From the IMG/VR virus record IMGVR_UViG_3300034158_000007, positions 70,616 to 134,615 of that record: 64,000 nucleotides of DNA. One strand, 5' to 3'. The stretch is from a virus. The notes under the pieces are model-generated. The model had not been told where the DNA came from. It saw only the letters and a program-made list of their open reading frames with translations, and searched no databases. The position numbers and the translations under genes were made by a program. Below, in pieces: positions 1 through 64,000 of this stretch (position 1 is its first letter; every line of letters starts with the position of its first letter).

Positions 1-2
1 GT

Positions 3-143
3 ATGTGTGGCATTGTTGGCGACTGTCTCACTTCATCTGTACCTCAAACCATGACACCCGCTGACCAGGTTCTCTATTGGGGATTAGTCATCGGCCTGGT
101 CGGTGGTTTCATCTATAAATTTATAGCAGGAGCTTTAGTATGA
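3..143 (+). CDS. Small membrane protein, possibly 5'-truncated by the window edge
   Basis: My translation: ATG at 3 open to TGA 141-143; hydrophobic VLYWGLVIGLVGGFIYKFIAGALV; ATGA overlap with the next gene. Not in the ORF track. Confidence 0.55.
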   Translation: MCGIVGDCLTSSVPQTMTPADQVLYWGLVIGLVGGFIYKFIAGALV

Positions 144-496
144 CCGAAGTATCTAAAACCGATTGCCAGTATGTCGCTAAGCGTTACTTGGAAGCTATGC
201 GTGAAGTAGGTGATGCTGCGATTGCCTTGATCGAAGCAGAGCTAGAACGTGAGTGCTACCTCGAGTTCGGTGGGTGGGGTGGCATCGACGGTGATGGTCG
301 AGTTGAACTGCGCTTTGACCTCACCCGCATGCTGAATCCTGAGGCGGCTGAAGAAACGCCTTACCGTCACATGCACAAACTGATCTACCAGTATGTGGAG
401 GACCATTTCCACCAGAAGGGTTTTGGTACCTATTACACCGAGAACCTCGGTCTGTTCTATCTCACCTTCGGCAAAATCACTAAGGAACTCGTATGA
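140..496 (+). CDS. Hypothetical protein (118 aa)
   Basis: RBS AGGAG upstream; ATGA-coupled to both neighbours. Confidence 0.75.
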   Translation: MTEVSKTDCQYVAKRYLEAMREVGDAAIALIEAELERECYLEFGGWGGIDGDGRVELRFDLTRMLNPEAAEETPYRHMHKLIYQYVEDHFHQKGFGTYYTENLGLFYLTFGKITKELV

Positions 497-909
497 ATCG
501 TTGGTTGACATTTCTCAAGCGTCGTTGGCTGATCAACATCATCCACCATGCGATGCATTCACCTGAGTACGATCGTGCACAGTATCTGTGTATCGCGATA
601 AAGGCTACCCACAGTAAGTTTACTTACCGTTGGGCATGCAAGCACATCAAAAAGATCATTGGTGGTCAGGGCACACTCTGGGGTCATTTCATTCAGGTGA
701 TTGAAGATGACTGGACGAACGAGCAACCCGATGCGGTGATCATAAAACTGGCTTACGCGTTCGGTGGTTGGAAAACCCGTAAAGAGTTCCACATGAAATA
801 CTGGCTTAAAGTCCAGGAGGAACTGGAGGCGGGTTCGTGGGATAAGGTTATCAAACCTGACCTCACTGAGATTCATGAACGTGCGCTTAGACTAGGGATC
901 ACAAAATGA
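493..909 (+). CDS. Hypothetical protein (138 aa)
   Basis: RBS AAGGA; ATGA overlaps at both ends. Confidence 0.75.
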   Translation: MNRWLTFLKRRWLINIIHHAMHSPEYDRAQYLCIAIKATHSKFTYRWACKHIKKIIGGQGTLWGHFIQVIEDDWTNEQPDAVIIKLAYAFGGWKTRKEFHMKYWLKVQEELEAGSWDKVIKPDLTEIHERALRLGITK

Positions 910-1121
910 AAACCTTTGACGGTCCATTCGGTAGTTATAAAGCTGGTTCCATGGGCGCGGTGTTAAACGCCATGTGTGAACAAGAAGGTCGTTCCTGTGG
1001 TATCGTGGGTAATTACACCCTCGGTAACGGAAAGGTCTTCAAAAACTCCAGCTGTAAAGAAGTAGTGTGCACCTACGTGTGGGACGGTGATGAAATCGTT
1101 TTCACATGGAATGCGGCATAA
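906..1121 (+). CDS. Hypothetical protein (71 aa)
   Basis: ATGA overlap with the upstream gene; RBS-like AGGGA. Confidence 0.65.
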   Translation: MKTFDGPFGSYKAGSMGAVLNAMCEQEGRSCGIVGNYTLGNGKVFKNSSCKEVVCTYVWDGDEIVFTWNAA

Positions 1122-1323
1122 AGAAAAGGGTGACTCACCGGGGCACTACTCCCAGTGAGTCGACCATGGTTAGAGGTTAGTCGCCTCTTTCCATGGGTTG
1201 TTGTATTGAGTCTTGATTCCACCTAATCCCCTCGTGGGACTAAGTGTTCACTTAACTCTTTACAACGGTACGATACAAATCAACATTCATTTCACATAAC
1301 ATTACAACCGGAGTATTCTTTTC

Positions 1324-1578
1324 TTGGACAATATGCAAACCCTTTTGGACAAACTAAACGTACGGATGCGAGCATCCTACACAAAAGCATTGGAGACCAT
1401 CGAGGGCGCCATGCTTGAAGGTTCCAGTGAGTGCATTTTCAACAGAACGAATAGCCCGCACGTCGTATCGGACGACACCATCCACTCGATCGTTGCGAAC
1501 ATGTTGATTGACAGTAACTTCACTGTTACATCAACGCTGGCGACCTATACAGTCAGTGGCTGGAACAAAGCGCTGTAA
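1324..1578 (+). CDS. Hypothetical protein (84 aa; start may be ATG 1333)
   Basis: GGAG upstream; stop directly followed by a palindromic element. Confidence 0.65.
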   Translation: MDNMQTLLDKLNVRMRASYTKALETIEGAMLEGSSECIFNRTNSPHVVSDDTIHSIVANMLIDSNFTVTSTLATYTVSGWNKAL

Positions 1579-1581
1579 CCG

Positions 1582-1615
1582 CATAAAGCCCCTACCTTAC
1601 GGTAGGGGCAGTGTG
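1582..1615. terminator. CATA...TATG-family palindrome between convergent genes
   Basis: CATAAAGCCCCTACC-TTAC-GGTAGGGGCAGTGTG followed by a T run. Confidence 0.75.
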
Positions 1616-1624
1616 CTTTATTTT

Positions 1625-2836
1625 TTAGCGGTTACGACGGTTGTCTTCGCGTTCTTGTTTGTCAGCACTGTTTTCAGCTTGGTCAAACAACTTCATCGCG
1701 CCGTAAGTAACTTCAGTTACGTGGCTGATGGTTTTAGCGGCCAGTTCCAGTACCGGGCTAGCTGCACGCTTCAGATCACCTTGACGGTCAGCTTGAGCTT
1801 GGTTGCAAGCTGCTACGATTTCTTTGGCATCTTTCTCGATACCTTGAACGATCGGAGCCAGACGCTTCATTTCGCCAATCACTTGGTGGATGGCTTTCAG
1901 CGATTGTTCTTTCTTGGCTTGGTCAGTACCCGAACCACCTTTGATGATACGGTAGATCAAACCAGCCCAGCTGAACACGAGGACCCAGAACCAGTCGCCA
2001 GCGGTCCATTTACCTTCGTTGTTCTTAGGTGGTGGAACGTCTTCAGTAACCCACTTACCACGACCGTCTTTAACAGTCACATCAGTGTTGTTCATCAGTT
2101 GAACGAAGGTCTTACCTTCGATCGCGGTGCCAGCACTGTCTTCGCCTTTCGACCATTTCTGGATATTGTCTTTACCTTGCGATACCAGGGCAGCCAGTTT
2201 CTTAACGCCATCTACTTCAAGACCAAAGTCTTTAGCGCTCATCAACTCGTCGTTCATGTGGAACAGTTTCCAGAACGCTTTGTAGTTAATGGTGATTTCA
2301 CTTTCAGCAGCAAAGTCATCTTCACGAACTTGGTTGAGTTTACCCAACGCTTGTTTGTAGTTAGACATCGAGGTACCGATAGATTCTTCAACGCCTGTAC
2401 CGAACTCTTCCAGAGCGATCGTTACACAACCACGGATCAGTTCAGCGTGACCACGTACGGACTTAGCGAACTTACGTACACCGCCTTTGGTAGCTGGGAA
2501 GTTTTCCAGGCTAGCAACAGGGTGACCAGAGAACTCAGTCAGTTGTTGGAAGATACGCTTGTACGATTCCATAGCGATAGCGGTAGTAACACCGTCGATA
2601 TCACCTGCCAGTTCATCGAGGCTATCGGCAGCAGCTACCGAGTCAACGATTGGGTCCAGACTGGTTTCTGGAGTTTCAATTACTTCTGTGATGCTGTTGT
2701 TAGCAAAAAGTGCTGGATCACCTTCGCGGACTACTTCAGGCGGGATCGCATTGATGAAGTCTTCGATTGCTACCTGCTCTGCGGTGAGCTGAGGTTTAGC
2801 GTGTTTCATTACTGGGCTTACTTTGGCCATTTTCAA
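1625..2836 (-). CDS. Putative inner-head/ejection protein with protease-cleaved propeptide
   Basis: Several [SAG]-x-E sites (AMESY, SLENF, ALEEF), the known cleavage motif of the phiKZ gp175-type prohead protease; paralogous to 2843-4000; hydrophobic WFWVLVFSWAGLIY segment. Confidence 0.6.
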   Translation of the reverse strand: MKMAKVSPVMKHAKPQLTAEQVAIEDFINAIPPEVVREGDPALFANNSITEVIETPETSLDPIVDSVAAADSLDELAGDIDGVTTAIAMESYKRIFQQLTEFSGHPVASLENFPATKGGVRKFAKSVRGHAELIRGCVTIALEEFGTGVEESIGTSMSNYKQALGKLNQVREDDFAAESEITINYKAFWKLFHMNDELMSAKDFGLEVDGVKKLAALVSQGKDNIQKWSKGEDSAGTAIEGKTFVQLMNNTDVTVKDGRGKWVTEDVPPPKNNEGKWTAGDWFWVLVFSWAGLIYRIIKGGSGTDQAKKEQSLKAIHQVIGEMKRLAPIVQGIEKDAKEIVAACNQAQADRQGDLKRAASPVLELAAKTISHVTEVTYGAMKLFDQAENSADKQEREDNRRNR

Positions 2837-2842
2837 GGTACC

Positions 2843-4000
2843 TTATTTGCTGTGTTTTCGTACGAGTCGGGTGAAAAGAGTATCGGTGCCTTTAGTGATA
2901 TCGATAATCTGTTTCATGATAAAGTTTGCCAGTTCGATGATCGGAACGCTCCGGCGATTTAATGCTGATTCTTGATCCTCGGTGACCTTCTTGAAAAGCT
3001 CGATCAGGTCTTGTACATGACCGGCGAGGTCGTCAACAATCTCATCCATTCCTTCGACATGTCGGATGAACTTATGGATATCAGTCAAACTATTGGTGAC
3101 TTTTGCTTCTGAATCCTTTTTGTTGCTGTTAATAGACTTGGATAGCTCATAGCCCAACCGACCAAACATGATTGCACCAAAGGCAATCCAGAAGTGTTGA
3201 CCCCACGAATGAGTCTTCTTAGGTGCACGAGTTTTACGCGCATCGTTGTCGAATTGTCCATCGTTAACCTTCGCCTTACGGTTGAACATCAGTTGCAATT
3301 GCGTGGCCGTATCAGGTAGGTCACGTGCAGTACGTTCAAGCTTGTCTTCATCGGTAAGACTGTGCACGTCTTTAGCCAGACGTTCAACACCTTTACCCAC
3401 GATAGCTACAAGACGCTCAAGGTGTTGAGACTCCTGTCGGATACACGTGATAGGTTCCTTACCCTTGAAAACATCCTTAACCATGAACATGTCAAAGATA
3501 CGTGTATGGTTAACATCGATCTTCTTGGAGTTTGTTTCTTCGATATCAGCGTCAGTAGCTTTAAGCTTACGGTGAGCTGCATCGTAGGTCTTACACACCA
3601 TCAAGAAGTCTTCCTTGATGTCACGACCATAGTTCTCAATCGATACTGAAAGCTTTGTTGCTAGACGATCTGCTTCAGCACGTATAGCTTTGGCCAATCC
3701 AGTTTTCTTAGTGAGCGTACCAGCACCAAAGGATTCCAATGCCACGGTCTTATGTTCGATAACACCACTGTTTCCTGTAAGGGCTTGGTAGCCCCAATGG
3801 TAGGCTTCTAGTGAAGGTTGGTCTCGTACAGTGTCTACGCGCTTTGCTAGCTCTAGTAGAGCACTGTGAGCACGCTCAGTGGCATAGATCTCTAATGCGG
3901 CTTCATCATCAGGTAGACTCGTCCAATCGGACTCAGTATCTTCCATCGTTACTTGTGGAGTGTTCTTCACATCCATATCTGTTAAGCGGGTAGTGCTCAT
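2843..4000 (-). CDS. Putative inner-head/ejection protein, paralog of 1625-2836
   Basis: ALEIY, SLEAY, ALESF, SIENY motifs; hydrophobic FWIAFGAIMFG segment; TATG late-promoter motif upstream (4032-4035). Confidence 0.6.
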   Translation of the reverse strand: MSTTRLTDMDVKNTPQVTMEDTESDWTSLPDDEAALEIYATERAHSALLELAKRVDTVRDQPSLEAYHWGYQALTGNSGVIEHKTVALESFGAGTLTKKTGLAKAIRAEADRLATKLSVSIENYGRDIKEDFLMVCKTYDAAHRKLKATDADIEETNSKKIDVNHTRIFDMFMVKDVFKGKEPITCIRQESQHLERLVAIVGKGVERLAKDVHSLTDEDKLERTARDLPDTATQLQLMFNRKAKVNDGQFDNDARKTRAPKKTHSWGQHFWIAFGAIMFGRLGYELSKSINSNKKDSEAKVTNSLTDIHKFIRHVEGMDEIVDDLAGHVQDLIELFKKVTEDQESALNRRSVPIIELANFIMKQIIDITKGTDTLFTRLVRKHSK

Positions 4001-4031
4001 GGTTTATACCTGATCAGGGTTTATATTTTAA

Positions 4032-4035
4032 CATA
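4032..4035 (-). promoter_or_regulatory. Putative late promoter (TATG)
   Basis: CAATCGTATGT on the minus strand about 30 nt upstream of the head-protein pair; TATG is the established phiKZ nvRNAP late-promoter core. Confidence 0.45.
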
Positions 4036-4194
4036 CGATTGGATTATTTACTGTGGGTGCTTATCTAATACAGTACTAAGATCAAAGGACTCCCCGTAGG
4101 GGCTTTTATTTCTTAATATACAGCGTTACGATAGTAACCATCAATGCTGTTATAGACTCCTTAGTGCTCTACTAGCGTAGCACAGTAACACGGA

Positions 4195-4229
4195 CATAAG
4201 CCATCCCCACAAGAGGGATGGCATTTATG
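4195..4229. terminator. CATA...TATG-family palindrome
   Basis: CATAAGCCATCCC-CACAAGA-GGGATGGCATTTATG downstream of the Kelch gene. Confidence 0.65.
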
Positions 4230-4256
4230 ACGTTAGAGGACTATTCTAAAACAAGC

Positions 4257-5750
4257 TTACCAAGGGAAAGTCGCAGATAGAATCTTGATCATTGGACGAA
4301 CACCGCCACGACCAGAGGTCTTATTGAGTGTGGTACCTTGGTTACCCGGCGCTGTACCACCACGTGCCCACTGATCGTACGCACCGTTTTCCTGAGTGGT
4401 CCATTCGGCGTTATATAGTGCACTTGCCCCAAAGCCAACCGCATTGTCTGACCACTGCGCCAACATTGTAGCTGTATTGTTAACGTAGCTCTTAGCAATA
4501 CGGTTGTACATGTCGTACCAAACAGTGCCGACACCATCGTTGTTATTCCGAGGGCCGTACCACATCATTGGAACTCCAGCTACAGTCTTGGCCGCACCGT
4601 TCGGGTTATACACGTAAGAAGAACTCAAAGGTGCGTTTACCATTAGAGGTTTCAATGGCATCAGCCAGATCTGACCACTGAATCGCATTACCGCCCAACT
4701 CAAACCTTCAAACTTCACAGTACCGCCACTAATCGATGTCAAGGTGCAGAACTCAGTACCCGAGTAGTACTCTTGGAAAGGAATAACCGAGATAGGTGGA
4801 GGACCAGTCTTGACGTACGGGTTATAAACCCACAGCTCAGTGCCAGTAGTCGAACCAAGACAGTAGAACTTATTCTTAGCTTTAAATCCACGGGACTCAG
4901 AGCTATTCATTAGGTCAGGTACCACACCAACATCATCGGTGTAGATATTGGTACGAGGTACGTAACGGGACATGTTCTTATTAGCACCACGTCCACCGTA
5001 ATAGAAGATCTCGTCGCCCATTAACATAACCTTAGCACCACTACGTGTACCAAAGTTGGTAACCACATCCGCCATCTTAACTGTCCATGTGTTTAGCACC
5101 TGGTCATAAGCTGAGATAGGTAAGTTTGCTGTCGTACCGTTGTTATATACACCGAATGCGGTAAAGATCAGATCGTCTTGAACAATAGCCGAACCGTTAA
5201 CTACTGGGTTAGCCATGGCAGCACATTTAGTCCAGACGTTAGTTACCATGTTGTAACGCATTACGTTGGCAGTGCCATTAACTGGAGCGTCACCATTAGC
5301 GCCACCCAAGATAAAGATATCTGAGCCCACGTTGGTCATCATGGCCTGTGCCGAACCTGGACGGTCTGCAACGGTCGCTGGGAGCGTACCAGAAGCCCAG
5401 GTGTTGTTGGAGATGGTGTAGATATAGAAACGCGTCGTGTACCCCAGAGCAGTGCTATAGCCGCCCCAGACATAAAGTTTCCCGATACCCATCACACATC
5501 GATGCTCACGCATCGCAGTAGGCATGTCAGCTAACTTAGTGAAGGTCTGGGACGTTTGGTTGTACTTGTAAAAAGCCGCTGTCTCAGTGGCTGCAATGTT
5601 GTCGAATCCTCCAACGAAATAAAGATCATCCTTATAGACGGATACAGCTTGACCGCTGATACCCACCGGACCGCCCGCTACATCTAGCTTGGTCCAAACT
5701 GTAGCAGGCTTGGCACCTGCCCCTGCAAAACTCAGTAATAATTCACGCAT
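4257..5750 (-). CDS. Kelch-repeat beta-propeller fused to a phiKZ-family virion-protein C-terminal domain
   Basis: About six Kelch repeats (LYFVGG, LYVWGG, IFILGG, IFYYGG, with Y..Y.....W spacing). C-terminal WAVMRF..Q.WLMPLKP...W..QE...RG...GVRPMI resembles the paralogous jumbo-phage virion family as I recall it. Confidence 0.75.
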   Translation of the reverse strand: MRELLLSFAGAGAKPATVWTKLDVAGGPVGISGQAVSVYKDDLYFVGGFDNIAATETAAFYKYNQTSQTFTKLADMPTAMREHRCVMGIGKLYVWGGYSTALGYTTRFYIYTISNNTWASGTLPATVADRPGSAQAMMTNVGSDIFILGGANGDAPVNGTANVMRYNMVTNVWTKCAAMANPVVNGSAIVQDDLIFTAFGVYNNGTTANLPISAYDQVLNTWTVKMADVVTNFGTRSGAKVMLMGDEIFYYGGRGANKNMSRYVPRTNIYTDDVGVVPDLMNSSESRGFKAKNKFYCLGSTTGTELWVYNPYVKTGPPPISVIPFQEYYSGTEFCTLTSISGGTVKFEGLSWAVMRFSGQIWLMPLKPLMVNAPLSSSYVYNPNGAAKTVAGVPMMWYGPRNNNDGVGTVWYDMYNRIAKSYVNNTATMLAQWSDNAVGFGASALYNAEWTTQENGAYDQWARGGTAPGNQGTTLNKTSGRGGVRPMIKILSATFPW

Positions 5751-5823
5751 CTTTAAAGACCTAGGTTAGATGATGTATATTATTAGTGCGTCATAAAGCC
5801 CCACCCGCAGGCAGGACTATGGT

Positions 5824-6258
5824 TTATGAACTTACGTCGTTGTAGTAATCCCGTTTGATCACATCGAAGTAAGGATCGGTAGCATTGAGTTCCAAGTCGT
5901 AGTAGAACTTGTTGAACCCAGAGATATCTGGATCGGTAAAGGCGTAGTCAGGCGAGGACATTTCTTTCTGATCCTGACGAATGAAGATGTTGTATTTCAG
6001 GAACAACGTGGAGCACGCAACTTCAAAGCTACTGTAGCTATTTGGGTCTACGTGTTCCCACTTTTCCAGTTGTGCAACAAACTCGATAATCTTCCCACGT
6101 ACAATCGATACGTTCTGTTCAGCGAGTCGTAACAGGATAGCGGTGGTCTGGAAATGTTTGATACAGTGTGCAATATGAGCAACCACCGAATCACCCAGTG
6201 CACGTGGTGCGCTGTATTGCGCCAAGCGGGCTTCACGAATGGCATTTAGATCTGTCAT
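5824..6258 (-). CDS. Hypothetical protein (144 aa)
   Basis: Clean ORF in the helicase operon, RBS GAG. Confidence 0.75.
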   Translation of the reverse strand: MTDLNAIREARLAQYSAPRALGDSVVAHIAHCIKHFQTTAILLRLAEQNVSIVRGKIIEFVAQLEKWEHVDPNSYSSFEVACSTLFLKYNIFIRQDQKEMSSPDYAFTDPDISGFNKFYYDLELNATDPYFDVIKRDYYNDVSS

Positions 6259-6261
6259 TGA

Positions 6262-6591
6262 TTAGTTCTCGTAGTCAAAGATGATGGCGGTCAATCCGCC
6301 GACTGTTAAAGTTAGGAAATTTCGGTCATTAAAAGGTTCAGGCTTTTGCCAGACATCGATCTTGATCTGATAATGCTTCCACACGGCATCCACAAGCTCT
6401 TTACGCGACGTTACCTTCAAAGACAGATATACGCCAGCCTGTCTACATAACTCGTCTATAACGGGGTCTAGGTTCTTCCGCGCAACATACACACCGATGT
6501 AGTGTTTATTGTCTTTCAATTGGTTAGCCAGCTTGATCTGACTGATAACGCTGTCAACCAGTTTAGTGATGTGTGACATGCTTAACCCCAT
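6262..6591 (-). CDS. Hypothetical protein (about 105-109 aa)
   Basis: ORF tightly packed between the helicase and 5824-6258. Confidence 0.7.
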   Translation of the reverse strand: MGLSMSHITKLVDSVISQIKLANQLKDNKHYIGVYVARKNLDPVIDELCRQAGVYLSLKVTSRKELVDAVWKHYQIKIDVWQKPEPFNDRNFLTLTVGGLTAIIFDYEN

Positions 6592-6604
6592 TAGTAAATA
6601 AGTC

Positions 6605-6628
6605 GCCTCCCGGATGGGAGGCTTTATG
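6605..6628. terminator. Family hairpin after the helicase
   Basis: GCCTCCC-GGAT-GGGAGGC-TTTATG. Confidence 0.6.
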
Positions 6629-6639
6629 TTGTTTCTTTT

Positions 6640-8172
6640 TTAATCCCAAGCGTCACCGTCTTCGCCATTACCAATCACGGAACCCGGTACTACCTTCATG
6701 GAGTAGTCTTCTTCCTTATCGATGTCCCACAGCATCGTACCAATTTGCGACATAGGCAATAGAACGTATTGATCTTCAACTGCGGTAACGGTGTTACGGT
6801 GTTTACCACGTTGCAGAGCCAGATACGCACGACCCTTACGTCGGATGATGTGGTGGAAGATCTCAAGGTCAGGTTCTTGACCCAATCGACGGCAACCATC
6901 GTAGTAACCTTTGTTGGCTACGGTCTGTACGAAGTCCTCTGTGTTCTCACGCTGGAGTTGCAGTGCATCAGATGACATCTGGTGAGGGGACAGGAATGTA
7001 ATACCTCGTGGCGCAGTGTAGTTACGCATACGACGGAACAACAGTCGAATGTCATCACCCGCAATCTTAGCATCGAGTCCAGTCTTAGGTAACATGTTGA
7101 GATAGTCAACAGTCAGGTATTGAAGTTCAAAGCCTTGACCTTGGAGAGAATCAAGATACGTCACAAAACCAGCAACCGTAAATTCGGTTGGGTCAAAGCG
7201 AATCATCTTAACTTTAAAACCATTTTCCTCTAGACGACCACAGACATACTGAGCAGCTTCACGCGGATCAATATCACGGACTACAATCTCTTCACCCGTT
7301 TCGTTCTCACGGATGTATTTGTACATGGTCAACAAGTTGTCGTTGATTTCGTTCTCGAGTGTTACGAAAAGAATCAAAGGTTTCTTAGTACGGTCACGTA
7401 GAAACGGTTTGTTGAACAGACATACGTGGCAGAACAAGAACATCGCTAGGAAGGATTTAAAGTTGTGTTGCAGTGCAGACGTAATAATGAACTCTCCTCG
7501 ACGGAAAGCACCTAGACTACCCAGCATTTTGTTGAAGCCTTTCCAACCTAACTTAAATGCACCGTCAGCAGACAGTGTATCTTTTGCAGCTTCGAAGAAA
7601 CCAGCTACATCATCCGGGTTATCGAAATCGATAGCTCCCATCTCAGCAGGGTGCTTAGACTCAGCCCGAGCTTTGATGTATGGTTCCAGTTTGGTACCCA
7701 TCTCGTTTACCATAGACGCGATGTCTAGGTTACCACGGTCGAACAAAGCCTTCTGAGAATACTCTTTCAGGATGGTCTTAATAGTGGTGTCATTGAGATA
7801 ATAGTTTAGGGCTGCACGTCGACTATTAATAGCCTTCATGATTGCCATGCCATCTGGGAAGTTCTCAAGTACGCCTTGTTCTACTGAATCGTATAGGAAA
7901 GATTCCTCACGGCAACTTACACGAACCAACTGTAATACTTCTTGCGACCCCGGAAAAGCATTAGCCGGTTTCTGATTAAGTTCATTAACCAGATTGCGCA
8001 GTTCCAGAAACGTCTGACGACCATGGTCATGATCGACTGTGGTTTCCTTAAGGTCCAGTGATGCTACAACCCTTTCGATCAATTCTGTAGACGGCGAAGC
8101 GGGTGAATCTTCACGGTGTTCCAGACATAACAGAGTGGCACACTGAACGAGTAATTGTTTGGGAGAAGCCAT
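6640..8172 (-). CDS. dnaB: DnaB-like SF4 replicative helicase (phiKZ gp118-like)
   Basis: F.LGWKGFNKMLG..G.FRRGE, Walker A variant ALQHNFKS, LFVTLEN, Walker B LTVDYLNML, SPHQMS, GKHR arginine finger; position next to MCP. Confidence 0.85.
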   Translation of the reverse strand: MASPKQLLVQCATLLCLEHREDSPASPSTELIERVVASLDLKETTVDHDHGRQTFLELRNLVNELNQKPANAFPGSQEVLQLVRVSCREESFLYDSVEQGVLENFPDGMAIMKAINSRRAALNYYLNDTTIKTILKEYSQKALFDRGNLDIASMVNEMGTKLEPYIKARAESKHPAEMGAIDFDNPDDVAGFFEAAKDTLSADGAFKLGWKGFNKMLGSLGAFRRGEFIITSALQHNFKSFLAMFLFCHVCLFNKPFLRDRTKKPLILFVTLENEINDNLLTMYKYIRENETGEEIVVRDIDPREAAQYVCGRLEENGFKVKMIRFDPTEFTVAGFVTYLDSLQGQGFELQYLTVDYLNMLPKTGLDAKIAGDDIRLLFRRMRNYTAPRGITFLSPHQMSSDALQLQRENTEDFVQTVANKGYYDGCRRLGQEPDLEIFHHIIRRKGRAYLALQRGKHRNTVTAVEDQYVLLPMSQIGTMLWDIDKEEDYSMKVVPGSVIGNGEDGDAWD

Positions 8173-8262
8173 TATGTTTCCTTAAAGTAAAAAGTAGTGG
8201 ATGGTATCGTGTATCATTCTGTGTGTAGGTATTTAATTGTCATGTGAGTTTATCACAATGTT

Positions 8263-8266
8263 TATG
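8263..8266 (+). promoter_or_regulatory. Putative late promoter (TATG) for the gp119/MCP operon
   Basis: CAATGTTTATGTAG in the divergent AT-rich gap. Confidence 0.45.
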
Positions 8267-8304
8267 TAGATATAACAACATGCCCAGACCAAAAGGTTAA
8301 CTGT

Positions 8305-8841
8305 ATGCCCCAGCTCTTAGTTGTTCCTGAAGCTGTTTACGATCAGTTTAAAACTGACGGTGTTCTATTCAATCGCTTGTTGGACACCAACTATATAGCT
8401 AGTGTCAGTTCGGTTAACGACCTGGCGCAAATCGATATAGCTATGAACAAATTCCCCTTCACGTTCGATCCGAGTAGCGGTGTAAGCCTCGCTCCAAGTC
8501 CACGTGCAGGTATTGCTATCGCTGCGTCTACTGAGAACCTTGAACGGTTTAAGATGCAAGATATGCATAATGCTTTAGAGGAGCGCATTGAGACCATTGC
8601 ACTCCGTCACGCTAGTCAACTTCAAGTTGTTAGTGAATATTCGCTTTATCCTGTAGACGAAAATCTTTGGGTTGCGGTGCAGAAGAGTCTGCCTATCACC
8701 AATAGCGATCCTGAACGGTATGCTTTAGTTAGTAACCGTACGTTCTTCGATAGTATGATTAATGAGTTGCTGCGCACCTGCAAATTGAGTCAGGTAGCCC
8801 CAACGAACCTCTTCAGCTATTATCTTATGTCCAAGGTCTAG
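8305..8841 (+). CDS. Probable minor capsid protein (phiKZ gp119-like)
   Basis: 178 aa, immediately upstream of MCP; call rests on synteny. Confidence 0.55.
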   Translation: MPQLLVVPEAVYDQFKTDGVLFNRLLDTNYIASVSSVNDLAQIDIAMNKFPFTFDPSSGVSLAPSPRAGIAIAASTENLERFKMQDMHNALEERIETIALRHASQLQVVSEYSLYPVDENLWVAVQKSLPITNSDPERYALVSNRTFFDSMINELLRTCKLSQVAPTNLFSYYLMSKV

Positions 8842-8915
8842 TTCCGGTGAAAAATAGCCTGGACAAAAAGATACTCGTTTAAAACCAAAACCCCATCCTG
8901 CGTAGGAAAACTTAG

Positions 8916-11138
8916 ATGAAAAACTTGAAATCTGTATTGAAAGCTTCTGCTACCGATAAACCAGTCTTCTCCATGGAAGGCTTCGTTGCATCCCTGAAGC
9001 TGGAAAATGATCTGGCCGATGGCCTGTTCTCTGTAGCAACTGCCGGTCTGGCAAAGACCATTGGTCTGGAATCCTTCGGTGAAGGTGAAGACAAACACGC
9101 TGCTTCGTCTGTGTACAAGCAACTGACTGCCCTGGCTACCAAGCTTGGCTTCGAACACTACATCTCCGAGAACCCACGCATCGCTGAGAACCAGCTGACT
9201 GCCGCATTCCTCGGTACCGTAGCTGCTGCTAACCCAGACCAGTACATCAAAGCACTTCGCGGTGTTTCGAAACTGATGCCTTCGACTGAAAGCATTAAGT
9301 CCGTAGAACACAGCTTCAGTGGTCCAGCCGGTTCCGTACAGGTATTTGACGCTGAAGGCGCCAAGTCCATGGGTCTGGAAAACTACAACGAGAAATCGCA
9401 ACGTGACTTCCGTGTTGTAACCGTTGGTTATAACCTGGCTGCTTCCCGTCAGGACGAATTCTCCGAGCGGATCTACCCTACTACCGTTATCAACCCTATC
9501 GAGGGTGGTGTGGTACAGGTTCTGCCTTACATCGCCGTAATGAAAGACGTGCATCACGCTGTTAACGGTGCTCGCTGGAAGAACGACGAAGTGAACATGG
9601 TAGAAGCATACCGTGATCCGTCGATTCTCGACGACAACGCAACTGATCTGATTCCTGCAATCAGCCCAGACGGCGTTAACCTGCACTTCTTCGCTGACCC
9701 GGCTCTGATCCCTGCTGAGACCATCGTCAACGAACAAAACCTGTCGATTGAAACTGCGCCTCTGAAGCCTGGTATCAAGATCGACCTGATGGGTAACTCC
9801 AACGCTAACATGCTGATCTCGGCTGGTATGCTTGAAGTTTCCGACTCGATCGACCCTGCTGGTCGTTTGAAGGCTCTGTACGTTAAGTTCCAAGGTAAAG
9901 TTATCAAGTTCAAAGTTGACCGCATGCCACGTGCTGTGTTCCAACCTGACCTGATCGGCGACACCCGTGGCGCTCGTATCGACTTCTTCACCGATGACCT
10001 GAGCGTAAGCTCGATCTCCCGTACTATCGATGGTGTTCAAACTGCTGCGATGCAAGAGCTGGAATCCCGTGAGTGGGTAATGCGTGTAAGCGTTGACTTC
10101 TCCGGTAACATCTCGCTGTCCCGTGGTGACTCCCGCTTCAATCCAGGCTCTGCCGAAATTGCTGCGATCCTGAACTCCGACCGTCGTCCTGTTGACATCA
10201 CCACTGGTGCCGGTAAGACTCTGGTAGATAGCATCACCGATCTGGAAATCGTTGGTTTCGAACTGCATACTCGTTTCACCAACACTAACCGTCGTCAGCG
10301 CGGTCACCTGTTGCAAACACGTGCTCTGCAATTCCGTCACCCTATCCCAATGCACGCGCCAGTAACCCTGCCGCTGAGCACCATGGATGAAGAAGGTCCA
10401 GGCGAAGTTGTTAAAGCTCTGACTGTTAACACCAACATCCGTAACAGCAACAACGCTGTTAAGACCCTGCTGAACTATCTGGCACAGCTGAAGGAATTGA
10501 CTGGTAACGGCTTCAACCGTCCTACCATCAACGTATACGAGGGTGCTCTGGCCGCAGTAATGCGTCCTACCTACTACTACGATACCATGCACCTGCCAGA
10601 CATGATCGATACCCTGAAGTCGAAAGACCGTTGGGACGACGTGTGCAGCGCGATCCTGAACAAAGTTAAAGGTCGTCTGTTCCCTGCGTACCGTGACTCG
10701 AACATCGAGGCAACATTCCGTGTAATCTCGGGCAACCAAGATGAGCGTCCAATGTTCCTGTTCTGCTCGGACAAAGAGATCGCTAACTACCTGATGACTA
10801 AAGGCGACGACCGTACCCTGGGTGCATACCTGGAATACGACATCGTTTCCACTAACAACGAACTGTTCGACGGTAAGTTGGTAGTAGTTCCGACCCGTAA
10901 GACTCCAGCCGAAAACGACATCCTGTCCTTCGGTCAGTTCTTCTACGTGTCGACCATCATCGCCGACCTGCCGATCTCCCGTGGTGGTCATCAGATCTCC
11001 CGTGAAATCGCAGCCATCCCATTCAACCTGCACATCAACAACATTCCATTCGCACTGGAATTCGATGTAACAGGCTTCGAAGAAGTGATGGGTCACTCGA
11101 TGTGGAACAAGCCAGTTGTTGACGGTCTGAATGCCTGA
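8916..11138 (+). CDS. Major capsid protein (phiKZ gp120-like)
   Basis: 740 aa; strongest codon bias in the window; propeptide with SMEG, GLES and GLENY cleavage sites; LENYNEKSQRDFR..TV.YNL.ASRQDEF.E..YPT motif of phiKZ-like MCPs. Confidence 0.9.
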   Translation: MKNLKSVLKASATDKPVFSMEGFVASLKLENDLADGLFSVATAGLAKTIGLESFGEGEDKHAASSVYKQLTALATKLGFEHYISENPRIAENQLTAAFLGTVAAANPDQYIKALRGVSKLMPSTESIKSVEHSFSGPAGSVQVFDAEGAKSMGLENYNEKSQRDFRVVTVGYNLAASRQDEFSERIYPTTVINPIEGGVVQVLPYIAVMKDVHHAVNGARWKNDEVNMVEAYRDPSILDDNATDLIPAISPDGVNLHFFADPALIPAETIVNEQNLSIETAPLKPGIKIDLMGNSNANMLISAGMLEVSDSIDPAGRLKALYVKFQGKVIKFKVDRMPRAVFQPDLIGDTRGARIDFFTDDLSVSSISRTIDGVQTAAMQELESREWVMRVSVDFSGNISLSRGDSRFNPGSAEIAAILNSDRRPVDITTGAGKTLVDSITDLEIVGFELHTRFTNTNRRQRGHLLQTRALQFRHPIPMHAPVTLPLSTMDEEGPGEVVKALTVNTNIRNSNNAVKTLLNYLAQLKELTGNGFNRPTINVYEGALAAVMRPTYYYDTMHLPDMIDTLKSKDRWDDVCSAILNKVKGRLFPAYRDSNIEATFRVISGNQDERPMFLFCSDKEIANYLMTKGDDRTLGAYLEYDIVSTNNELFDGKLVVVPTRKTPAENDILSFGQFFYVSTIIADLPISRGGHQISREIAAIPFNLHINNIPFALEFDVTGFEEVMGHSMWNKPVVDGLNA

Positions 11139-11233
11139 GACACTAAGGGCGGACTCCGTTACTACGAAGACGGCACAACCGTCAGGCTAGAAGAAAGCGG
11201 GCTCCCCCGCCGACTAGAGCGGTGACACTAGGT

Positions 11234-11265
11234 CATATTGCCAGCACTTAGGTGCTGGCTTTATG
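11234..11265. terminator. CATA...TATG-family palindrome after MCP and its in-frame extension
   Basis: CATATTGCCAGCAC-TTAG-GTGCTGGCTTTATG. Confidence 0.75.
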
Positions 11266-11290
11266 TCGTCTTGGTCCAATAGAAATAATC

Positions 11291-11306
11291 TCAAGTTTAT
11301 ATCATG
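11291..11306 (+). promoter_or_regulatory. Putative early/middle promoter TCAAGTTTATATCATG
   Basis: Exact 16-bp copy at 61328-61343; resembles the phiKZ early consensus TATATTAC; lies upstream of non-virion genes. Confidence 0.55.
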
Positions 11307-11346
11307 CTAGTGTATCTACAATCAATGTTGACTAGAGGAAACTACA

Positions 11347-11790
11347 ATGAGCTTCTTTAAACGCTATGACGCTGCTGTAAAGCAGAAGCAAAACGACACC
11401 GGTATGACACACGGTGATTTCTATGTAACCCCAGAAGAGGTTATGCAAGATATTACTCCAGTTACTAATAGTGTACCAACCGTTGAATTGGTTGATATAG
11501 TCGAAGTAACCCAAACTCCAATGCATCCCATCGTGGATGACATTATGCCCTCTAACCTCCCCGAGCTTGAAGCTAAGTTCGAGAAAGCACATCGGAGGGC
11601 AGCTAGGCCAACACACCGTGAAAGCCAAGCGAGTGAAACCAAAGCTGGACGAGTTCGAAACCGTGATCATGCGCCGTCGAAACGATCTCGGAGAATGGAC
11701 GAAGGTGAAGGTCCGTCGTCGAAAAACTCAAAGCGTGCCTCCAAATATACGGTACGCCAACAGCGATGTGAAAAACGTGTTCTAGATTAA
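11347..11790 (+). CDS. Hypothetical protein (gp121 position); C-terminal half probably encoded in the +1 frame ending at 11785
   Basis: RBS AGAGGA; codon pattern switches frame near 11584 (see findings). Confidence 0.6.
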   Translation: MSFFKRYDAAVKQKQNDTGMTHGDFYVTPEEVMQDITPVTNSVPTVELVDIVEVTQTPMHPIVDDIMPSNLPELEAKFEKAHRRAARPTHRESQASETKAGRVRNRDHAPSKRSRRMDEGEGPSSKNSKRASKYTVRQQRCEKRVLD

Positions 11791-11814
11791 TCATCCCCAA
11801 GGAAACCAACCCAT

Positions 11815-12888
11815 ATGGAAAAAACCTTTTACGGGACTAAGCTGGAACCAGCGTATCACCTTGCAGAAAACCCTCTACCTCGAACGCTGGCGTCCTTCCG
11901 TGATTTCAACGGAGTTCATCGTGGAGGGTTGACTACATCAACTGAGTTTGAAAACCAGTCCGGTAAGAACCTAACCATCCTAACTCCATTAGGGATGACG
12001 GTAACTTTACCGGCTAATACCCAATCCACTCGGAATACGTTGGTTATAACACACACGTTCTTAATAGGTCCCGAAGCTAAGTTTGATTGGTCAACCATTA
12101 TTACTAATGCACGGCCAGAAGACAAAGCTGTTCTTATTGAATTGTCGGAGAAGTTTAAAAGCCAAGAACCCTGTACAACGAGTCGTGAAGTAAAGCTATA
12201 CAACATCGTAGAACTAACAGGTGTGGAGGGTTATAAGAACGGCATACTGATCGGCGAGTCTGGCTATCAAGTGGTGGCTACCGAACATGCAGCTCTGGCT
12301 CAACCATTTGTGAAAGGCGTGATCGTTCCACAGCAGATCCTGTGCAGTACCTTAAATGAGCGATGTCATTCATCAATCACCACGGTGTACGAATATGTGG
12401 TCAACTATGCTGAGCGCGCAACACCTGTTTATATAGCTGGCCATAAGGGTACCTTCAATCAGCTTAAGCCTTGTGTTGATCCTCTACGCGATGAGGGGAT
12501 GTACATAACCACCTTTGACGACCAATCGGTTTCCTTAGGGCTCACTGCAACTGGTGAGTTGTTACAAGCACATCGTAACCGTGTGCACTATGTACCGCTT
12601 AAAGATTTCGTTGAATACGGTTTCTTAAAAAGCCCATCTGACATCCTTGAAGCATTCGGAGGTAAGACGCATGATAAGAAACGAACTGACAAACTGTTAA
12701 AAGACTTCGAGGAATTTCTACGTTCTAAAACAGAGATACCTAATGACCGACGAAGACCATTCGCCGATCAAGTGTTTGATGCAGATCTACATGGTTTTAA
12801 CTTGAAAGACGTGGGGGAACTAGCTGTTAAGTTTGGTAAGTTGCTCAAAGATGTAAAAAGTGTGTTTAACGAAACGCGGAGCTTCTAA
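11815..12888 (+). CDS. Conserved jumbo-phage protein (gp122 position)
   Basis: 357 aa; RBS AAGGA; TAATG coupling to the RNAP subunit gene. Confidence 0.75.
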   Translation: MEKTFYGTKLEPAYHLAENPLPRTLASFRDFNGVHRGGLTTSTEFENQSGKNLTILTPLGMTVTLPANTQSTRNTLVITHTFLIGPEAKFDWSTIITNARPEDKAVLIELSEKFKSQEPCTTSREVKLYNIVELTGVEGYKNGILIGESGYQVVATEHAALAQPFVKGVIVPQQILCSTLNERCHSSITTVYEYVVNYAERATPVYIAGHKGTFNQLKPCVDPLRDEGMYITTFDDQSVSLGLTATGELLQAHRNRVHYVPLKDFVEYGFLKSPSDILEAFGGKTHDKKRTDKLLKDFEEFLRSKTEIPNDRRRPFADQVFDADLHGFNLKDVGELAVKFGKLLKDVKSVFNETRSF

Positions 12889-14510
12889 TGGATAAATTTC
12901 TAATCAGCAAGATGTTGGATCATGTTAAACCATTTAACAAAACGCTTGCTGATGGTATTGCACTTGAACACCTGATGGGAGTTAACTCGGCTGGCGTATG
13001 TAACCGTCGAGCGTATATCGATAAGCTGTGGGCAATCAACGCCTCTATGTTCCCTAAAGGGTTCAAGTATGAGGGTAGTGTTGTGATGCGTCCAGAACGC
13101 ATGTTCGATGAGATTACACGTGAGTATGGTTCGAAGCGCAATGCTAACATCGCCAAGACTAACTCTCGCATGATCGCACTGAAGTCAAGCCTTCACGGTG
13201 TACCACTGTTTGATCGCTATATCCTGATCCCGTTTGCAAGTCAGGGTGGTACCTGCCCTATTAACGGTGCAACGTATCAGATCTCTCCAGTTATGACCGA
13301 CGTGGGTTACTCGGTACTCAACAACAGTATCTTTATTCCGTTCCAACGTGCCAAGCTTACATTCAAGCAGATCGATCATCACTACGTGTGTAATGGTCAG
13401 CGTGAGATTAAGTATGTCATCTGGTCTCAGATTCACAACGAGATGGGTAAACGTACTAAGCGCGATCTCAACAACCGACCTTTCATTGAATCATGCCTCG
13501 CGCATTACTTCTTCTGTGAATACGGTGTAAAGGAAACCTTTAAGCGTTGGGCTAATACCGACGTTGAGATTGGTTACCTCAAAGACCTCGATCCAGTTAA
13601 GTTCCCTCGCGATGAATGGAACGTGTTCCAGTCGGCTACTCTGACTGGTAATCACCCAACTGGCGAAATGGCAATTGCTGTTCCTAAGTCTGCGAACTCC
13701 GAGTTTGTGAATCGTTTGATCGCAGGCTTCTGGTATGTGGTTGATGCTTTCCCTGCTCGCTTCGTAGAACCGCACTACATGGATTCTAAGGATCTGTGGC
13801 GCATCATCCTAGGTCTCATGATCTTCGGTGACTATGAGCACCAAGGTAAGCTGGCTGAGAACATCGATGCTCACCTGACCTCCTTCAATAACTATCTCGA
13901 TGAGATGACCATTAAGGGTTTGGGTAGCGTGGGCATTAAAGTCAACACGATCTGGGAGCTACTGTACCTGATCATGACTGACATGGCACATCACCTCTAC
14001 GATACAGACATCGATGAAACCAGTCTATGGTCTAAATCACTGAGCGTGCTTAAGTATGTATTCGATGACCTGAACTATGCTATCACCATGTTCGGCTATT
14101 CGTTCCAGTCTCGACTGAACAAAGACTGGACGGCTCAAGAGATCAATGACGCTATGAAGCGTTCATTCAAACTGAACACGTGTATGCGTAAGCTTACTAG
14201 TGAGCACGGCGAATTTGATACCGTGAGTTATCCAGGTGACAACAAAGCAATCAAGCTTACATCGATTGTAGTACCACAAGACAGAGCACGCACCAAGGGC
14301 GGACACAACAAGTCCTTGATCGGTGACTCCAGTCGATTGATTCACGTATCCCTTGCAGACGTGGGTCAGTTTAAGAACCAACCGAAGAACAACCCGGATG
14401 GCCGTGGTCGGATTAACCTGTATACGCCAATTGGTCATGATGGCCTGATTCACAGACGTGAAGAAGATCGTGAACAACTCGATGCAGTGCAAGCGCGTTT
14501 CAATCGATAA
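12888..14510 (+). CDS. Non-virion RNA polymerase beta subunit, N-terminal part (phiKZ gp123-like)
   Basis: GTCPINGATYQISPV matches the beta G.F.ING motif; C-terminal IHVS...GQ...P...PDG.G.IN matches the beta H.S...ETPEG region; synteny. Confidence 0.8.
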   Translation: MDKFLISKMLDHVKPFNKTLADGIALEHLMGVNSAGVCNRRAYIDKLWAINASMFPKGFKYEGSVVMRPERMFDEITREYGSKRNANIAKTNSRMIALKSSLHGVPLFDRYILIPFASQGGTCPINGATYQISPVMTDVGYSVLNNSIFIPFQRAKLTFKQIDHHYVCNGQREIKYVIWSQIHNEMGKRTKRDLNNRPFIESCLAHYFFCEYGVKETFKRWANTDVEIGYLKDLDPVKFPRDEWNVFQSATLTGNHPTGEMAIAVPKSANSEFVNRLIAGFWYVVDAFPARFVEPHYMDSKDLWRIILGLMIFGDYEHQGKLAENIDAHLTSFNNYLDEMTIKGLGSVGIKVNTIWELLYLIMTDMAHHLYDTDIDETSLWSKSLSVLKYVFDDLNYAITMFGYSFQSRLNKDWTAQEINDAMKRSFKLNTCMRKLTSEHGEFDTVSYPGDNKAIKLTSIVVPQDRARTKGGHNKSLIGDSSRLIHVSLADVGQFKNQPKNNPDGRGRINLYTPIGHDGLIHRREEDREQLDAVQARFNR

Positions 14511-14536
14511 TCAATTCAATCATTAAAGGGTCGCAT

Positions 14537-16654
14537 ATGTTCCAGAACAACTTCAACCAGCAAGTTCGTCTCCCAGTACCGTTCAACGGTGTGGATCAGT
14601 CGACTCTCTCTAACAATCTGCCACAGGGTAACGATCGTCTCCCTAACGTACAGCTTTCTCCTTGGATGAATGCGAACCAGCAGATTGGTTTGCTGGCTTT
14701 GGGGACACTTCGTCAACACGCGCAGAACTCGATCCAAAAGTCGGGTACTCACTGTGCAGCTTATAACCTGTTGGCGCAGGGCGGTTTCACCGGTAGCCAA
14801 ATCTATGCCGAATATGGTCAGATGGTAATTGACTTCGTAGAGTTCCTCTGCGTGGTCAAACGCTATCAGCCACAAGAAGCAGTGAAGATGGCTGCTCAAC
14901 GTGTGTATGAAGCTCTGCTGGCCGTTGTATTCGGTACCTACGCCGGTGAGTTGCAGAACGAACAAGTAACCCCTAGCGGTTACTGGGCTGGCTTGCAAAC
15001 AGCAGCGCAGATCTTCCAGTCGGTTACTAATGACATCCGTCAGTATAAGTCGGGTGCCTATAACCAACAGCAACCACAGTTCCAACAACCTACTGGTTTC
15101 CCAGGCGGTACTCAACTGCCTCCGATCGGTCACTACCAGCAAAACAATGGTGGGTATCACGTACCACCTGTGAACAATGGGATTAGCCAATTCCAGACTT
15201 CGGGCTATAAGCCTAATGGTGGTAATGGTGGCGGGTATCACATTCCTCAGGATGGTGGTACCGATGGTGTAGCTAGTTCGTTCTATGACGAACCAGCTCC
15301 AACCAAGCCACTGATGCCGGTTGAAGAGATCAGCAGCGACAATGGTTACTATGCTCAATCCACCCATCAGGAAGCTCCTAAAATGCAAACCTTCAACCAA
15401 GTAGCACCTAACCAGTTCGTAGAACCGGAAGAAACCAACCTGCCTGTACCGATGAACGTCGATCAGGTTGTTGTAGATCCTACCTACTACGCTCCACAAG
15501 GCGTTAAGCTGGATCTTAAGCGTCCATACGACACTGTGTATGCCCCAGGCGGTATCGTCGCACGTCCGGCTCACCAAGTGGACTGGGAAGTAACCTTCGG
15601 TGATGACATGCCGTGGCTGCAACTGGTTGACCCGTCTCGCTTCTGTGTCTTCCTCGTGAAGTTCCCGGATGGCGTGGTTAAAGAGAAATTCGTAGAATGG
15701 AACCCAAGCATGCAATACCTCCGTCATGAACTCGATGCGGACATGATCCGTAAAGCCTATCGTCCTAATGGCGAAGTGGTAGCTAACGATGTACCAATGT
15801 CCACCATCGGTGGCGATGCTGCACCTGAAGCTGATGTAGCCATGCTGGTTAAAGATGGTCACCTGAAGCGTAGCATGGTTCCACCAGTGATCCTGGAACG
15901 TACCTTCACCGGTACTACCGATCTGGATATCGAAGCTCAAGTCTCTGAAGAACTCCAGAACCTGTTGGAAGTCAACTTCACCAAAGAGATCCCACAGCCT
16001 GCTGCGGAATATCGTTCGTCATACCTGCACCCACTGAACATCAGTGACGAAGCTTATGACCAACTGACCATGTTGGCTAAGCAAGAAGTTCTGGGTCAAG
16101 TTGCACTGGGTCTGCGTGAACTGGTTGCTCAAGGTATCCTGCCACTGCGTCACTATAACTTCCTCAACGCCCGTTACACTGCGGCTGTGAACGAAGTACT
16201 GCGTGACTCGCTGGCACTGACCATCGACATCAGTGACTTCTGTGAAGACTACGTACAACTGGAAGAATACCTCCAGGCTAAACGTGGTGAGCCAATGGTA
16301 GCAGTTCTGCGCTCGGCAGGCATCGCCATCAACAACAAAGCAATGTGCCTGATGGATCTGGTTGACGATGAGTCTTCCAACTACTGGGTTGCTGATAACT
16401 ACCTGAACTTCCAACTGGGTTGGAGCCTGGCTGATCTGGCAGCTACCAACGTCCGTAAAGGTAAGGCTGTACTGATCTCTGCATCGGCACACCCAACCGT
16501 ACTGGAAGTCCTGAAAGGGATGATCGGTCGTGCTAACAAGAGCGAAGAGTTCATTGTTGGTACTATGCGTTTGATCACCAGTGATGGTCACTACCTCGAA
16601 GTGATTCGTGGTCGTCTGGTAGCGAAGGCAGTTCTGTTGAAGCTGGTTAGCTAA
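14537..16654 (+). CDS. Conserved jumbo-phage protein (705 aa) with a Q/N/G/Y-rich linker
   Basis: Long ORF with strong codon bias, RBS AAGGG. Confidence 0.8.
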   Translation: MFQNNFNQQVRLPVPFNGVDQSTLSNNLPQGNDRLPNVQLSPWMNANQQIGLLALGTLRQHAQNSIQKSGTHCAAYNLLAQGGFTGSQIYAEYGQMVIDFVEFLCVVKRYQPQEAVKMAAQRVYEALLAVVFGTYAGELQNEQVTPSGYWAGLQTAAQIFQSVTNDIRQYKSGAYNQQQPQFQQPTGFPGGTQLPPIGHYQQNNGGYHVPPVNNGISQFQTSGYKPNGGNGGGYHIPQDGGTDGVASSFYDEPAPTKPLMPVEEISSDNGYYAQSTHQEAPKMQTFNQVAPNQFVEPEETNLPVPMNVDQVVVDPTYYAPQGVKLDLKRPYDTVYAPGGIVARPAHQVDWEVTFGDDMPWLQLVDPSRFCVFLVKFPDGVVKEKFVEWNPSMQYLRHELDADMIRKAYRPNGEVVANDVPMSTIGGDAAPEADVAMLVKDGHLKRSMVPPVILERTFTGTTDLDIEAQVSEELQNLLEVNFTKEIPQPAAEYRSSYLHPLNISDEAYDQLTMLAKQEVLGQVALGLRELVAQGILPLRHYNFLNARYTAAVNEVLRDSLALTIDISDFCEDYVQLEEYLQAKRGEPMVAVLRSAGIAINNKAMCLMDLVDDESSNYWVADNYLNFQLGWSLADLAATNVRKGKAVLISASAHPTVLEVLKGMIGRANKSEEFIVGTMRLITSDGHYLEVIRGRLVAKAVLLKLVS

Positions 16655-16657
16655 CGT

Positions 16658-16690
16658 CATAATGGCCCTACCTTCGGGTAGGGTCTATTT
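16658..16690. terminator. Family hairpin with UUCG loop
   Basis: CATAATGGCCCTACC-TTCG-GGTAGGGTCTATTT. Confidence 0.7.
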
Positions 16691-16709
16691 CGTCTTAAGG
16701 GGTATAACA

Positions 16710-16976
16710 ATGAGTGCACGTCAAGCTAAGAAGTTCAATGACCATCAACACCGGCTGTACATGTACCAGTTCATTCTGAACATTACCGCTGATGCTTTGC
16801 AAACAAGCATTGCTAAGAAAGACTGGCCACGTGTGGCGAGCGTTATCGAACGCACTAAGAGTGTCCTGAAAGGGATACGCACGAACAAAGGGTTACGTAG
16901 TGGGATCTTTCCAATGACCCGCTTCACCCAATTCATTCACAATGCACTTGATCATGAGGTTGTTAAAAATGGCTAA
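16710..16976 (+). CDS. Hypothetical protein (start refined to ATG 16710)
   Basis: RBS AAGGGG; the ORF-track start at 16662 falls inside the hairpin. Confidence 0.65.
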   Translation: MSARQAKKFNDHQHRLYMYQFILNITADALQTSIAKKDWPRVASVIERTKSVLKGIRTNKGLRSGIFPMTRFTQFIHNALDHEVVKNG

Positions 16977-17229
16977 GATTATTCAGGTAACAAACTATCC
17001 GATCCTGTCTGCTAATAGCGTACAGTTTCTGAAAGAGCTGGTAAAAGACACCGAAGGTGAATGGAAACTCATTACCGCTACTGACCCATGTGATGCTAAG
17101 TTCTATGGCGATGAAGCCGAACTGTTGCTGACAGCACTCCAATACAAAACAATCTATCATGAAGATGCTATCTTCAGTGATGGGACAACTCCGCTACGTC
17201 CGTCGTTGTCGATCATCGACTACGTCTAA
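16969..17229 (+). CDS. Hypothetical protein (start refined to ATG 16969)
   Basis: RBS GAGG; overlaps the upstream stop. Confidence 0.7.
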   Translation: MAKIIQVTNYPILSANSVQFLKELVKDTEGEWKLITATDPCDAKFYGDEAELLLTALQYKTIYHEDAIFSDGTTPLRPSLSIIDYV

Positions 17230-17258
17230 TAGTAGAAACCATTTAAAGGGTATATTAC

Positions 17259-17693
17259 ATGCGTGTACCAATCATGAGAACCGCCGACGGTAAGTTCATT
17301 ATTCAATTGAATTTTGATCAAACCCCAGATGGCTTCGAAGATGTTTTTGAGGACAGTATATTCTACCTACGGTATCAGCAGTCCCGTGCCCATGGTGAAT
17401 ATGGTTCTCCTGATGTAACCGCATTAACCGGTAATCCAACCGCACAGATCGTCCGTGAACGCAACATCGAAGAAAGACGGACGTGCCTCACCCTGATTCA
17501 CCAGAACCAAATCGGACCGTATATTCAAATGGAAGTTCGTCCATATGGACCATACGGTAACCAGATGCGTGATTACATTGCGTTAACTCATACCAACCCA
17601 GCCTATCTAACATTCCGCACTTATAGTGAACTGGACGAAGATGGCAAGATGGTCGTAACCCAAATCAATGGTGCCGACTTTACAACCAATTAA
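17259..17693 (+). CDS. Hypothetical protein (144 aa)
   Basis: RBS AAAGGG; TATATTAC (phiKZ early consensus) at 17251-17258 directly before the ATG. Confidence 0.75.
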   Translation: MRVPIMRTADGKFIIQLNFDQTPDGFEDVFEDSIFYLRYQQSRAHGEYGSPDVTALTGNPTAQIVRERNIEERRTCLTLIHQNQIGPYIQMEVRPYGPYGNQMRDYIALTHTNPAYLTFRTYSELDEDGKMVVTQINGADFTTN

Positions 17694-17704
17694 AGGAATT
17701 TACG

Positions 17705-18388
17705 ATGTTCGATATCAACCGCGTTAAAGCTTCTGTTGCTGAACTGATCCAATCTCTGAATGCCCGTCGTTTCCGACTGGAGGTACAGGATGAGTTACCA
17801 ACCGATACTGTATACGTTGCAACCACCGATAACCTTCCACTGGATGGTGAAGCGGATATCACCTACCACGTGGTAGCTGATGGTTCGGTATGGCGTTGGA
17901 CCGATGGAGCGTATCATGAAGTCAATCCATATGTTTACGGCGTCGATCAGCAGTACCGTGACCACGCCCGAGTCATTCGTCCTAAGTCAACGATTGTTGA
18001 CCCTACCGCAACGATGGCTTCACTGTCTCTGGAACAGGTCCGTGGTGGTAGTTCTGAAGTACTGGCCACACTCTACAACTTATACGCTCTGCGCGCAGAC
18101 CTTGGTATGTTTGAGCGCATCGTTGTAAACGGTCACAAGATGACTGTGATGGATCTGTTGGGTAAAGGGCGTCACCTCAAAGCAATTGACAACGTCACCG
18201 AGTGGTTCCAACGTGAACACAAAGCGATGTGGACTCTGCTGAACTCGTGTATCCAACATCGTGATGGCCGTATCTGGGCACACAACCCAGTGATCGATGC
18301 ACTGTACAAACAGAAAGCTCTGTTGGTATGGGACGATGTAAAGAAACGTGCAATGCTGCGCCTTGAGAACTTCGAGGTCTATCTGTAA
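17705..18388 (+). CDS. Hypothetical protein (227 aa)
   Basis: RBS AAGGA; typical codon bias. Confidence 0.75.
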   Translation: MFDINRVKASVAELIQSLNARRFRLEVQDELPTDTVYVATTDNLPLDGEADITYHVVADGSVWRWTDGAYHEVNPYVYGVDQQYRDHARVIRPKSTIVDPTATMASLSLEQVRGGSSEVLATLYNLYALRADLGMFERIVVNGHKMTVMDLLGKGRHLKAIDNVTEWFQREHKAMWTLLNSCIQHRDGRIWAHNPVIDALYKQKALLVWDDVKKRAMLRLENFEVYL

Positions 18389-18391
18389 CGT

Positions 18392-18424
18392 CATAAAGCC
18401 CCTCCCTAGTGGAGGGGCAATATG
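18392..18424. terminator. CATA...TATG-family palindrome between convergent genes
   Basis: CATAAAGCCCCTCC-CTAGT-GGAGGGGCAATATG; arms identical to the reverse complement of 24740-24771. Confidence 0.8.
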
Positions 18425-18438
18425 CCTTATTTTTTTTG

Positions 18439-18867
18439 TTATTCTTCGAACTCTAGCGTGACACTAGAACCCGGTAGGTAAGCCATGCTGATGGTGGTGA
18501 CATCCAACGTGAACACACTACCACTGAATGGACGATCCAGATACTCTTCGTTCTGTACCGGGATACCCAATTGCTCACGCATTACGGTTAGGATCTGATA
18601 GGTACGGGTGTAGTCTGTGGCCTTACCTGGAATCTTAACGTGTTGGAGATCTTCGTTCACCTTACGGCGATTAAAGAACAACGTCTCTTGTCCACTGAAC
18701 TCATTGGAATTGACCGAAGCTTTAATAGTCACCCGAGAGTTACACTGACCTTGCAGCCAGATCTCAGGAGACAACCAATCGATATCTTCCATCATAACAG
18801 CCGGGACGATGTTGTTAGCCAAGTTAAACTGATTCAACAGACTCCGCTTTACATTAGTTACAATCAT
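18439..18867 (-). CDS. Virion structural protein (gp126-like); start refined to 18867
   Basis: RBS GAGG; NS.V...A...S..FSGQ.T.F.NRR domain shared with neighbouring paralogs. Confidence 0.65.
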   Translation of the reverse strand: MIVTNVKRSLLNQFNLANNIVPAVMMEDIDWLSPEIWLQGQCNSRVTIKASVNSNEFSGQETLFFNRRKVNEDLQHVKIPGKATDYTRTYQILTVMREQLGIPVQNEEYLDRPFSGSVFTLDVTTISMAYLPGSSVTLEFEE

Positions 18868-18874
18868 GTTGACC

Positions 18875-19750
18875 TCAGTTATAGTGAAGGAGCAGATAAC
18901 CTGCCACGTTGTTAGATACGATACCCAATTCCAATACCACAACATTCAAGATGTCCGTGCGTGGAGAATAACGGGGTAACACTCGGCCATTGTAAACCAC
19001 CCGGATACGACCCTCGCCTTTATCGGCATCGAACGCAAGGTTCCAATCGACTAGGTCCTTACTGCACACCCATGGTGTACCAGTTATGTCTTGCACGATA
19101 GCTGCCAGCTTACGACCTGTAGGCCACACTGAGGCACGCGTTAATACTTTTAGGTACTCACGCTCACTGGTGAAGTCATAACCTGCTGTAACGTACTGTG
19201 CGGAGATCTTAGCCCCATCTGGGTTACCAAGTGGCCAGGTATTAGCCAAAGGGAACTCAAACTGACTAGATACCTCGGACAATGCACGGCGGGTAGTGTT
19301 GATCAAACGGAAATCAATTTTCCCTACGAATCGCAACGACTTGGGATTAGCAGTCAGCGTAAAGGTTTCGTTGTAGGTATTGTATTCAACATGAACGAAG
19401 TCATTCAGGGTAAATACGATCTCATTAAACTCACCGATAGCAGCCAGTACCTCAGCAGTATTAGTTGGAAGTGTAAAGCCTGGAAGATCCTTAACTCCAA
19501 ACGAACGGAAGAAAGTCTGTAGATCCAAACGGTCGTAGACATACTCCTTACGTTCGATCGGTGGGGCTGTGTTAAACTCATTCTCAACCTGATTAGGGAT
19601 AATCACCACTTGCGTGCTGGTCGTCCCTAGTGGTACAAACGATTCGAGTTTAGTGGAGTACGGCTGTAGCTCAGTACCGTACTGTTCATTGATACGTGCG
19701 ATAATCGCGTCCCAAGGGTCAGCCTTTAAATAGTCGCGGGTTAGAAACAT
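18875..19750 (-). CDS. Virion structural protein (gp127-like)
   Basis: Y.YDRLDL domain typical of phiKZ-like tail/baseplate proteins; synteny. Confidence 0.65.
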   Translation of the reverse strand: MFLTRDYLKADPWDAIIARINEQYGTELQPYSTKLESFVPLGTTSTQVVIIPNQVENEFNTAPPIERKEYVYDRLDLQTFFRSFGVKDLPGFTLPTNTAEVLAAIGEFNEIVFTLNDFVHVEYNTYNETFTLTANPKSLRFVGKIDFRLINTTRRALSEVSSQFEFPLANTWPLGNPDGAKISAQYVTAGYDFTSEREYLKVLTRASVWPTGRKLAAIVQDITGTPWVCSKDLVDWNLAFDADKGEGRIRVVYNGRVLPRYSPRTDILNVVVLELGIVSNNVAGYLLLHYN

Positions 19751-19752
19751 GA

Positions 19753-21924
19753 TTACCTCTCAAATTTAGGCCATTGTGGATCAGATGATTCTTCGTAGAA
19801 TTCGAGATCACCATCTGGATCGGTAGTGCGACTCTCAACAATACTCACTGCACCTACACCGATGTTACACACAGGCATTGGATACGCATGTTCCTTGAAG
19901 CTAGTCTCGACGATGTTAACGCATGGGTCAATCCACCAAGTACCACTTTGTTTGTACGACCAACTAATGTTAGGTTCAATCAAAGCGTCAGGTAACCTGA
20001 TCAAAGACATACCGCGCGCACCGATGTCACGCACATTGATGTTAACGATGGGTACAACTTGGGTTTCACCAGAATGGGCAGACATGTCACCAAGACGTGG
20101 CATGACGATACCCAATACGTGGAACTTAGTGAACTCAACGTTACGTAGGTACTGTGCGATGTAGCTGGACATCCTCGACATCAGACGAAGCAGTTCACGT
20201 TGTACTTCACCCAAGGTAATGATCTTAACCAAGTTAGCCCCAGTAGCGATGTTGATCGCATCCAAACACAGCTGCTCCATTTCTGGGTTAGACATGTCGG
20301 TGATCTTGAAACCTTGTTGACGGAAGTAGTCATCCCATGTGGTGTTATCTGGTACCAGTTGACATACCCGATTCATGTAGTGCATTCGAACGACTTGCTC
20401 ACAGTAAGCACGTGACACCATGTGCTCTTGGAAACTATAGAGTTCCCACTGCTTCAGGTAACGTGAGTGAACACCCACACAGTCCAGATAGAACTGCTCG
20501 GTCGAGATGTACTGACCCATCGGAGGGGTCAAGTCTTGAATAGCCGTGATCACTTCATTAGTAATCAAACGTGTAGGAGCAATCTTGCGAAGTTCCATAA
20601 ACGTGGGCGACTTATTCAACAGTACATCGTAAGCAATAAACCTTGGGATCACATCTGTTAACACGCCACGGGATTTCATCCAGCAGTACATAGTTACCAG
20701 ATAGGCATCCTTCACGGACATCGTCATGTTCTCGCCCGTCTTAGGGTTAGGGATCTGAACGAAAGCCCTGTAGCGATCACTGGAGGCAAGTTGCAACCAT
20801 TCATTGAGTAGTACGTGCTCAAGGCTACGAACGTTGGATACAGAGCGGTCAATAACCTCGGAGTCGTATACCCGTGTAGGTAAGATACTCGACTTACTGT
20901 AACCCATGTCCTGCATGATCTCCCGTTCGGTATCAAACTGAACCAATGGGTTATCACGTGCCAGCAGTTGTTCACGTTCCAGAATGGTACTAACTGGAAC
21001 TTGCGCCAACCCATCTTGAACCACATTGAAGTTAACGTCGTGTTTGACCATCTCAACATGAGCAAGGTTATCACGAAGCATATTCGTCGAGTTCTGATTC
21101 AAGGTGTACTTCAACAGAGGAATACCACGGTGAGTCAGAATGTTCTGAACCAATCGTTGGAAGGTATCCTTACTACCAGCGTGACGTTGCAGGAAATTGA
21201 TGTTCCGATACAACCACAGCATCTGGAAGGTGTCCAGATAGGGGATGAAGTCGTCTAGGTGCTCGTGTGAGGCCAAGTACTCACGAATGTGATACGAGTG
21301 GGCGTTGTTGGTCTTAGCCTTCGCCAGACGCATTGCAAGGATCGCAGGGACCATACGCGAATAAAGGTTACCGAGATAAGCTGCGTGAAAAAGATCATCC
21401 ACGATGTTAAATTGATCGTTATACCACCGAATATAGAAAGCATTCACCCAATCCTGTAGATCGTAAATGAACGTATCTTCTTGCGCCTCAACGTATTTCG
21501 GATCGTGATAAAGAATCTTACCGTCCTCAGCATCGATAGCTGTTTGAATATCGATCGGATAAAGGATGCCTGTAATTAGGTCAGCCTGTGTCGGATACTG
21601 TCGCACCAAGCTCTTATAAAGGATGCTACCCGGATAGTACTCACGTGCTGTTGCCCGATGGATGGCTAAGTTAGCTTTGGTGAATTCGATCATCTCGAGT
21701 GTATCGGCGGACTTAACGTACATCATGACATCAGTCGAGTGATACTCACCCGCCAAGTGCATGTAGTACTTCCATGTTGTTGGCTCGTTCTGGTCAACCT
21801 CGAGTCCATCAAATTGTAATAGACGGGCATTTATCTGGTCAGCGGTTTCGCTGTACTTAATAATAACTGACCGTACCAATTTGATGATATCATCGCGATA
21901 AACGTCGAAATACACGTTGTTCAT
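19753..21924 (-). CDS. Large virion/baseplate structural protein (gp128-like); start refined to 21924
   Basis: TWKYYMHLAGEYH..D..M...S.DT.E.I.FT motif; the refined start removes the overlap with the portal gene. Confidence 0.7.
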   Translation of the reverse strand: MNNVYFDVYRDDIIKLVRSVIIKYSETADQINARLLQFDGLEVDQNEPTTWKYYMHLAGEYHSTDVMMYVKSADTLEMIEFTKANLAIHRATAREYYPGSILYKSLVRQYPTQADLITGILYPIDIQTAIDAEDGKILYHDPKYVEAQEDTFIYDLQDWVNAFYIRWYNDQFNIVDDLFHAAYLGNLYSRMVPAILAMRLAKAKTNNAHSYHIREYLASHEHLDDFIPYLDTFQMLWLYRNINFLQRHAGSKDTFQRLVQNILTHRGIPLLKYTLNQNSTNMLRDNLAHVEMVKHDVNFNVVQDGLAQVPVSTILEREQLLARDNPLVQFDTEREIMQDMGYSKSSILPTRVYDSEVIDRSVSNVRSLEHVLLNEWLQLASSDRYRAFVQIPNPKTGENMTMSVKDAYLVTMYCWMKSRGVLTDVIPRFIAYDVLLNKSPTFMELRKIAPTRLITNEVITAIQDLTPPMGQYISTEQFYLDCVGVHSRYLKQWELYSFQEHMVSRAYCEQVVRMHYMNRVCQLVPDNTTWDDYFRQQGFKITDMSNPEMEQLCLDAINIATGANLVKIITLGEVQRELLRLMSRMSSYIAQYLRNVEFTKFHVLGIVMPRLGDMSAHSGETQVVPIVNINVRDIGARGMSLIRLPDALIEPNISWSYKQSGTWWIDPCVNIVETSFKEHAYPMPVCNIGVGAVSIVESRTTDPDGDLEFYEESSDPQWPKFER

Positions 21925-21959
21925 TGTAAGATACTCACTTGTTAATTTGGGAGTTTCAA

Positions 21960-24734
21960 ATGCCTCAAAAGATACCCGCTGTCCCTTACCCGAAGTTAGC
22001 GGCTGTACGACTAGGTCACGCTGCAACGCCAACCAACGCGCTGCTTAACCTTCTACGTCGTGATATCCATGCTCCTACGGGAGACTCGGCTAAGCCGACA
22101 GTGGATATCAACCGCTTTACTATGGATAAGGTATCCAGACAAACTACGCAAGATATCACGGACTCTAATGCCGTGATGCAATTGCTACCAGAACTTCAGT
22201 TGGTGAAGACGGTAGCGATCGGTACAACGCTAGATCCGAAGTCCATGTCGGAGGCGAATCTAACGTTTCAAATTGACCCCGCTGTATTTGACAGCGAAAT
22301 CAGTAAACTCTTGCTGGAGCCAATTGAGAATTTCTTTAAGAAAGACTATAAGATTGACGACCGGCTGGATTTGATCCTTGAAGACTGTCTGTTTAACAAG
22401 GGTTCTTCGGTCCTCTGCGTCCTCCCTGAGAACGTTCTGGACAATCTGGTTAACGGTAATCGTGGCGTGTCTATGGAAGCCTTCGGGACTATCCGTGATC
22501 GTATTGCGAACACCACCAGTGATAACATGGGTTTCCTTGGTTCGGCTAAACAGTACAAGGACGGTGTAAAGATCTCCTTGGAAGGACATAGTCAAAGCGC
22601 CACTGATAACGCTGCACAAGGCGAGTACCTAGGTAACCAATATCAGCTGGAACACATTAAGGTATCTGACAACTTCAACGTGTTGAAAGTACCGGGTATG
22701 TCACGGCGCGTTCGTGAACTGGGTATTGCGGCTAAGCTCCGTAAGAACAGTGTCTCGATGGAATCGGAAGTTCACCAGTTTAACAACTCTGAGATCGAAC
22801 GACTCTACGATAATTCCCGTCAAGGTTCTGAACAAACTCAGGTGATCAGCTCGCCTAAGTACATGGCCCGTCCTTCTGTTGGCCACCCATTGATTCTACC
22901 TCTACCATCGGAAGCTGTTATTCCGGTATTCGTAGCAGGTCGACCATATGAACACATTGGTTACTTCTTGCTGGTAGACCATCACGGTTATCCGGTATCG
23001 AAAGACTCCACACGTGACTTCTACGGCGAACTCCAATCGGGTTGGAAGTCTGGTGACGGCGGTGGTATGGGCGGTAGCGGTAACTCCGAGATCCTTCGGT
23101 TGACCCGTGAAGCGATGGGCGACAACGATAAGTCCGCTTATGAAGTAGACCATATCCAAACAGCCTTTAACGCTATCCTGACCAGTGACTTGAACAACCG
23201 TCTGCGTAACGGTCTGTATGACCAAGACGTAGAGCTGGGTGTTACTCAAGAGATCCAACGGATTATGCTGTACCGTAGTTGGAAAGCTAAAACTACCCAA
23301 CTGATCTTTGTCCCTGAAGAACTGATGACTTACATCGCCTTCGACTACAACAAGAACGGTATCGGTGAAACCCTCATCGCCCGTACTAAGATGTTGTCGA
23401 CTATGCGTACCACTCTGTTGTTCGCTGAAACAATCGGCGGCATGCGTAACGCAATGGGTCGTAAGAAAGTTCTCGTTGATATTGACCCGGACGATCCAGA
23501 TCCAGAATCCACCATTCAGAACATCCAATCGGTCATCGTTGAACAAGGTCACCGGAGTTTCCCTCTGGCTGCACCTGATCCAGCTCAGACTATGGATGCC
23601 TTGATCCGCTCTGGTTATGACTTCCAGATTAACGCCAACGATTCTGCCTACGCTCAAACTAAAGTTGAGTTCGACGACTACAACACTAACGTCAACGCTG
23701 GTAACCCAGAACTGCAAGACCGCCTGCGTCGTTATCACATCAGCTCCTTCGGTATCCCACCTGAGAAAGTTGACCCGATGTCCTCGCCTGACTTTGCAAC
23801 CTCGATCGTGCATAACGACTTGGTAACATCACGTGTGGTTAAGGAACGTCAGAAAGCATTGTGCGCACACTTGTCTAAGTTCGTTCGTTGCTTCTCGATG
23901 CACAGTTCTATCATTCGAGCTGAGTTGTATAAGGCTATTGAAGCTAACGTACAAATGTTGGTATCGCCTGAACTTAAGTCGATGTCGGTAGCAGAAGTAG
24001 CTGATGAGTTTATCCTGGCTTTGAGTGTTAGTCTCCCAGCTCCTGATAACACCCAACACGAACGCCAACTGGAAACCATCGAAGCTTACGAGCGTCTGTT
24101 GGATAAAGGTTTGGAAGCCTATATCACACCTGACCTGTTCCCAGATGACGTAACTGAAATCTCTGGTTTGGCTGATGACGTACTGCTTAACATCAAAGCG
24201 TTGTTCATTCGTCAGTACATGGCGTCTAACAACATCTTGCCTGAGTTGAACATCCTAACTGAGATGGATGGTAACCGTCCTGCATTCAGCTTGCTTGACC
24301 ACATCAATATCTCCCGTGCTACACAAGTACAGGCGTTCATTGAATACGCGGCTGGTAAGAAGAAGTTCAGTGACCGCATCAAAGAGATCTACAAAGAAGT
24401 TATCGAGAACATTAACAACGGTGAAGACTCTGGTGGTTTCGGCGGTGCTGGTGATAGTGGTGACGGTGGTTTCGATGATGACGGTGGTGGGTTTGATGAC
24501 GACAGTTTCGGTGACGACTCTGGAGGCGATGGTGGTGAACCATCATTGGACGACAGTAGTCAGCAAGAACTAGACCAAGAATTCAGTATGGATTCATCGG
24601 GTGATGATACCGGTGATGGCAATGCCGAAGAAGATGAATCTAGTTTCGAAACTGAAGGCTTAGATGACACAATGGGTAGCGCCGAGAAAGATGAACTCGG
24701 TGAGGAAGAAGAAGAGGAAGAAGATAAACCGTAA
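21960..24734 (+). CDS. Portal protein (phiKZ gp129-like) with an acidic G/D/E-rich C-terminal tail
   Basis: About 924 aa; GHP....LP.E.VIPV...G....HIGYF.L.D..G motif; SME/SLE cleavage sites; RBS GGAG before ATG 21960; synteny. Confidence 0.75.
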   Translation: MPQKIPAVPYPKLAAVRLGHAATPTNALLNLLRRDIHAPTGDSAKPTVDINRFTMDKVSRQTTQDITDSNAVMQLLPELQLVKTVAIGTTLDPKSMSEANLTFQIDPAVFDSEISKLLLEPIENFFKKDYKIDDRLDLILEDCLFNKGSSVLCVLPENVLDNLVNGNRGVSMEAFGTIRDRIANTTSDNMGFLGSAKQYKDGVKISLEGHSQSATDNAAQGEYLGNQYQLEHIKVSDNFNVLKVPGMSRRVRELGIAAKLRKNSVSMESEVHQFNNSEIERLYDNSRQGSEQTQVISSPKYMARPSVGHPLILPLPSEAVIPVFVAGRPYEHIGYFLLVDHHGYPVSKDSTRDFYGELQSGWKSGDGGGMGGSGNSEILRLTREAMGDNDKSAYEVDHIQTAFNAILTSDLNNRLRNGLYDQDVELGVTQEIQRIMLYRSWKAKTTQLIFVPEELMTYIAFDYNKNGIGETLIARTKMLSTMRTTLLFAETIGGMRNAMGRKKVLVDIDPDDPDPESTIQNIQSVIVEQGHRSFPLAAPDPAQTMDALIRSGYDFQINANDSAYAQTKVEFDDYNTNVNAGNPELQDRLRRYHISSFGIPPEKVDPMSSPDFATSIVHNDLVTSRVVKERQKALCAHLSKFVRCFSMHSSIIRAELYKAIEANVQMLVSPELKSMSVAEVADEFILALSVSLPAPDNTQHERQLETIEAYERLLDKGLEAYITPDLFPDDVTEISGLADDVLLNIKALFIRQYMASNNILPELNILTEMDGNRPAFSLLDHINISRATQVQAFIEYAAGKKKFSDRIKEIYKEVIENINNGEDSGGFGGAGDSGDGGFDDDGGGFDDDSFGDDSGGDGGEPSLDDSSQQELDQEFSMDSSGDDTGDGNAEEDESSFETEGLDDTMGSAEKDELGEEEEEEEDKP

Positions 24735-24777
24735 GACAACATATTGCCCCTCCTCACGGAGGGGCTTTATGCCGTTA
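24733..24777. repeat. 45-bp palindromic element, exact copy 1 (bidirectional terminator candidate)
   Basis: AAGACAACATATTGCCCCTCCTCACGGAGGGGCTTTATGCCGTTA, identical to 43135-43179. Confidence 0.9.
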
Positions 24778-26058
24778 ACCTTCGACACCGATGATTCGGT
24801 AGTAGGCGGTCTCATGCACAAACGGTCGTGCTGGATAAGCACCATCGTTCACAGCAGTCTGACGTGGCCAAGGGCGGTGGTGTGCATCGTAGTCGTAGCG
24901 TTTGTTCTCTGTTGCACAGTACACATACAGAACCTCAGGCTCAGGTACGATCGTACGGTGTATGTTAGGCTCATCGATGACGTGGTAATCAAGCATCCGA
25001 CCATAAGCACCAACCAGTGGATACTGCTTACCTTCGGCGTTTACAAAACGACCCGGAAGTTGCAGATACTGAACAGGTTCAAATGTCTGGAACAGACTAG
25101 GTGAATCAACGATAACAAAGAAGCTCTGGCTCAACTGTAGATACGCATTAATGACACGATCACATTTAAGTTCCTGTACGTTAAACAGGGATGGATCTTT
25201 TGGTGAGGTGCTCAGACCAAGACTCGATAGATCCATGTCTTTTACCGACTGCAAGTATCGGTTAAGGAACATCATCTTACCAAAGCTCAAACGCCATGTA
25301 CGATCACCAGTACGCGTGTACACATCTGACAACACGTTAAGATAACCACCCGTTACCAACAGAACGGTTTTATCCTTAAGGTCAACATCGTCAGGGAGTG
25401 TTAAGTAGGTGGCATCCCACAAGGGGGTATCAACTTCTTGAGGCTTGATCATGTCGGCTGTAATACGGTGGTAAGAAAGTTTACCAATCGTCTCGAACGA
25501 ATACAATCCGATTTGGTTATCGTTACATCTAACTGCCGTGGTGTTACCATCGATCACTCGAACCCCATCCACAGTCCAGTCAGTCAAATGGAAGTAACCA
25601 TTGACCGAGATCAAACAGTTATCCCTGATCCGCTCAGGAGTAAAGTCAGGGTGATTGATGATCAAGTCTTCCTTGTAGTAAGGTGACGCCTCACTCTTAA
25701 CTGTACCCAACCGTGCCCGCGCTTGGATGTCATAACCCACGTGCCAAGCTTGTGCATACTTAACTGTACGAATACGTTCGTTAGGCAACTTAGCTTCAAA
25801 TGGTAGCGTCTGGTTACCGACCGCAGTTAACCAAGCCTGTACTGTAGTCTCTGGTGGGTAGTTGTTGATCAGGTTTAAAACATTAACCCAGTGAAGGGCT
25901 TTCAATACAGGTTCCCCTGCACCCGGATATTCAATGTAAAGATAGATGTCGCCGTAGTTTGCAGTCAGGCTACCAATTGCAGCAGTAGCTAGGTTTGCTT
26001 CTTTCCAACGACCAGCTCGACGATCTTGACGAAACCGGGAACGCACTAGAGTGTACAT
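24775..26058 (-). CDS. Virion structural protein (gp130-like)
   Basis: 427 aa, RBS GGAGG; L.SVNG.FH motif; synteny. Confidence 0.7.
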   Translation of the reverse strand: MYTLVRSRFRQDRRAGRWKEANLATAAIGSLTANYGDIYLYIEYPGAGEPVLKALHWVNVLNLINNYPPETTVQAWLTAVGNQTLPFEAKLPNERIRTVKYAQAWHVGYDIQARARLGTVKSEASPYYKEDLIINHPDFTPERIRDNCLISVNGYFHLTDWTVDGVRVIDGNTTAVRCNDNQIGLYSFETIGKLSYHRITADMIKPQEVDTPLWDATYLTLPDDVDLKDKTVLLVTGGYLNVLSDVYTRTGDRTWRLSFGKMMFLNRYLQSVKDMDLSSLGLSTSPKDPSLFNVQELKCDRVINAYLQLSQSFFVIVDSPSLFQTFEPVQYLQLPGRFVNAEGKQYPLVGAYGRMLDYHVIDEPNIHRTIVPEPEVLYVYCATENKRYDYDAHHRPWPRQTAVNDGAYPARPFVHETAYYRIIGVEG

Positions 26059-26149
26059 ATTTACCTCCGAAAGTAAGATTGGACAATCCTATGTGAAATT
26101 CACATCATTAAGCTAACAATGGCGCACTAGCGCTTCTTAGGAGGGTGCG

Positions 26150-28360
26150 ATGGCTTACAGTACTACTTATCTGTATCCCGAAGACCTAAATGGTAACCTA
26201 CCTAGCAACCTGATCGTTAATGAACCTCAGACCTTGCAGGCACCAGGCCCAACAGACTACTACTTTATTATCCCCCATGCCGCACCCTTCTTTGTAGACT
26301 CGCTTAAAGTGGTTCTAACATCGACTGGACTGCCATTGGTGGAGGGCGACGACTATCAGGTGGGTCACCTCTTCATTGAAGCAATGGATTCCATCGGTCG
26401 ACCTATCGCCGGTAGTATCCGCTTCATGAAACCCACGATTGTTGGTCAAGTTAAACTGACATACCGGACCATTGGTGGACCATGGGGCTTTAGTGACGCT
26501 GCGATTCTTCGTGAACTGTCTAATAAGCATCTCAACCCACTCATTCGTTCTTGGGGCGACATTGATGTTCTCCCTTATGCATTCCCCCCGCTGCCGCACG
26601 ATCAAAGTATCGATACGCTGGTAGGTTCCAAAGAAATCAATATCACGTTGGAGAAGATTGCTGCGATTCTCGAAGCTTCGGCTGAGGGTACGTCTCTTTC
26701 TCACATCAACAACCATAACAACCCGCACGTTGTAACCAAGGAACAGGTTCAGCTGGGTAACGTACCAAACTTTGCGATGGCTACTGACCAGCAGATGCTG
26801 GATGCAGACCGGAACGATTTGTTTACGAACCCGCGTGGTGTATTGCTGTTGGTTAACAAGTACGCGGTAACCCCGCTGAACGCACACATCAACGCAACTG
26901 GTAACGTTCACCACATGGTTGCTGCTGATATTGACTTGGGTAATGTTCCGAACTGGAAGCCAGCTACACCAGCTCAAGCAATCGACCCGACGAACACTAA
27001 TACGTTCATGACGCCGTATACCACGTCGCTGTTGATTCAGAAGCTTCAGAACGATCCTCGTCTGGATCAACTGATCATCGATTTCAACCAGCACATTCTG
27101 GCAAACAACCCGCACCACATCACTCCACAGATGATCGGTACTTATACTTCGGTACAGATTGACCAGATGATTGCGGCTGTTAGTCAAGGTGGCGATGCGG
27201 TTACCTTTGGTGGTGAGTCGCCACAGCAATGGGTTGCTAAGTTTCCAGCCGTAGCAGATATCAACCAGATGTTGGATGAAGCTGCTGATGAATGGAACCT
27301 GGGTTATGTTGCTGTAAGTTCAGTTGATGTGACCGACCCTAATACACCTGAAGCGATTGCACTCAAAGAGTCCAAACGCGCCTCGTGGTGTTTCGGTCAG
27401 TACAATGCGTACGCTGTGTACAACTCCATCGGTGAAGGTATCATCATGGCAGACCGTTCGTTGCGTGGTAGCTACCCAACCGTTCCGCTTCCAGCCGCAT
27501 CGGGTAAATGGGCTACTGCCGATCAGGCGGGTTATTACATTCGGCCAGACGGGTCTATCTCCACGTGGGGTGCACTCGCTATCAATATCCCAGCCGTGTA
27601 CCGTACTGGTACAATGACTGCGGGTAATGAATCGGATGCGATCTACGCCTCGAAGGATTACCTGTATTTGTACCTTAGAGCTGAGAAGCTCGTCCTTATC
27701 AAACGGGACGGTACAGTTAACGTAGGGCCAGTATTGGAAGACGTTGGTACAATTCATCCAAACATGGGTATTACCGATGCACGTGAATTTGCGATCATTG
27801 AGATCTCCCCTGCACCTGATGTACGTAGTTGGCAAGCACGTGGTGACACTGGCTTCGTTGCAGCTATCAATGCATTGAACGCTCGGGCTACGTCTGAAGG
27901 TTTCACTATCACGGACATGCGTCTCGGTACGAATAACGTATTGGTTCAGTACCTTAAAGGTGCGGATAGCAAGTTGCTGATGTATCGTCTGAATTATGGG
28001 GCTACCGTGACCATGACCGACGTTACTGCCGGTACAACGCTGATGGACCACAGTACTGGGGTTGCAGTGGCCATAGGTTCTCTGGCTACGGTAAGTGCAA
28101 TCGATGGTAGCTACACCCACTTCACCGTGCTGCAACCAGATGGTCCGGGTTCTACGAATACCGACCTGTTCAGCTTTGGTAGCAATGCTGAAGGACAGCT
28201 CGAGATCACACCAATGGATGGTCCGTTCATTAGCTGTACTGCGGGCTACAACTTCACCGTAACTGTCAACAGCCACAACTATACTGAGTACTGGGGTAAC
28301 TCACCAGATAACTCCTTGTACTGGCGTGACGGTGCTTACATTGACATCGGAGGGTTGTAA
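26150..28360 (+). CDS. Tail tip/fibre protein (gp131-like) with NPH repeats and a C-terminal RCC1-like propeller
   Basis: H....NPH.VT..Q..LGNV.N repeats; C-terminal FGSNAEGQL....CTAGYNFTV; RBS GGAGGG; late TATG at 26090. Confidence 0.8.
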   Translation: MAYSTTYLYPEDLNGNLPSNLIVNEPQTLQAPGPTDYYFIIPHAAPFFVDSLKVVLTSTGLPLVEGDDYQVGHLFIEAMDSIGRPIAGSIRFMKPTIVGQVKLTYRTIGGPWGFSDAAILRELSNKHLNPLIRSWGDIDVLPYAFPPLPHDQSIDTLVGSKEINITLEKIAAILEASAEGTSLSHINNHNNPHVVTKEQVQLGNVPNFAMATDQQMLDADRNDLFTNPRGVLLLVNKYAVTPLNAHINATGNVHHMVAADIDLGNVPNWKPATPAQAIDPTNTNTFMTPYTTSLLIQKLQNDPRLDQLIIDFNQHILANNPHHITPQMIGTYTSVQIDQMIAAVSQGGDAVTFGGESPQQWVAKFPAVADINQMLDEAADEWNLGYVAVSSVDVTDPNTPEAIALKESKRASWCFGQYNAYAVYNSIGEGIIMADRSLRGSYPTVPLPAASGKWATADQAGYYIRPDGSISTWGALAINIPAVYRTGTMTAGNESDAIYASKDYLYLYLRAEKLVLIKRDGTVNVGPVLEDVGTIHPNMGITDAREFAIIEISPAPDVRSWQARGDTGFVAAINALNARATSEGFTITDMRLGTNNVLVQYLKGADSKLLMYRLNYGATVTMTDVTAGTTLMDHSTGVAVAIGSLATVSAIDGSYTHFTVLQPDGPGSTNTDLFSFGSNAEGQLEITPMDGPFISCTAGYNFTVTVNSHNYTEYWGNSPDNSLYWRDGAYIDIGGL

Positions 28361-28362
28361 TC

Positions 28363-28686
28363 ATGGCAATGGCTGATTTCGTCGTAAAGTTTACAGAACT
28401 TAAATCGACAATGAAAACGTTCTTCGCAGTAACTGTGGATAAATTTACAGTTCTACGCAATCGTCTGAATGCGCATGTTGCCGCAACTGGTAACGTGCAC
28501 GATCTCGAACCTGTTGATATCGGACTGGGTAATGTACCAGACTGGTTACCGTCAACGCTTAAGCAGGCGGAGGACGGCATGAGTAATAACTCATTCGTTA
28601 CCCCCCGTCGAGTTGATAACTATACGGACAAGAATGTCTATAAAGTAATCGGCGATGCTTTTGCTGCTGCGGCTGCTGATCTGTAA
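28363..28686 (+). CDS. Small tail-fibre-associated protein (gp132-like)
   Basis: HVAATGNVH.....IGLGNVPD repeat shared with the upstream protein. Confidence 0.75.
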   Translation: MAMADFVVKFTELKSTMKTFFAVTVDKFTVLRNRLNAHVAATGNVHDLEPVDIGLGNVPDWLPSTLKQAEDGMSNNSFVTPRRVDNYTDKNVYKVIGDAFAAAAADL

Positions 28687-28763
28687 TTAACCGAACAGCG
28701 GAGGGAGTACATCGGGTCCACCCGTTGTCTCCTTCTGCTGTTATTTATTTCCTTGGAGTTAAA

Positions 28764-30146
28764 ATGTCCAACATCAAAGTGCGGTTGCAGTATGACCCAA
28801 CTGGACGTAACGCGGATAACCTAGTGGGTAGTGAGGCACATGACCTTAAAGCGGTTGCAGGTTTCCCCTACAAGATCATCACGCTTGATAACGGTGGGTT
28901 CTATACCCGCTCGCTACGCGTATACGATTCAGCTTACAACAAACTTTCCCCCGGTGTAGATTACATCTATACTTACCGTCATGCCGTACTGAGCCAAGAG
29001 CTTGGTCTCAACATCTGTAGTGCAATCGTTTTCCTCGATCCAACAAGGGTGGGTACAGTTTACTGCTCGGCTCAGATGGTCGGTGGCGATGCAGCATTCA
29101 GTTTGACCGTGATCACGGACTACGTCACTTGGTTCAATAGCCAGCCTGTTGGATATGTCCCACGTAACGATGACTTCAATGGTAATGAACCCCAGTGGAA
29201 GCCAGGTGAGTTGGATAAAGAACGTTGGCACCTTGATACATACCAGCCGTTCAACAACGAGATCTACGACATGGCCCGCTCTATCAATGGCGCCACTGGT
29301 CCATATGAGCAAGACTTCCGTGATCACGTTTTAGCCGACTATGCCAACTTCCTACTGTTGTTCAATGATCGGTTACAACGACACATCGACGATAAAGCTA
29401 ACCCACACGTTGACGTAAAGGACGATGTTGGTCTTGGCCTGGTGGAGAACTATACGGTGGCGTCTGAGCAGATTGCACGGGCAGGTCAGTCTAACACGAC
29501 TTACTTGACACCTGCATTGTCATGGGCGACCGTCGATGAGTTTGCCATCAAACCGATGAACAACCACATTAACCTAAGACCAGCTAACCCACACCGTACA
29601 ACGCCAACAACTATTGACTCACCGACAAAGGCGGTGGTGGACGCTAAAGCGAATACCAAATACCTTCGGAATGAACAAGTAGTGAATGCGGATTATTTCG
29701 CCAACAGTCGTAATCCAGACCCAGCTACTGAAGCCTATACGTACTACGATTACTACCAGTACGCTCGGTCAAAGATTGCGGCTTTGGAATTCTTAGCTGA
29801 AAGCGGTGGTGGCTACATCAGCCCTTACCGTATTGGTCGTGGTTCCCCTGCTGCTAACACGGCACTGAATGGCGATGGTCAGTGGGTTACATGGGATTCG
29901 ATTATCGTACAGCAGGCTCCACCACCTTCCCCGGTGGTTATGATCTGTGGTGGATTTGGTGACCGTACCGTAGGACATAACTTCGTTATCACCCAACCTT
30001 GGGCACGTACTGTACCCGTTGGCTCGGTGGCGTTCTATTATTTGGATGCGGTGTATTGGTGGGGTACCGGTAACGGGGCCTGGCAACTTGGTGGTCGGAC
30101 TACCTGTGGTTCATTCAAAACCGCTAGTGGCTGGATTATGATTTGA
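28764..30146 (+). CDS. Tail fibre/baseplate protein (gp133-like); start refined
   Basis: Paralogous N-terminal YDPTG....NL...E.H domain plus NPH repeats; RBS GGAG. Confidence 0.75.
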   Translation: MSNIKVRLQYDPTGRNADNLVGSEAHDLKAVAGFPYKIITLDNGGFYTRSLRVYDSAYNKLSPGVDYIYTYRHAVLSQELGLNICSAIVFLDPTRVGTVYCSAQMVGGDAAFSLTVITDYVTWFNSQPVGYVPRNDDFNGNEPQWKPGELDKERWHLDTYQPFNNEIYDMARSINGATGPYEQDFRDHVLADYANFLLLFNDRLQRHIDDKANPHVDVKDDVGLGLVENYTVASEQIARAGQSNTTYLTPALSWATVDEFAIKPMNNHINLRPANPHRTTPTTIDSPTKAVVDAKANTKYLRNEQVVNADYFANSRNPDPATEAYTYYDYYQYARSKIAALEFLAESGGGYISPYRIGRGSPAANTALNGDGQWVTWDSIIVQQAPPPSPVVMICGGFGDRTVGHNFVITQPWARTVPVGSVAFYYLDAVYWWGTGNGAWQLGGRTTCGSFKTASGWIMI

Positions 30147-30155
30147 GGTGTTACT

Positions 30156-31523
30156 ATGATTCCAGTATTACAAGCGCTGCCGTATGATCCAACCGGTGAG
30201 GCGCCCAACAACAGAACTAAAGGGGAAGTCCATGACATCTCCAACCAGTTCGATTTGCCGTACCGTATCGTCGTGATGGAGAAAGGGTATTTCTTTAAAG
30301 ATAAACTCTACATCATGGACAACCGTGGCAAAGTTCTCAAAGAAGACATTGACTATCAGTGTCTGGTGATGGAACAAGATATCGCTAAGAAGCTGGGTAA
30401 AGCTGCATGTGGTGTACTGGTGGTCACAAACCCAGATGTGGGTAACTTCCTTTACGTCGAAGCTCAGATGGTCGGCGGGCGTTATTGCTCGTTGAATCGG
30501 GCGATCTTGGAAATGGCCGCTAACGTTATCCGGTCTACTAACCGTAAGGTGTATTACAAGAACCTTACTGACAAACCAAGTTCCTTCCGTCCTAACGGTC
30601 ACCTCCATGCATTGTGGGAACTCTTTGGCTTTACGCCACAGACTGCAATCATCCATCGGATGACTACCGCGATTATGAAGATGTCGAAGCGTGACTTTGA
30701 GTTACTCTACGCTGAGTTCAATATTCGGTTCCAGCTCATCAAAGACGGGTTGGCTGAAGTAGAAGCCCGACTGACTACGCACATCCAAGATCAATCCGAT
30801 CCGCACGACGTAACTGCACTGCAAGTACAGCTTCAGTACGTTACCAATGCGAGCGTAGCAACCTTAGCCCAGGCACAGACAGCTTCTGGTAGTGTGATGA
30901 ACGCGTATGCAACACCACTACGTGCCGCCCAGTCCATTGCTGTTAACTTCACCCCTGTACTACAGGCGCACATCGAAGATTACAATAACCCACACCGTGA
31001 CACCGCCGCTAAACTTGGCACGATGACCGTACTGGAGATGAATCTCCTGGCTGGTCAGTATTACGATCGTGGATCAACGGTTAAGTACACGACCGGTCTT
31101 GGTGGCCTGCCACTTTATGAGCACTACGTAAACGTCCGGCATGGTATCTTCGCATCTGAAATAACTACCGGTATGCTACCTTGGCAAACCTTCATGGGTT
31201 CGAATTACCCAGGTAGTCAGTTTGTTGCAGTGCCCACGAAAAATTCTGGTATGCAATGGCGAGCCATTGATTCTATCTTCACAGCCTACGCTAAGAAAGG
31301 GGCTGACGTACTTTACGGTGGTGAACATGGTGCTGGTACAGCTGCTGCCGTCTTCAACGGTATCTTAGGTACCAATCACGAAGATGGCACACTGTGTATT
31401 TATCGTGAAACCGGCGGCTGGGGCATCGGTACTGGTAACGGTGCACTTACGACGTATGTATCGTCTCTAAACATGGCCGCTTTCTCAAAGGCCGCGAATA
31501 CGTGGTATAACCCGCGTCAGTAA
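30156..31523 (+). CDS. Tail fibre/baseplate protein (gp134-like)
   Basis: Same N-terminal domain and NPH repeats; RBS GAGG. Confidence 0.75.
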   Translation: MIPVLQALPYDPTGEAPNNRTKGEVHDISNQFDLPYRIVVMEKGYFFKDKLYIMDNRGKVLKEDIDYQCLVMEQDIAKKLGKAACGVLVVTNPDVGNFLYVEAQMVGGRYCSLNRAILEMAANVIRSTNRKVYYKNLTDKPSSFRPNGHLHALWELFGFTPQTAIIHRMTTAIMKMSKRDFELLYAEFNIRFQLIKDGLAEVEARLTTHIQDQSDPHDVTALQVQLQYVTNASVATLAQAQTASGSVMNAYATPLRAAQSIAVNFTPVLQAHIEDYNNPHRDTAAKLGTMTVLEMNLLAGQYYDRGSTVKYTTGLGGLPLYEHYVNVRHGIFASEITTGMLPWQTFMGSNYPGSQFVAVPTKNSGMQWRAIDSIFTAYAKKGADVLYGGEHGAGTAAAVFNGILGTNHEDGTLCIYRETGGWGIGTGNGALTTYVSSLNMAAFSKAANTWYNPRQ

Positions 31524-31535
31524 GCAGAGGTCCAC

Positions 31536-32882
31536 ATGGCTACTATCACGAATCTTCCCGTTGACTTCAGCGGGAGGCTAGCTTCAAACCTGAGAACAAG
31601 TGAAGAACATGTATTGAACAAAGCCAATGGCCGAGTCAACCGCATGATCACACCTGAGTTCGGGGCTTTCTATACAGAGTCACTCGTGGTACGTACGACC
31701 ACTGGTCTACTGCTTAAACGTGATACGGATTACGTCGTCACGTACTACTACGAAGATCTTGGTCTCCTCACATCTAAGGAGATCTGTGCCATCATTGTGG
31801 TAACCAACCCACTCGTACCAAATACCATTCGTATCACCTACCAAGCCTTTGGTGGTCCTTACGCATTGAGCCTTAAAGAACTCAAAGCGGTATTGGATGA
31901 AACTGAAGCTCCACAAGGTAAGATCAAATGGGACGAGATCATCAACAAACCGCTACAGTGGTTCCCTGCTGATCACGAACATGAGTACTGGCAGCTTTAT
32001 GGTCTCGAGTCAACCAACGTCAACTTGGAACAACTCGGTAAGGCATGGGCCACTGGTCGAACGGGTATCATCGGTGATAACCGTATCTACTACCAGAACT
32101 ACATCATCAAAGCCCAGGCGGCAGTAGATGCATACCGCGCAGCTGTACAGGCACACGTCAGTGACCGCTCTAACCCACACTTAACTGATAAGGTTAAGAT
32201 CCAGTTGGGTAACGTTAACAACTGGCCTATGGCGAATACAGCTGAATCAACCGGCAACACAGCAACTGATCGTTACCAGCCTATTGGCGGTATTTACAAT
32301 CAGACTGAGACGCACGTTAAGCCATTGCTGACATCACACATCACGAATCAGAACAACCCGCACCAAGTGCAGTTGACTGACCCGTTGTTGAACCTGTATA
32401 GCACACAGCAGATCCAAGAGATATTTGCACAGCATCTTAACATCAACCAGATGGCTGTGGACTCGACCAATCTGTCGGGCGTACCCGCTGCTGAGGTATG
32501 GCGTAACATTCGTACTGGGTTGGACGCATCTGCTGTTGATCCAGCAACTCGGTTTACTGTGACTTACTTCGGTTCACATCCAGCAGACTGGGTTCCAGAA
32601 GAATGGGTATTGAATGGTGCTAACGGCTATTCTAAAATCGCTGACATCATGAAACCCTATAACGAACGAAACGGTTCTATCTTCTACGTCGGTAACATGA
32701 CAGGTCGTTCTGATCAGGCTGGTGCAAATGAAGCTATCCGCGTTAAAACTCTGGATGCTAGCATTGGTAATGGTTCATGGTTAATCGGTCAATTCCTTCG
32801 AGACTATAACGGTGGACGTGCGCTATGGAACCTCACGGTCGGTGTTAAAACCGGACCCGGTACTTTCAATATTGTTTTCTAA
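31536..32882 (+). CDS. Tail fibre/baseplate protein (gp135-like)
   Basis: Same N-terminal domain and NPH repeats; RBS GAGG. Confidence 0.75.
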   Translation: MATITNLPVDFSGRLASNLRTSEEHVLNKANGRVNRMITPEFGAFYTESLVVRTTTGLLLKRDTDYVVTYYYEDLGLLTSKEICAIIVVTNPLVPNTIRITYQAFGGPYALSLKELKAVLDETEAPQGKIKWDEIINKPLQWFPADHEHEYWQLYGLESTNVNLEQLGKAWATGRTGIIGDNRIYYQNYIIKAQAAVDAYRAAVQAHVSDRSNPHLTDKVKIQLGNVNNWPMANTAESTGNTATDRYQPIGGIYNQTETHVKPLLTSHITNQNNPHQVQLTDPLLNLYSTQQIQEIFAQHLNINQMAVDSTNLSGVPAAEVWRNIRTGLDASAVDPATRFTVTYFGSHPADWVPEEWVLNGANGYSKIADIMKPYNERNGSIFYVGNMTGRSDQAGANEAIRVKTLDASIGNGSWLIGQFLRDYNGGRALWNLTVGVKTGPGTFNIVF

Positions 32883-32900
32883 TTTCTTGGAGTAACACAC

Positions 32901-33506
32901 ATGTTCTCACCTGATACCAATTACACCGGCGGTAAGCTTCCGGTAACAATCTTGTTCAACAAACAAAACGGCATGTACATTACTTACGTAGTGGTACCGC
33001 TGGCAATGTCGCAACATGACGATACGCTCTACGAAGCCCGTGAAGCGATGTTTGACCATGCCCTTGACGTGATTCAGGGTCAACTCACCAAACTCCCCTC
33101 AGGGCTGTGGCAGGAGGACTGGAAGGTTATCCTACGCTCTGAACTACCTGAGGAAGTCTATGAACACGCTCTGAACTTGCAGGCCGAGCAAAAGATCACT
33201 AAACGCTATCCAATTGTTGATCAAATCAACCTGGTCGTAGCTGCTCTGCAACGACTGGCGAAAGAACATGACTTGAACGACCACCCTGAGTTCCAAGCAT
33301 TGGCAGAGATGACCTCTTATACCGCCCAAGTACTTGAAACTAACGCAGCTAAGAAGGAGTTCTATCGTGACCACCCAGACGTTATCTACATCTCCGACGA
33401 ACAACGTGAGGCTGAAACTTCCGCTCGAATGGAAGGCGGTATCCATGAAGCACTTGGTCCAAGAGATGTTACCGGTGGTAGCGTTTTCGGCACACAGCGC
33501 CATTGA
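32901..33506 (+). CDS. Possible tail-fibre assembly chaperone-like protein
   Basis: Follows the fibre cluster; helical C-terminal I..RYP...QIN region reminiscent of fibre chaperones (inference). Confidence 0.45.
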   Translation: MFSPDTNYTGGKLPVTILFNKQNGMYITYVVVPLAMSQHDDTLYEAREAMFDHALDVIQGQLTKLPSGLWQEDWKVILRSELPEEVYEHALNLQAEQKITKRYPIVDQINLVVAALQRLAKEHDLNDHPEFQALAEMTSYTAQVLETNAAKKEFYRDHPDVIYISDEQREAETSARMEGGIHEALGPRDVTGGSVFGTQRH

Positions 33507-33927
33507 GTTAGTTCAGTACGTGGAGACACTACCAATCACGCAGTGGTACCATCGTTTAAAGATCAATAGTAAACCAACCAAGGGTGATCCAACAGCAGAC
33601 TACTGGTTCATGGGGGATCGTCAGATGCCTAAAGAACTACGTGATCATCTGTTGGCACTGGCTCCGACTATTGACGGAGCTAAACCTGAAGAGATCTGCC
33701 TTAACCGTTACGAAGTTGGTAACGGGATGCCGGAGCATGTTGACATTGCGATGTACCGTTACAACATGGTTATTCATCTGAGTGACCATGGCGATGGATT
33801 GTTAGTAGGGGATGTGTTTTATGTGGATAAACCGGGACAAGGTGTCATCATGCCATTCAAGTCCCCACCTCATGAAGTACCTCCTGTAAAACACAGACGT
33901 TACACTTTGATCTATCTCTACGAATAG
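33445..33927 (+). CDS. 2OG-Fe(II) dioxygenase (DSBH fold); start refined to 33445 or 33466
   Basis: LNRY..G..M..HVD (HxD), distal PHEV histidine and R-Y-T (RRYTLI) 2OG-binding arginine; RBS GGAAGG. Confidence 0.75.
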   Translation: MKHLVQEMLPVVAFSAHSAIELVQYVETLPITQWYHRLKINSKPTKGDPTADYWFMGDRQMPKELRDHLLALAPTIDGAKPEEICLNRYEVGNGMPEHVDIAMYRYNMVIHLSDHGDGLLVGDVFYVDKPGQGVIMPFKSPPHEVPPVKHRRYTLIYLYE

Positions 33928-33935
33928 AGGCTATC

Positions 33936-34424
33936 ATGTACAAACAACTATTAGACAATACGAAAGAAGAAGTCGAAGCGCTGTTGGCGCTCAGTCGACA
34001 GGTCAAGTTCCATGCTGCCGAAGGTTACCGCCGTCGTGTTGGCGCTAACGGTCCTAATGCACTTAGTCGCTATAACGTGTCTAAGTGGTTTGACTGGACC
34101 CATGCACAACGTGAAGCTTTCCGCCCTAACTTCCCAGAGCCTCTACAGCGTAAAGCTATTCAAGGCTGGTTCTTGGACATCCCTAAAGGGACAGGCTTCC
34201 TCGACCTGATGGATTACTGGGTGGGTAAAGAACTGAGTGGTTCGGTTGTATGTACCGCACTGCGTAAACAGACGATCCTTCTGGACCGCACACCACTGAC
34301 TCTTGAGGTCGGTGAACAGATTACATTTAAGCTTGACGTACTCCATGAGATTAAACCATCCAAGCATGGACAACTCTGGGCATGCATTATGTACCTCGGT
34401 GATCCGAAACAACAGACGGATTGA
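33936..34424 (+). CDS. Degenerate DSBH/2OG-oxygenase-like paralog
   Basis: GFLDLMD aligns by eye with GMPEHVD but lacks the His; keeps LHEIKP; RBS GAGG. Confidence 0.5.
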   Translation: MYKQLLDNTKEEVEALLALSRQVKFHAAEGYRRRVGANGPNALSRYNVSKWFDWTHAQREAFRPNFPEPLQRKAIQGWFLDIPKGTGFLDLMDYWVGKELSGSVVCTALRKQTILLDRTPLTLEVGEQITFKLDVLHEIKPSKHGQLWACIMYLGDPKQQTD

Positions 34425-34467
34425 TGTACAATCTTACATGGCATTTATAAACCCCTGAGGTCCAATC

Positions 34468-35367
34468 ATGGCAGATACAATCGCTAACCCAATTGATCAA
34501 CAACTGATCAACGTAACACGTACGTGCTACGCAGCTTATCTACAAACCGTAAAGTATCTCGGTCTGTCTCCTTTCCGCGTTATCCCGCATACCACGCTCA
34601 ACGAAAAGTATGGCATCGAGCCTACTACCGTACCGGCGGTGGGTGAGGTTCCTAACGTACGTTACATGGTTATCGGTAACATGGGTCACTACACCGTTAA
34701 AGGGCCAGATGGCGCTGACGAGGTAGCTAACCAAATCCACCGAGCCAATGATGCTGCTCTGTATAACGGTATTCCGTTTATCCTGCGTGAGACTGGTAAT
34801 GACTTGCCAGCTGATCGTCGTGATCAATACTGCCTGCGCACTATCGAGCCTTACGGCGGTAAGAACTACATCGCTTACTACGCTCGTCGGATTAACACCA
34901 CAGGCGTACAACCACAGTTGCTGGAACTGGAAGTAATTAACGGTATCATTACCGCTAAGCCTTACACTCCAACAGTTGATGACCTTAACCCAGTGCCTCC
35001 AGTTATCTCTAACTCGGGCACCGTGATCGGTTCTAATAAGACCGTGTCGGCTTCGGCCATCATTAAGGTTAACCTCACCGCTGAAGAGATCCGTGATATC
35101 ACTGATGCTCACCGTATTCGTACGGGTAGTATTCGTTCTCCGATCATCTCTGAAATTGGTCTGTGCTCCGGTGTTGACAAACGTGTTACTGCTCCAGGTC
35201 AAGGCTTCCAGTATCTGGAAGTAATCGCCTGTCAGGTCAACGTCTTCATTTCTACCAACCATCCGATCGGTTATAACTCCAGTGGCCTGGATCTGACCTT
35301 CGACATTGGTGGTGTAGAACCAATGCTCGGTTCGAATGCTGTGAACCAAGCGAAGTTCGTTAACTAA
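34468..35367 (+). CDS. Virion structural protein, probably baseplate (gp139-like)
   Basis: [18 protein letters not shown]...NDL, ISE.GLCSGVD motifs as recalled for this family; synteny. Confidence 0.7.
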
Positions 35368-35376
35368 GGATTGACT

Positions 35377-35940
35377 ATGTTAGTGATGCCTGAGAGTAGA
35401 GAAGCTTTCAGAATCGCTGGATTTGACCCAGGTGCAAACTTGGGTCTTTCACTTATTGAGAACCGGTTAGATGGATCAAACCCGGTTGTGAAGTTAGCTG
35501 AGACAGCTAAGTTGAATCCAACTGAATTCTGCTATAAGGACATGGCTGAGTTACACGGGAATCGTGTAGCCCGCCTAATGATCCTTTATGACACTGTTAC
35601 CCAGTTCCTTCGTACGCACAAGCCACACGGTGTAATCATCGAGGGTAACTATCTAGGTCGCTTTGCAAATGCCTTCGCAAGCCTTGTGGAGTGTGTGATC
35701 GTTATTCGCAACGCTGTGTATGCATACGACCCCTTCATGCCCTTGCAGATTGTTGACCCCACTACGGTGAAGACTAACATCGGTATGATCAAGATTCGCG
35801 GTACGGATAAGGAAGATGTCCGTAAAGCTCTGAAAGCCCTTAAGGAACTAGAGTGGGATGGTGTAGACATTGACGACCTCGATGAACACGCAGTCGACTC
35901 TGTTGCTATTGGTTATTACTACACGTCGCAACTACTTTAA
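35377..35940 (+). CDS. ruvC: RuvC-like Holliday junction resolvase
   Basis: IAGFDPG, VIIEG, P.TVK..IG...G.DKEDV, D.HAVDSVAIG acidic catalytic set. Confidence 0.85.
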   Translation: MLVMPESREAFRIAGFDPGANLGLSLIENRLDGSNPVVKLAETAKLNPTEFCYKDMAELHGNRVARLMILYDTVTQFLRTHKPHGVIIEGNYLGRFANAFASLVECVIVIRNAVYAYDPFMPLQIVDPTTVKTNIGMIKIRGTDKEDVRKALKALKELEWDGVDIDDLDEHAVDSVAIGYYYTSQLL

Positions 35941-35949
35941 GGTGCAGCT

Positions 35950-36387
35950 ATGTTAACGCTACTAAAAGGTATTAGCACGAAAGTGTATGTGGGTATCATT
36001 TTGGTGTTACTCGCAACGAGTTGGTTCCTCTACAAGTCCTATACAAACGGGCTAGTAGAGCAGGGGGCATTGCAGTCATCGAATGTTACCCTGCAAAACA
36101 ACGTGGACTACGTTGAGAAATCAGCGAAGATAACGGACAAGGTCGTTAACGATTTTGTTACTGAATCTAGAGAGTCCAAACTAAAAAACGATGCTATACG
36201 CAAAGAGGCTCTGAATGAGTACATTAATAAGGTCGAGCCTAAGGTCTTGGTTAAGCCCATTGATCAAGCACCCAAAGTGCCTGATGATGCTGATCGTATT
36301 GATGGCCTTGCTAAGCGCATGCTCGAGAACTACTGTCGTGCCCGACCAGAAGACGCACGATGCAATCCCGTCAACCCTGAAAAGTAG
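35950..36387 (+). CDS. Inner-membrane spanin (i-spanin, Rz-like)
   Basis: N-terminal TM (VYVGIILVLLATSWFLY), periplasmic coiled coil, C-terminal Cys residues; overlapped by a lipoprotein gene. Confidence 0.7.
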   Translation: MLTLLKGISTKVYVGIILVLLATSWFLYKSYTNGLVEQGALQSSNVTLQNNVDYVEKSAKITDKVVNDFVTESRESKLKNDAIRKEALNEYINKVEPKVLVKPIDQAPKVPDDADRIDGLAKRMLENYCRARPEDARCNPVNPEK

Positions 36388-36610
36388 ATGCAACATCGCT
36401 CCGCCTCCAGCTACTGCCGAACTACTTAATGCTACTCAGCTAATGCCAGCGATCATCGATCCTTGGGAAGCTCGGTTCCTCCTTATGTACGATGCGTATA
36501 TGGTTCAGACGGGAAACCTCATCGACTGTGATCGACAGGTCGGTTATATCCGCGAATGGGATGACCAACACCTGGAGATGAAACATGAACCTCGAAAAAC
36601 TGCTAACTGA
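36260..36610 (+). CDS. Outer-membrane lipoprotein spanin (o-spanin, Rz1-like); start TTG 36260 or ATG 36284
   Basis: Lipobox LLSA-C, C..APPP, C-terminal Cys; begins inside the i-spanin gene in the +1 frame. Confidence 0.7.
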   Translation: MIKHPKCLMMLIVLMALLSACSRTTVVPDQKTHDAIPSTLKSRCNIAPPPATAELLNATQLMPAIIDPWEARFLLMYDAYMVQTGNLIDCDRQVGYIREWDDQHLEMKHEPRKTAN

Positions 36611-36986
36611 TCAAGGTAGTGATCCTCTATCTGACAAATTGAATGGACCCTCGTTGAGGGCTTTCATCAATGCCAACCTCAAAAGGGTTGGTGTAGAGGC
36701 AGTGAATGCGACTACACCCTGTGACGTAATACTGGAACGGATCTACTCGTTGGAAGATTCAGACGTTCAGAAGAAGTTGCTTGAAAGACAAGTAACCGAA
36801 CTGAACAGTGACACTAACTATAAAAGGCTCAGCATGTACGGCTCGCTTATCCTAGCGGCCATTGTCATTGTGCTTGGACTAGATAGTGTAACAGGTGGTA
36901 ACCTAAGTCCTGAGGCTATTGACGCTCTTAAGACTATCGGGTCGGGGATCTTGCAAATGATCTCTGGTAGTTTCACTACGGCATAA
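36585..36986 (+). CDS. Membrane protein, holin candidate
   Basis: C-terminal hydrophobic helices (MYGSLILAAIVIVLGL; IGSGILQMISG); sits between the spanins and the endolysin. Confidence 0.45.
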   Translation: MNLEKLLTDQGSDPLSDKLNGPSLRAFINANLKRVGVEAVNATTPCDVILERIYSLEDSDVQKKLLERQVTELNSDTNYKRLSMYGSLILAAIVIVLGLDSVTGGNLSPEAIDALKTIGSGILQMISGSFTTA

Positions 36987-36991
36987 AACAA

Positions 36992-37029
36992 CATATTAGC
37001 CTCCCCTTTATAGGGGAGGTTTTATTATG
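36992..37029. terminator. CATA...TATG-family palindrome
   Basis: CATATTAGCCTCCCCT-TTAT-AGGGGAGGTTTTATTATG; late TATGTAG follows at 37031. Confidence 0.7.
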
Positions 37030-37075
37030 CTATGTAGTTCAAGTAGTTTTTTACACTGTTATAAGAGGGTTTCAC

Positions 37076-37627
37076 ATGAGTGATCGTTTTCCCTACAACT
37101 TGCCTTCGCGAGAAGCACTTGTAGAACTGGTTCGGCGATCTACCAATCGACCTGACTTGAAGGATGAATATGTAACCTTCGAGGACCTGTTCTTTTCACC
37201 AACCATAGTAGAACCGGGTCGCACGTCGATTGAAATGATTGACCGCGTGACCAGTCAGAAAGAATGGTTTGAATTCAGACGACTGGAGCTGAGTAACAAT
37301 CGTTGCCTCGGTCCATTGGTCAGTATTAAGATTATGGGTGATCCTACCCCAGCTAACATCGCAGCTGAGATTAACCGCTCCCGTAAAATGAAGTTCGGTC
37401 CTAGTGACGTATCTTTCTCTGACGAACTGATCCCAGTAATGGGTACAACCTTCGAGTACATCATGCCTGCATTGTCAGGTAGTTATGTTTTCTACGGTAG
37501 CACTAAGGTACAGGTCGAGGTTCTTCCAATCTCACAATGGACACGTTATCTCGAGAACGGCGCTATCCGTTATACGCAAGAAGGCGTTGCCCGTGAACTC
37601 GAGCACCGCATTAACCGCTGGAGTTGA
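37076..37627 (+). CDS. Virion structural protein (gp143-like) with a C-terminal RYLENG...R...G..R.LE peptide
   Basis: F.FRRLEL domain related to the RLDL family; RBS GAGGG; synteny with the endolysin. Confidence 0.7.
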   Translation: MSDRFPYNLPSREALVELVRRSTNRPDLKDEYVTFEDLFFSPTIVEPGRTSIEMIDRVTSQKEWFEFRRLELSNNRCLGPLVSIKIMGDPTPANIAAEINRSRKMKFGPSDVSFSDELIPVMGTTFEYIMPALSGSYVFYGSTKVQVEVLPISQWTRYLENGAIRYTQEGVARELEHRINRWS

Positions 37628-37629
37628 TC

Positions 37630-38424
37630 ATGGCTTTATTAAAGAATGGTTCCCGTGGGGAACAAGTAGCAGCTTTACAACGTCAACTTAAGAGTCTCGG
37701 CTATACTCTTAAGGACGATGGTGTTTTTGGAGACACCACGGAACGTTATGTAAAGGAAGTCCAACGCCGGTTCAAATTGACCGATGACGGAGTGGTCGGA
37801 GATAAAACTTGGGCGGTACTGAATACCCCTAACTCCACCCTGAAGACATTGACCGAAGCGGACTACGCTTGGGCAGCAGATTTCCTTGCTGACGATGTGG
37901 CATCTGTTAAAGCAGTCCGTGAAGTAGAGGCACCCCAAGGTGGTTTCTTGCCTGACGGGCGAGTTACTATTCTTTATGAACGTCACGTGATGTATCGTCA
38001 ACTGTTCGCTAACGGCTTTGACCCCGATAAGTACGCTGCCAGTAATCCAGATATAGTTAATAAGAAGACTGGTGGATACCTCGGCAAAGCTGCTGAATAT
38101 AAACGTTTGGCTGCCGCCGAACTGATTGATCAGAAGTCTGCACTGGAATCCTGTTCTTGGGGTGCTTACCAGATCATGGGGTATCACTGGAAAATCTTGG
38201 GGTTCGATAGCGTGTATAGCTTCGTTGCCAAGATGAAAGAATCTGAACGTGGTCAACTGGAATGTTTCGTACGCTTCATTAAATCACAACCTGCGCTACT
38301 GAAAGCAATCCGTAGTGATGATTGGGTAACCTTCGCACGCTACTACAATGGGTCGAATTACCGGGCAAACAAGTACGACGATAAACTCCAAGCCGCTTTT
38401 ATTAAATATGGCGGATTGAAATAA
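37630..38424 (+). CDS. Modular endolysin: PG_binding_1 plus DUF3380-type N-acetylmuramidase
   Basis: L..GS.G..V..LQ..L...GY, DG.FG..T, DG.VG..T repeats; catalytic VE...GF, ILYERH, SWG..QIMG.HW, FA..YNG..Y..N.YD.KL. Confidence 0.9.
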   Translation: MALLKNGSRGEQVAALQRQLKSLGYTLKDDGVFGDTTERYVKEVQRRFKLTDDGVVGDKTWAVLNTPNSTLKTLTEADYAWAADFLADDVASVKAVREVEAPQGGFLPDGRVTILYERHVMYRQLFANGFDPDKYAASNPDIVNKKTGGYLGKAAEYKRLAAAELIDQKSALESCSWGAYQIMGYHWKILGFDSVYSFVAKMKESERGQLECFVRFIKSQPALLKAIRSDDWVTFARYYNGSNYRANKYDDKLQAAFIKYGGLK

Positions 38425-38491
38425 TTACCCAACAGTATAGGTCTTATTTTAAATAAGCCGGTTGGGCAGATAACTTTTAAAGGATAACATA

Positions 38492-41400
38492 ATGGCTGAT
38501 CAAAAGCAAGCAGGTATGATCTCTGGTATGTCGCCACTGGCGGTCATCACCGGCGACGAACTGATGGAAGTATCCAGCCGTCAGGTTGACGGTACCTGGA
38601 AAACATTTTCGATCTTGATCAACAAGATCCGTACTAACCAAGGTCTTTCTGCGTATGAAGTAGCGGTGGTTAACGGCTTCACCGGCACCCAAGCAGAATG
38701 GTTGGAATCTCTCGTAGGTAAATCAGCGTATGAAATCGCTGTTGACCTAGGCTTCGTAGGTACTGAAGCTGAATTCATTGCATCACTCGTCGGTCCCTCC
38801 GCTTATGATGAAGCTGTTAAAGCTGGCTACAACGGTACTGAAGCTGAATGGCTAAAGTCGCTGGAAGGTAAGTCCGCTTATCAGCTCGCAGTCATCAATG
38901 GCTTCGTAGGCGATGTAACCGCATGGCTGAAGTCTTTGGAAGGTAAGAACGCCTACCAGATCGCTAAGGAACTCGATCCAACGATCGGTACTGAAGCTGA
39001 ATGGATTGAATCCTTGGCTGGTGCATCTGCATACGACGTGGCCGTAGAAAACGGTTTTGTTGGTACCCAAGAAGCCTGGCTGACCTCCCTCCAGGGTAAG
39101 TCCGCTTACCAAGTATGGGTTGCACAAGGTAACACCGGTACTGAGGCAGATTACCTTCTGTCCCTGAAAGGCCAAGACGGTACTAATGGTACCAATGGTA
39201 AGTCTGCTTATCAGATCTGGGTTGACGAAGGTCACGTAGGTGATGAGGCTGCATTCCTGCTGTCTCTGAAAGGGACTGATGGCGTTAATGGTCTTAGCGC
39301 ATACCAAGTCTGGGAAGCCCAGCCCGCCAACACCGGTAAAACTGAAGCACAGTTTATCACTGCCATCACTGGTAAAAACGGTACTGACGGTGAGTCTGCT
39401 TATGAGATCTGGGAATCTCAACCGGGTAACACCGGTAAAACAGAACTGGAGTTTCTGGAGGCTATCACCGGTAAAGACGGTAAGTCTGCATATGACCTGT
39501 GGGTAGCGGTACCAGCAAACGCTGGTAAGTCCGAAGCCGAGTTCTTGGAGTCCTTGAAAGGTAAGGATGGTACCAACGGTACTAATGGCCAATCGGCATA
39601 TGAACTGTGGGAATCTCAACCAGCTAACTCCGGTAAATCGGAAGCTGAATTCCTGACTTCTTTGGAAGGTGATTCGGCTTACCAAGTGTGGCTGAATGAA
39701 GGTAACGTTGGTGATGTAGCCGCCTACCTGCTGTCGCTTAAAGGTCAGATCGGTGCAGACGGTAAGTCCGCTTATCAGGTATGGCTTGATGCTGGTAACG
39801 TAGGTACTGCCGATGCATTCCTTCTGAGCCTCAAGGGTGAGAAAGGTAAAGACGGCACCAATGGTACTAACGGTACCAATGGTCAGGCTATTAATATCAT
39901 CGCAACGATCGATCAGGAACAATTTGATCAAATCGTAGCTGACAACCAATCTGTTGTTGGTGACGGTTACATCGTCGGTGATATCTTCCAGCTGTTGGGC
40001 GAAGATGGTTGGGTTCCTTCCAATCCTATCGTCGGTCCTGCTGGTAAGGGTCTGAACTATCTGGGTACCTGGCCAACTGGTGGTGCTCTGCCACTGGGTC
40101 CTACCTTCGTAGCTGGTGACACTTACATCTGGGGTGCTACTGAAGATAAGAAGTCCCTGTGGACTCTGATCGAAGCTGATCCTGATAAAGGTATCGTACA
40201 GCACTGGGTTGACATTGGTGTACCGGGTCCTCGTGGCGCTTCGGCATACGAAACTTGGCTCGCTCTACCGGGTAATGCTGGTAAGCCTGAGGCCGACTTC
40301 ATCGCCGCCATCAAAGGTGGTAAGGGTGATACCGGTCTGACTGGTCCTGATGGTAAGTCTGCCTTCGTGGTGTGGCAAGAAGAAGCGGGTAATGCCGGTA
40401 AGACGGAAGAAGAGTTCTTTGCCTTCCTGACTGGTAAGTCTGCTTATCAAGCCGCCGTTGATGGTGGTTTCACTGGTACCCAACCTGAGTGGCTTGAATC
40501 GCTGAAAGGCGAATCTGCATACCAACTCGCGGTTGAAGGTGGTTACACCGGTACACAGGTTGAGTGGATCGCATCCCTCCACGGTAAGTCTGCTTATGAG
40601 ATCGCTGTAGCTGGCGGTTACGTAGGTACTGAAGTACAGTGGGTCGCCTCGCTGAAAGGTGAGAAAGGCGAAGCTGCTATCGCTTTCGAAATCATCGCTA
40701 AGCTGACCGATGTTAGCGAACTCCCGAAACCGGGTGACCCTACTCGTGCGTATTACGTTGGTAAAGATCTGTACGTTTGGATCGATGCTGAAAACGACTA
40801 CGAGAACATGGGTGCCTTGGATGGCCAATCAGCTTACGAGCTGTGGGTAGCACAACCGGGTAATGCTGGTAAAACTGAAGCACAATTCCTGCAATCTCTG
40901 CACGGTAAGAATCTTCAGGTTCTGGGTACCAAAGCTAACGAAGCTGCTATTAAGGCTATCGTTGATCCAGTTGAGCAAGATGCATGGCTCGCTGCTGACA
41001 CTGATCACCTGTGGATCTTTGCTGGTGGTACGTGGATCGATGCTGGTAAGTTTGGTGGTGACAACGGTAAGTCTGCTTACGAACTCTGGGAAGAGCAAGC
41101 TGGTAACGTAGGTAAGACTGAGCAAGAGTTCTTGGACTCCCTGAAAGGGACTAACGGCACCAATGGTACTAACGGTACCAATGGCGAGTCCGCCTACGAG
41201 TTGTGGGAATCTCAACCAGCTAACACTGGTAAGTCTGAGACCGAGTTCCTCCAGTCGTTGAAAGGTACTGACGGCACTGACGGTAAATCAGCTTACGAGC
41301 TGTACGTTGATGGCGGCGGTCTCCTGACTGAACCTGAGTGGCTCCTGTCGCTTAAAGGTAAGGATGGCGTTAACGGTACCACCACTAGCTATAAAGGCGC

Positions 41401-43135
41401 TCTGCCGACTGTAGCTGACCTGACTCCATACGTTGCAACTGCACAACTGAACGATGCGTACTCCATCACTGCTACTGGTGATCTGCACGTGTTCAACGGT
41501 ACCGCATTTGTGAACATGGGTCGCTGGCGTGGTCTGGATGGCACCAACGGTACTAATGGTACCAATGGTCAATCTGCTTACCAAGTGTGGCAGACCATCC
41601 CAGGTAACGAAGATAAGACGGTTACGGAATACATCGCTTCGCTGAAAGGCGCAAACGGTCTGAGCATCAATCCGAAAGGTAATGTTGCTAACGTAGCTGC
41701 TCTTGACGCTATCAACCCTAAAGTAACCAATGACGCTTACACCGTTAACGATACAGGTCACCTGTTCGTTTACAACGGTACCGCGTGGATTGACTTCGGT
41801 TACATGCGTGGTGCTGATGGTCTCCAAGGTTCGGTAGGTCAGGGTCTGAACATCGTAGCTCAGTACGAGCTGTTGAGTGAACGTCCTGCCGCTGACACAC
41901 TGGCAATCGGTGACGCAGTGTTTGTGGTTGAAACCCACATGCTGTATCAAGTAAACGATGCTGGCGTTTGGGGTCCAGGTATCCTGATCCAAGGTCCTGA
42001 GGGTGAAGAAGGTCCAGAAGGTAAGCAAGGTCCGATGGGTCCAGCGGTTAACATCGTTGGTACTTACCCTGACTTGGCTGCCCTGCAAGCCGCACACCCA
42101 ACAGGTGTGGTTGGTGATGGTTACCTGATCGTTGGTGATCTGTGGCTGTGGAACGAAACTGATGCAGTGTACTACAACGCTGGTAACATCAAAGGTCCTA
42201 AAGGTGACGACGGTCCTATCGGTAAGACAGGTCTGAAGGGTAACATTGGTCTGACTGGTCCACGTGGCTCCGTATGGATCTACCTGCCAGCTGGTCAACA
42301 AGCTCCGACTGCCATTAACGGTAAAGACGGTGACTGGGCTATCGCTGACGGCTTCGTGGTGTTCTACCGTTCTGGTGACATCTGGACTCGCTTCGGTGTA
42401 CTGGCTCCAGGCGGCGTAGAGTCTCCTGACGTTGCACTGGGTCGTGTAGTCCGTCTGGGTAACCAGTGGGTTGCTGAATCGGTACCGGCTGTTACAACTC
42501 CAGTAGTTGATAAACAGTACGTCATGGTTGGTATCGCTGGCGGTAAAACAGAATGGAAAGAAATTACCATTCCTGCATCGGGCGTGCCTGATGTACCTGC
42601 TAACACCACCATTCCACAAGCCCGTACTTCCGCTGGCTGGGTTGCCACCGTTCCGACCATCACTGGTTTGACCGCTGGTAAACGCTTCGAGTTGAAAGAT
42701 GGTGCGTGGGTCGAGTCGGTTATCCAAGTTGCAGTTGGTGCAAGCACTAAACCACAGGCTTACAAAGTTACTGGTGGTGTAGGCTCATGGGTAGATGTAT
42801 CGATCGACACCTACAGTCTGGTGATCAACACCACTGCGTCGACTGGTACCTTCACACCAGACTTCACTGCACAGCAAACCTTCCGTGTTGGTACTGGTAC
42901 TAAACCTACCATCAACCTGACTGCATTTACCACCGGGCGTTCCATGCTGGCGGTATTCGTATTGGAAGGCGCCACTAACAAAGCAGATTTCATTGCTTCG
43001 GGTGCTGGTTCCGCTGTTGCGTTCAACGCTGGCGTAGCCGCCGCTGACATTGAGTACGGTGCTAGTCAGACCGTGATCACTGCCTTCTGGAACGGCTTCG
43101 GTACTTGGATCATCTCTAAGGGTCCTTCGTACTAA
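38492..43135 (+). CDS. Long fibre protein (gp145/146 position) with about 24 G-x-SAY repeats, collagen-like GXY runs and globular knobs
   Basis: GKSAY[EQ].[WA]...G..GT..EWL.SL.G repeats; GTNGTNGTNG and GPEGEEGPEGKQGPMGP runs; N-terminal ISGM..L..ITGDEL.EV anchor-like motif. Confidence 0.85.
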   Translation: MADQKQAGMISGMSPLAVITGDELMEVSSRQVDGTWKTFSILINKIRTNQGLSAYEVAVVNGFTGTQAEWLESLVGKSAYEIAVDLGFVGTEAEFIASLVGPSAYDEAVKAGYNGTEAEWLKSLEGKSAYQLAVINGFVGDVTAWLKSLEGKNAYQIAKELDPTIGTEAEWIESLAGASAYDVAVENGFVGTQEAWLTSLQGKSAYQVWVAQGNTGTEADYLLSLKGQDGTNGTNGKSAYQIWVDEGHVGDEAAFLLSLKGTDGVNGLSAYQVWEAQPANTGKTEAQFITAITGKNGTDGESAYEIWESQPGNTGKTELEFLEAITGKDGKSAYDLWVAVPANAGKSEAEFLESLKGKDGTNGTNGQSAYELWESQPANSGKSEAEFLTSLEGDSAYQVWLNEGNVGDVAAYLLSLKGQIGADGKSAYQVWLDAGNVGTADAFLLSLKGEKGKDGTNGTNGTNGQAINIIATIDQEQFDQIVADNQSVVGDGYIVGDIFQLLGEDGWVPSNPIVGPAGKGLNYLGTWPTGGALPLGPTFVAGDTYIWGATEDKKSLWTLIEADPDKGIVQHWVDIGVPGPRGASAYETWLALPGNAGKPEADFIAAIKGGKGDTGLTGPDGKSAFVVWQEEAGNAGKTEEEFFAFLTGKSAYQAAVDGGFTGTQPEWLESLKGESAYQLAVEGGYTGTQVEWIASLHGKSAYEIAVAGGYVGTEVQWVASLKGEKGEAAIAFEIIAKLTDVSELPKPGDPTRAYYVGKDLYVWIDAENDYENMGALDGQSAYELWVAQPGNAGKTEAQFLQSLHGKNLQVLGTKANEAAIKAIVDPVEQDAWLAADTDHLWIFAGGTWIDAGKFGGDNGKSAYELWEEQAGNVGKTEQEFLDSLKGTNGTNGTNGTNGESAYELWESQPANTGKSETEFLQSLKGTDGTDGKSAYELYVDGGGLLTEPEWLLSLKGKDGVNGTTTSYKGALPTVADLTPYVATAQLNDAYSITATGDLHVFNGTAFVNMGRWRGLDGTNGTNGTNGQSAYQVWQTIPGNEDKTVTEYIASLKGANGLSINPKGNVANVAALDAINPKVTNDAYTVNDTGHLFVYNGTAWIDFGYMRGADGLQGSVGQGLNIVAQYELLSERPAADTLAIGDAVFVVETHMLYQVNDAGVWGPGILIQGPEGEEGPEGKQGPMGPAVNIVGTYPDLAALQAAHPTGVVGDGYLIVGDLWLWNETDAVYYNAGNIKGPKGDDGPIGKTGLKGNIGLTGPRGSVWIYLPAGQQAPTAINGKDGDWAIADGFVVFYRSGDIWTRFGVLAPGGVESPDVALGRVVRLGNQWVAESVPAVTTPVVDKQYVMVGIAGGKTEWKEITIPASGVPDVPANTTIPQARTSAGWVATVPTITGLTAGKRFELKDGAWVESVIQVAVGASTKPQAYKVTGGVGSWVDVSIDTYSLVINTTASTGTFTPDFTAQQTFRVGTGTKPTINLTAFTTGRSMLAVFVLEGATNKADFIASGAGSAVAFNAGVAAADIEYGASQTVITAFWNGFGTWIISKGPSY

Positions 43136-43179
43136 AGACAACATATTGCCCCTCCTCACGGAGGGGCTTTATGCCGTTA
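43135..43179. repeat. 45-bp palindromic element, exact copy 2
   Basis: Identical to 24733-24777; lies between convergent stop codons. Confidence 0.9.
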
Positions 43180-43980
43180 CTCAGGAATCAGTTCAGACTC
43201 TTCTGGAGTTAAGTCAGCTACTTCCTCGTCCTTAGTGCTTGGGAAAGCTGGACGATCAGCGCCATGAACGTTAATCACGCTGAAGTAACTAGCGTCGATC
43301 CATTCAAAGTCCATGTGGATAAGTTTCTCAAAACGGAAAGCATCCAAGATGTATTGCTTCGCTTGTGGCGTCATCTTACTAACGTCAGCTTCAAAGATCG
43401 TAGGACCAATGAAGTTAAAGCAGTTCATCCGTGCTTTACCTAAACCCACAGCATGAGTCTTAGTCCACTCCCCGAATTCGTACATAATGCATGCAGCGAA
43501 GTTCTCGTTCATGAAGTCAGGCGTAAGCTCCACCAACGGTACAGAGATCATTTCAACCTCTGTCATCGAACCGTAGAAGTAATGCATGATTGCCCGTACA
43601 GATTCGATACCATCTGGGGTAAGTTCGTATGGCCAATAGTTAACCACCAAACTAACGGCGTCGTCTGGTTCAGACATTTGGTTCATCTTGTTAACTTGGT
43701 CATCCGTCAGGAGTCGCATGATGAATGGCGTTATGTTAGTACGGACCGAATGTTGTAAGGTATCGTTAGTGTTACTACCCCCACGTTCTTTATAAGCCGT
43801 GTTGAACTCCTCGGTCGTGATCTTACCATGGGTCAATACATCCCAGTTATCATTCTCACGCGTCCAGTAGTCATTAGTCTCTAGGAGCTTCTTAGCGACG
43901 TCCGGATCTAATCTGGCAATGGTGCCAAGGCGCGTGTCTAAATGAATGTCTAGGGGTGTCAGGATTCGTTTAAGCCCCAT
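43177..43980 (-). CDS. Conserved jumbo-phage protein (gp147-like)
   Basis: I.LD.LLDTRLGT-like N-terminus (IHLDTRLGTI), L.VN.WPY.L; synteny. Confidence 0.7.
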   Translation of the reverse strand: MGLKRILTPLDIHLDTRLGTIARLDPDVAKKLLETNDYWTRENDNWDVLTHGKITTEEFNTAYKERGGSNTNDTLQHSVRTNITPFIMRLLTDDQVNKMNQMSEPDDAVSLVVNYWPYELTPDGIESVRAIMHYFYGSMTEVEMISVPLVELTPDFMNENFAACIMYEFGEWTKTHAVGLGKARMNCFNFIGPTIFEADVSKMTPQAKQYILDAFRFEKLIHMDFEWIDASYFSVINVHGADRPAFPSTKDEEVADLTPEESELIPE

Positions 43981-44458
43981 CTTTAGCCCCCCTGCCTTTA
44001 CCCTTAGGTATTAATGTCGATAGATACGCATTAACTACCCGCATATTGGTAGCCGCGTACATCAAGAAGAACAGCCAGTAGTTATTCAACAGGACTTGTT
44101 CAAGCTCTGTATGCTCTACTGCTTTCTTAAGCGTCTCGTTATCCACAATGGCAGTCTTGTTAGTGAATGGAACGAAAGCACCCACGAACTTCTTAATAGC
44201 CACATCAATGTCGTCGATTGCTTGTACAAAGGTTGCGGTCGTAGTCATCAACGTTTGGATATTAGAGGTTACATTACGTAACTTATCCCACACGTGTTTC
44301 TCAGCATAGTCGTCAGTCATCATAATGAGATTCAGGTCACCCCGAATCTCAGTAATGGTGTCAATCAGTTTATGCGAGTGCGCTACGTCCTCAGCGTTGA
44401 ACAGTTCATCCAAGGCTTCAACCAAAGCTTCTTTAAGCTGGTTGTTGAGGTCTGACAT
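43970..44458 (-). CDS. Hypothetical protein (gp148 position)
   Basis: Clean ORF coupled to both neighbours. Confidence 0.7.
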   Translation of the reverse strand: MSDLNNQLKEALVEALDELFNAEDVAHSHKLIDTITEIRGDLNLIMMTDDYAEKHVWDKLRNVTSNIQTLMTTTATFVQAIDDIDVAIKKFVGAFVPFTNKTAIVDNETLKKAVEHTELEQVLLNNYWLFFLMYAATNMRVVNAYLSTLIPKGKGRGAKDGA

Positions 44459-44460
44459 AG

Positions 44461-45135
44461 TTACACCAAGTTGTTATTCAAGTGCTGAGCTTTGAGATAT
44501 ACCGAAAGGGTCTTGTTAGACTTAACAGTACTATCGAACTCAGTCATGATGGAGTTAATTGAAGCTTCACCAGTTTCAATGATGGAGCGGTTCATAGCGA
44601 GGTAAGCTTGTTCATCACCACCACGACATTTGATCATCTCACGGATCATGTCATGCAAACCTTTCGATGCGTTCACCTGAAGCTCAGGAGCCGACAGACG
44701 AGCACCTTTCGAGTCACCGGTAGGTTGGCCTGTACGTTGGTCTACAACGTGGTTAGACGAGGGGATAGAAGCCTTCTTGACCAACATCTGTACCTGACGG
44801 CGGAAAGGAACGATACCCACAAGGTGTTTGTTCGCAGTACGGTACGTTTGGCCGGTTTGTTGGTCGGTGAGAATCACGTGCTGGAATAGATCGTATTCCA
44901 GTTCATCCGCAATCGCGTAGATGGTATTCATCTGAAGCGTTTGCTCTTGGAGGTTCGGCGCGAAGAGAGCCATGATTTCAGAATCATCCTCCAGTCGCTC
45001 GATCCATTCCAAAAAGTCTTTATCTGTCATGGATGCAAACATCTCCTCATACACCTGAGGGTTTGCAGAGCCTGGAAGGAATTTACTAATCCAATAGATG
45101 GCTTCCTTCTCAGCCAGTTTTCTGTCATTAGCCAT
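44461..45135 (-). CDS. Virion RNA polymerase beta subunit, C-terminal fragment (phiKZ gp149-like)
   Basis: RRQ.Q...KK, DQRTGQPTGDSKGARLS.PE (beta QP..G...GG.R.GEME equivalent), IK.RGGD. Confidence 0.85.
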   Translation of the reverse strand: MANDRKLAEKEAIYWISKFLPGSANPQVYEEMFASMTDKDFLEWIERLEDDSEIMALFAPNLQEQTLQMNTIYAIADELEYDLFQHVILTDQQTGQTYRTANKHLVGIVPFRRQVQMLVKKASIPSSNHVVDQRTGQPTGDSKGARLSAPELQVNASKGLHDMIREMIKCRGGDEQAYLAMNRSIIETGEASINSIMTEFDSTVKSNKTLSVYLKAQHLNNNLV

Positions 45136-45161
45136 GATAGCCTCCGGTTAAAGTCATACGA

Positions 45162-45467
45162 TTACTTAACTAGAGCACCATAGATCGGGGCTACGTTTGT
45201 ATCGGTGCAGCTTGGTAGACGCTTCTTAACGAGGTACGGAAATACCTTAGCTACGAAGGTGGTATGCCATTGGTCGAAATCCTCTGTAACCAACAGCGCA
45301 GCTCGAAGATCCATGGTATTACCCGGATACTGAGCCAACAACCCATGGAAGTAACTATTCAACTGGGCTACATCCTGACACTGACCCATACGTCGGTAAA
45401 GGTCTTCGGTTAACTCTACATCTTTCCCTCTCAGGGAACACAACAGTTTCATTTTCAGGTCGGTCAT
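45162..45467 (-). CDS. Hypothetical protein (101 aa)
   Basis: RBS-like AGG; packed operon. Confidence 0.7.
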   Translation of the reverse strand: MTDLKMKLLCSLRGKDVELTEDLYRRMGQCQDVAQLNSYFHGLLAQYPGNTMDLRAALLVTEDFDQWHTTFVAKVFPYLVKKRLPSCTDTNVAPIYGALVK

Positions 45468-45476
45468 AAAAAATAC

Positions 45477-45824
45477 CTATTTTATCTCACCACGGTAAAT
45501 AGCCTCCGTGTGCTTAATAAGGAATTGGACAAGTAGATGGCGATGGCAGAATTTGCCGGGTGGACAATAACAGCCAACAGCCAAGAGTTCTATATTGAAT
45601 AAGTCTCGGAAGTATTCTGGGTATTCCAGTAATCGAGACTCAAGGAGTTTGTTATACTCGATGGCGTAGTCTTCGTCGGAAAGTCCATGGTACTTATATG
45701 CTGACAGTAACTCCCATGTGGGAGCGAGCATCCAGTCACCAGACTTAATGCTCGTATCCATGTAGGGTACGCCCCGATCCTTTACTTTGTGGACACGGGA
45801 TAATTGGTACGTATGGACTTGCAT
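45477..45824 (-). CDS. DUF488/YeaO-like protein
   Basis: LAPTWELL..YK, Y...Y..LL and C-terminal L.CYC....FCHRHLL motifs. Confidence 0.65.
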   Translation of the reverse strand: MQVHTYQLSRVHKVKDRGVPYMDTSIKSGDWMLAPTWELLSAYKYHGLSDEDYAIEYNKLLESRLLEYPEYFRDLFNIELLAVGCYCPPGKFCHRHLLVQFLIKHTEAIYRGEIK

Positions 45825-45827
45825 CGA

Positions 45828-46403
45828 TTATAAACTCGCAGTTACCATCGTTGGATCGAGTGGTTCCCCACCTGCTACGCGACGCATCTTCTCTTCCGCG
45901 ACTTTCCGAAAGACTACGTCAAATTTCTCAGGGGACAAGTAAGCAATGGCGTCAACCAAGATCTTCTGCTCATCCACAGGTTTTTCTTTGATACGAAATT
46001 CGATCTCATCGCCACAACCGTTAGGGAAACCCTTTCTACGACCGTGGTAGATGTAGTCAACTGTCGATGGAATGATAATGGGTTGACCATTATCGTCCAA
46101 TACCCGATCACCCTTACGATGATCGTAAATGACGTTACCGTTACAGTCGAATGTCACCCGACCGTGTTCATCAGGCCGAGGCACATCTTCCGGGTAGGTA
46201 GCGTAGTGAGTAATGCTACCACCCGGTATTCCACCAATAGCCCGCTCAAAGGCACTGCTGTCACTTCCGCGACTACGATGGTGTTGAGCCATCGTGTAAC
46301 CACCTATTCTTTCTGACATGGGGATACCTACCAAGTCTGCTTCTTTGGGACGTTCACGGCGAACGGTGTATATCCCGTGGCCGTGATCTATCAGTTGGTC
46401 CAT
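45828..46403 (-). CDS. Hypothetical protein (191 aa)
   Basis: RBS AAGGA; coupled downstream. Confidence 0.7.
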   Translation of the reverse strand: MDQLIDHGHGIYTVRRERPKEADLVGIPMSERIGGYTMAQHHRSRGSDSSAFERAIGGIPGGSITHYATYPEDVPRPDEHGRVTFDCNGNVIYDHRKGDRVLDDNGQPIIIPSTVDYIYHGRRKGFPNGCGDEIEFRIKEKPVDEQKILVDAIAYLSPEKFDVVFRKVAEEKMRRVAGGEPLDPTMVTASL

Positions 46404-46462
46404 ATTACTTATCCTTTAAATGCCCCGCACCTAAGCGCGGGTCTATATCGGTATTGTCTGGA

Positions 46463-47911
46463 TTACTTGGTTTGGGTAGCAGCGCCTTTAGCAAGGGCGA
46501 GAGGAATGATCTTAGCTTTATCTGCATCGGACATCCAGTAAGGTTTGTAATCGCCTGTGCGCATGCGCAGGAGATCGTAGGTGGACAGGAAGTTCTTCTC
46601 GCTCAAGTGTGCGTCTTCTTCGAACATCCAATAACCGCGAGTTTTAGTCAGGATAACATCCCAATCATAACCCATTGCTTTCAGGTCTTCGTACAGTTCT
46701 TTTGGAGTACACACTTGTTCGGCGGTCCAACGTTGGAACATGATCAACTGAAGCATTTCCGATTGGATCTCTACGGCACGACGCAGTGCAGGAGTTTCAT
46801 CAAGTTTCTTACGCACTACGGTACGACCCAACTTAACATCAGGGCACAGCTCAACGTAGTAGTTGATGTTGTTACCACCGATACCCCAACCTGCTTCTTT
46901 GCAGTAGTCGAACTCAGACAGCGATGGCAGCAAGCCTTCAGTTTGAGAAACGATCAGGTTGAATGGTAGACCAGTGATACCACCTTTACCACGCAGGTTC
47001 TTAATCTCCAATACACGGAGGTCAGAGTCACCTTGAATAGCGGTAGAGTTGTCCAGTGGGTAGACAGGCATCTTCTCTTTGTTCAGCATAACCTTGTTGG
47101 ACATGATGTCCCACACGTTGTTAGGCAGTGAATAGAAGCCAGACGATACACCTTTCAATACGGTGTCACGTTTCATCTCACTGAGGTTACGCTTATCAGT
47201 TGGATACATCTCCATCTGAATGATGTCACCAACGTGAGCGGTCAGGATCATGTAAGTACCAGTCTTGGCACATACCTGAGGCAGTTGGTTGAACAACTGG
47301 TTCTTAGCCTTACCGTTGGTCATTGCGTCAGTGTTGTTACCAGAAGCGCCGATGGCGTTCTTCTCGTACATATCAGCAACAGCGGTAACGATGAACTTAG
47401 AGAAGCTATCGATGAAGCCGGTAGTTGGATACAAGCACTTCTTGTTATTACCGTTGATATCCAAGAAAGGAGTAGAACGGATATGCGTCTTAGCATCCTT
47501 CTCTTTCTCAGTCAATGCGGTACGGAACAGTTTAAAGAACTCATCACCGGTATAACGGGACAAGTCGGTAAATACGAACTGCTCATCGTTTTCCCAATCG
47601 ATACTACCCAGTTCCTCAATGGCTTTAGCCAAAGACGAGAAACGCTGTACAGGGTTCAGTGTACCCTCTGTATCGTAGATGAGTGAGTAACTGCCTGGGT
47701 GGGCTCGACGAGCCATAGCGATCATGTAGACGCCCAGAGCGGTCTTAAAGTTGTTTGGTCGGGAAGCGATACCAGTCAGCGAACCGAGGCCGCCGTTCAT
47801 GATCATCTCACCGTGCTTTCCCTGCTCGTACTTACCGGTGGGAATATCCATCATACAGCCGATGTTCAGTGCTGGCCGGAAAGCAGGTTTCTCAAAATGG
47901 TTTGCGAACAT
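46463..47911 (-). CDS. uvsX: UvsX/RecA-like recombinase (gp152-like)
   Basis: LNIGC.MDIPTG, NGG, Walker A variant RPNNFKT, YDTEGT, Walker B FIDSFS, KNLRGK.G. Confidence 0.85.
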   Translation of the reverse strand: MFANHFEKPAFRPALNIGCMMDIPTGKYEQGKHGEMIMNGGLGSLTGIASRPNNFKTALGVYMIAMARRAHPGSYSLIYDTEGTLNPVQRFSSLAKAIEELGSIDWENDEQFVFTDLSRYTGDEFFKLFRTALTEKEKDAKTHIRSTPFLDINGNNKKCLYPTTGFIDSFSKFIVTAVADMYEKNAIGASGNNTDAMTNGKAKNQLFNQLPQVCAKTGTYMILTAHVGDIIQMEMYPTDKRNLSEMKRDTVLKGVSSGFYSLPNNVWDIMSNKVMLNKEKMPVYPLDNSTAIQGDSDLRVLEIKNLRGKGGITGLPFNLIVSQTEGLLPSLSEFDYCKEAGWGIGGNNINYYVELCPDVKLGRTVVRKKLDETPALRRAVEIQSEMLQLIMFQRWTAEQVCTPKELYEDLKAMGYDWDVILTKTRGYWMFEEDAHLSEKNFLSTYDLLRMRTGDYKPYWMSDADKAKIIPLALAKGAATQTK

Positions 47912-48018
47912 TGTTTATTCCTGTGGGTGGGTTGTGGATTACATTTGATTGGTATTAAGCGTAATTTTATGTTAACAGTGTCGCGACTGTAATTAATAAC
48001 TTTATAAGGTGCCTTAAA

Positions 48019-48930
48019 ATGAATTTCGGAATTTTTGCTACACCAGCTCCAAGCAAGCCAGCCGTTGAAGAATTCGATGTATCTGAACTTGAGCCCAACG
48101 TGGAACCGCTTGGTATTGACGACGGTCCGTCCAATGCCCTGTTTGAACAACTGGGTACTATCTCTACCGAAGCTATGATGATGGGTAACATCTCTAAGTA
48201 CTTTGGTCGTAAGGTTGATTCGCTCAGCGTATCTATTCAGGAAGGCTTCAAGTACCTGACTACTTACAACTACGATCCGATGGAAACCCTACACCCTAAC
48301 CAACTGCAATCGTGTGTTAATGGTCTGGACTACTTTGAAGTTGAGTCTTTGAAGATCTCCCAACCCAATGGCCTCAAAGGTGAGATCCTACCACTGACCG
48401 CAATGTTGGTTGACCACGCTAAGGTAATGACGTTGGTATTGGATGAAGTGATTCGCCCAGCCACCTCACGGTTTGGTCACTACTTGTCGTTGAACTTCGA
48501 TCGCGCTGACCGTCGTGACTTTGAATTCGGTATCTCTATCGGCGCTGACCGCATGAAGCTCTTAGAAGACGAGTCAAAGCTCTACACGGGTACTCGCCAG
48601 GCCCAGACCACCTTCGGTAAAGCATTCAACTCTTTTGCTGACTTCGTATCGGCTGAACGTAACATGCAAACCGTAAGTCAATTGGTTCATGGCGGTGCAA
48701 CTGATGAGATCAAGAAAGCTGTTCAAGCTTTGGTACAGACCTCCGGTGCATTGATCCGTCGCATCAGTGAAGAACGTAGTGTCACCACCAGTAACGAGTT
48801 TGCTAAGATGATCAGTGATCAATTGGCAGAAGCTGGTCGTTGGGTAGAATGGTACTCGGCTCAGATGACCCGCATCATCGAAACCAACAACGTACTGTAC
48901 GAAATCGAGAAAGACCTGCTGGCTCTGTAA
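48019..48930 (+). CDS. Head protein (gp153-like)
   Basis: Acidic propeptide ending at a STE cleavage-type site; late TATG at 47968-47971; synteny. Confidence 0.65.
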   Translation: MNFGIFATPAPSKPAVEEFDVSELEPNVEPLGIDDGPSNALFEQLGTISTEAMMMGNISKYFGRKVDSLSVSIQEGFKYLTTYNYDPMETLHPNQLQSCVNGLDYFEVESLKISQPNGLKGEILPLTAMLVDHAKVMTLVLDEVIRPATSRFGHYLSLNFDRADRRDFEFGISIGADRMKLLEDESKLYTGTRQAQTTFGKAFNSFADFVSAERNMQTVSQLVHGGATDEIKKAVQALVQTSGALIRRISEERSVTTSNEFAKMISDQLAEAGRWVEWYSAQMTRIIETNNVLYEIEKDLLAL

Positions 48931-48933
48931 CGA

Positions 48934-48968
48934 CATAAGTGCCCCTTCCTTACGGGAGGGGCATTATG
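48934..48968. terminator. CATA...TATG-family palindrome between convergent genes
   Basis: CATAAGTGCCCCTTCC-TTAC-GGGAGGGGCATTATG. Confidence 0.8.
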
Positions 48969-48972
48969 ACGG

Positions 48973-49380
48973 TTATGTAGGTACACACGTCCGTTGGCAG
49001 AACCCAAGAAGGTCCTTAATATCAGACTCGTAACCTTGTTCGGATGTATAATACAACCAGCATGGGGTTTGACGAACAATCCGAGTAACCAAGTTCTTAT
49101 TATCAGTATCCAGACGTTCAATGGCAGGTAGGTTCTTCCAGATCAGTCCAGCAAATAGAGTAGGAAGTCGCATTGCATTGAAATCGTTCACCAGACCCAT
49201 GTGTTGATTTAACAGCGTGATGGCGTCGTCATCATCGGTAGAACACTTCGCCAACTGTGCGTGCAATGAAGCCATTACACACATCCTCCGAAACTTCACA
49301 TCAGATTTGAGCCACATCCAATTCCAGAACATCGCTCCAATCCGATAGTAGCTTGCTCGGAACCTATTAATTAGATTCAT
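48973..49380 (-). CDS. Hypothetical protein (gp154 position)
   Basis: Clean ORF downstream of RNase H. Confidence 0.7.
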   Translation of the reverse strand: MNLINRFRASYYRIGAMFWNWMWLKSDVKFRRMCVMASLHAQLAKCSTDDDDAITLLNQHMGLVNDFNAMRLPTLFAGLIWKNLPAIERLDTDNKNLVTRIVRQTPCWLYYTSEQGYESDIKDLLGFCQRTCVPT

Positions 49381-49390
49381 GAGTTACCCA

Positions 49391-50836
49391 CTATTTTTTA
49401 AACAGGAACTGTGCGTAAGGCGCGCTGAATATGGAAGCTCCATCGTCAGCTACAAACACAGTTGAATACGAATAGGCACACGGACCCAACGGAGAAATCA
49501 ATAGCTCGATCTTCACACCCTCACAGGCGATTCGATTAAGCTGGTTACGACCGGGAATATCAATAGCCAGACAAAGCCTGATGTTGATCTTCTTTCCTTT
49601 GTATGTTACTGGTACATCCACGTGTGTCGTAGCTTGTGTAATCGATTTCTTTAGTTGCGTTACCGTCTTCTTACCCACGATCACTTCATAAAAGTGCGAG
49701 GTAATGTCAAATACTTCTACCGACGCTCCCAACTTCCCATCCAGATAAGCATCTAATCGGGTTTCAAGGTTGTTGAATTCCATGACCCCGTCGTTAGCCA
49801 TTCTTGGTGGATTAAGCGTCCGACTAATCAACCCCATTTCGGGAGTAGCCAAAAGGTAGATGTCATCAAACTTGAGTAGACCCGCATCACCAAGCAATTC
49901 AATGTTATTGCGCTGCTTAGCATTACAAGCATTAGTCAGGTTGACGATAGCCAGTTCTGGGTTCTCCGTCCCATACACTTTCGCATGGAGTTGTTGTAGG
50001 TGCTCAAGGTACTCGTCGAGTTCCTTGGCTTTGTAGACACAGTAAGTAGCCTCAGAGATGCGACGACCGAATAGCAAGTCAGACTTAGCCAACTTATCTT
50101 TAGCGGTGTCACGTGGTTTATGACCGGCGTTATGCATCCGTCCCAAATTGTAGGTGTAGTAGTAGCCCTGAGGTTCTTTACCCGAGTTGATACCAAAGAT
50201 CATACGCGTCTCTAAGAGCAACGGTGATACTGGTTTCTTCTTGAGCTTGTTAACCTTAGCGCCGTCCTGTTTAACCTCCATAGGAGCGTTAGATGCACAA
50301 CCACCGCCACGAGCGGCGTTAACGTCTGCCTTATCGTTGCCAATGTCATTGCTATGACCCTTGACCCAGATGGCCTGATACTTGTAACCACGGTCTTTCC
50401 ACTGCTTCTCAAGAGAGACTAGTTCTAACCAGATCTCTTTGTTCTCGCGGGGCGTTCCATCTGCCTTAACCCAATTGTCTTTGATCCATTTGTGAACCCA
50501 TTGAGTCATGCCCTTACGCACATACTCGGAGTCCATACGGAAGATTAGGTTAGTCGCTCCCGACTTTAGAGCAACCTTAAATCCCTCAATAGCCGCTGTT
50601 AACTCAGCGGTGTTATTGGTGGCACGTCCTTCTACTTTGCCGAACGCATCGATGTAGTCGATAACTGTACAGGTATCGTCAAGCGGTACGTCGTTGTAAC
50701 CTGTGCTGGTTGGCTGCTGTTTAGTAACAGCCTTGGTCTTCATGGGTTCATCCTTGAATGTGTATCCATGGACCCCCCAACCAGCTACGTTGTGACGGAA
50801 TGACCCGTCGGTATATAACACAATACCATCACACAT
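49391..50836 (-). CDS. rnhA: Ribonuclease HI with a long C-terminal extension (gp155-like)
   Basis: YTDGS, TNNTAEL, DSEYV..G...W...W..NW, N...W, WVKGHS...GN..AD. Confidence 0.9.
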   Translation of the reverse strand: MCDGIVLYTDGSFRHNVAGWGVHGYTFKDEPMKTKAVTKQQPTSTGYNDVPLDDTCTVIDYIDAFGKVEGRATNNTAELTAAIEGFKVALKSGATNLIFRMDSEYVRKGMTQWVHKWIKDNWVKADGTPRENKEIWLELVSLEKQWKDRGYKYQAIWVKGHSNDIGNDKADVNAARGGGCASNAPMEVKQDGAKVNKLKKKPVSPLLLETRMIFGINSGKEPQGYYYTYNLGRMHNAGHKPRDTAKDKLAKSDLLFGRRISEATYCVYKAKELDEYLEHLQQLHAKVYGTENPELAIVNLTNACNAKQRNNIELLGDAGLLKFDDIYLLATPEMGLISRTLNPPRMANDGVMEFNNLETRLDAYLDGKLGASVEVFDITSHFYEVIVGKKTVTQLKKSITQATTHVDVPVTYKGKKINIRLCLAIDIPGRNQLNRIACEGVKIELLISPLGPCAYSYSTVFVADDGASIFSAPYAQFLFKK

Positions 50837-50875
50837 CGAATATACCTCGTCAATTAGATTCTACTAGAACATTAA

Positions 50876-51304
50876 CTAGTCAAGTAGTTTCTTTTGACAG
50901 GATTCCAACCACTTAACGTGGGCTTGCTCAATCTTGGAATGCATGCTGTCGATGTATGTTTGAAGCTCGATTACCCGCAGTCCTAACAGTTGGTCTAAAG
51001 CGGTCGCACTAGTGGCGGCCTCCAGTTCGAGCAGTGTCAGGTTTTTGGGTGCGGCTTCACGGGGGAGGGTAAAGGTACCACAGTCGGCTAACTTTCGCTG
51101 AGTAGTGGCTTGTACCTTAGGGACCACCCGTTTCGATACCTCAATCGTTTTTTGTTTCACATTCGAGTTACTGGCACTCGATGTGGAGGTAGCTTCATAA
51201 TGAACCACCGTTGTACTAGGTTGTGAAACGTATGTTGGTGCATAAATTACGCACGCTGAGAGAGCTAGACATACGGGGGCAAGCGTTAATAACTTTTTAA
51301 ACAT
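50876..51304 (-). CDS. Lipoprotein (gp156 position); start refined to MFKK
   Basis: Basic N-terminus, hydrophobic core, lipobox LSA-C. Confidence 0.7.
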   Translation of the reverse strand: MFKKLLTLAPVCLALSACVIYAPTYVSQPSTTVVHYEATSTSSASNSNVKQKTIEVSKRVVPKVQATTQRKLADCGTFTLPREAAPKNLTLLELEAATSATALDQLLGLRVIELQTYIDSMHSKIEQAHVKWLESCQKKLLD

Positions 51305-51326
51305 GTGGTTCATTCCCATATCGGTT

Positions 51327-51611
51327 TTATTTCAGAATGTCGCCCAAAAGCTTACGACGTTCTTGAAGCGTTGCAGCCTCAGGAATTACGCAGACTTGAG
51401 CCAGTCGAGCTTCCAACTGTTTCTTCTCTGACTTAACTACGCTCAATTCAATCACAGCGTTCATGAATGCAATGAATGCGATAAACATGCATACGTTCAC
51501 AACGGTAATATGTTTGTTAGCCAGCACAACTTCTTTAATAGTCCGATCACCAAAGACCGCACGTTTCAAGAAGGGCCAAAAAAGGAGCAAGGCTCTAATA
51601 GTCAAACTCAC
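51327..51611 (-). CDS. Single-TM membrane protein with a C-terminal coiled coil
   Basis: TM VVNVCMFIAFIAFMNAVI followed by KSEKKQLEARLAQVC; GTG start. Confidence 0.6.
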   Translation of the reverse strand: MSLTIRALLLFWPFLKRAVFGDRTIKEVVLANKHITVVNVCMFIAFIAFMNAVIELSVVKSEKKQLEARLAQVCVIPEAATLQERRKLLGDILK

Positions 51612-51790
51612 CGGATTATCCTCAGGTCAGTAATAAACTAAGCCTACCCATGGTACCTTAAAGGCAGAAGTATAGACTCATTGACAGTGACCCTGTAGGA
51701 TACAGAAGTCCACCCGACGATTTTATATCGCTATATACCAGATCCTATAGATGGTTACCCATCCTAAAGGTCTAGACGCGAGGACAGTAC

Positions 51791-53101
51791 ATGTACGAAT
51801 TAAAAGGTTTTTATGAGATCCCGAGTTATATCAATAACTCTGCGGATCAAGTGGCTCTACTCGGTGAGATCTCCGACGATAGCCTAACCTATGCAAAAGA
51901 CAAGACCATCCACACAGGGTCGTCCGCCCCAAACGTTGGTTTAATCTCATTTCATAGTGTAAGGGATGATTTGGTGGTTCCCGTTGAAGGGAACTACTTG
52001 GATCAGGTCCTTAAAATTGGCCAGTACCTTTATACACAGGCTCAGGCTGGGGTTATTAACTCCAATCCGAATACCCTGCGTCAATTGGTAATGGCGGAGT
52101 TTGCTGGTGTTCTCAACTCGTTCAGCTCTGGACAAATGTTGAACAATGGCTTTGTATGGTTACCCGAATTCATCGAGATCTCACTGATCGGTTCTGGTGA
52201 AGCTAACCGTGTTATCATCTGGATTGCGGACAATTCCTTCCGGGCACAATACGACGGTTACGTCATTGAAATCGTTCAGCCTCTGATCCCAGTGGATGAC
52301 TTCTTCAAAGACCCATTGATTGTACGTGAGTTGCTGAAGAATTACAACATCACCGAGAAGCTGGAAGAAGCACAAGCCACACGGGCACAGTATCCGTACA
52401 CGTACCTGAAAGCTTTTGACTTCGACTACGTCAACCCGGCTAACACTACACTGCGATACAAAGCTACGTGGTTGGTGATCATCTACGGTGAAGCAGGTAA
52501 CAACGCTGACATTATTAAAGATGCCATCGTTAAGGATATCTTGGACAAGTCGACTCACCCACGTGAGGACTGGGAAGTCATTCTCCCTGACCTGTTCCTG
52601 ACTACCGAGTTCATCATCACCCCGCTCTGGAATCGTTACAGCGTACCTAACGCTCAGTTCCAAGCTGGTCTTCACAGTCCTGTGTTTGACCCAAGTACTG
52701 ATCTACCGTTGATTAAGCGTACTGCTCGTGGTCCAGCGTATTCGGATATCTTCGTAGGGAACAACTATCAGTCGTCGGTTAACATCTACAAGTCGTTGGC
52801 CTTCGGTTCGATCGGTAACCCACAAAACCGTAATGGCGTTATCAAGCTTACCCAACAGTATCCACAGTACGTGGTAGCTGAAACAGGTAGCGGTGATGCT
52901 AACCGGATTGACCCTGAGACCCTTGAATGGATGATCCTGTTCTCGACGCTTATTAAAGCTGCTGAGACCATGACTCTCTATACTTCGGTTCCTCGTGGTG
53001 TTTCCCGTATGAAGCGTGACGATATTGTCTACGCCTCTGCGTTCTTCAAGAACGTCAACTATCTGGTTGTAACGAAGTTTTCGGTTAACGCTGTTGCATA
53101 A
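51791..53101 (+). CDS. Virion structural protein (gp157-like)
   Basis: Y.LKGF....., GE.S..S.TY.KD, PDLF..TEF...P.W motifs; RBS GAGGA. Confidence 0.7.
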   Translation: MYELKGFYEIPSYINNSADQVALLGEISDDSLTYAKDKTIHTGSSAPNVGLISFHSVRDDLVVPVEGNYLDQVLKIGQYLYTQAQAGVINSNPNTLRQLVMAEFAGVLNSFSSGQMLNNGFVWLPEFIEISLIGSGEANRVIIWIADNSFRAQYDGYVIEIVQPLIPVDDFFKDPLIVRELLKNYNITEKLEEAQATRAQYPYTYLKAFDFDYVNPANTTLRYKATWLVIIYGEAGNNADIIKDAIVKDILDKSTHPREDWEVILPDLFLTTEFIITPLWNRYSVPNAQFQAGLHSPVFDPSTDLPLIKRTARGPAYSDIFVGNNYQSSVNIYKSLAFGSIGNPQNRNGVIKLTQQYPQYVVAETGSGDANRIDPETLEWMILFSTLIKAAETMTLYTSVPRGVSRMKRDDIVYASAFFKNVNYLVVTKFSVNAVA

Positions 53102-53107
53102 ATGAAT

Positions 53108-53131
53108 GGGGGTACTTCGGTACTCCCTTTT
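53108..53131 (+). terminator. Canonical intrinsic terminator
   Basis: GGGGGTAC-TTCG-GTACTCCC-TTTT. Confidence 0.75.
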
Positions 53132-53145
53132 ATAACGAGGTAGAC

Positions 53146-53631
53146 ATGAAACGTATCACCATCGACTCAACACTTACGGTTAAGGGAGCAGATCCTTTGA
53201 CTGTGTACTTCGCTCGCTTGAATGCGTATTACCCTGAGCTTGAGCTTAATAAGGATAACTCGATCATTCGACTGGTACAAAGTTTCGGCAATCCGAATGC
53301 TCCAGAAGAAACCATTGTGCGTATTTCTCCTGACCACATGCCGTGGATCACCCACGACATTATCCATAACCGATTCAACTTGGCCACCATCATCCCAACA
53401 CCTACGTTCACAGCCGCAGAGCTACCAACAGTTACTGCGCTTACCAACTCTGTGCAACTTGTAGACTACATGGCCACTAAGTTCAATCGTGCTTTCACAG
53501 CTGATTCCATCTGGACTGAAATCCATTCGATCGAACCGGCGGGTGGTACGAGTGGTATGAACTGGTGGATGAAAGCTCAGTTCAACTCGATGTTCTGGTT
53601 CGGCGAAAAGCTAGTCAGGCTGCATCCTTGA
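53146..53631 (+). CDS. Virion structural protein (HNR.NL/RLDL-type domain)
   Basis: RBS GAGG; IHNRFNL, A..NS..W.G pattern shared with the 18439 and 37076 paralogs. Confidence 0.65.
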   Translation: MKRITIDSTLTVKGADPLTVYFARLNAYYPELELNKDNSIIRLVQSFGNPNAPEETIVRISPDHMPWITHDIIHNRFNLATIIPTPTFTAAELPTVTALTNSVQLVDYMATKFNRAFTADSIWTEIHSIEPAGGTSGMNWWMKAQFNSMFWFGEKLVRLHP

Positions 53632-53664
53632 TCCAATGTTATAACTGATTGAAAGGGCCTTACA

Positions 53665-54285
53665 ATGGCAAACACTATTATCCCTGCGGTGGGTACGCGT
53701 GGTCGGTTCATTCTGGCTCCCCCGTTTGAAGCTGCAATGACACCCAACACGATCTATCACTTGGCCGCTACTCGTGAATATGAAGACATCGAAGCCCTAG
53801 GGCAGAACATCTTTGAGTTGTTCTATAAACCGTTCAACTTGCTAGAGTCTGATCTACAAGCTGACCGATCTGCCGGTGCCGTGCTGGTAACACTGATGAC
53901 GGCTAATTCCCGTCCTTTATATGTTCCCTCCACCTACGTAACATTCCCGGACCTGAACTTCAAACCGTATAACCAGTTCGTTGCGTGTCTGTCGTTTGGC
54001 CCTCTTCCCAATTCAACCATCTTCGATTCTGTGATACAGGCTCTGAAGAACACGACTAGTGACTTTCTAGGGGTTGAACCTGAAATCAATATCGCTTTCA
54101 TGCCATTGACTGATCTGATCACTCCTGCTGAACACGATACACTCGAGGCGGTTCGTCAAGCGGCGATCGCTGACCGCACCACAGACTATGCACGGCTGGC
54201 CGAAGCTAACGCTAAGATCGCTTTGCTGTCTCAACGAAACGCAATTCTCGAAAAGATCATTATCGACAATGGTCTACTCCCGTGA
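53665..54285 (+). CDS. Conserved virion protein (206 aa)
   Basis: P..G..G.F.L..PF, YVP..Y, LG.LP pattern as recalled for phiKZ-like proteins; RBS AAGGG. Confidence 0.65.
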   Translation: MANTIIPAVGTRGRFILAPPFEAAMTPNTIYHLAATREYEDIEALGQNIFELFYKPFNLLESDLQADRSAGAVLVTLMTANSRPLYVPSTYVTFPDLNFKPYNQFVACLSFGPLPNSTIFDSVIQALKNTTSDFLGVEPEINIAFMPLTDLITPAEHDTLEAVRQAAIADRTTDYARLAEANAKIALLSQRNAILEKIIIDNGLLP

Positions 54286-54326
54286 CTATTTTATGTAGAA
54301 CAACCTTTCCCTTATCGGAGTAAGTT

Positions 54327-56150
54327 ATGACCCGTGTAAACATTTTTGCGATGACCAAATCCATCGCCTCCCAAGAAAGCATCAGCCACCCAGATGTGAA
54401 AACCGTAGACGTCAACGTAACGAAGGAACTCCCTAAGGATTCCATCGCTGAGCCAGATCACGTTGAAGCGGATGATCTGACGAATGCTGCCGTTAGTAAT
54501 ACCCAAACTTCTGAACCCGGTCCTAAAGACGGTGGTGGTGATGGTACGGCTCACACCGTTAACGTTAAGGAAGTAACCACTAAGGTTGACGTGACTGACG
54601 TTAGTGCCAATCTGGTTCGTGATCAGAATGGTGGTCGTCATATCGATACCCTACCTGATCAAGTACACGCTAAAGATGGCCTGAGCGCATCTGACGTACG
54701 TACCTCGGTTGAAGAACACGATGAGTCCGGTGCTGAAACTACTGATCTGAAAACGATTGACTCGGCTGGCGCTGAGCCCATTGAAACTGCTGATAGCATG
54801 GTTATGGACTTGGACGGTGAAGACCTCGCTGTTACCGGCATGACTGATGTCACCGAAGGCAAGCTGGCTGAGTGTGATTCCGTAGCTGCTAAAGCTGAAT
54901 CGCTGAGCAAGGCAACCGCTACTGTTGAGAAGTACCATGGTCTGATGCAACGCATGCATAAAGAAGGTCGCTATATGTCGGATGAACTCCGTCAGTCGAT
55001 CTCGTGGGCCTTGGAAGATATCGATGGCCAGCTGTTCCAACCTGAGCGCGCTGCTCTGGAATCCTTTAACCCTAAATCCCGTGTATCGCTGGAAGCTAAT
55101 GAAGTGGCTACCACTGGCGACTCGAGTGGTCCTAAGCCTAAAGAAGGTACTATCGATGATGGCGCTGATCCAGGTGAAGTAGGTAAAGGTCTGGGCGCTA
55201 AGTTCAAACAACTGTTCCAAGCCGGTGTTAAGATCTTCTGGCGTTTTGTAAACATGGTTGCTGACCTGATCGTTAGCTTTGCTCAAGATGCCGGTAAGAT
55301 CAAGAACCACTTGGCTGACTTGCGTAAGCGTGTGAACGTTCTGGAAGGTGGTGCTGAGTTCACCATGAAAGGCGCTGGCCGTCTAACCATGGGTGGCGAA
55401 TTCGTTGGCGACTCGAAAGCAGCTATCGCTCGCGTTCACAAAGTTTCCGAAGAACTGCTCATGAACTGGCCGACCTCTTTGACTAAGATCATCGAAGAGT
55501 GGAAAGGCAACCGTGGCTTCTTTAAGAGTGGTACCCCAACAGGTCAAATGATGGACGCTCTGGATCAAGCACTTACCCGTGCCTTCCGTTCTTTCGATCG
55601 CCTGAACTCTGGCGACAAAGGTAAAGTACCGTCGGGCTTCATGGGTGTAGATCAACTGAGTTGGTCTGGCGTACTGCCGGGTGACATGGCTCTGTACTAC
55701 GGTGTAGAGAAATCGAAGGCACCCGGTGAGATGGGTTCGATCGAAGATGCACAAAATGCAGCTAAATTGAACTTTAGCTTGGTTCCAGGCGGTGATCCCC
55801 AAGGCGGCGATGTTTCTGTGACTACCCCTACGGCTGGTGAAGCTGTATCGGTAATTCGTGAACTCGAGAAACTGTGCCAGTTCATCGTTGACGCCAAAGC
55901 TGGTATGGCCAAGCTTAAGCAGTTTGCTTCTGAGTCGAGTACTGGTGCGTTCATGGACCTCATCTCTGGCCGTGGTGGTCAAACGGGTCAGATCAACGGT
56001 CTGATCGTTCTGGGTCTGGCTAAAACCTCGACTGAGTCCCAACACCGTTACATCGGCTGGGTTATTAACTTGGTCAAAGGTTACATCGGTTTCCTCGAAG
56101 CCTCTCTCAAAGCTGAAGCCGGTGGTCGCGAAGACATCCAAGGCAACTAA
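54327..56150 (+). CDS. Inner-body/head protein (gp162-like) with a long acidic propeptide
   Basis: ALED, ALESF, SLEAN cleavage sites; amphipathic helix after the propeptide; late TATG at 54292. Confidence 0.75.
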   Translation: MTRVNIFAMTKSIASQESISHPDVKTVDVNVTKELPKDSIAEPDHVEADDLTNAAVSNTQTSEPGPKDGGGDGTAHTVNVKEVTTKVDVTDVSANLVRDQNGGRHIDTLPDQVHAKDGLSASDVRTSVEEHDESGAETTDLKTIDSAGAEPIETADSMVMDLDGEDLAVTGMTDVTEGKLAECDSVAAKAESLSKATATVEKYHGLMQRMHKEGRYMSDELRQSISWALEDIDGQLFQPERAALESFNPKSRVSLEANEVATTGDSSGPKPKEGTIDDGADPGEVGKGLGAKFKQLFQAGVKIFWRFVNMVADLIVSFAQDAGKIKNHLADLRKRVNVLEGGAEFTMKGAGRLTMGGEFVGDSKAAIARVHKVSEELLMNWPTSLTKIIEEWKGNRGFFKSGTPTGQMMDALDQALTRAFRSFDRLNSGDKGKVPSGFMGVDQLSWSGVLPGDMALYYGVEKSKAPGEMGSIEDAQNAAKLNFSLVPGGDPQGGDVSVTTPTAGEAVSVIRELEKLCQFIVDAKAGMAKLKQFASESSTGAFMDLISGRGGQTGQINGLIVLGLAKTSTESQHRYIGWVINLVKGYIGFLEASLKAEAGGREDIQGN

Positions 56151-56153
56151 GGA

Positions 56154-57359
56154 ATGAACCACATGAACCCAACATCAGAGCTGAAACCAGTAATCGATAA
56201 TTGGGATAAGGTGGTTCGACTCACTCATGCTCTTGAACGCTATGAGCATATGCTTGCTGGCAAAGAACGGGTGAGTGGCGACGTCGCATTTGTAATGAGT
56301 GTTGCCCTTGAGAACATCGACCCTGAGTTCGATATCAAAGAGGGTAGTGCCATTACGTTGCGTGCTATTAAGGAGGCGCTAGTAGCTGGTGCTAAAGCTG
56401 CCTGGAAGATCATTAAACAGATCTGGCAGTTCCTTAGTGCGATGTACATCAAGTTCACTGGTAGTATTCGTCGAGTTCGACGGACACAAGAAGCCGTAAC
56501 CCGGAGACTGGGTAAACTTGGTTCTAAGGCATCCTTACAGTCATCCATGGCTGTAGCTGGGGTACAACGTCTGTCGGTGAATGGTAAGTTTGTGGGTGTG
56601 GATCTGTCGGCCTTGGTTGACATTAAAGATCTGACCAACTACACACTCAACATCTATCCGAAAAGCGTTACCCAGATCGCACGTAATTGCAGTCGCAAGT
56701 TCCTGAATATCCTTGAGACCGCTGAAGACAAAGATCGTAAAGACGTAGCTAATGAAATCGTCGATACGTTCATTGAATCGTACACCACTAGCTTCCGTGC
56801 CCCACCGGGCGCAACAGCTATGAAGAAAGGTGATATGACTGATGCTAACCCATCCTACCATCGCCGTTCGGAAGTGGTAGCTGGTAACGCAGCATTCGTA
56901 TACATGGCACCTGAAGGGACAGAAGAAGCACTGAAAGCCGGTAAGACAGACCCAGCGTTTGTAATCGGTTCCAGTTTCATGATGGCCTTTACAGAACTGA
57001 CCATGAACATCGCAGATAAATCTGAACGTGAAATTGAAGTTCCTTCCGTTAAGGAAATGACTGACCTCACTGAGGAAATATCACGTATCCTGACGTTGGC
57101 CGAAAAAGCAGAGACGGGTCGTCGTGACTTTGAAACTGTTAAGACGGTCGTGGACGATGCAATCCGACAAATCATGGAACGTACCGACTCGGGTGAAACT
57201 ATTCCTTCTGCTAACTTGACTCTCCAGATCATCGGTGAGATCTCGAAGAAACTTGCAGAGCCAATGGATAACTTCACTCACTGGTTGGCAATCACCATGA
57301 ACGTTTGGTTGACCTTTATCAACCACTGTATCGATCACTACGAAGAAAACGGCGTGTAA
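56154..57359 (+). CDS. Inner-body/head protein (gp163-like)
   Basis: ALERY and ALENI sites; paralogous architecture to the upstream gene. Confidence 0.7.
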   Translation: MNHMNPTSELKPVIDNWDKVVRLTHALERYEHMLAGKERVSGDVAFVMSVALENIDPEFDIKEGSAITLRAIKEALVAGAKAAWKIIKQIWQFLSAMYIKFTGSIRRVRRTQEAVTRRLGKLGSKASLQSSMAVAGVQRLSVNGKFVGVDLSALVDIKDLTNYTLNIYPKSVTQIARNCSRKFLNILETAEDKDRKDVANEIVDTFIESYTTSFRAPPGATAMKKGDMTDANPSYHRRSEVVAGNAAFVYMAPEGTEEALKAGKTDPAFVIGSSFMMAFTELTMNIADKSEREIEVPSVKEMTDLTEEISRILTLAEKAETGRRDFETVKTVVDDAIRQIMERTDSGETIPSANLTLQIIGEISKKLAEPMDNFTHWLAITMNVWLTFINHCIDHYEENGV

Positions 57360-57362
57360 CGA

Positions 57363-57394
57363 CATATTGCCCAGCCATCAGGCTGGGCTTTATG
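57363..57394. terminator. CATA...TATG-family palindrome between convergent genes
   Basis: CATATTGCCCAGCC-ATCA-GGCTGGGCTTTATG. Confidence 0.8.
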
Positions 57395-57397
57395 CTG

Positions 57398-57664
57398 TCA
57401 TGAACTAGACGTAAGATCAGGGCGTCCTGTGGCTCGATCTCCACAGCTTGCTAAGTCACCCGCCAATACGATGGGTATTCCTTTAATGAACACCTTAGAC
57501 GAGCCCTGGATCATCACTGCGGAGGCATGTGAACCACTACCGTGTCCGTTAACCTCACAACCTACCACAGCTACGGGATTACCCTTATAAAAGATAGTCA
57601 CGTTAGGTCCAGGTTTAATGATACCGCCAGCACTGTCGATATTACATACGGCTACACCAGGCAT
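57398..57664 (-). CDS. PAAR-repeat spike-tip protein; start refined to 57664
   Basis: G.PVAVVG, HG...H, GS..V.I.G.P....GD...CG; TAATG coupling to the spike gene. Confidence 0.9.
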
Positions 57665-58479
57665 TATAACCAGTCCCAACGACCAACGGTCGCTTTAACA
57701 GCTTGCGCTTTAAGGTTGTATGTTGTGGCCTCGATGTTAATCGTAGTGGTCTTCTCACTGATCGACTCGGGCGTTAGTTCCATGACGGTACCACCTACAG
57801 TAAACGTCACCCGTTTATCGGCCTTGATATCGATCTCTTGTTTCTCGAGTGACACCATGGACTTGTTAACGTTTTGTAGTTTAACCCGTGAGTCTTTCGA
57901 GTTGACCTCCCAGTAGTTACCGACGTCATCACTCAACCCAGACCAGCCTTGCTTAGTGTTTATCTCGAAGACATACGCGAAAGGTTCACCGTTAGCTTTA
58001 GTCGTCTTGATCTGAATGTAACCATCCCATGGAGAGAACACTAAACTGTAGCATTTCTCGAACGTACCACCAGCACCACCTGCATCTGGACTAGCTGCGA
58101 ACAGGTACACAACGTGCTCTAGGTTACGAAGACCATTACGGAAACCCATGCAACGCCAGTAGTACTGTGAAGTCTTACCAACCCGATAGATCTCAACCAT
58201 TTCACCACGCCGCATATCGGGTGGCGTAGCACGGTTATCTTCGGTGGGCATCCATTCACATTCCAGGTCACGAGTTTGTGTAGCCTTTACTTCGTAAGCG
58301 TTCCCGTCTTTGTCAGTGCCCTTGAGAATCTCTTCAACGGGGTTATGGGTTACTTCACCATCAGTAGCAGTTGCAGACTCAACAGGAAGGCATTGAATCT
58401 TCCGGGATGTACGTTCTTTGTTGACTGTCACATACCCGAGGGAGAATAAAGTTAAGATTGATTTATCTTGCAGGGCCAT
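57664..58479 (-). CDS. Baseplate central spike (gp164-like, gpV/Gp5 OB fold plus beta-helix)
   Basis: PDMRRGE.V.IYR....QYYW; C-terminal beta-repeat I.I.A....F..G; adjacent to PAAR. Confidence 0.8.
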
Positions 58480-58539
58480 AGGTCACCTAATTAATACTTG
58501 GATGGCTGTATCTATAGGATTAATTAAAAGGTCAGCCCA

Positions 58540-61047
58540 ATGCAGATTAAATACCTTCGCCTTAAACGCTTTCGTCGTTTGATGCGATCCAATATTCAAG
58601 AGTTTGAGTGGACCCCAACTAAGCAACTGATGATCATGATCGGTTCGAATGGTTCAGGTAAGTCTTCCATTATGGAAGAACTGTCACCACTGCCAACTCC
58701 GTCTAAAGCTGCTCGCGGCGCAGACAACTTTTCACCGGGTGGCCAGAAAGAATTTCACTGCTACCATAACGGTAGTCTTTATGTTCTGTTGTCCGAATAC
58801 GGTCACGGTACAGGTAAGCATTCATTTATCCGTGATGACGAAGAACTCAACTCTGGTGGCACCTTTAAGATTCAAGAAGACCTGTGTCTTCAAGAGTTCG
58901 GTCTGACCCGTGAGTTCCATGAGATCTGTACCGGGCGAATGAAGTTCACCCAGATGACCACAGCTAAGCGTCGTGAGATTCTGACTAAGATGTCTGTGGT
59001 CGATCTATCACATGCCTTCCATGTGTTCAACATCCTTAAGACTGAATCCCGGTCACAAAAGGGTACAGTCGATACGATCACTAAGCGTCTCGTTAACGAG
59101 AACCATGACATCCCGTCTGATAACGAATTGGGTATCATGAAGCGTGAGAACAACCAACTGTCCGAAAGACTGAACGGTTTGTTCTTGGCTCGACAAGCTA
59201 ACCAACAGCCTGGCTTCCGTGATGAGGTTGAGGCTAGTAGTATATTGGCGGGTCTAGTTGAACGTGCTAAGGCTGTGCTCCACAGTTACCCAACACTCCC
59301 TGAACGTCTCAAGGCTCGTGATGAAGCTGGGTTCATGGAAGAGAAGCGTGTAGTGCAAGAGCAGTGCGCTGCAATTCAAGCTGTGATTAACCGCATGGCT
59401 GAAGAACTGGAATCCCTCCGTGGTGCTAACGTAGCTGACATGGAAGTATCCCCAGAACAACTGACCAATCTAGAGAGCGAGATTACAGAAACGAATGCTT
59501 TAGTGGATCGTCTGTTTAAAGACCTTGAAGCTAACCCTATTAAGTTTCCACTCGTCAACCTAGATTTGTCAAACAACCCAGATCAACGTTTGTCCAGTAT
59601 GTTCCAACGTTGGTATGAAATCACTAACGCCTTCCCGGATAACTCCGAGGGATACTTTTCTAATGCAAAGATTGAATCGGTACGCGAGAGCTTGTCTGTT
59701 TTATTGGGTCGTCGTCGGGAACTTGATCGTGCAGAACAGACGGCAGCGCAAAGGCTTTCTCGCTTAAAAGCGTGTGACACTGTAGTCTGTCCTAAATGCG
59801 AACATGACTTTAAACCGGGGGTTGATGAAACCGAAGGTGAGAAGCTTGAGACCTACCTTGCTCAAGTTCGTGAAGCTATGGGTGAAACAGATCTATTGAT
59901 CCGTCGGGAAGAGGAATACATCGAGGCTGCTAAGGAGTACCGTGGACACGTCCATGCCTTTACGCAGATGACACGTGAGTACTCAGACTTCACCCCGATA
60001 TGGGATTACGTTACAGAGCATCAGTTGATGTTCCGTACGCCGTCTGCGATCAAGATGGATCTGACTCACTGGTTTGCTAAGATGAAACAGTACGTCCTGT
60101 TACATCAATACCAAGCTGATGCAGAACGTTTGGTTAAGCGTCTGGCTAACCTGAACGAGATTGACCGTGATGCTGTAGCCTACAACCGTAACCGTTGTTC
60201 GCTGCTGGAGCATGAAGTTCAGGCTAAGTACTATGAACAAACCACGATGACTGAGTACCTACAGCAGATCACCCGTGGAGAGGTCGACATCCGCCGTCAG
60301 AACAACGAAATCAACTCAATCATCCAAGGGTACCAATCATGGCGTGAACGCGCTATGAAGCACACAGAGTGGCTCCTAGACAAAGCCTATGAAGCTGAGA
60401 TCAATGACATTCAAGTGAAGTTGGCTCAGGGTACACATTCGTTGGCAGTGTTGACTCAACGTGAAATGACGTTGCGTGTATTGGAAGGTGAGGTTGAGAA
60501 TGCTCGTGAAGTACAAGGTGACTTGAACCTACTCATTAAAGCACTGTCTCCTAACGGTGGTTTGCTCGGTAAGTACTTGATGGGTTTCATGCAGGGTGTA
60601 ACCACTCTCGTGAATGCGTACATCTCTGAGATCTGGACTTACAAGATGGAAGTATTGCCATCTAAGGTTGAGAAGGATGAGTTGGACTATAACTTCCCAT
60701 TGAGTATTTCTGATGGTGCGGTGGTAGCTCCTGATATCTCACGCGGTAGTGACTCACAGTTGGAGATGGTAGACTTTAGTTTCATGCAAGCAATGCGTAA
60801 GTTCCTTCACTTGGATCACATGCCTTTGTTCTTGGATGAATTCGGTCGTACGTTTGACGAACAGCATCGGGATAACCTGATTCCTTTCATCATGCGTCTA
60901 ATCGAGAACGGGGTTCACCAGCAAATCTTTTACATCAGTCACTACGTCTCTACCCACGGTGCTTTCAACCAAGCAGAGTTCATGGTGCTTGATCCAACTA
61001 ACGTGACAGTACCTGAACACTTTAATAAGAACGTTCAGATCAAGTGA
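58540..61047 (+). CDS. sbcC: SbcC/Rad50-like SMC ATPase (gp165-like)
   Basis: Walker A GSNGSGKS, coiled coils, zinc hook CPKC, signature ISRGSDSQ, Walker B LFLDE, H-loop ISH. Confidence 0.92.
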   Translation: MQIKYLRLKRFRRLMRSNIQEFEWTPTKQLMIMIGSNGSGKSSIMEELSPLPTPSKAARGADNFSPGGQKEFHCYHNGSLYVLLSEYGHGTGKHSFIRDDEELNSGGTFKIQEDLCLQEFGLTREFHEICTGRMKFTQMTTAKRREILTKMSVVDLSHAFHVFNILKTESRSQKGTVDTITKRLVNENHDIPSDNELGIMKRENNQLSERLNGLFLARQANQQPGFRDEVEASSILAGLVERAKAVLHSYPTLPERLKARDEAGFMEEKRVVQEQCAAIQAVINRMAEELESLRGANVADMEVSPEQLTNLESEITETNALVDRLFKDLEANPIKFPLVNLDLSNNPDQRLSSMFQRWYEITNAFPDNSEGYFSNAKIESVRESLSVLLGRRRELDRAEQTAAQRLSRLKACDTVVCPKCEHDFKPGVDETEGEKLETYLAQVREAMGETDLLIRREEEYIEAAKEYRGHVHAFTQMTREYSDFTPIWDYVTEHQLMFRTPSAIKMDLTHWFAKMKQYVLLHQYQADAERLVKRLANLNEIDRDAVAYNRNRCSLLEHEVQAKYYEQTTMTEYLQQITRGEVDIRRQNNEINSIIQGYQSWRERAMKHTEWLLDKAYEAEINDIQVKLAQGTHSLAVLTQREMTLRVLEGEVENAREVQGDLNLLIKALSPNGGLLGKYLMGFMQGVTTLVNAYISEIWTYKMEVLPSKVEKDELDYNFPLSISDGAVVAPDISRGSDSQLEMVDFSFMQAMRKFLHLDHMPLFLDEFGRTFDEQHRDNLIPFIMRLIENGVHQQIFYISHYVSTHGAFNQAEFMVLDPTNVTVPEHFNKNVQIK

Positions 61048-61248
61048 GTGCCTATGGAACAACTGATGCAATACTGGATCGCTACTGAATCAAGTACGAT
61101 CCTTTTAGGGTTGATGTGCTTAGTGTGGTTTGGTTTCATCATGTGGCTTTGCATACGTGATGTTAAGCGATTTACTAAACCTCCTGTGACTGCACCTAAG
61201 ACGCGGGTACTCCCACTTCGCGTCATTGACAACCCGATGATCCAATAA
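61048..61248 (+). CDS. Small membrane protein
   Basis: TM ILLGLMCLVWFGFIMWLCI; abuts the sbcC stop. Confidence 0.6.
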   Translation: MPMEQLMQYWIATESSTILLGLMCLVWFGFIMWLCIRDVKRFTKPPVTAPKTRVLPLRVIDNPMIQ

Positions 61249-61278
61249 CGCTGTAATCGAACCACAGAGCGTCACAAA

Positions 61279-61309
61279 CATACTGCCAGCCCTTGAGGCT
61301 GGCTTTATG
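61279..61309. repeat. Family palindrome; left member of an inverted pair
   Basis: CATACTGCCAGCC-CTTGA-GGCTGGCTTTATG; its reverse complement nearly equals 62189-62218. Confidence 0.8.
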
Positions 61310-61327
61310 CAGTTAACAGATTTTATT

Positions 61328-61343
61328 TCAAGTTTATATCATG
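61328..61343 (+). promoter_or_regulatory. Putative early/middle promoter TCAAGTTTATATCATG (copy 2)
   Basis: Exact match to 11291-11306. Confidence 0.55.
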
Positions 61344-61370
61344 ACTTGGAATAACCGCTGTAAGGGCAAC

Positions 61371-61817
61371 ATGATGTACGTTAAACTTCAATGTATAATG
61401 CCACATCTAAAAGTAACCAACGTGCTTTCTCTGGTAACCGTAGAGGCTAACTTAAAACAGATCGTTACGTTGGGGTTGGTGAGTAGGTTGGGGATGGCTG
61501 TGCACTTCCGTAAGTGCCTTGTGTCGGATGGTTTCGTTATGTTCACTATTAACGAGTTCGGTCTATATGTAGCTGTCCCTGTATCGGTCGAGGTACTGGC
61601 CAATGTCTGGATGAAGGAAACTAAATATCACGAATTCATCGGTAACCCGATGACGATCGACTTTGGTAAAGTAGATCACGTTGCGTACGTTAAGAAAGAT
61701 CCTGATGAAAAGCCAACTGAGGAAATTAATAAGGCCGCTGTGGCTACAGCTTGTGCAATCCTGTTACTCGTGGGGGGATTAGCTTCTTACAAGGTTTACA
61801 GTACCTGCTCTAAATAA
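61371..61817 (+). CDS. Hypothetical protein with a C-terminal TM; start refined
   Basis: RBS AAGGG before ATG 61371; TM AVATACAILLLVGGLASY. Confidence 0.65.
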   Translation: MMYVKLQCIMPHLKVTNVLSLVTVEANLKQIVTLGLVSRLGMAVHFRKCLVSDGFVMFTINEFGLYVAVPVSVEVLANVWMKETKYHEFIGNPMTIDFGKVDHVAYVKKDPDEKPTEEINKAAVATACAILLLVGGLASYKVYSTCSK

Positions 61818-61912
61818 TACTGCGTTAGTCTATGTCTATGATAGGGGGAATTCAAATTGAGTTCTTTATTCCAATTCCTATCAAGGAATAGACTAACATA
61901 AGGCTAACTCAC

Positions 61913-62188
61913 ATGACACAACCAAACTGGTTACAACGTACTAAGAGAGATTACATTGACCCAATAGTCGACACTGTCTCAGATAACTTACCTATCATCA
62001 TAGCAACCGTATCCACTACGGTAGCTGTAGTGTTAGCAGTCAAAGCATCTAATGATGCAGAACATACCAAAGAGGTACTATCGTCAATCGAAGAGAAAAT
62101 CAGTACAGCGATGGAAGTACCCTCCATTGTTAAAGTAGAGATAGGTGATGACTTCGAACTGTATGGCCGTGGTAATCGTACTGACTGA
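61913..62188 (+). CDS. Small membrane protein
   Basis: TM LPIIIATVSTTVAVVLAV followed by a coiled coil; RBS AAGG. Confidence 0.65.
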   Translation: MTQPNWLQRTKRDYIDPIVDTVSDNLPIIIATVSTTVAVVLAVKASNDAEHTKEVLSSIEEKISTAMEVPSIVKVEIGDDFELYGRGNRTD

Positions 62189-62218
62189 CATAAAGCCAGC
62201 CTCAAGGGCTGGCCTATG
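62189..62218. repeat. Family palindrome; right member of the inverted pair
   Basis: CATAAAGCCAGCC-TCAAG-GGCTGGCCTATG between convergent genes. Confidence 0.8.
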
Positions 62219-62222
62219 TTCG

Positions 62223-62750
62223 TTACTTAGGTACCGGGTTAATATGTAACCCCATAGCCTCTTCACGTCGTGCCATCTCTTCACGGTTAACGATGTCCAT
62301 ACGTTCGTTGAACTTATCAGCTGTTTCAGAGATCAAACCTTGCTCACCCTCACCAGCAGCATGCTGCCCTGTGAAGTCTGGCATCTCACCAATGTCTTGG
62401 TTGTTGTTGGAGTTAGGGTTCGATGTAGCGAACATGTTAGCGTTACCGCCCTTGGATACCATCTCAGCAATACCCGTGAGAATACTGAGTGCACCGTTAC
62501 CTTGCTTCTCATCCACGTTAACACGCTTCTTAGCAATAGTAGACTTGTCCATTGAGTCGGCTACTTTAAGCATCAGTTCAACGGAATCCTTGTCTGTAGG
62601 CATGGACCCGTCAGCGTTGGCGTTAACCAATTTGTGAAGGATGCGATTCTTCAGTTTCTGCGTATGCTTTAACTGTGCATCGAAATCCAGTTCCTCGTAA
62701 GCAACATCGGGAACCTCTGGGTCAATGAATACTACTTGGGAGTTTTCCAT
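62223..62750 (-). CDS. Conserved hypothetical protein (175 aa)
   Basis: Clean ORF with RBS-like AGG. Confidence 0.75.
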   Translation of the reverse strand: MENSQVVFIDPEVPDVAYEELDFDAQLKHTQKLKNRILHKLVNANADGSMPTDKDSVELMLKVADSMDKSTIAKKRVNVDEKQGNGALSILTGIAEMVSKGGNANMFATSNPNSNNNQDIGEMPDFTGQHAAGEGEQGLISETADKFNERMDIVNREEMARREEAMGLHINPVPK

Positions 62751-62807
62751 AAAATACCTGACTGAATAAAGTTATGTCCAATGACAAAATGAATAGGGGT
62801 CTATAGA

Positions 62808-63347
62808 ATGATTGATAAATTGGTGAGTTTACTGGACCGTTGGCTTAAGACCACACCCAAACAAACTTACAAAAAGCTACTGGAACAATTCGACTCACCT
62901 GAGGCTGGCATCGGTAACCTACCTGAGATGTTGGTAGAGTTCTGGAACCGAGTCAACGTGGGACACTTCATTGAAGGTCCTGACGTACGGCAACTGATGT
63001 ACATCAACCTGGAATGTCGACATAGTTCTATTACTGAGCTGACATCGATCATTACCTACGTGACGAACGCATTGATCCATGATGACGAAGCTGTCGTTAT
63101 GGGCGTGTCGCAAGATCTGTTTATCGTCAATAACCCCACCACGTTGGATGACTACCTGATCACTCAAGGCCATACATCAATGTCGTTCCATGACGGTGTT
63201 AATGCTTTGAAAACAGCCGTACTCTATCACAACCGCTATCTGGAGAATGCCCCTACCACTTACCACTGTCGTGTACTCAACAGGATGTACAATGATATCC
63301 TGACGGTTACACGTACTCTAATCGACAACATGAAAGAGGCCAAGTAG
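62808..63347 (+). CDS. Hypothetical protein (179 aa)
   Basis: RBS AGGGG; TATG at 62773. Confidence 0.75.
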   Translation: MIDKLVSLLDRWLKTTPKQTYKKLLEQFDSPEAGIGNLPEMLVEFWNRVNVGHFIEGPDVRQLMYINLECRHSSITELTSIITYVTNALIHDDEAVVMGVSQDLFIVNNPTTLDDYLITQGHTSMSFHDGVNALKTAVLYHNRYLENAPTTYHCRVLNRMYNDILTVTRTLIDNMKEAK

Positions 63348-63405
63348 TTGATTATTGGTTAACTAACCGCCACTTCCCGTAACAACCACCGTAGGTGTAT
63401 AGCTA

Positions 63406-64000
63406 ATGGATTCTGTTAAAGATTTGCTTGCTGATCCGCTCAAGGGTAAGAAACACGCCCAGGGTATTTTGTGTTATTTGTTTCGTGAAGTTCTGTTATG
63501 GCGTAAGGTGAATTACTTCACTTGGTCTCGACTACTCACGATGTACTTTGAGAAACCGCATAACTCGGTTAAGCCGGATAAGGGAAACCTTAATAAGGCA
63601 CTCATCGCAGATGACATGAATTGGTCTGCCTTCAACAAGGGTACCGACTTTCTCAATCCAGCCCGTGCATACTTGGACATCAAGTTGCATTGGAAGGAAG
63701 GAACTGAAAGTACGTATCGAATTAACATCGATCCTACTGATGATGAAGCCAACCCAGCCAAAAATGAATTCAACTGGAAAAACTGTGAACTGTTTAATGG
63801 GACGAAGCCGCCCGCGCTTTTGATGGGTCATCTACTCCGTCACATCGTCGCGACTGAAGGATCGCAACAACCCGATATCAATGTCTGGTGGGAAAAACTC
63901 TTCGATGATTACATGAAGAATCCGGCCAACGTTGTAGGCTTGAATCAAAATGAAATCAACAAGCACGTACAACAACTCCGTCGAACCTTGGTTGATCCAC
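63406..64000 (+). CDS. Conserved jumbo-phage protein (gp171 position), 3'-truncated by the window edge
   Basis: My translation: MDSVKDLLADPLKGKKHAQGILCYLFREVLL..., open to the window end; RBS AGGT. Not in the ORF track. Confidence 0.7.
   Translation, partial: MDSVKDLLADPLKGKKHAQGILCYLFREVLLWRKVNYFTWSRLLTMYFEKPHNSVKPDKGNLNKALIADDMNWSAFNKGTDFLNPARAYLDIKLHWKEGTESTYRINIDPTDDEANPAKNEFNWKNCELFNGTKPPALLMGHLLRHIVATEGSQQPDINVWWEKLFDDYMKNPANVVGLNQNEINKHVQQLRRTLVDP

Follow-up and report, generated by a model that had tools for sequence, protein, structure and literature searches.

Among the described systems, the closest parallel to the locus considered here is phage Qbeta, in which an abundant coat gene ends in a leaky UGA that a small fraction of the ribosomes passes, and each virion contains a few copies of the resulting A1 protein, a coat subunit whose C-terminal extension has a function of its own. 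A longer, minor form of the capsid protein is also produced by recoding at the gene's 3' end in tailed dsDNA phages, including T7 with its gene 10A/10B pair and the Listeria phages A118, PSA and A500 (PMC5009743), where the ribosome shifts frame at a slippery site. A further point of reference comes from viruses that are read by eukaryotic ribosomes. Here the gag-pol pseudoknot of MuLV and the extended stem-loops of alphaviruses and coltiviruses (Firth et al. 2011, cited in PMC5009743) are tested stimulators that share an order of stop codon, spacer of about 8 nt and RNA structure.

What, then, is to be made of a giant-phage capsid gene whose reading frame stays open behind its stop codon? The 64,000-nt stretch of viral DNA analysed here (the window) belongs to a phiKZ-like giant Pseudomonas phage, a tailed dsDNA virus with a genome of ~300 kb. 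Its major capsid protein (MCP) gene ends in a conserved UGA, behind which lies an in-frame extension that evolves as a protein and resembles the tail of a fibre-family protein, and together these features make it probable that a small share of the capsid subunits is tagged. From the sequence evidence, programmed UGA readthrough is the likely source of this minor capsid isoform, which would carry an RxxEDG-repeat tag. The features at the end of the capsid gene are as follows.

8916-11135, plus strand: sense codons of the MCP ORF, phiKZ gp120 family (PF25620 PhiKZ_MCP, E 1.6e-218)
11136-11138, plus strand: UGA stop of the MCP, proposed as the leaky (readthrough) codon from its conservation in relatives
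11139-11222, plus strand: in-frame extension of 28 codons encoding the RxxEDG-repeat tag (open frame, omega, tail HMM match)
11147-11208, plus strand: predicted extended RNA hairpin starting 8 nt past the UGA (single-sequence folds, covariation)
11223-11231, plus strand: second stop, TGA at 11223-25, with a back-up in-frame TAG at 11229-31 (translation of 11076-11240)
11240-11265, plus strand: terminator-like hairpin (8-bp stem, 4-nt loop) followed by TTTATG, a member of a hairpin family of the window (sequence)

Including its stop codon the MCP ORF spans 8916-11138, its protein has PF25620 as its only Pfam match, and it is 82-93% identical to gp200 of 201phi2-1. The original prediction described 28 in-frame codons running from the TGA at 11136-38 to the TGA at 11223-25, with no usable start of their own, and both points are borne out. 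The translation of 11076-11240 agrees and places a single codon between the second stop and the back-up TAG, while the extension holds no in-frame ATG, GTG or TTG when the window sequence is scanned, and the ORF list of the window contains no other ORF of at least 40 aa across it. The prediction had also drawn attention to rare codons unlike those of the MCP. Of the 28 extension codons, 12 have a share below 10% among their synonyms in the MCP, where 33 of 740 codons are this rare, and six codons absent from the MCP altogether (GGA, AGG, CTA, GGG, CCC and CGA, with CTA used twice) fill seven of the 28 positions. This sharp fall in codon quality past the TGA fits what is expected of a rarely translated stretch. 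Finally, the family hairpin comes only after the second stop, as had been noted, with the terminator at 11240-65 lying 101 nt past the first stop and 14 nt past the second. For six further copies in the window the distance from the stop of a long ORF is 9-20 nt, so that 14 nt is a usual spacing here.

The arrangement is shared widely among relatives, where the motif was expected to recur behind the MCP stop. A TGA behind which the frame stays open for 26-30 codons is found in 23 distinct phiKZ-clade MCP genes from at least six genera as well as in the more distant phage Noxifer, so that TGA is the MCP stop in all 24 distinct sequences with the extension; eight more distant MCP genes end in TAA and have no extension. 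After the TGA comes A or G in the clade's 23 sequences, C in Noxifer and T in none of them. The first stop is constant whereas the second varies between TAA, TGA and TAG, and about 10 of the 23 relatives have a further in-frame stop no more than two codons past the second. Across the extension the MCP frame is open in 23/23, against stops in 22/23 and 19/23 for the other two frames. Indels within the motif comprise whole codons in every case, and the invariant Gly and Arg columns are each encoded by four to five different codons, with Arg specified by both AGR and CGN. The layout persists across at least seven deep lineages in which the flanking intergenic DNA can no longer be aligned.

Several technical or trivial readings can be set aside. 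A sequencing error at 11136-38, which the original prediction had singled out for checking, is rejected given that the TGA is unchanged, with no indel, in contigs from three other studies, and given the conservation across relatives. Reassignment of the stop, or its suppression by a phage tRNA, is likewise rejected, neither the contig nor any of five complete relatives having a tRNA of anticodon UCA, and TGA ending 31 of 130 rough ORF calls contig-wide (24%). A frameshift of the T7 10B type is rejected because the extension lies in the zero frame and the other frames are closed in most relatives, as counted above.

Does the extension evolve as a protein? The all-pairs pN/pS of 0.63 is saturated and discriminates poorly, and a tree-based codon model was used in its place. 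This gives an omega of 0.39 in the MCP frame, which is a moderate constraint only, with a log-likelihood of -1352.3 when fitted and -1373.8 at omega = 1 (2dlnL 42.9); in the shifted frames omega is 0.99 (+1) and 2.03 (+2). Purifying selection on the extension is specific to the MCP frame, the kind of coding signature that the original prediction had proposed as a check. Some third codon positions are nonetheless invariant where the amino acid changes, and a near-terminal Leu is almost always encoded by CUA or UUA; this fixation despite amino-acid change indicates some contribution from an RNA role, which might in principle even be the dominant constraint.

The identity of the encoded peptide comes from a second gene of the window, which adjoins the endolysin gene and whose product carries the same RxxEDG-repeat motif in its tail, at 37541-37606. 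This gene and a related candidate are located as follows.

37076-37627, plus strand: gp143-like virion protein with a DUF7941 N-domain and a C-terminal tail (phrog_2935, virion structural protein)
18875-19750, minus strand: full-length DUF7941 protein (gp127-like), candidate partner of the tag (PF25613, E 9.6e-24)

The tail is present in all 60 gp143-like homologues collected, and an HMM built solely from these 60 tails, when run against 4710 six-frame segments of the contig, places the gp143-like protein itself first and the MCP extension second (E 1e-3). A third, weak match, at 2799-2891 on the minus strand (E 0.025), is treated as noise, being out of frame and spanning a gene junction. The same HMM matches the Noxifer extension (E 3.5e-5) despite unrelated DNA. 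In the opposite direction, a profile of the MCP extensions matches solely the tails of ORFs of 180-188 aa in four of five complete relatives; in Noxifer, which is absent from the profile, it matches solely the tail of a 188-aa ORF and the stretch that follows the TGA of the MCP gene. The alignment of the extension with the gp143-like C-terminus, proposed originally from a pairwise comparison, therefore holds both ways. Phages PCH45 and 2050HW have TGA extensions too, but different ones. The MCP-extension profile has no match in PCH45, 2050HW or RAY, and single-sequence searches of the PCH45 and Noxifer genomes, each with its own extension, return self-matches only.

The homology is restricted to this tail motif, the MCP extension having no DUF7941 N-domain. 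In the gp143-like protein DUF7941 is recognised by fold, and in its homologues by Pfam; the AF2 model has a pLDDT of 84, and its N-domain finds a match in a chain from the periphery of the phiKZ baseplate (9xqd, E 1.5e-6). Profile-profile comparison of the gp143-like and gp127-like proteins detects nothing (probability 0.3%), their relation being evident from the fold and from Pfam hits of homologues alone, and the tag motif is absent from the gp127-like protein. The predicted complex of the gp143-like N-domain (residues 1-150) with the extension scores 0.01, a value that carries no weight in either direction for a partner of fewer than 30 residues.

At the RNA level, the original prediction had pointed to two small stems, GACGG at 11169-73 with CCGTC at 11179-83 and GCGGG at 11197-201 with CCCGC at 11206-10. 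Their coordinates are correct and both form parts of the larger predicted hairpin, in which 11169-73 with 11179-83 is the inner stem. Single-sequence folds of the post-UGA region give z = -4.95 for phiKZ and z = -0.5 for the window. Nearly all relatives are predicted to form the hairpin, with an 8-nt spacer in the phiKZ clade; Noxifer has a different fold after its UGA, with a 4-nt spacer. Across 22 sequences, 72.8% of cells are compatible with the pairing against 38-51% in slid controls. The covariation is modest and comes from few events, with a score of 0.207 against 0.075-0.145 in slid controls, and RNAalifold retains just 7 pairs. Two differences in another assembly, C11180T and C11183T, are synonymous and preserve G-U pairs, and the window's own gp143-like gene copy has no outer stem.

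Could these stems be all that selection is acting upon? On this account the region would be an untranslated 3'-UTR element of the abundant capsid mRNA, possibly a stabiliser, a processing site or a protein-binding hairpin, and its peptide-like appearance a by-product of conserved stems. The widespread prediction of the hairpin, its excess pairing over slid controls, the modest covariation, the third positions that do not change along with the amino acid and the two variants that retain G-U pairing would all follow. Yet a structured RNA needs neither an open frame, whole-codon indels and a fixed TGA nor a second stop placed shortly ahead of the terminator, and it offers no reason for purifying selection to be confined to the MCP frame. 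Noxifer, moreover, retains the peptide with unrelated nucleotides, other Arg codons and another fold, over 60 gp143-like proteins bear the same peptide as a truly translated tail, and the outer stem is missing from the copy of the motif in the window's gp143-like gene. An RNA element in place of a peptide is thus unlikely.

If the peptide is what is selected, it might still be made in another way. A separate micro-peptide, made by ribosomes that reinitiate past the MCP stop or use a non-canonical start there to translate the 28 codons independently, would satisfy the selection on the peptide and finds an echo in the small ORFs annotated at this site in Viktualia and HPP-Temi. Those ORFs, however, lie in a different frame, closed in most of the relatives, the window lacks an in-frame ATG, GTG or TTG and none is conserved among the relatives, and there is no conserved ribosome-binding-site-like motif ahead of the extension, all of which renders this route very improbable. 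It is hardly credible that the extension is a non-functional remnant, whether an earlier C-terminus now in decay behind a nonsense mutation or a displaced copy of the 3' end of the gp143-like gene. An old duplication might explain the likeness to the gp143-like tail, and decay the poor codon usage past the TGA, but neither squares with an omega significantly below 1, with a first stop that stays constant while the second changes freely, or with a layout kept in at least seven deep lineages amid intergenic DNA that has become unalignable. The UGA might also be decoded as selenocysteine, the hairpin then serving as a bacterial SECIS element, which has the geometry of a UGA followed by a hairpin with its apical loop downstream; an apical loop ~30-40 nt past the UGA fits this loosely. 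With no homologue that has Cys at the UGA position, extension-less MCPs that end in TAA, apical loop sequences that vary, a different fold in Noxifer and no rationale for a redox residue at a capsid C-terminus, such a role is scarcely conceivable. Readthrough of the UGA, as originally predicted, is instead supported by the fixed TGA, the open frame, the frame-specific selection, the reciprocal profile matches, the placement of the terminator and the lack of a start codon.

With programmed readthrough, most ribosomes would stop at the UGA of the major capsid gene and a minority would read on, the UGA being decoded most likely by the host near-cognate tRNA-Trp. These ribosomes would append 28 residues and halt at 11223-25, and the hairpin 8 nt past the UGA may raise the rate at which they do so. 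The product would be a low-abundance capsid isoform whose C-terminus bears two to three RxxEDG-type repeats of 8 residues that end in a conserved R-x-L-E, the same module as the C-terminal tail of the gp143-like protein, a short member of the DUF7941 family. In the phiKZ pentamer the C-terminal arm of the MCP contacts the outer decoration protein gp244 (PMC11297242), and a tag attached there would therefore be outside the shell; in published models of the phiKZ capsid the MCP stops at its annotated C-terminus. The few tagged subunits may bind the same partner as the gp143-like tail, for which a DUF7941 N-domain is the most plausible candidate. As a tentative extension of this idea, a few dozen of the ~1,600 subunits might mimic the gp143-like tail and either seed DUF7941 filaments on the head or compete with gp143. 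Seeding, if true, would give rise to a second host-finding fibre cloud, while competition for a common partner would tie capsid number to fibre assembly or lysis timing.

Why would such an isoform have escaped notice? phiKZ and its relatives serve as models of nucleus-forming jumbo phages and as therapy candidates; their capsids have been solved at near-atomic resolution and their virions repeatedly analysed by mass spectrometry. These approaches would have missed a tagged isoform, which no protein database contains and whose rarity and flexibility would keep it out of averaged maps. Literature searches, limited in extent, found no paper on such a capsid readthrough extension, and confirmation would make it the first programmed stop-codon readthrough found reported for the capsid of a tailed dsDNA phage. 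Confirmation would also add a recoding class to the annotation of bacterial viruses, hint at the partner of the unexplained DUF7941/gp143 tail and provide a natural low-copy display site on the jumbo-phage head.

How, finally, does the locus compare with what is known? DUF7941 proteins have been described as forming head-to-tail filaments from AlphaFold models and negative stain, with phiKZ gp126, gp127 and gp143 described among them (preprint 10.64898/2026.04.21.720040), and gp143 has separately been described as a non-essential cytoplasmic holin regulator (PMC12894885). The tag motif corresponds within this group of chimallivirus proteins (Goslar gp22 and gp23; phiKZ gp126, gp127 and gp143) to the tail of the short, gp143-like member. 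The filaments reportedly form when the linker or tail of one protomer docks on the N-domain of another, which makes the tail a candidate docking element here; unlike these proteins, the MCP has no DUF7941 N-domain and has the tail alone in common with them. The phiKZ clade resembles MuLV and the alphaviruses in having a predicted stem 8 nt past the UGA, although the structure here is a prediction with modest covariation that is not kept in Noxifer. With T7 and the Listeria phages the locus shares a tailed dsDNA setting, but its extension lies in the zero frame behind a stop. The Qbeta extension, of 196 residues in a small ssRNA phage (Qubevirus), is established as essential by protein chemistry and genetics, whereas that of the ~300-kb tailed dsDNA phage is predicted from sequence, is of 26-30 residues and copies the tail of another virion protein. 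What the two have in common is a UGA, leaky in Qbeta and probably so here, after an abundant capsid gene with no suppressor tRNA encoded by the phage, as judged here from the sequence.

The stop codon of the major capsid protein (MCP) gene, of the phiKZ gp120 family, is probably a site of UGA readthrough, a reading for which comparison of the 28 codons that follow it in frame (here the extension or tag) across relatives gives good support. The gene lies in a 134.6-kb viral contig whose nearest named relatives are the Pseudomonas phages 201phi2-1 and Viktualia (~82% DNA identity at the MCP locus), with a gp119-like vertex protein gene immediately 5' of the MCP ORF. Annotation (PF25620) and window translation give:

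8916-11138 (+), phiKZ-type MCP gene (PF25620, E 1.6e-218)
11136-38 (+), TGA stop of the MCP gene
11139-11225 (+), in-frame extension of 28 sense codons, closed by TGA at 11223-25
one codon past TGA 11223-25 (+), back-up TAG stop

The original prediction of this open frame and of its lack of a usable start is borne out, as ATG, GTG and TTG are all absent in frame from the extension, and the window's ORF listing holds no other ORF of at least 40 aa across it. A free micro-peptide is thus excluded by the missing start codon, and a frameshift origin by the extension lying in the MCP's own frame. The extension's codons had also been called rare and unlike those of the MCP, and a codon count agrees, with 12 of 28 being of kinds that make up 4.5% within the MCP; the sharp fall in codon quality past the TGA fits a rarely translated stretch. 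With this collapse a simple miscall of a sense codon is ruled out, and sequencing error, the assembly concern attached to the prediction, is excluded by contigs from three other studies, which keep the TGA intact and without indel. An antisense open frame of 752 codons (8838-11096, -), most likely a by-product of the strong MCP codon bias, spans nearly the whole gene and supplanted it in the rough gene call. Across the contig TGA ends 31 of 130 rough ORF calls. Two other long ORFs (28725-30146 and 58540-61047) end in TGA with the frame open for at least 50 codons further; both have an in-frame Met a few codons past the TGA, and so probably represent adjacent same-frame genes.

A terminator-like hairpin family recurs in the window as follows:

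4199, 6605, 11240, 24746, 43148, 57369, 61285 (+) and 62213, 18418, 1609 (-), GC-rich hairpin plus TTTATG, present ten times

Copies stand 9-20 nt past the stops of six other long ORFs, whereas that of the capsid gene, as originally noticed, comes only after the second stop, 14 nt beyond it and 101 nt beyond the first. The long ORFs preceding hairpin copies end in TAA 9-20 nt upstream, the capsid gene being the exception.

The sequence behind the MCP stop proved to be conserved in relatives. Among MCP 3' ends from 10 GenBank phages and 20 IMG/VR contigs, 23 distinct sequences belong to the phiKZ clade and represent at least six genera. In all 23 the gene ends in TGA and the frame stays open for a further 26-30 codons, which encode one and the same peptide pattern. 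The second stop is not fixed (TAA, TGA or TAG), the other two frames contain stops in 22/23 and 19/23 sequences, and indels inside the motif are whole codons in every case. The more distant Noxifer MCP (62% identity) also has TGA and a 28-codon extension of the same peptide pattern, its nucleotides being unrelated to those of the clade and its Arg codons different. MCPs that end in TAA and lack an extension occur in three IMG/VR relatives (~68% MCP identity) and in RAY, SPFM17, RSF1, KpLz-2_45 and Eowyn.

Other features of these loci were noted, L numbers denoting stretches of the named phages' records in their own numbering. In ~10 of 23 relatives the extension's stop has another in-frame stop no more than two codons away, against ~9% expected by chance, the lineages not being independent; the window has TGA-CAC-TAG at 11223-11231, as if termination behind the tag were being secured. 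The distant chimalliviruses Serratia phages PCH45 (L057 1337-1483) and 2050HW (L061 1331-1381) have MCPs ending in TGA, behind which the frame stays open for 48 and 16 codons, these extensions being unlike the phiKZ-clade tag in sequence and, in PCH45, terminating in an acidic ...IELE-like motif, and readthrough may extend beyond the clade with a different tag. Automatic small hypothetical ORFs cross the MCP stop in another frame in Viktualia (CDS0407, L002 1920-2018) and HPP-Temi (CDS0286, L004 992-1135), masking the extension; as this frame is closed in most relatives the calls are probably spurious.

Both protein and RNA appear to constrain the extension. The four Gly codons all occur in its invariant Gly columns, and one invariant Arg column draws on five codons from both families. 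Over the 23 sequences a GY codon model estimates omega at 0.39 (lnL -1352.3, against -1373.8 with omega fixed at 1; 2dlnL 42.9). In frames +1 and +2 of the same alignment, with stops masked, omega is 0.99 and 2.03, and only in the capsid frame, therefore, are the encoded residues under purifying selection. Several third codon positions are nevertheless fixed despite a varying amino acid, and RNA folding predicts an extended hairpin with its base 8 nt past the UGA. Across 22 sequences 72.8% of cells pair, versus 38-51% with partners slid; covariation is modest and comes from few events, RNAalifold keeps the core only, and the Noxifer extension has a different predicted fold. We read these as two overlapping constraints, of which the protein one is the better supported.

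The proposed likeness to the C-terminus of a gp143-like virion protein is upheld by reciprocal profile matches:

37076-37627 (+), gp143-like ORF adjoining the endolysin gene, its tail bearing the extension's motif

Lying beside the endolysin, this ORF takes the place that gp143 has in the phiKZ lysis/virion cluster. The order across 36215-38424 (a small-ORF block, gp143-like, then an endolysin carrying PG_binding_1 and muramidase domains) agrees with the phiKZ gp141-144 lysis cassette (PMC12894885). The motif is present in all ~60 gp143-like homologues. An HMM from gp143-like tails alone, run against 4710 stop-to-stop segments of the contig, has gp143-like as its top hit and the MCP extension as the next (E 1e-3), and also matches the Noxifer extension (E 3.5e-5). 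Conversely, a six-frame search of five complete relatives with the MCP-extension profile recovers, apart from the extensions themselves, nothing but tails of 180-188 aa ORFs, and these in four of the five; in Noxifer, left out of the profile, it finds exactly a 188-aa ORF tail and the segment past the MCP TGA. These matches indicate that the tag is a copy of the tail of a translated protein. The likeness is no greater within than between phages, and so looks less like recent gene conversion than like a constraint common to both tails.

The function of the tag is a matter of hypothesis. In its AF2 model (pLDDT 84) the gp143-like protein shows a globular domain (about 10-150) and a tail whose beta bridges are periodic; the best-matching structure noted for the domain is a chain of 9xqd, from the phiKZ baseplate periphery (E 1.5e-6). 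A 2026 Goslar preprint assigns phiKZ gp126, gp127 and gp143 to DUF7941, and reports filaments together with AlphaFold head-to-tail docking of a linker on the next N-domain (10.64898/2026.04.21.720040); phiKZ gp143 has alternatively been described, in a 2026 paper, as a non-essential holin regulator (PMC12894885). The C-terminal arm of the phiKZ MCP (residues 728-747) is ordered through its last residue and in pentamers touches the outer protein gp244 (PMC11297242), and the extension therefore most likely points outward. The phiKZ capsid has 1,620 MCP chains, and each 1% of readthrough would give ~16 tagged subunits per capsid. Through the tag a few capsid subunits could engage whatever binds to the tail of the gp143-like protein.

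No tRNA with anticodon UCA is found in the contig, 201phi2-1, KTN4 (a phiKZ strain), PhiPA3, Phabio or Psa21, and decoding of the UGA would be left to a host near-cognate tRNA. Psa21 has its own tRNA-Trp (CCA), a near-cognate UGA reader (L045 1498-1573), which the other four relatives checked lack. Directly 3' of the UGA the aligned clade sequences have A or G and Noxifer has C; none has T. Decoding as selenocysteine is unlikely, given that no homologue has Cys at the UGA position and that the hairpin loops vary. In full-text literature searches neither tailed-phage capsid genes in general nor phiKZ gp120 turned up with a description of readthrough, and two phiKZ structure papers make no mention of MCP readthrough. 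The UGA of Qbeta is decoded by a host near-cognate tRNA, and the decoding proposed for the MCP stop would resemble it in this respect; MCP readthrough as proposed would be a variation on a recoding type already known.
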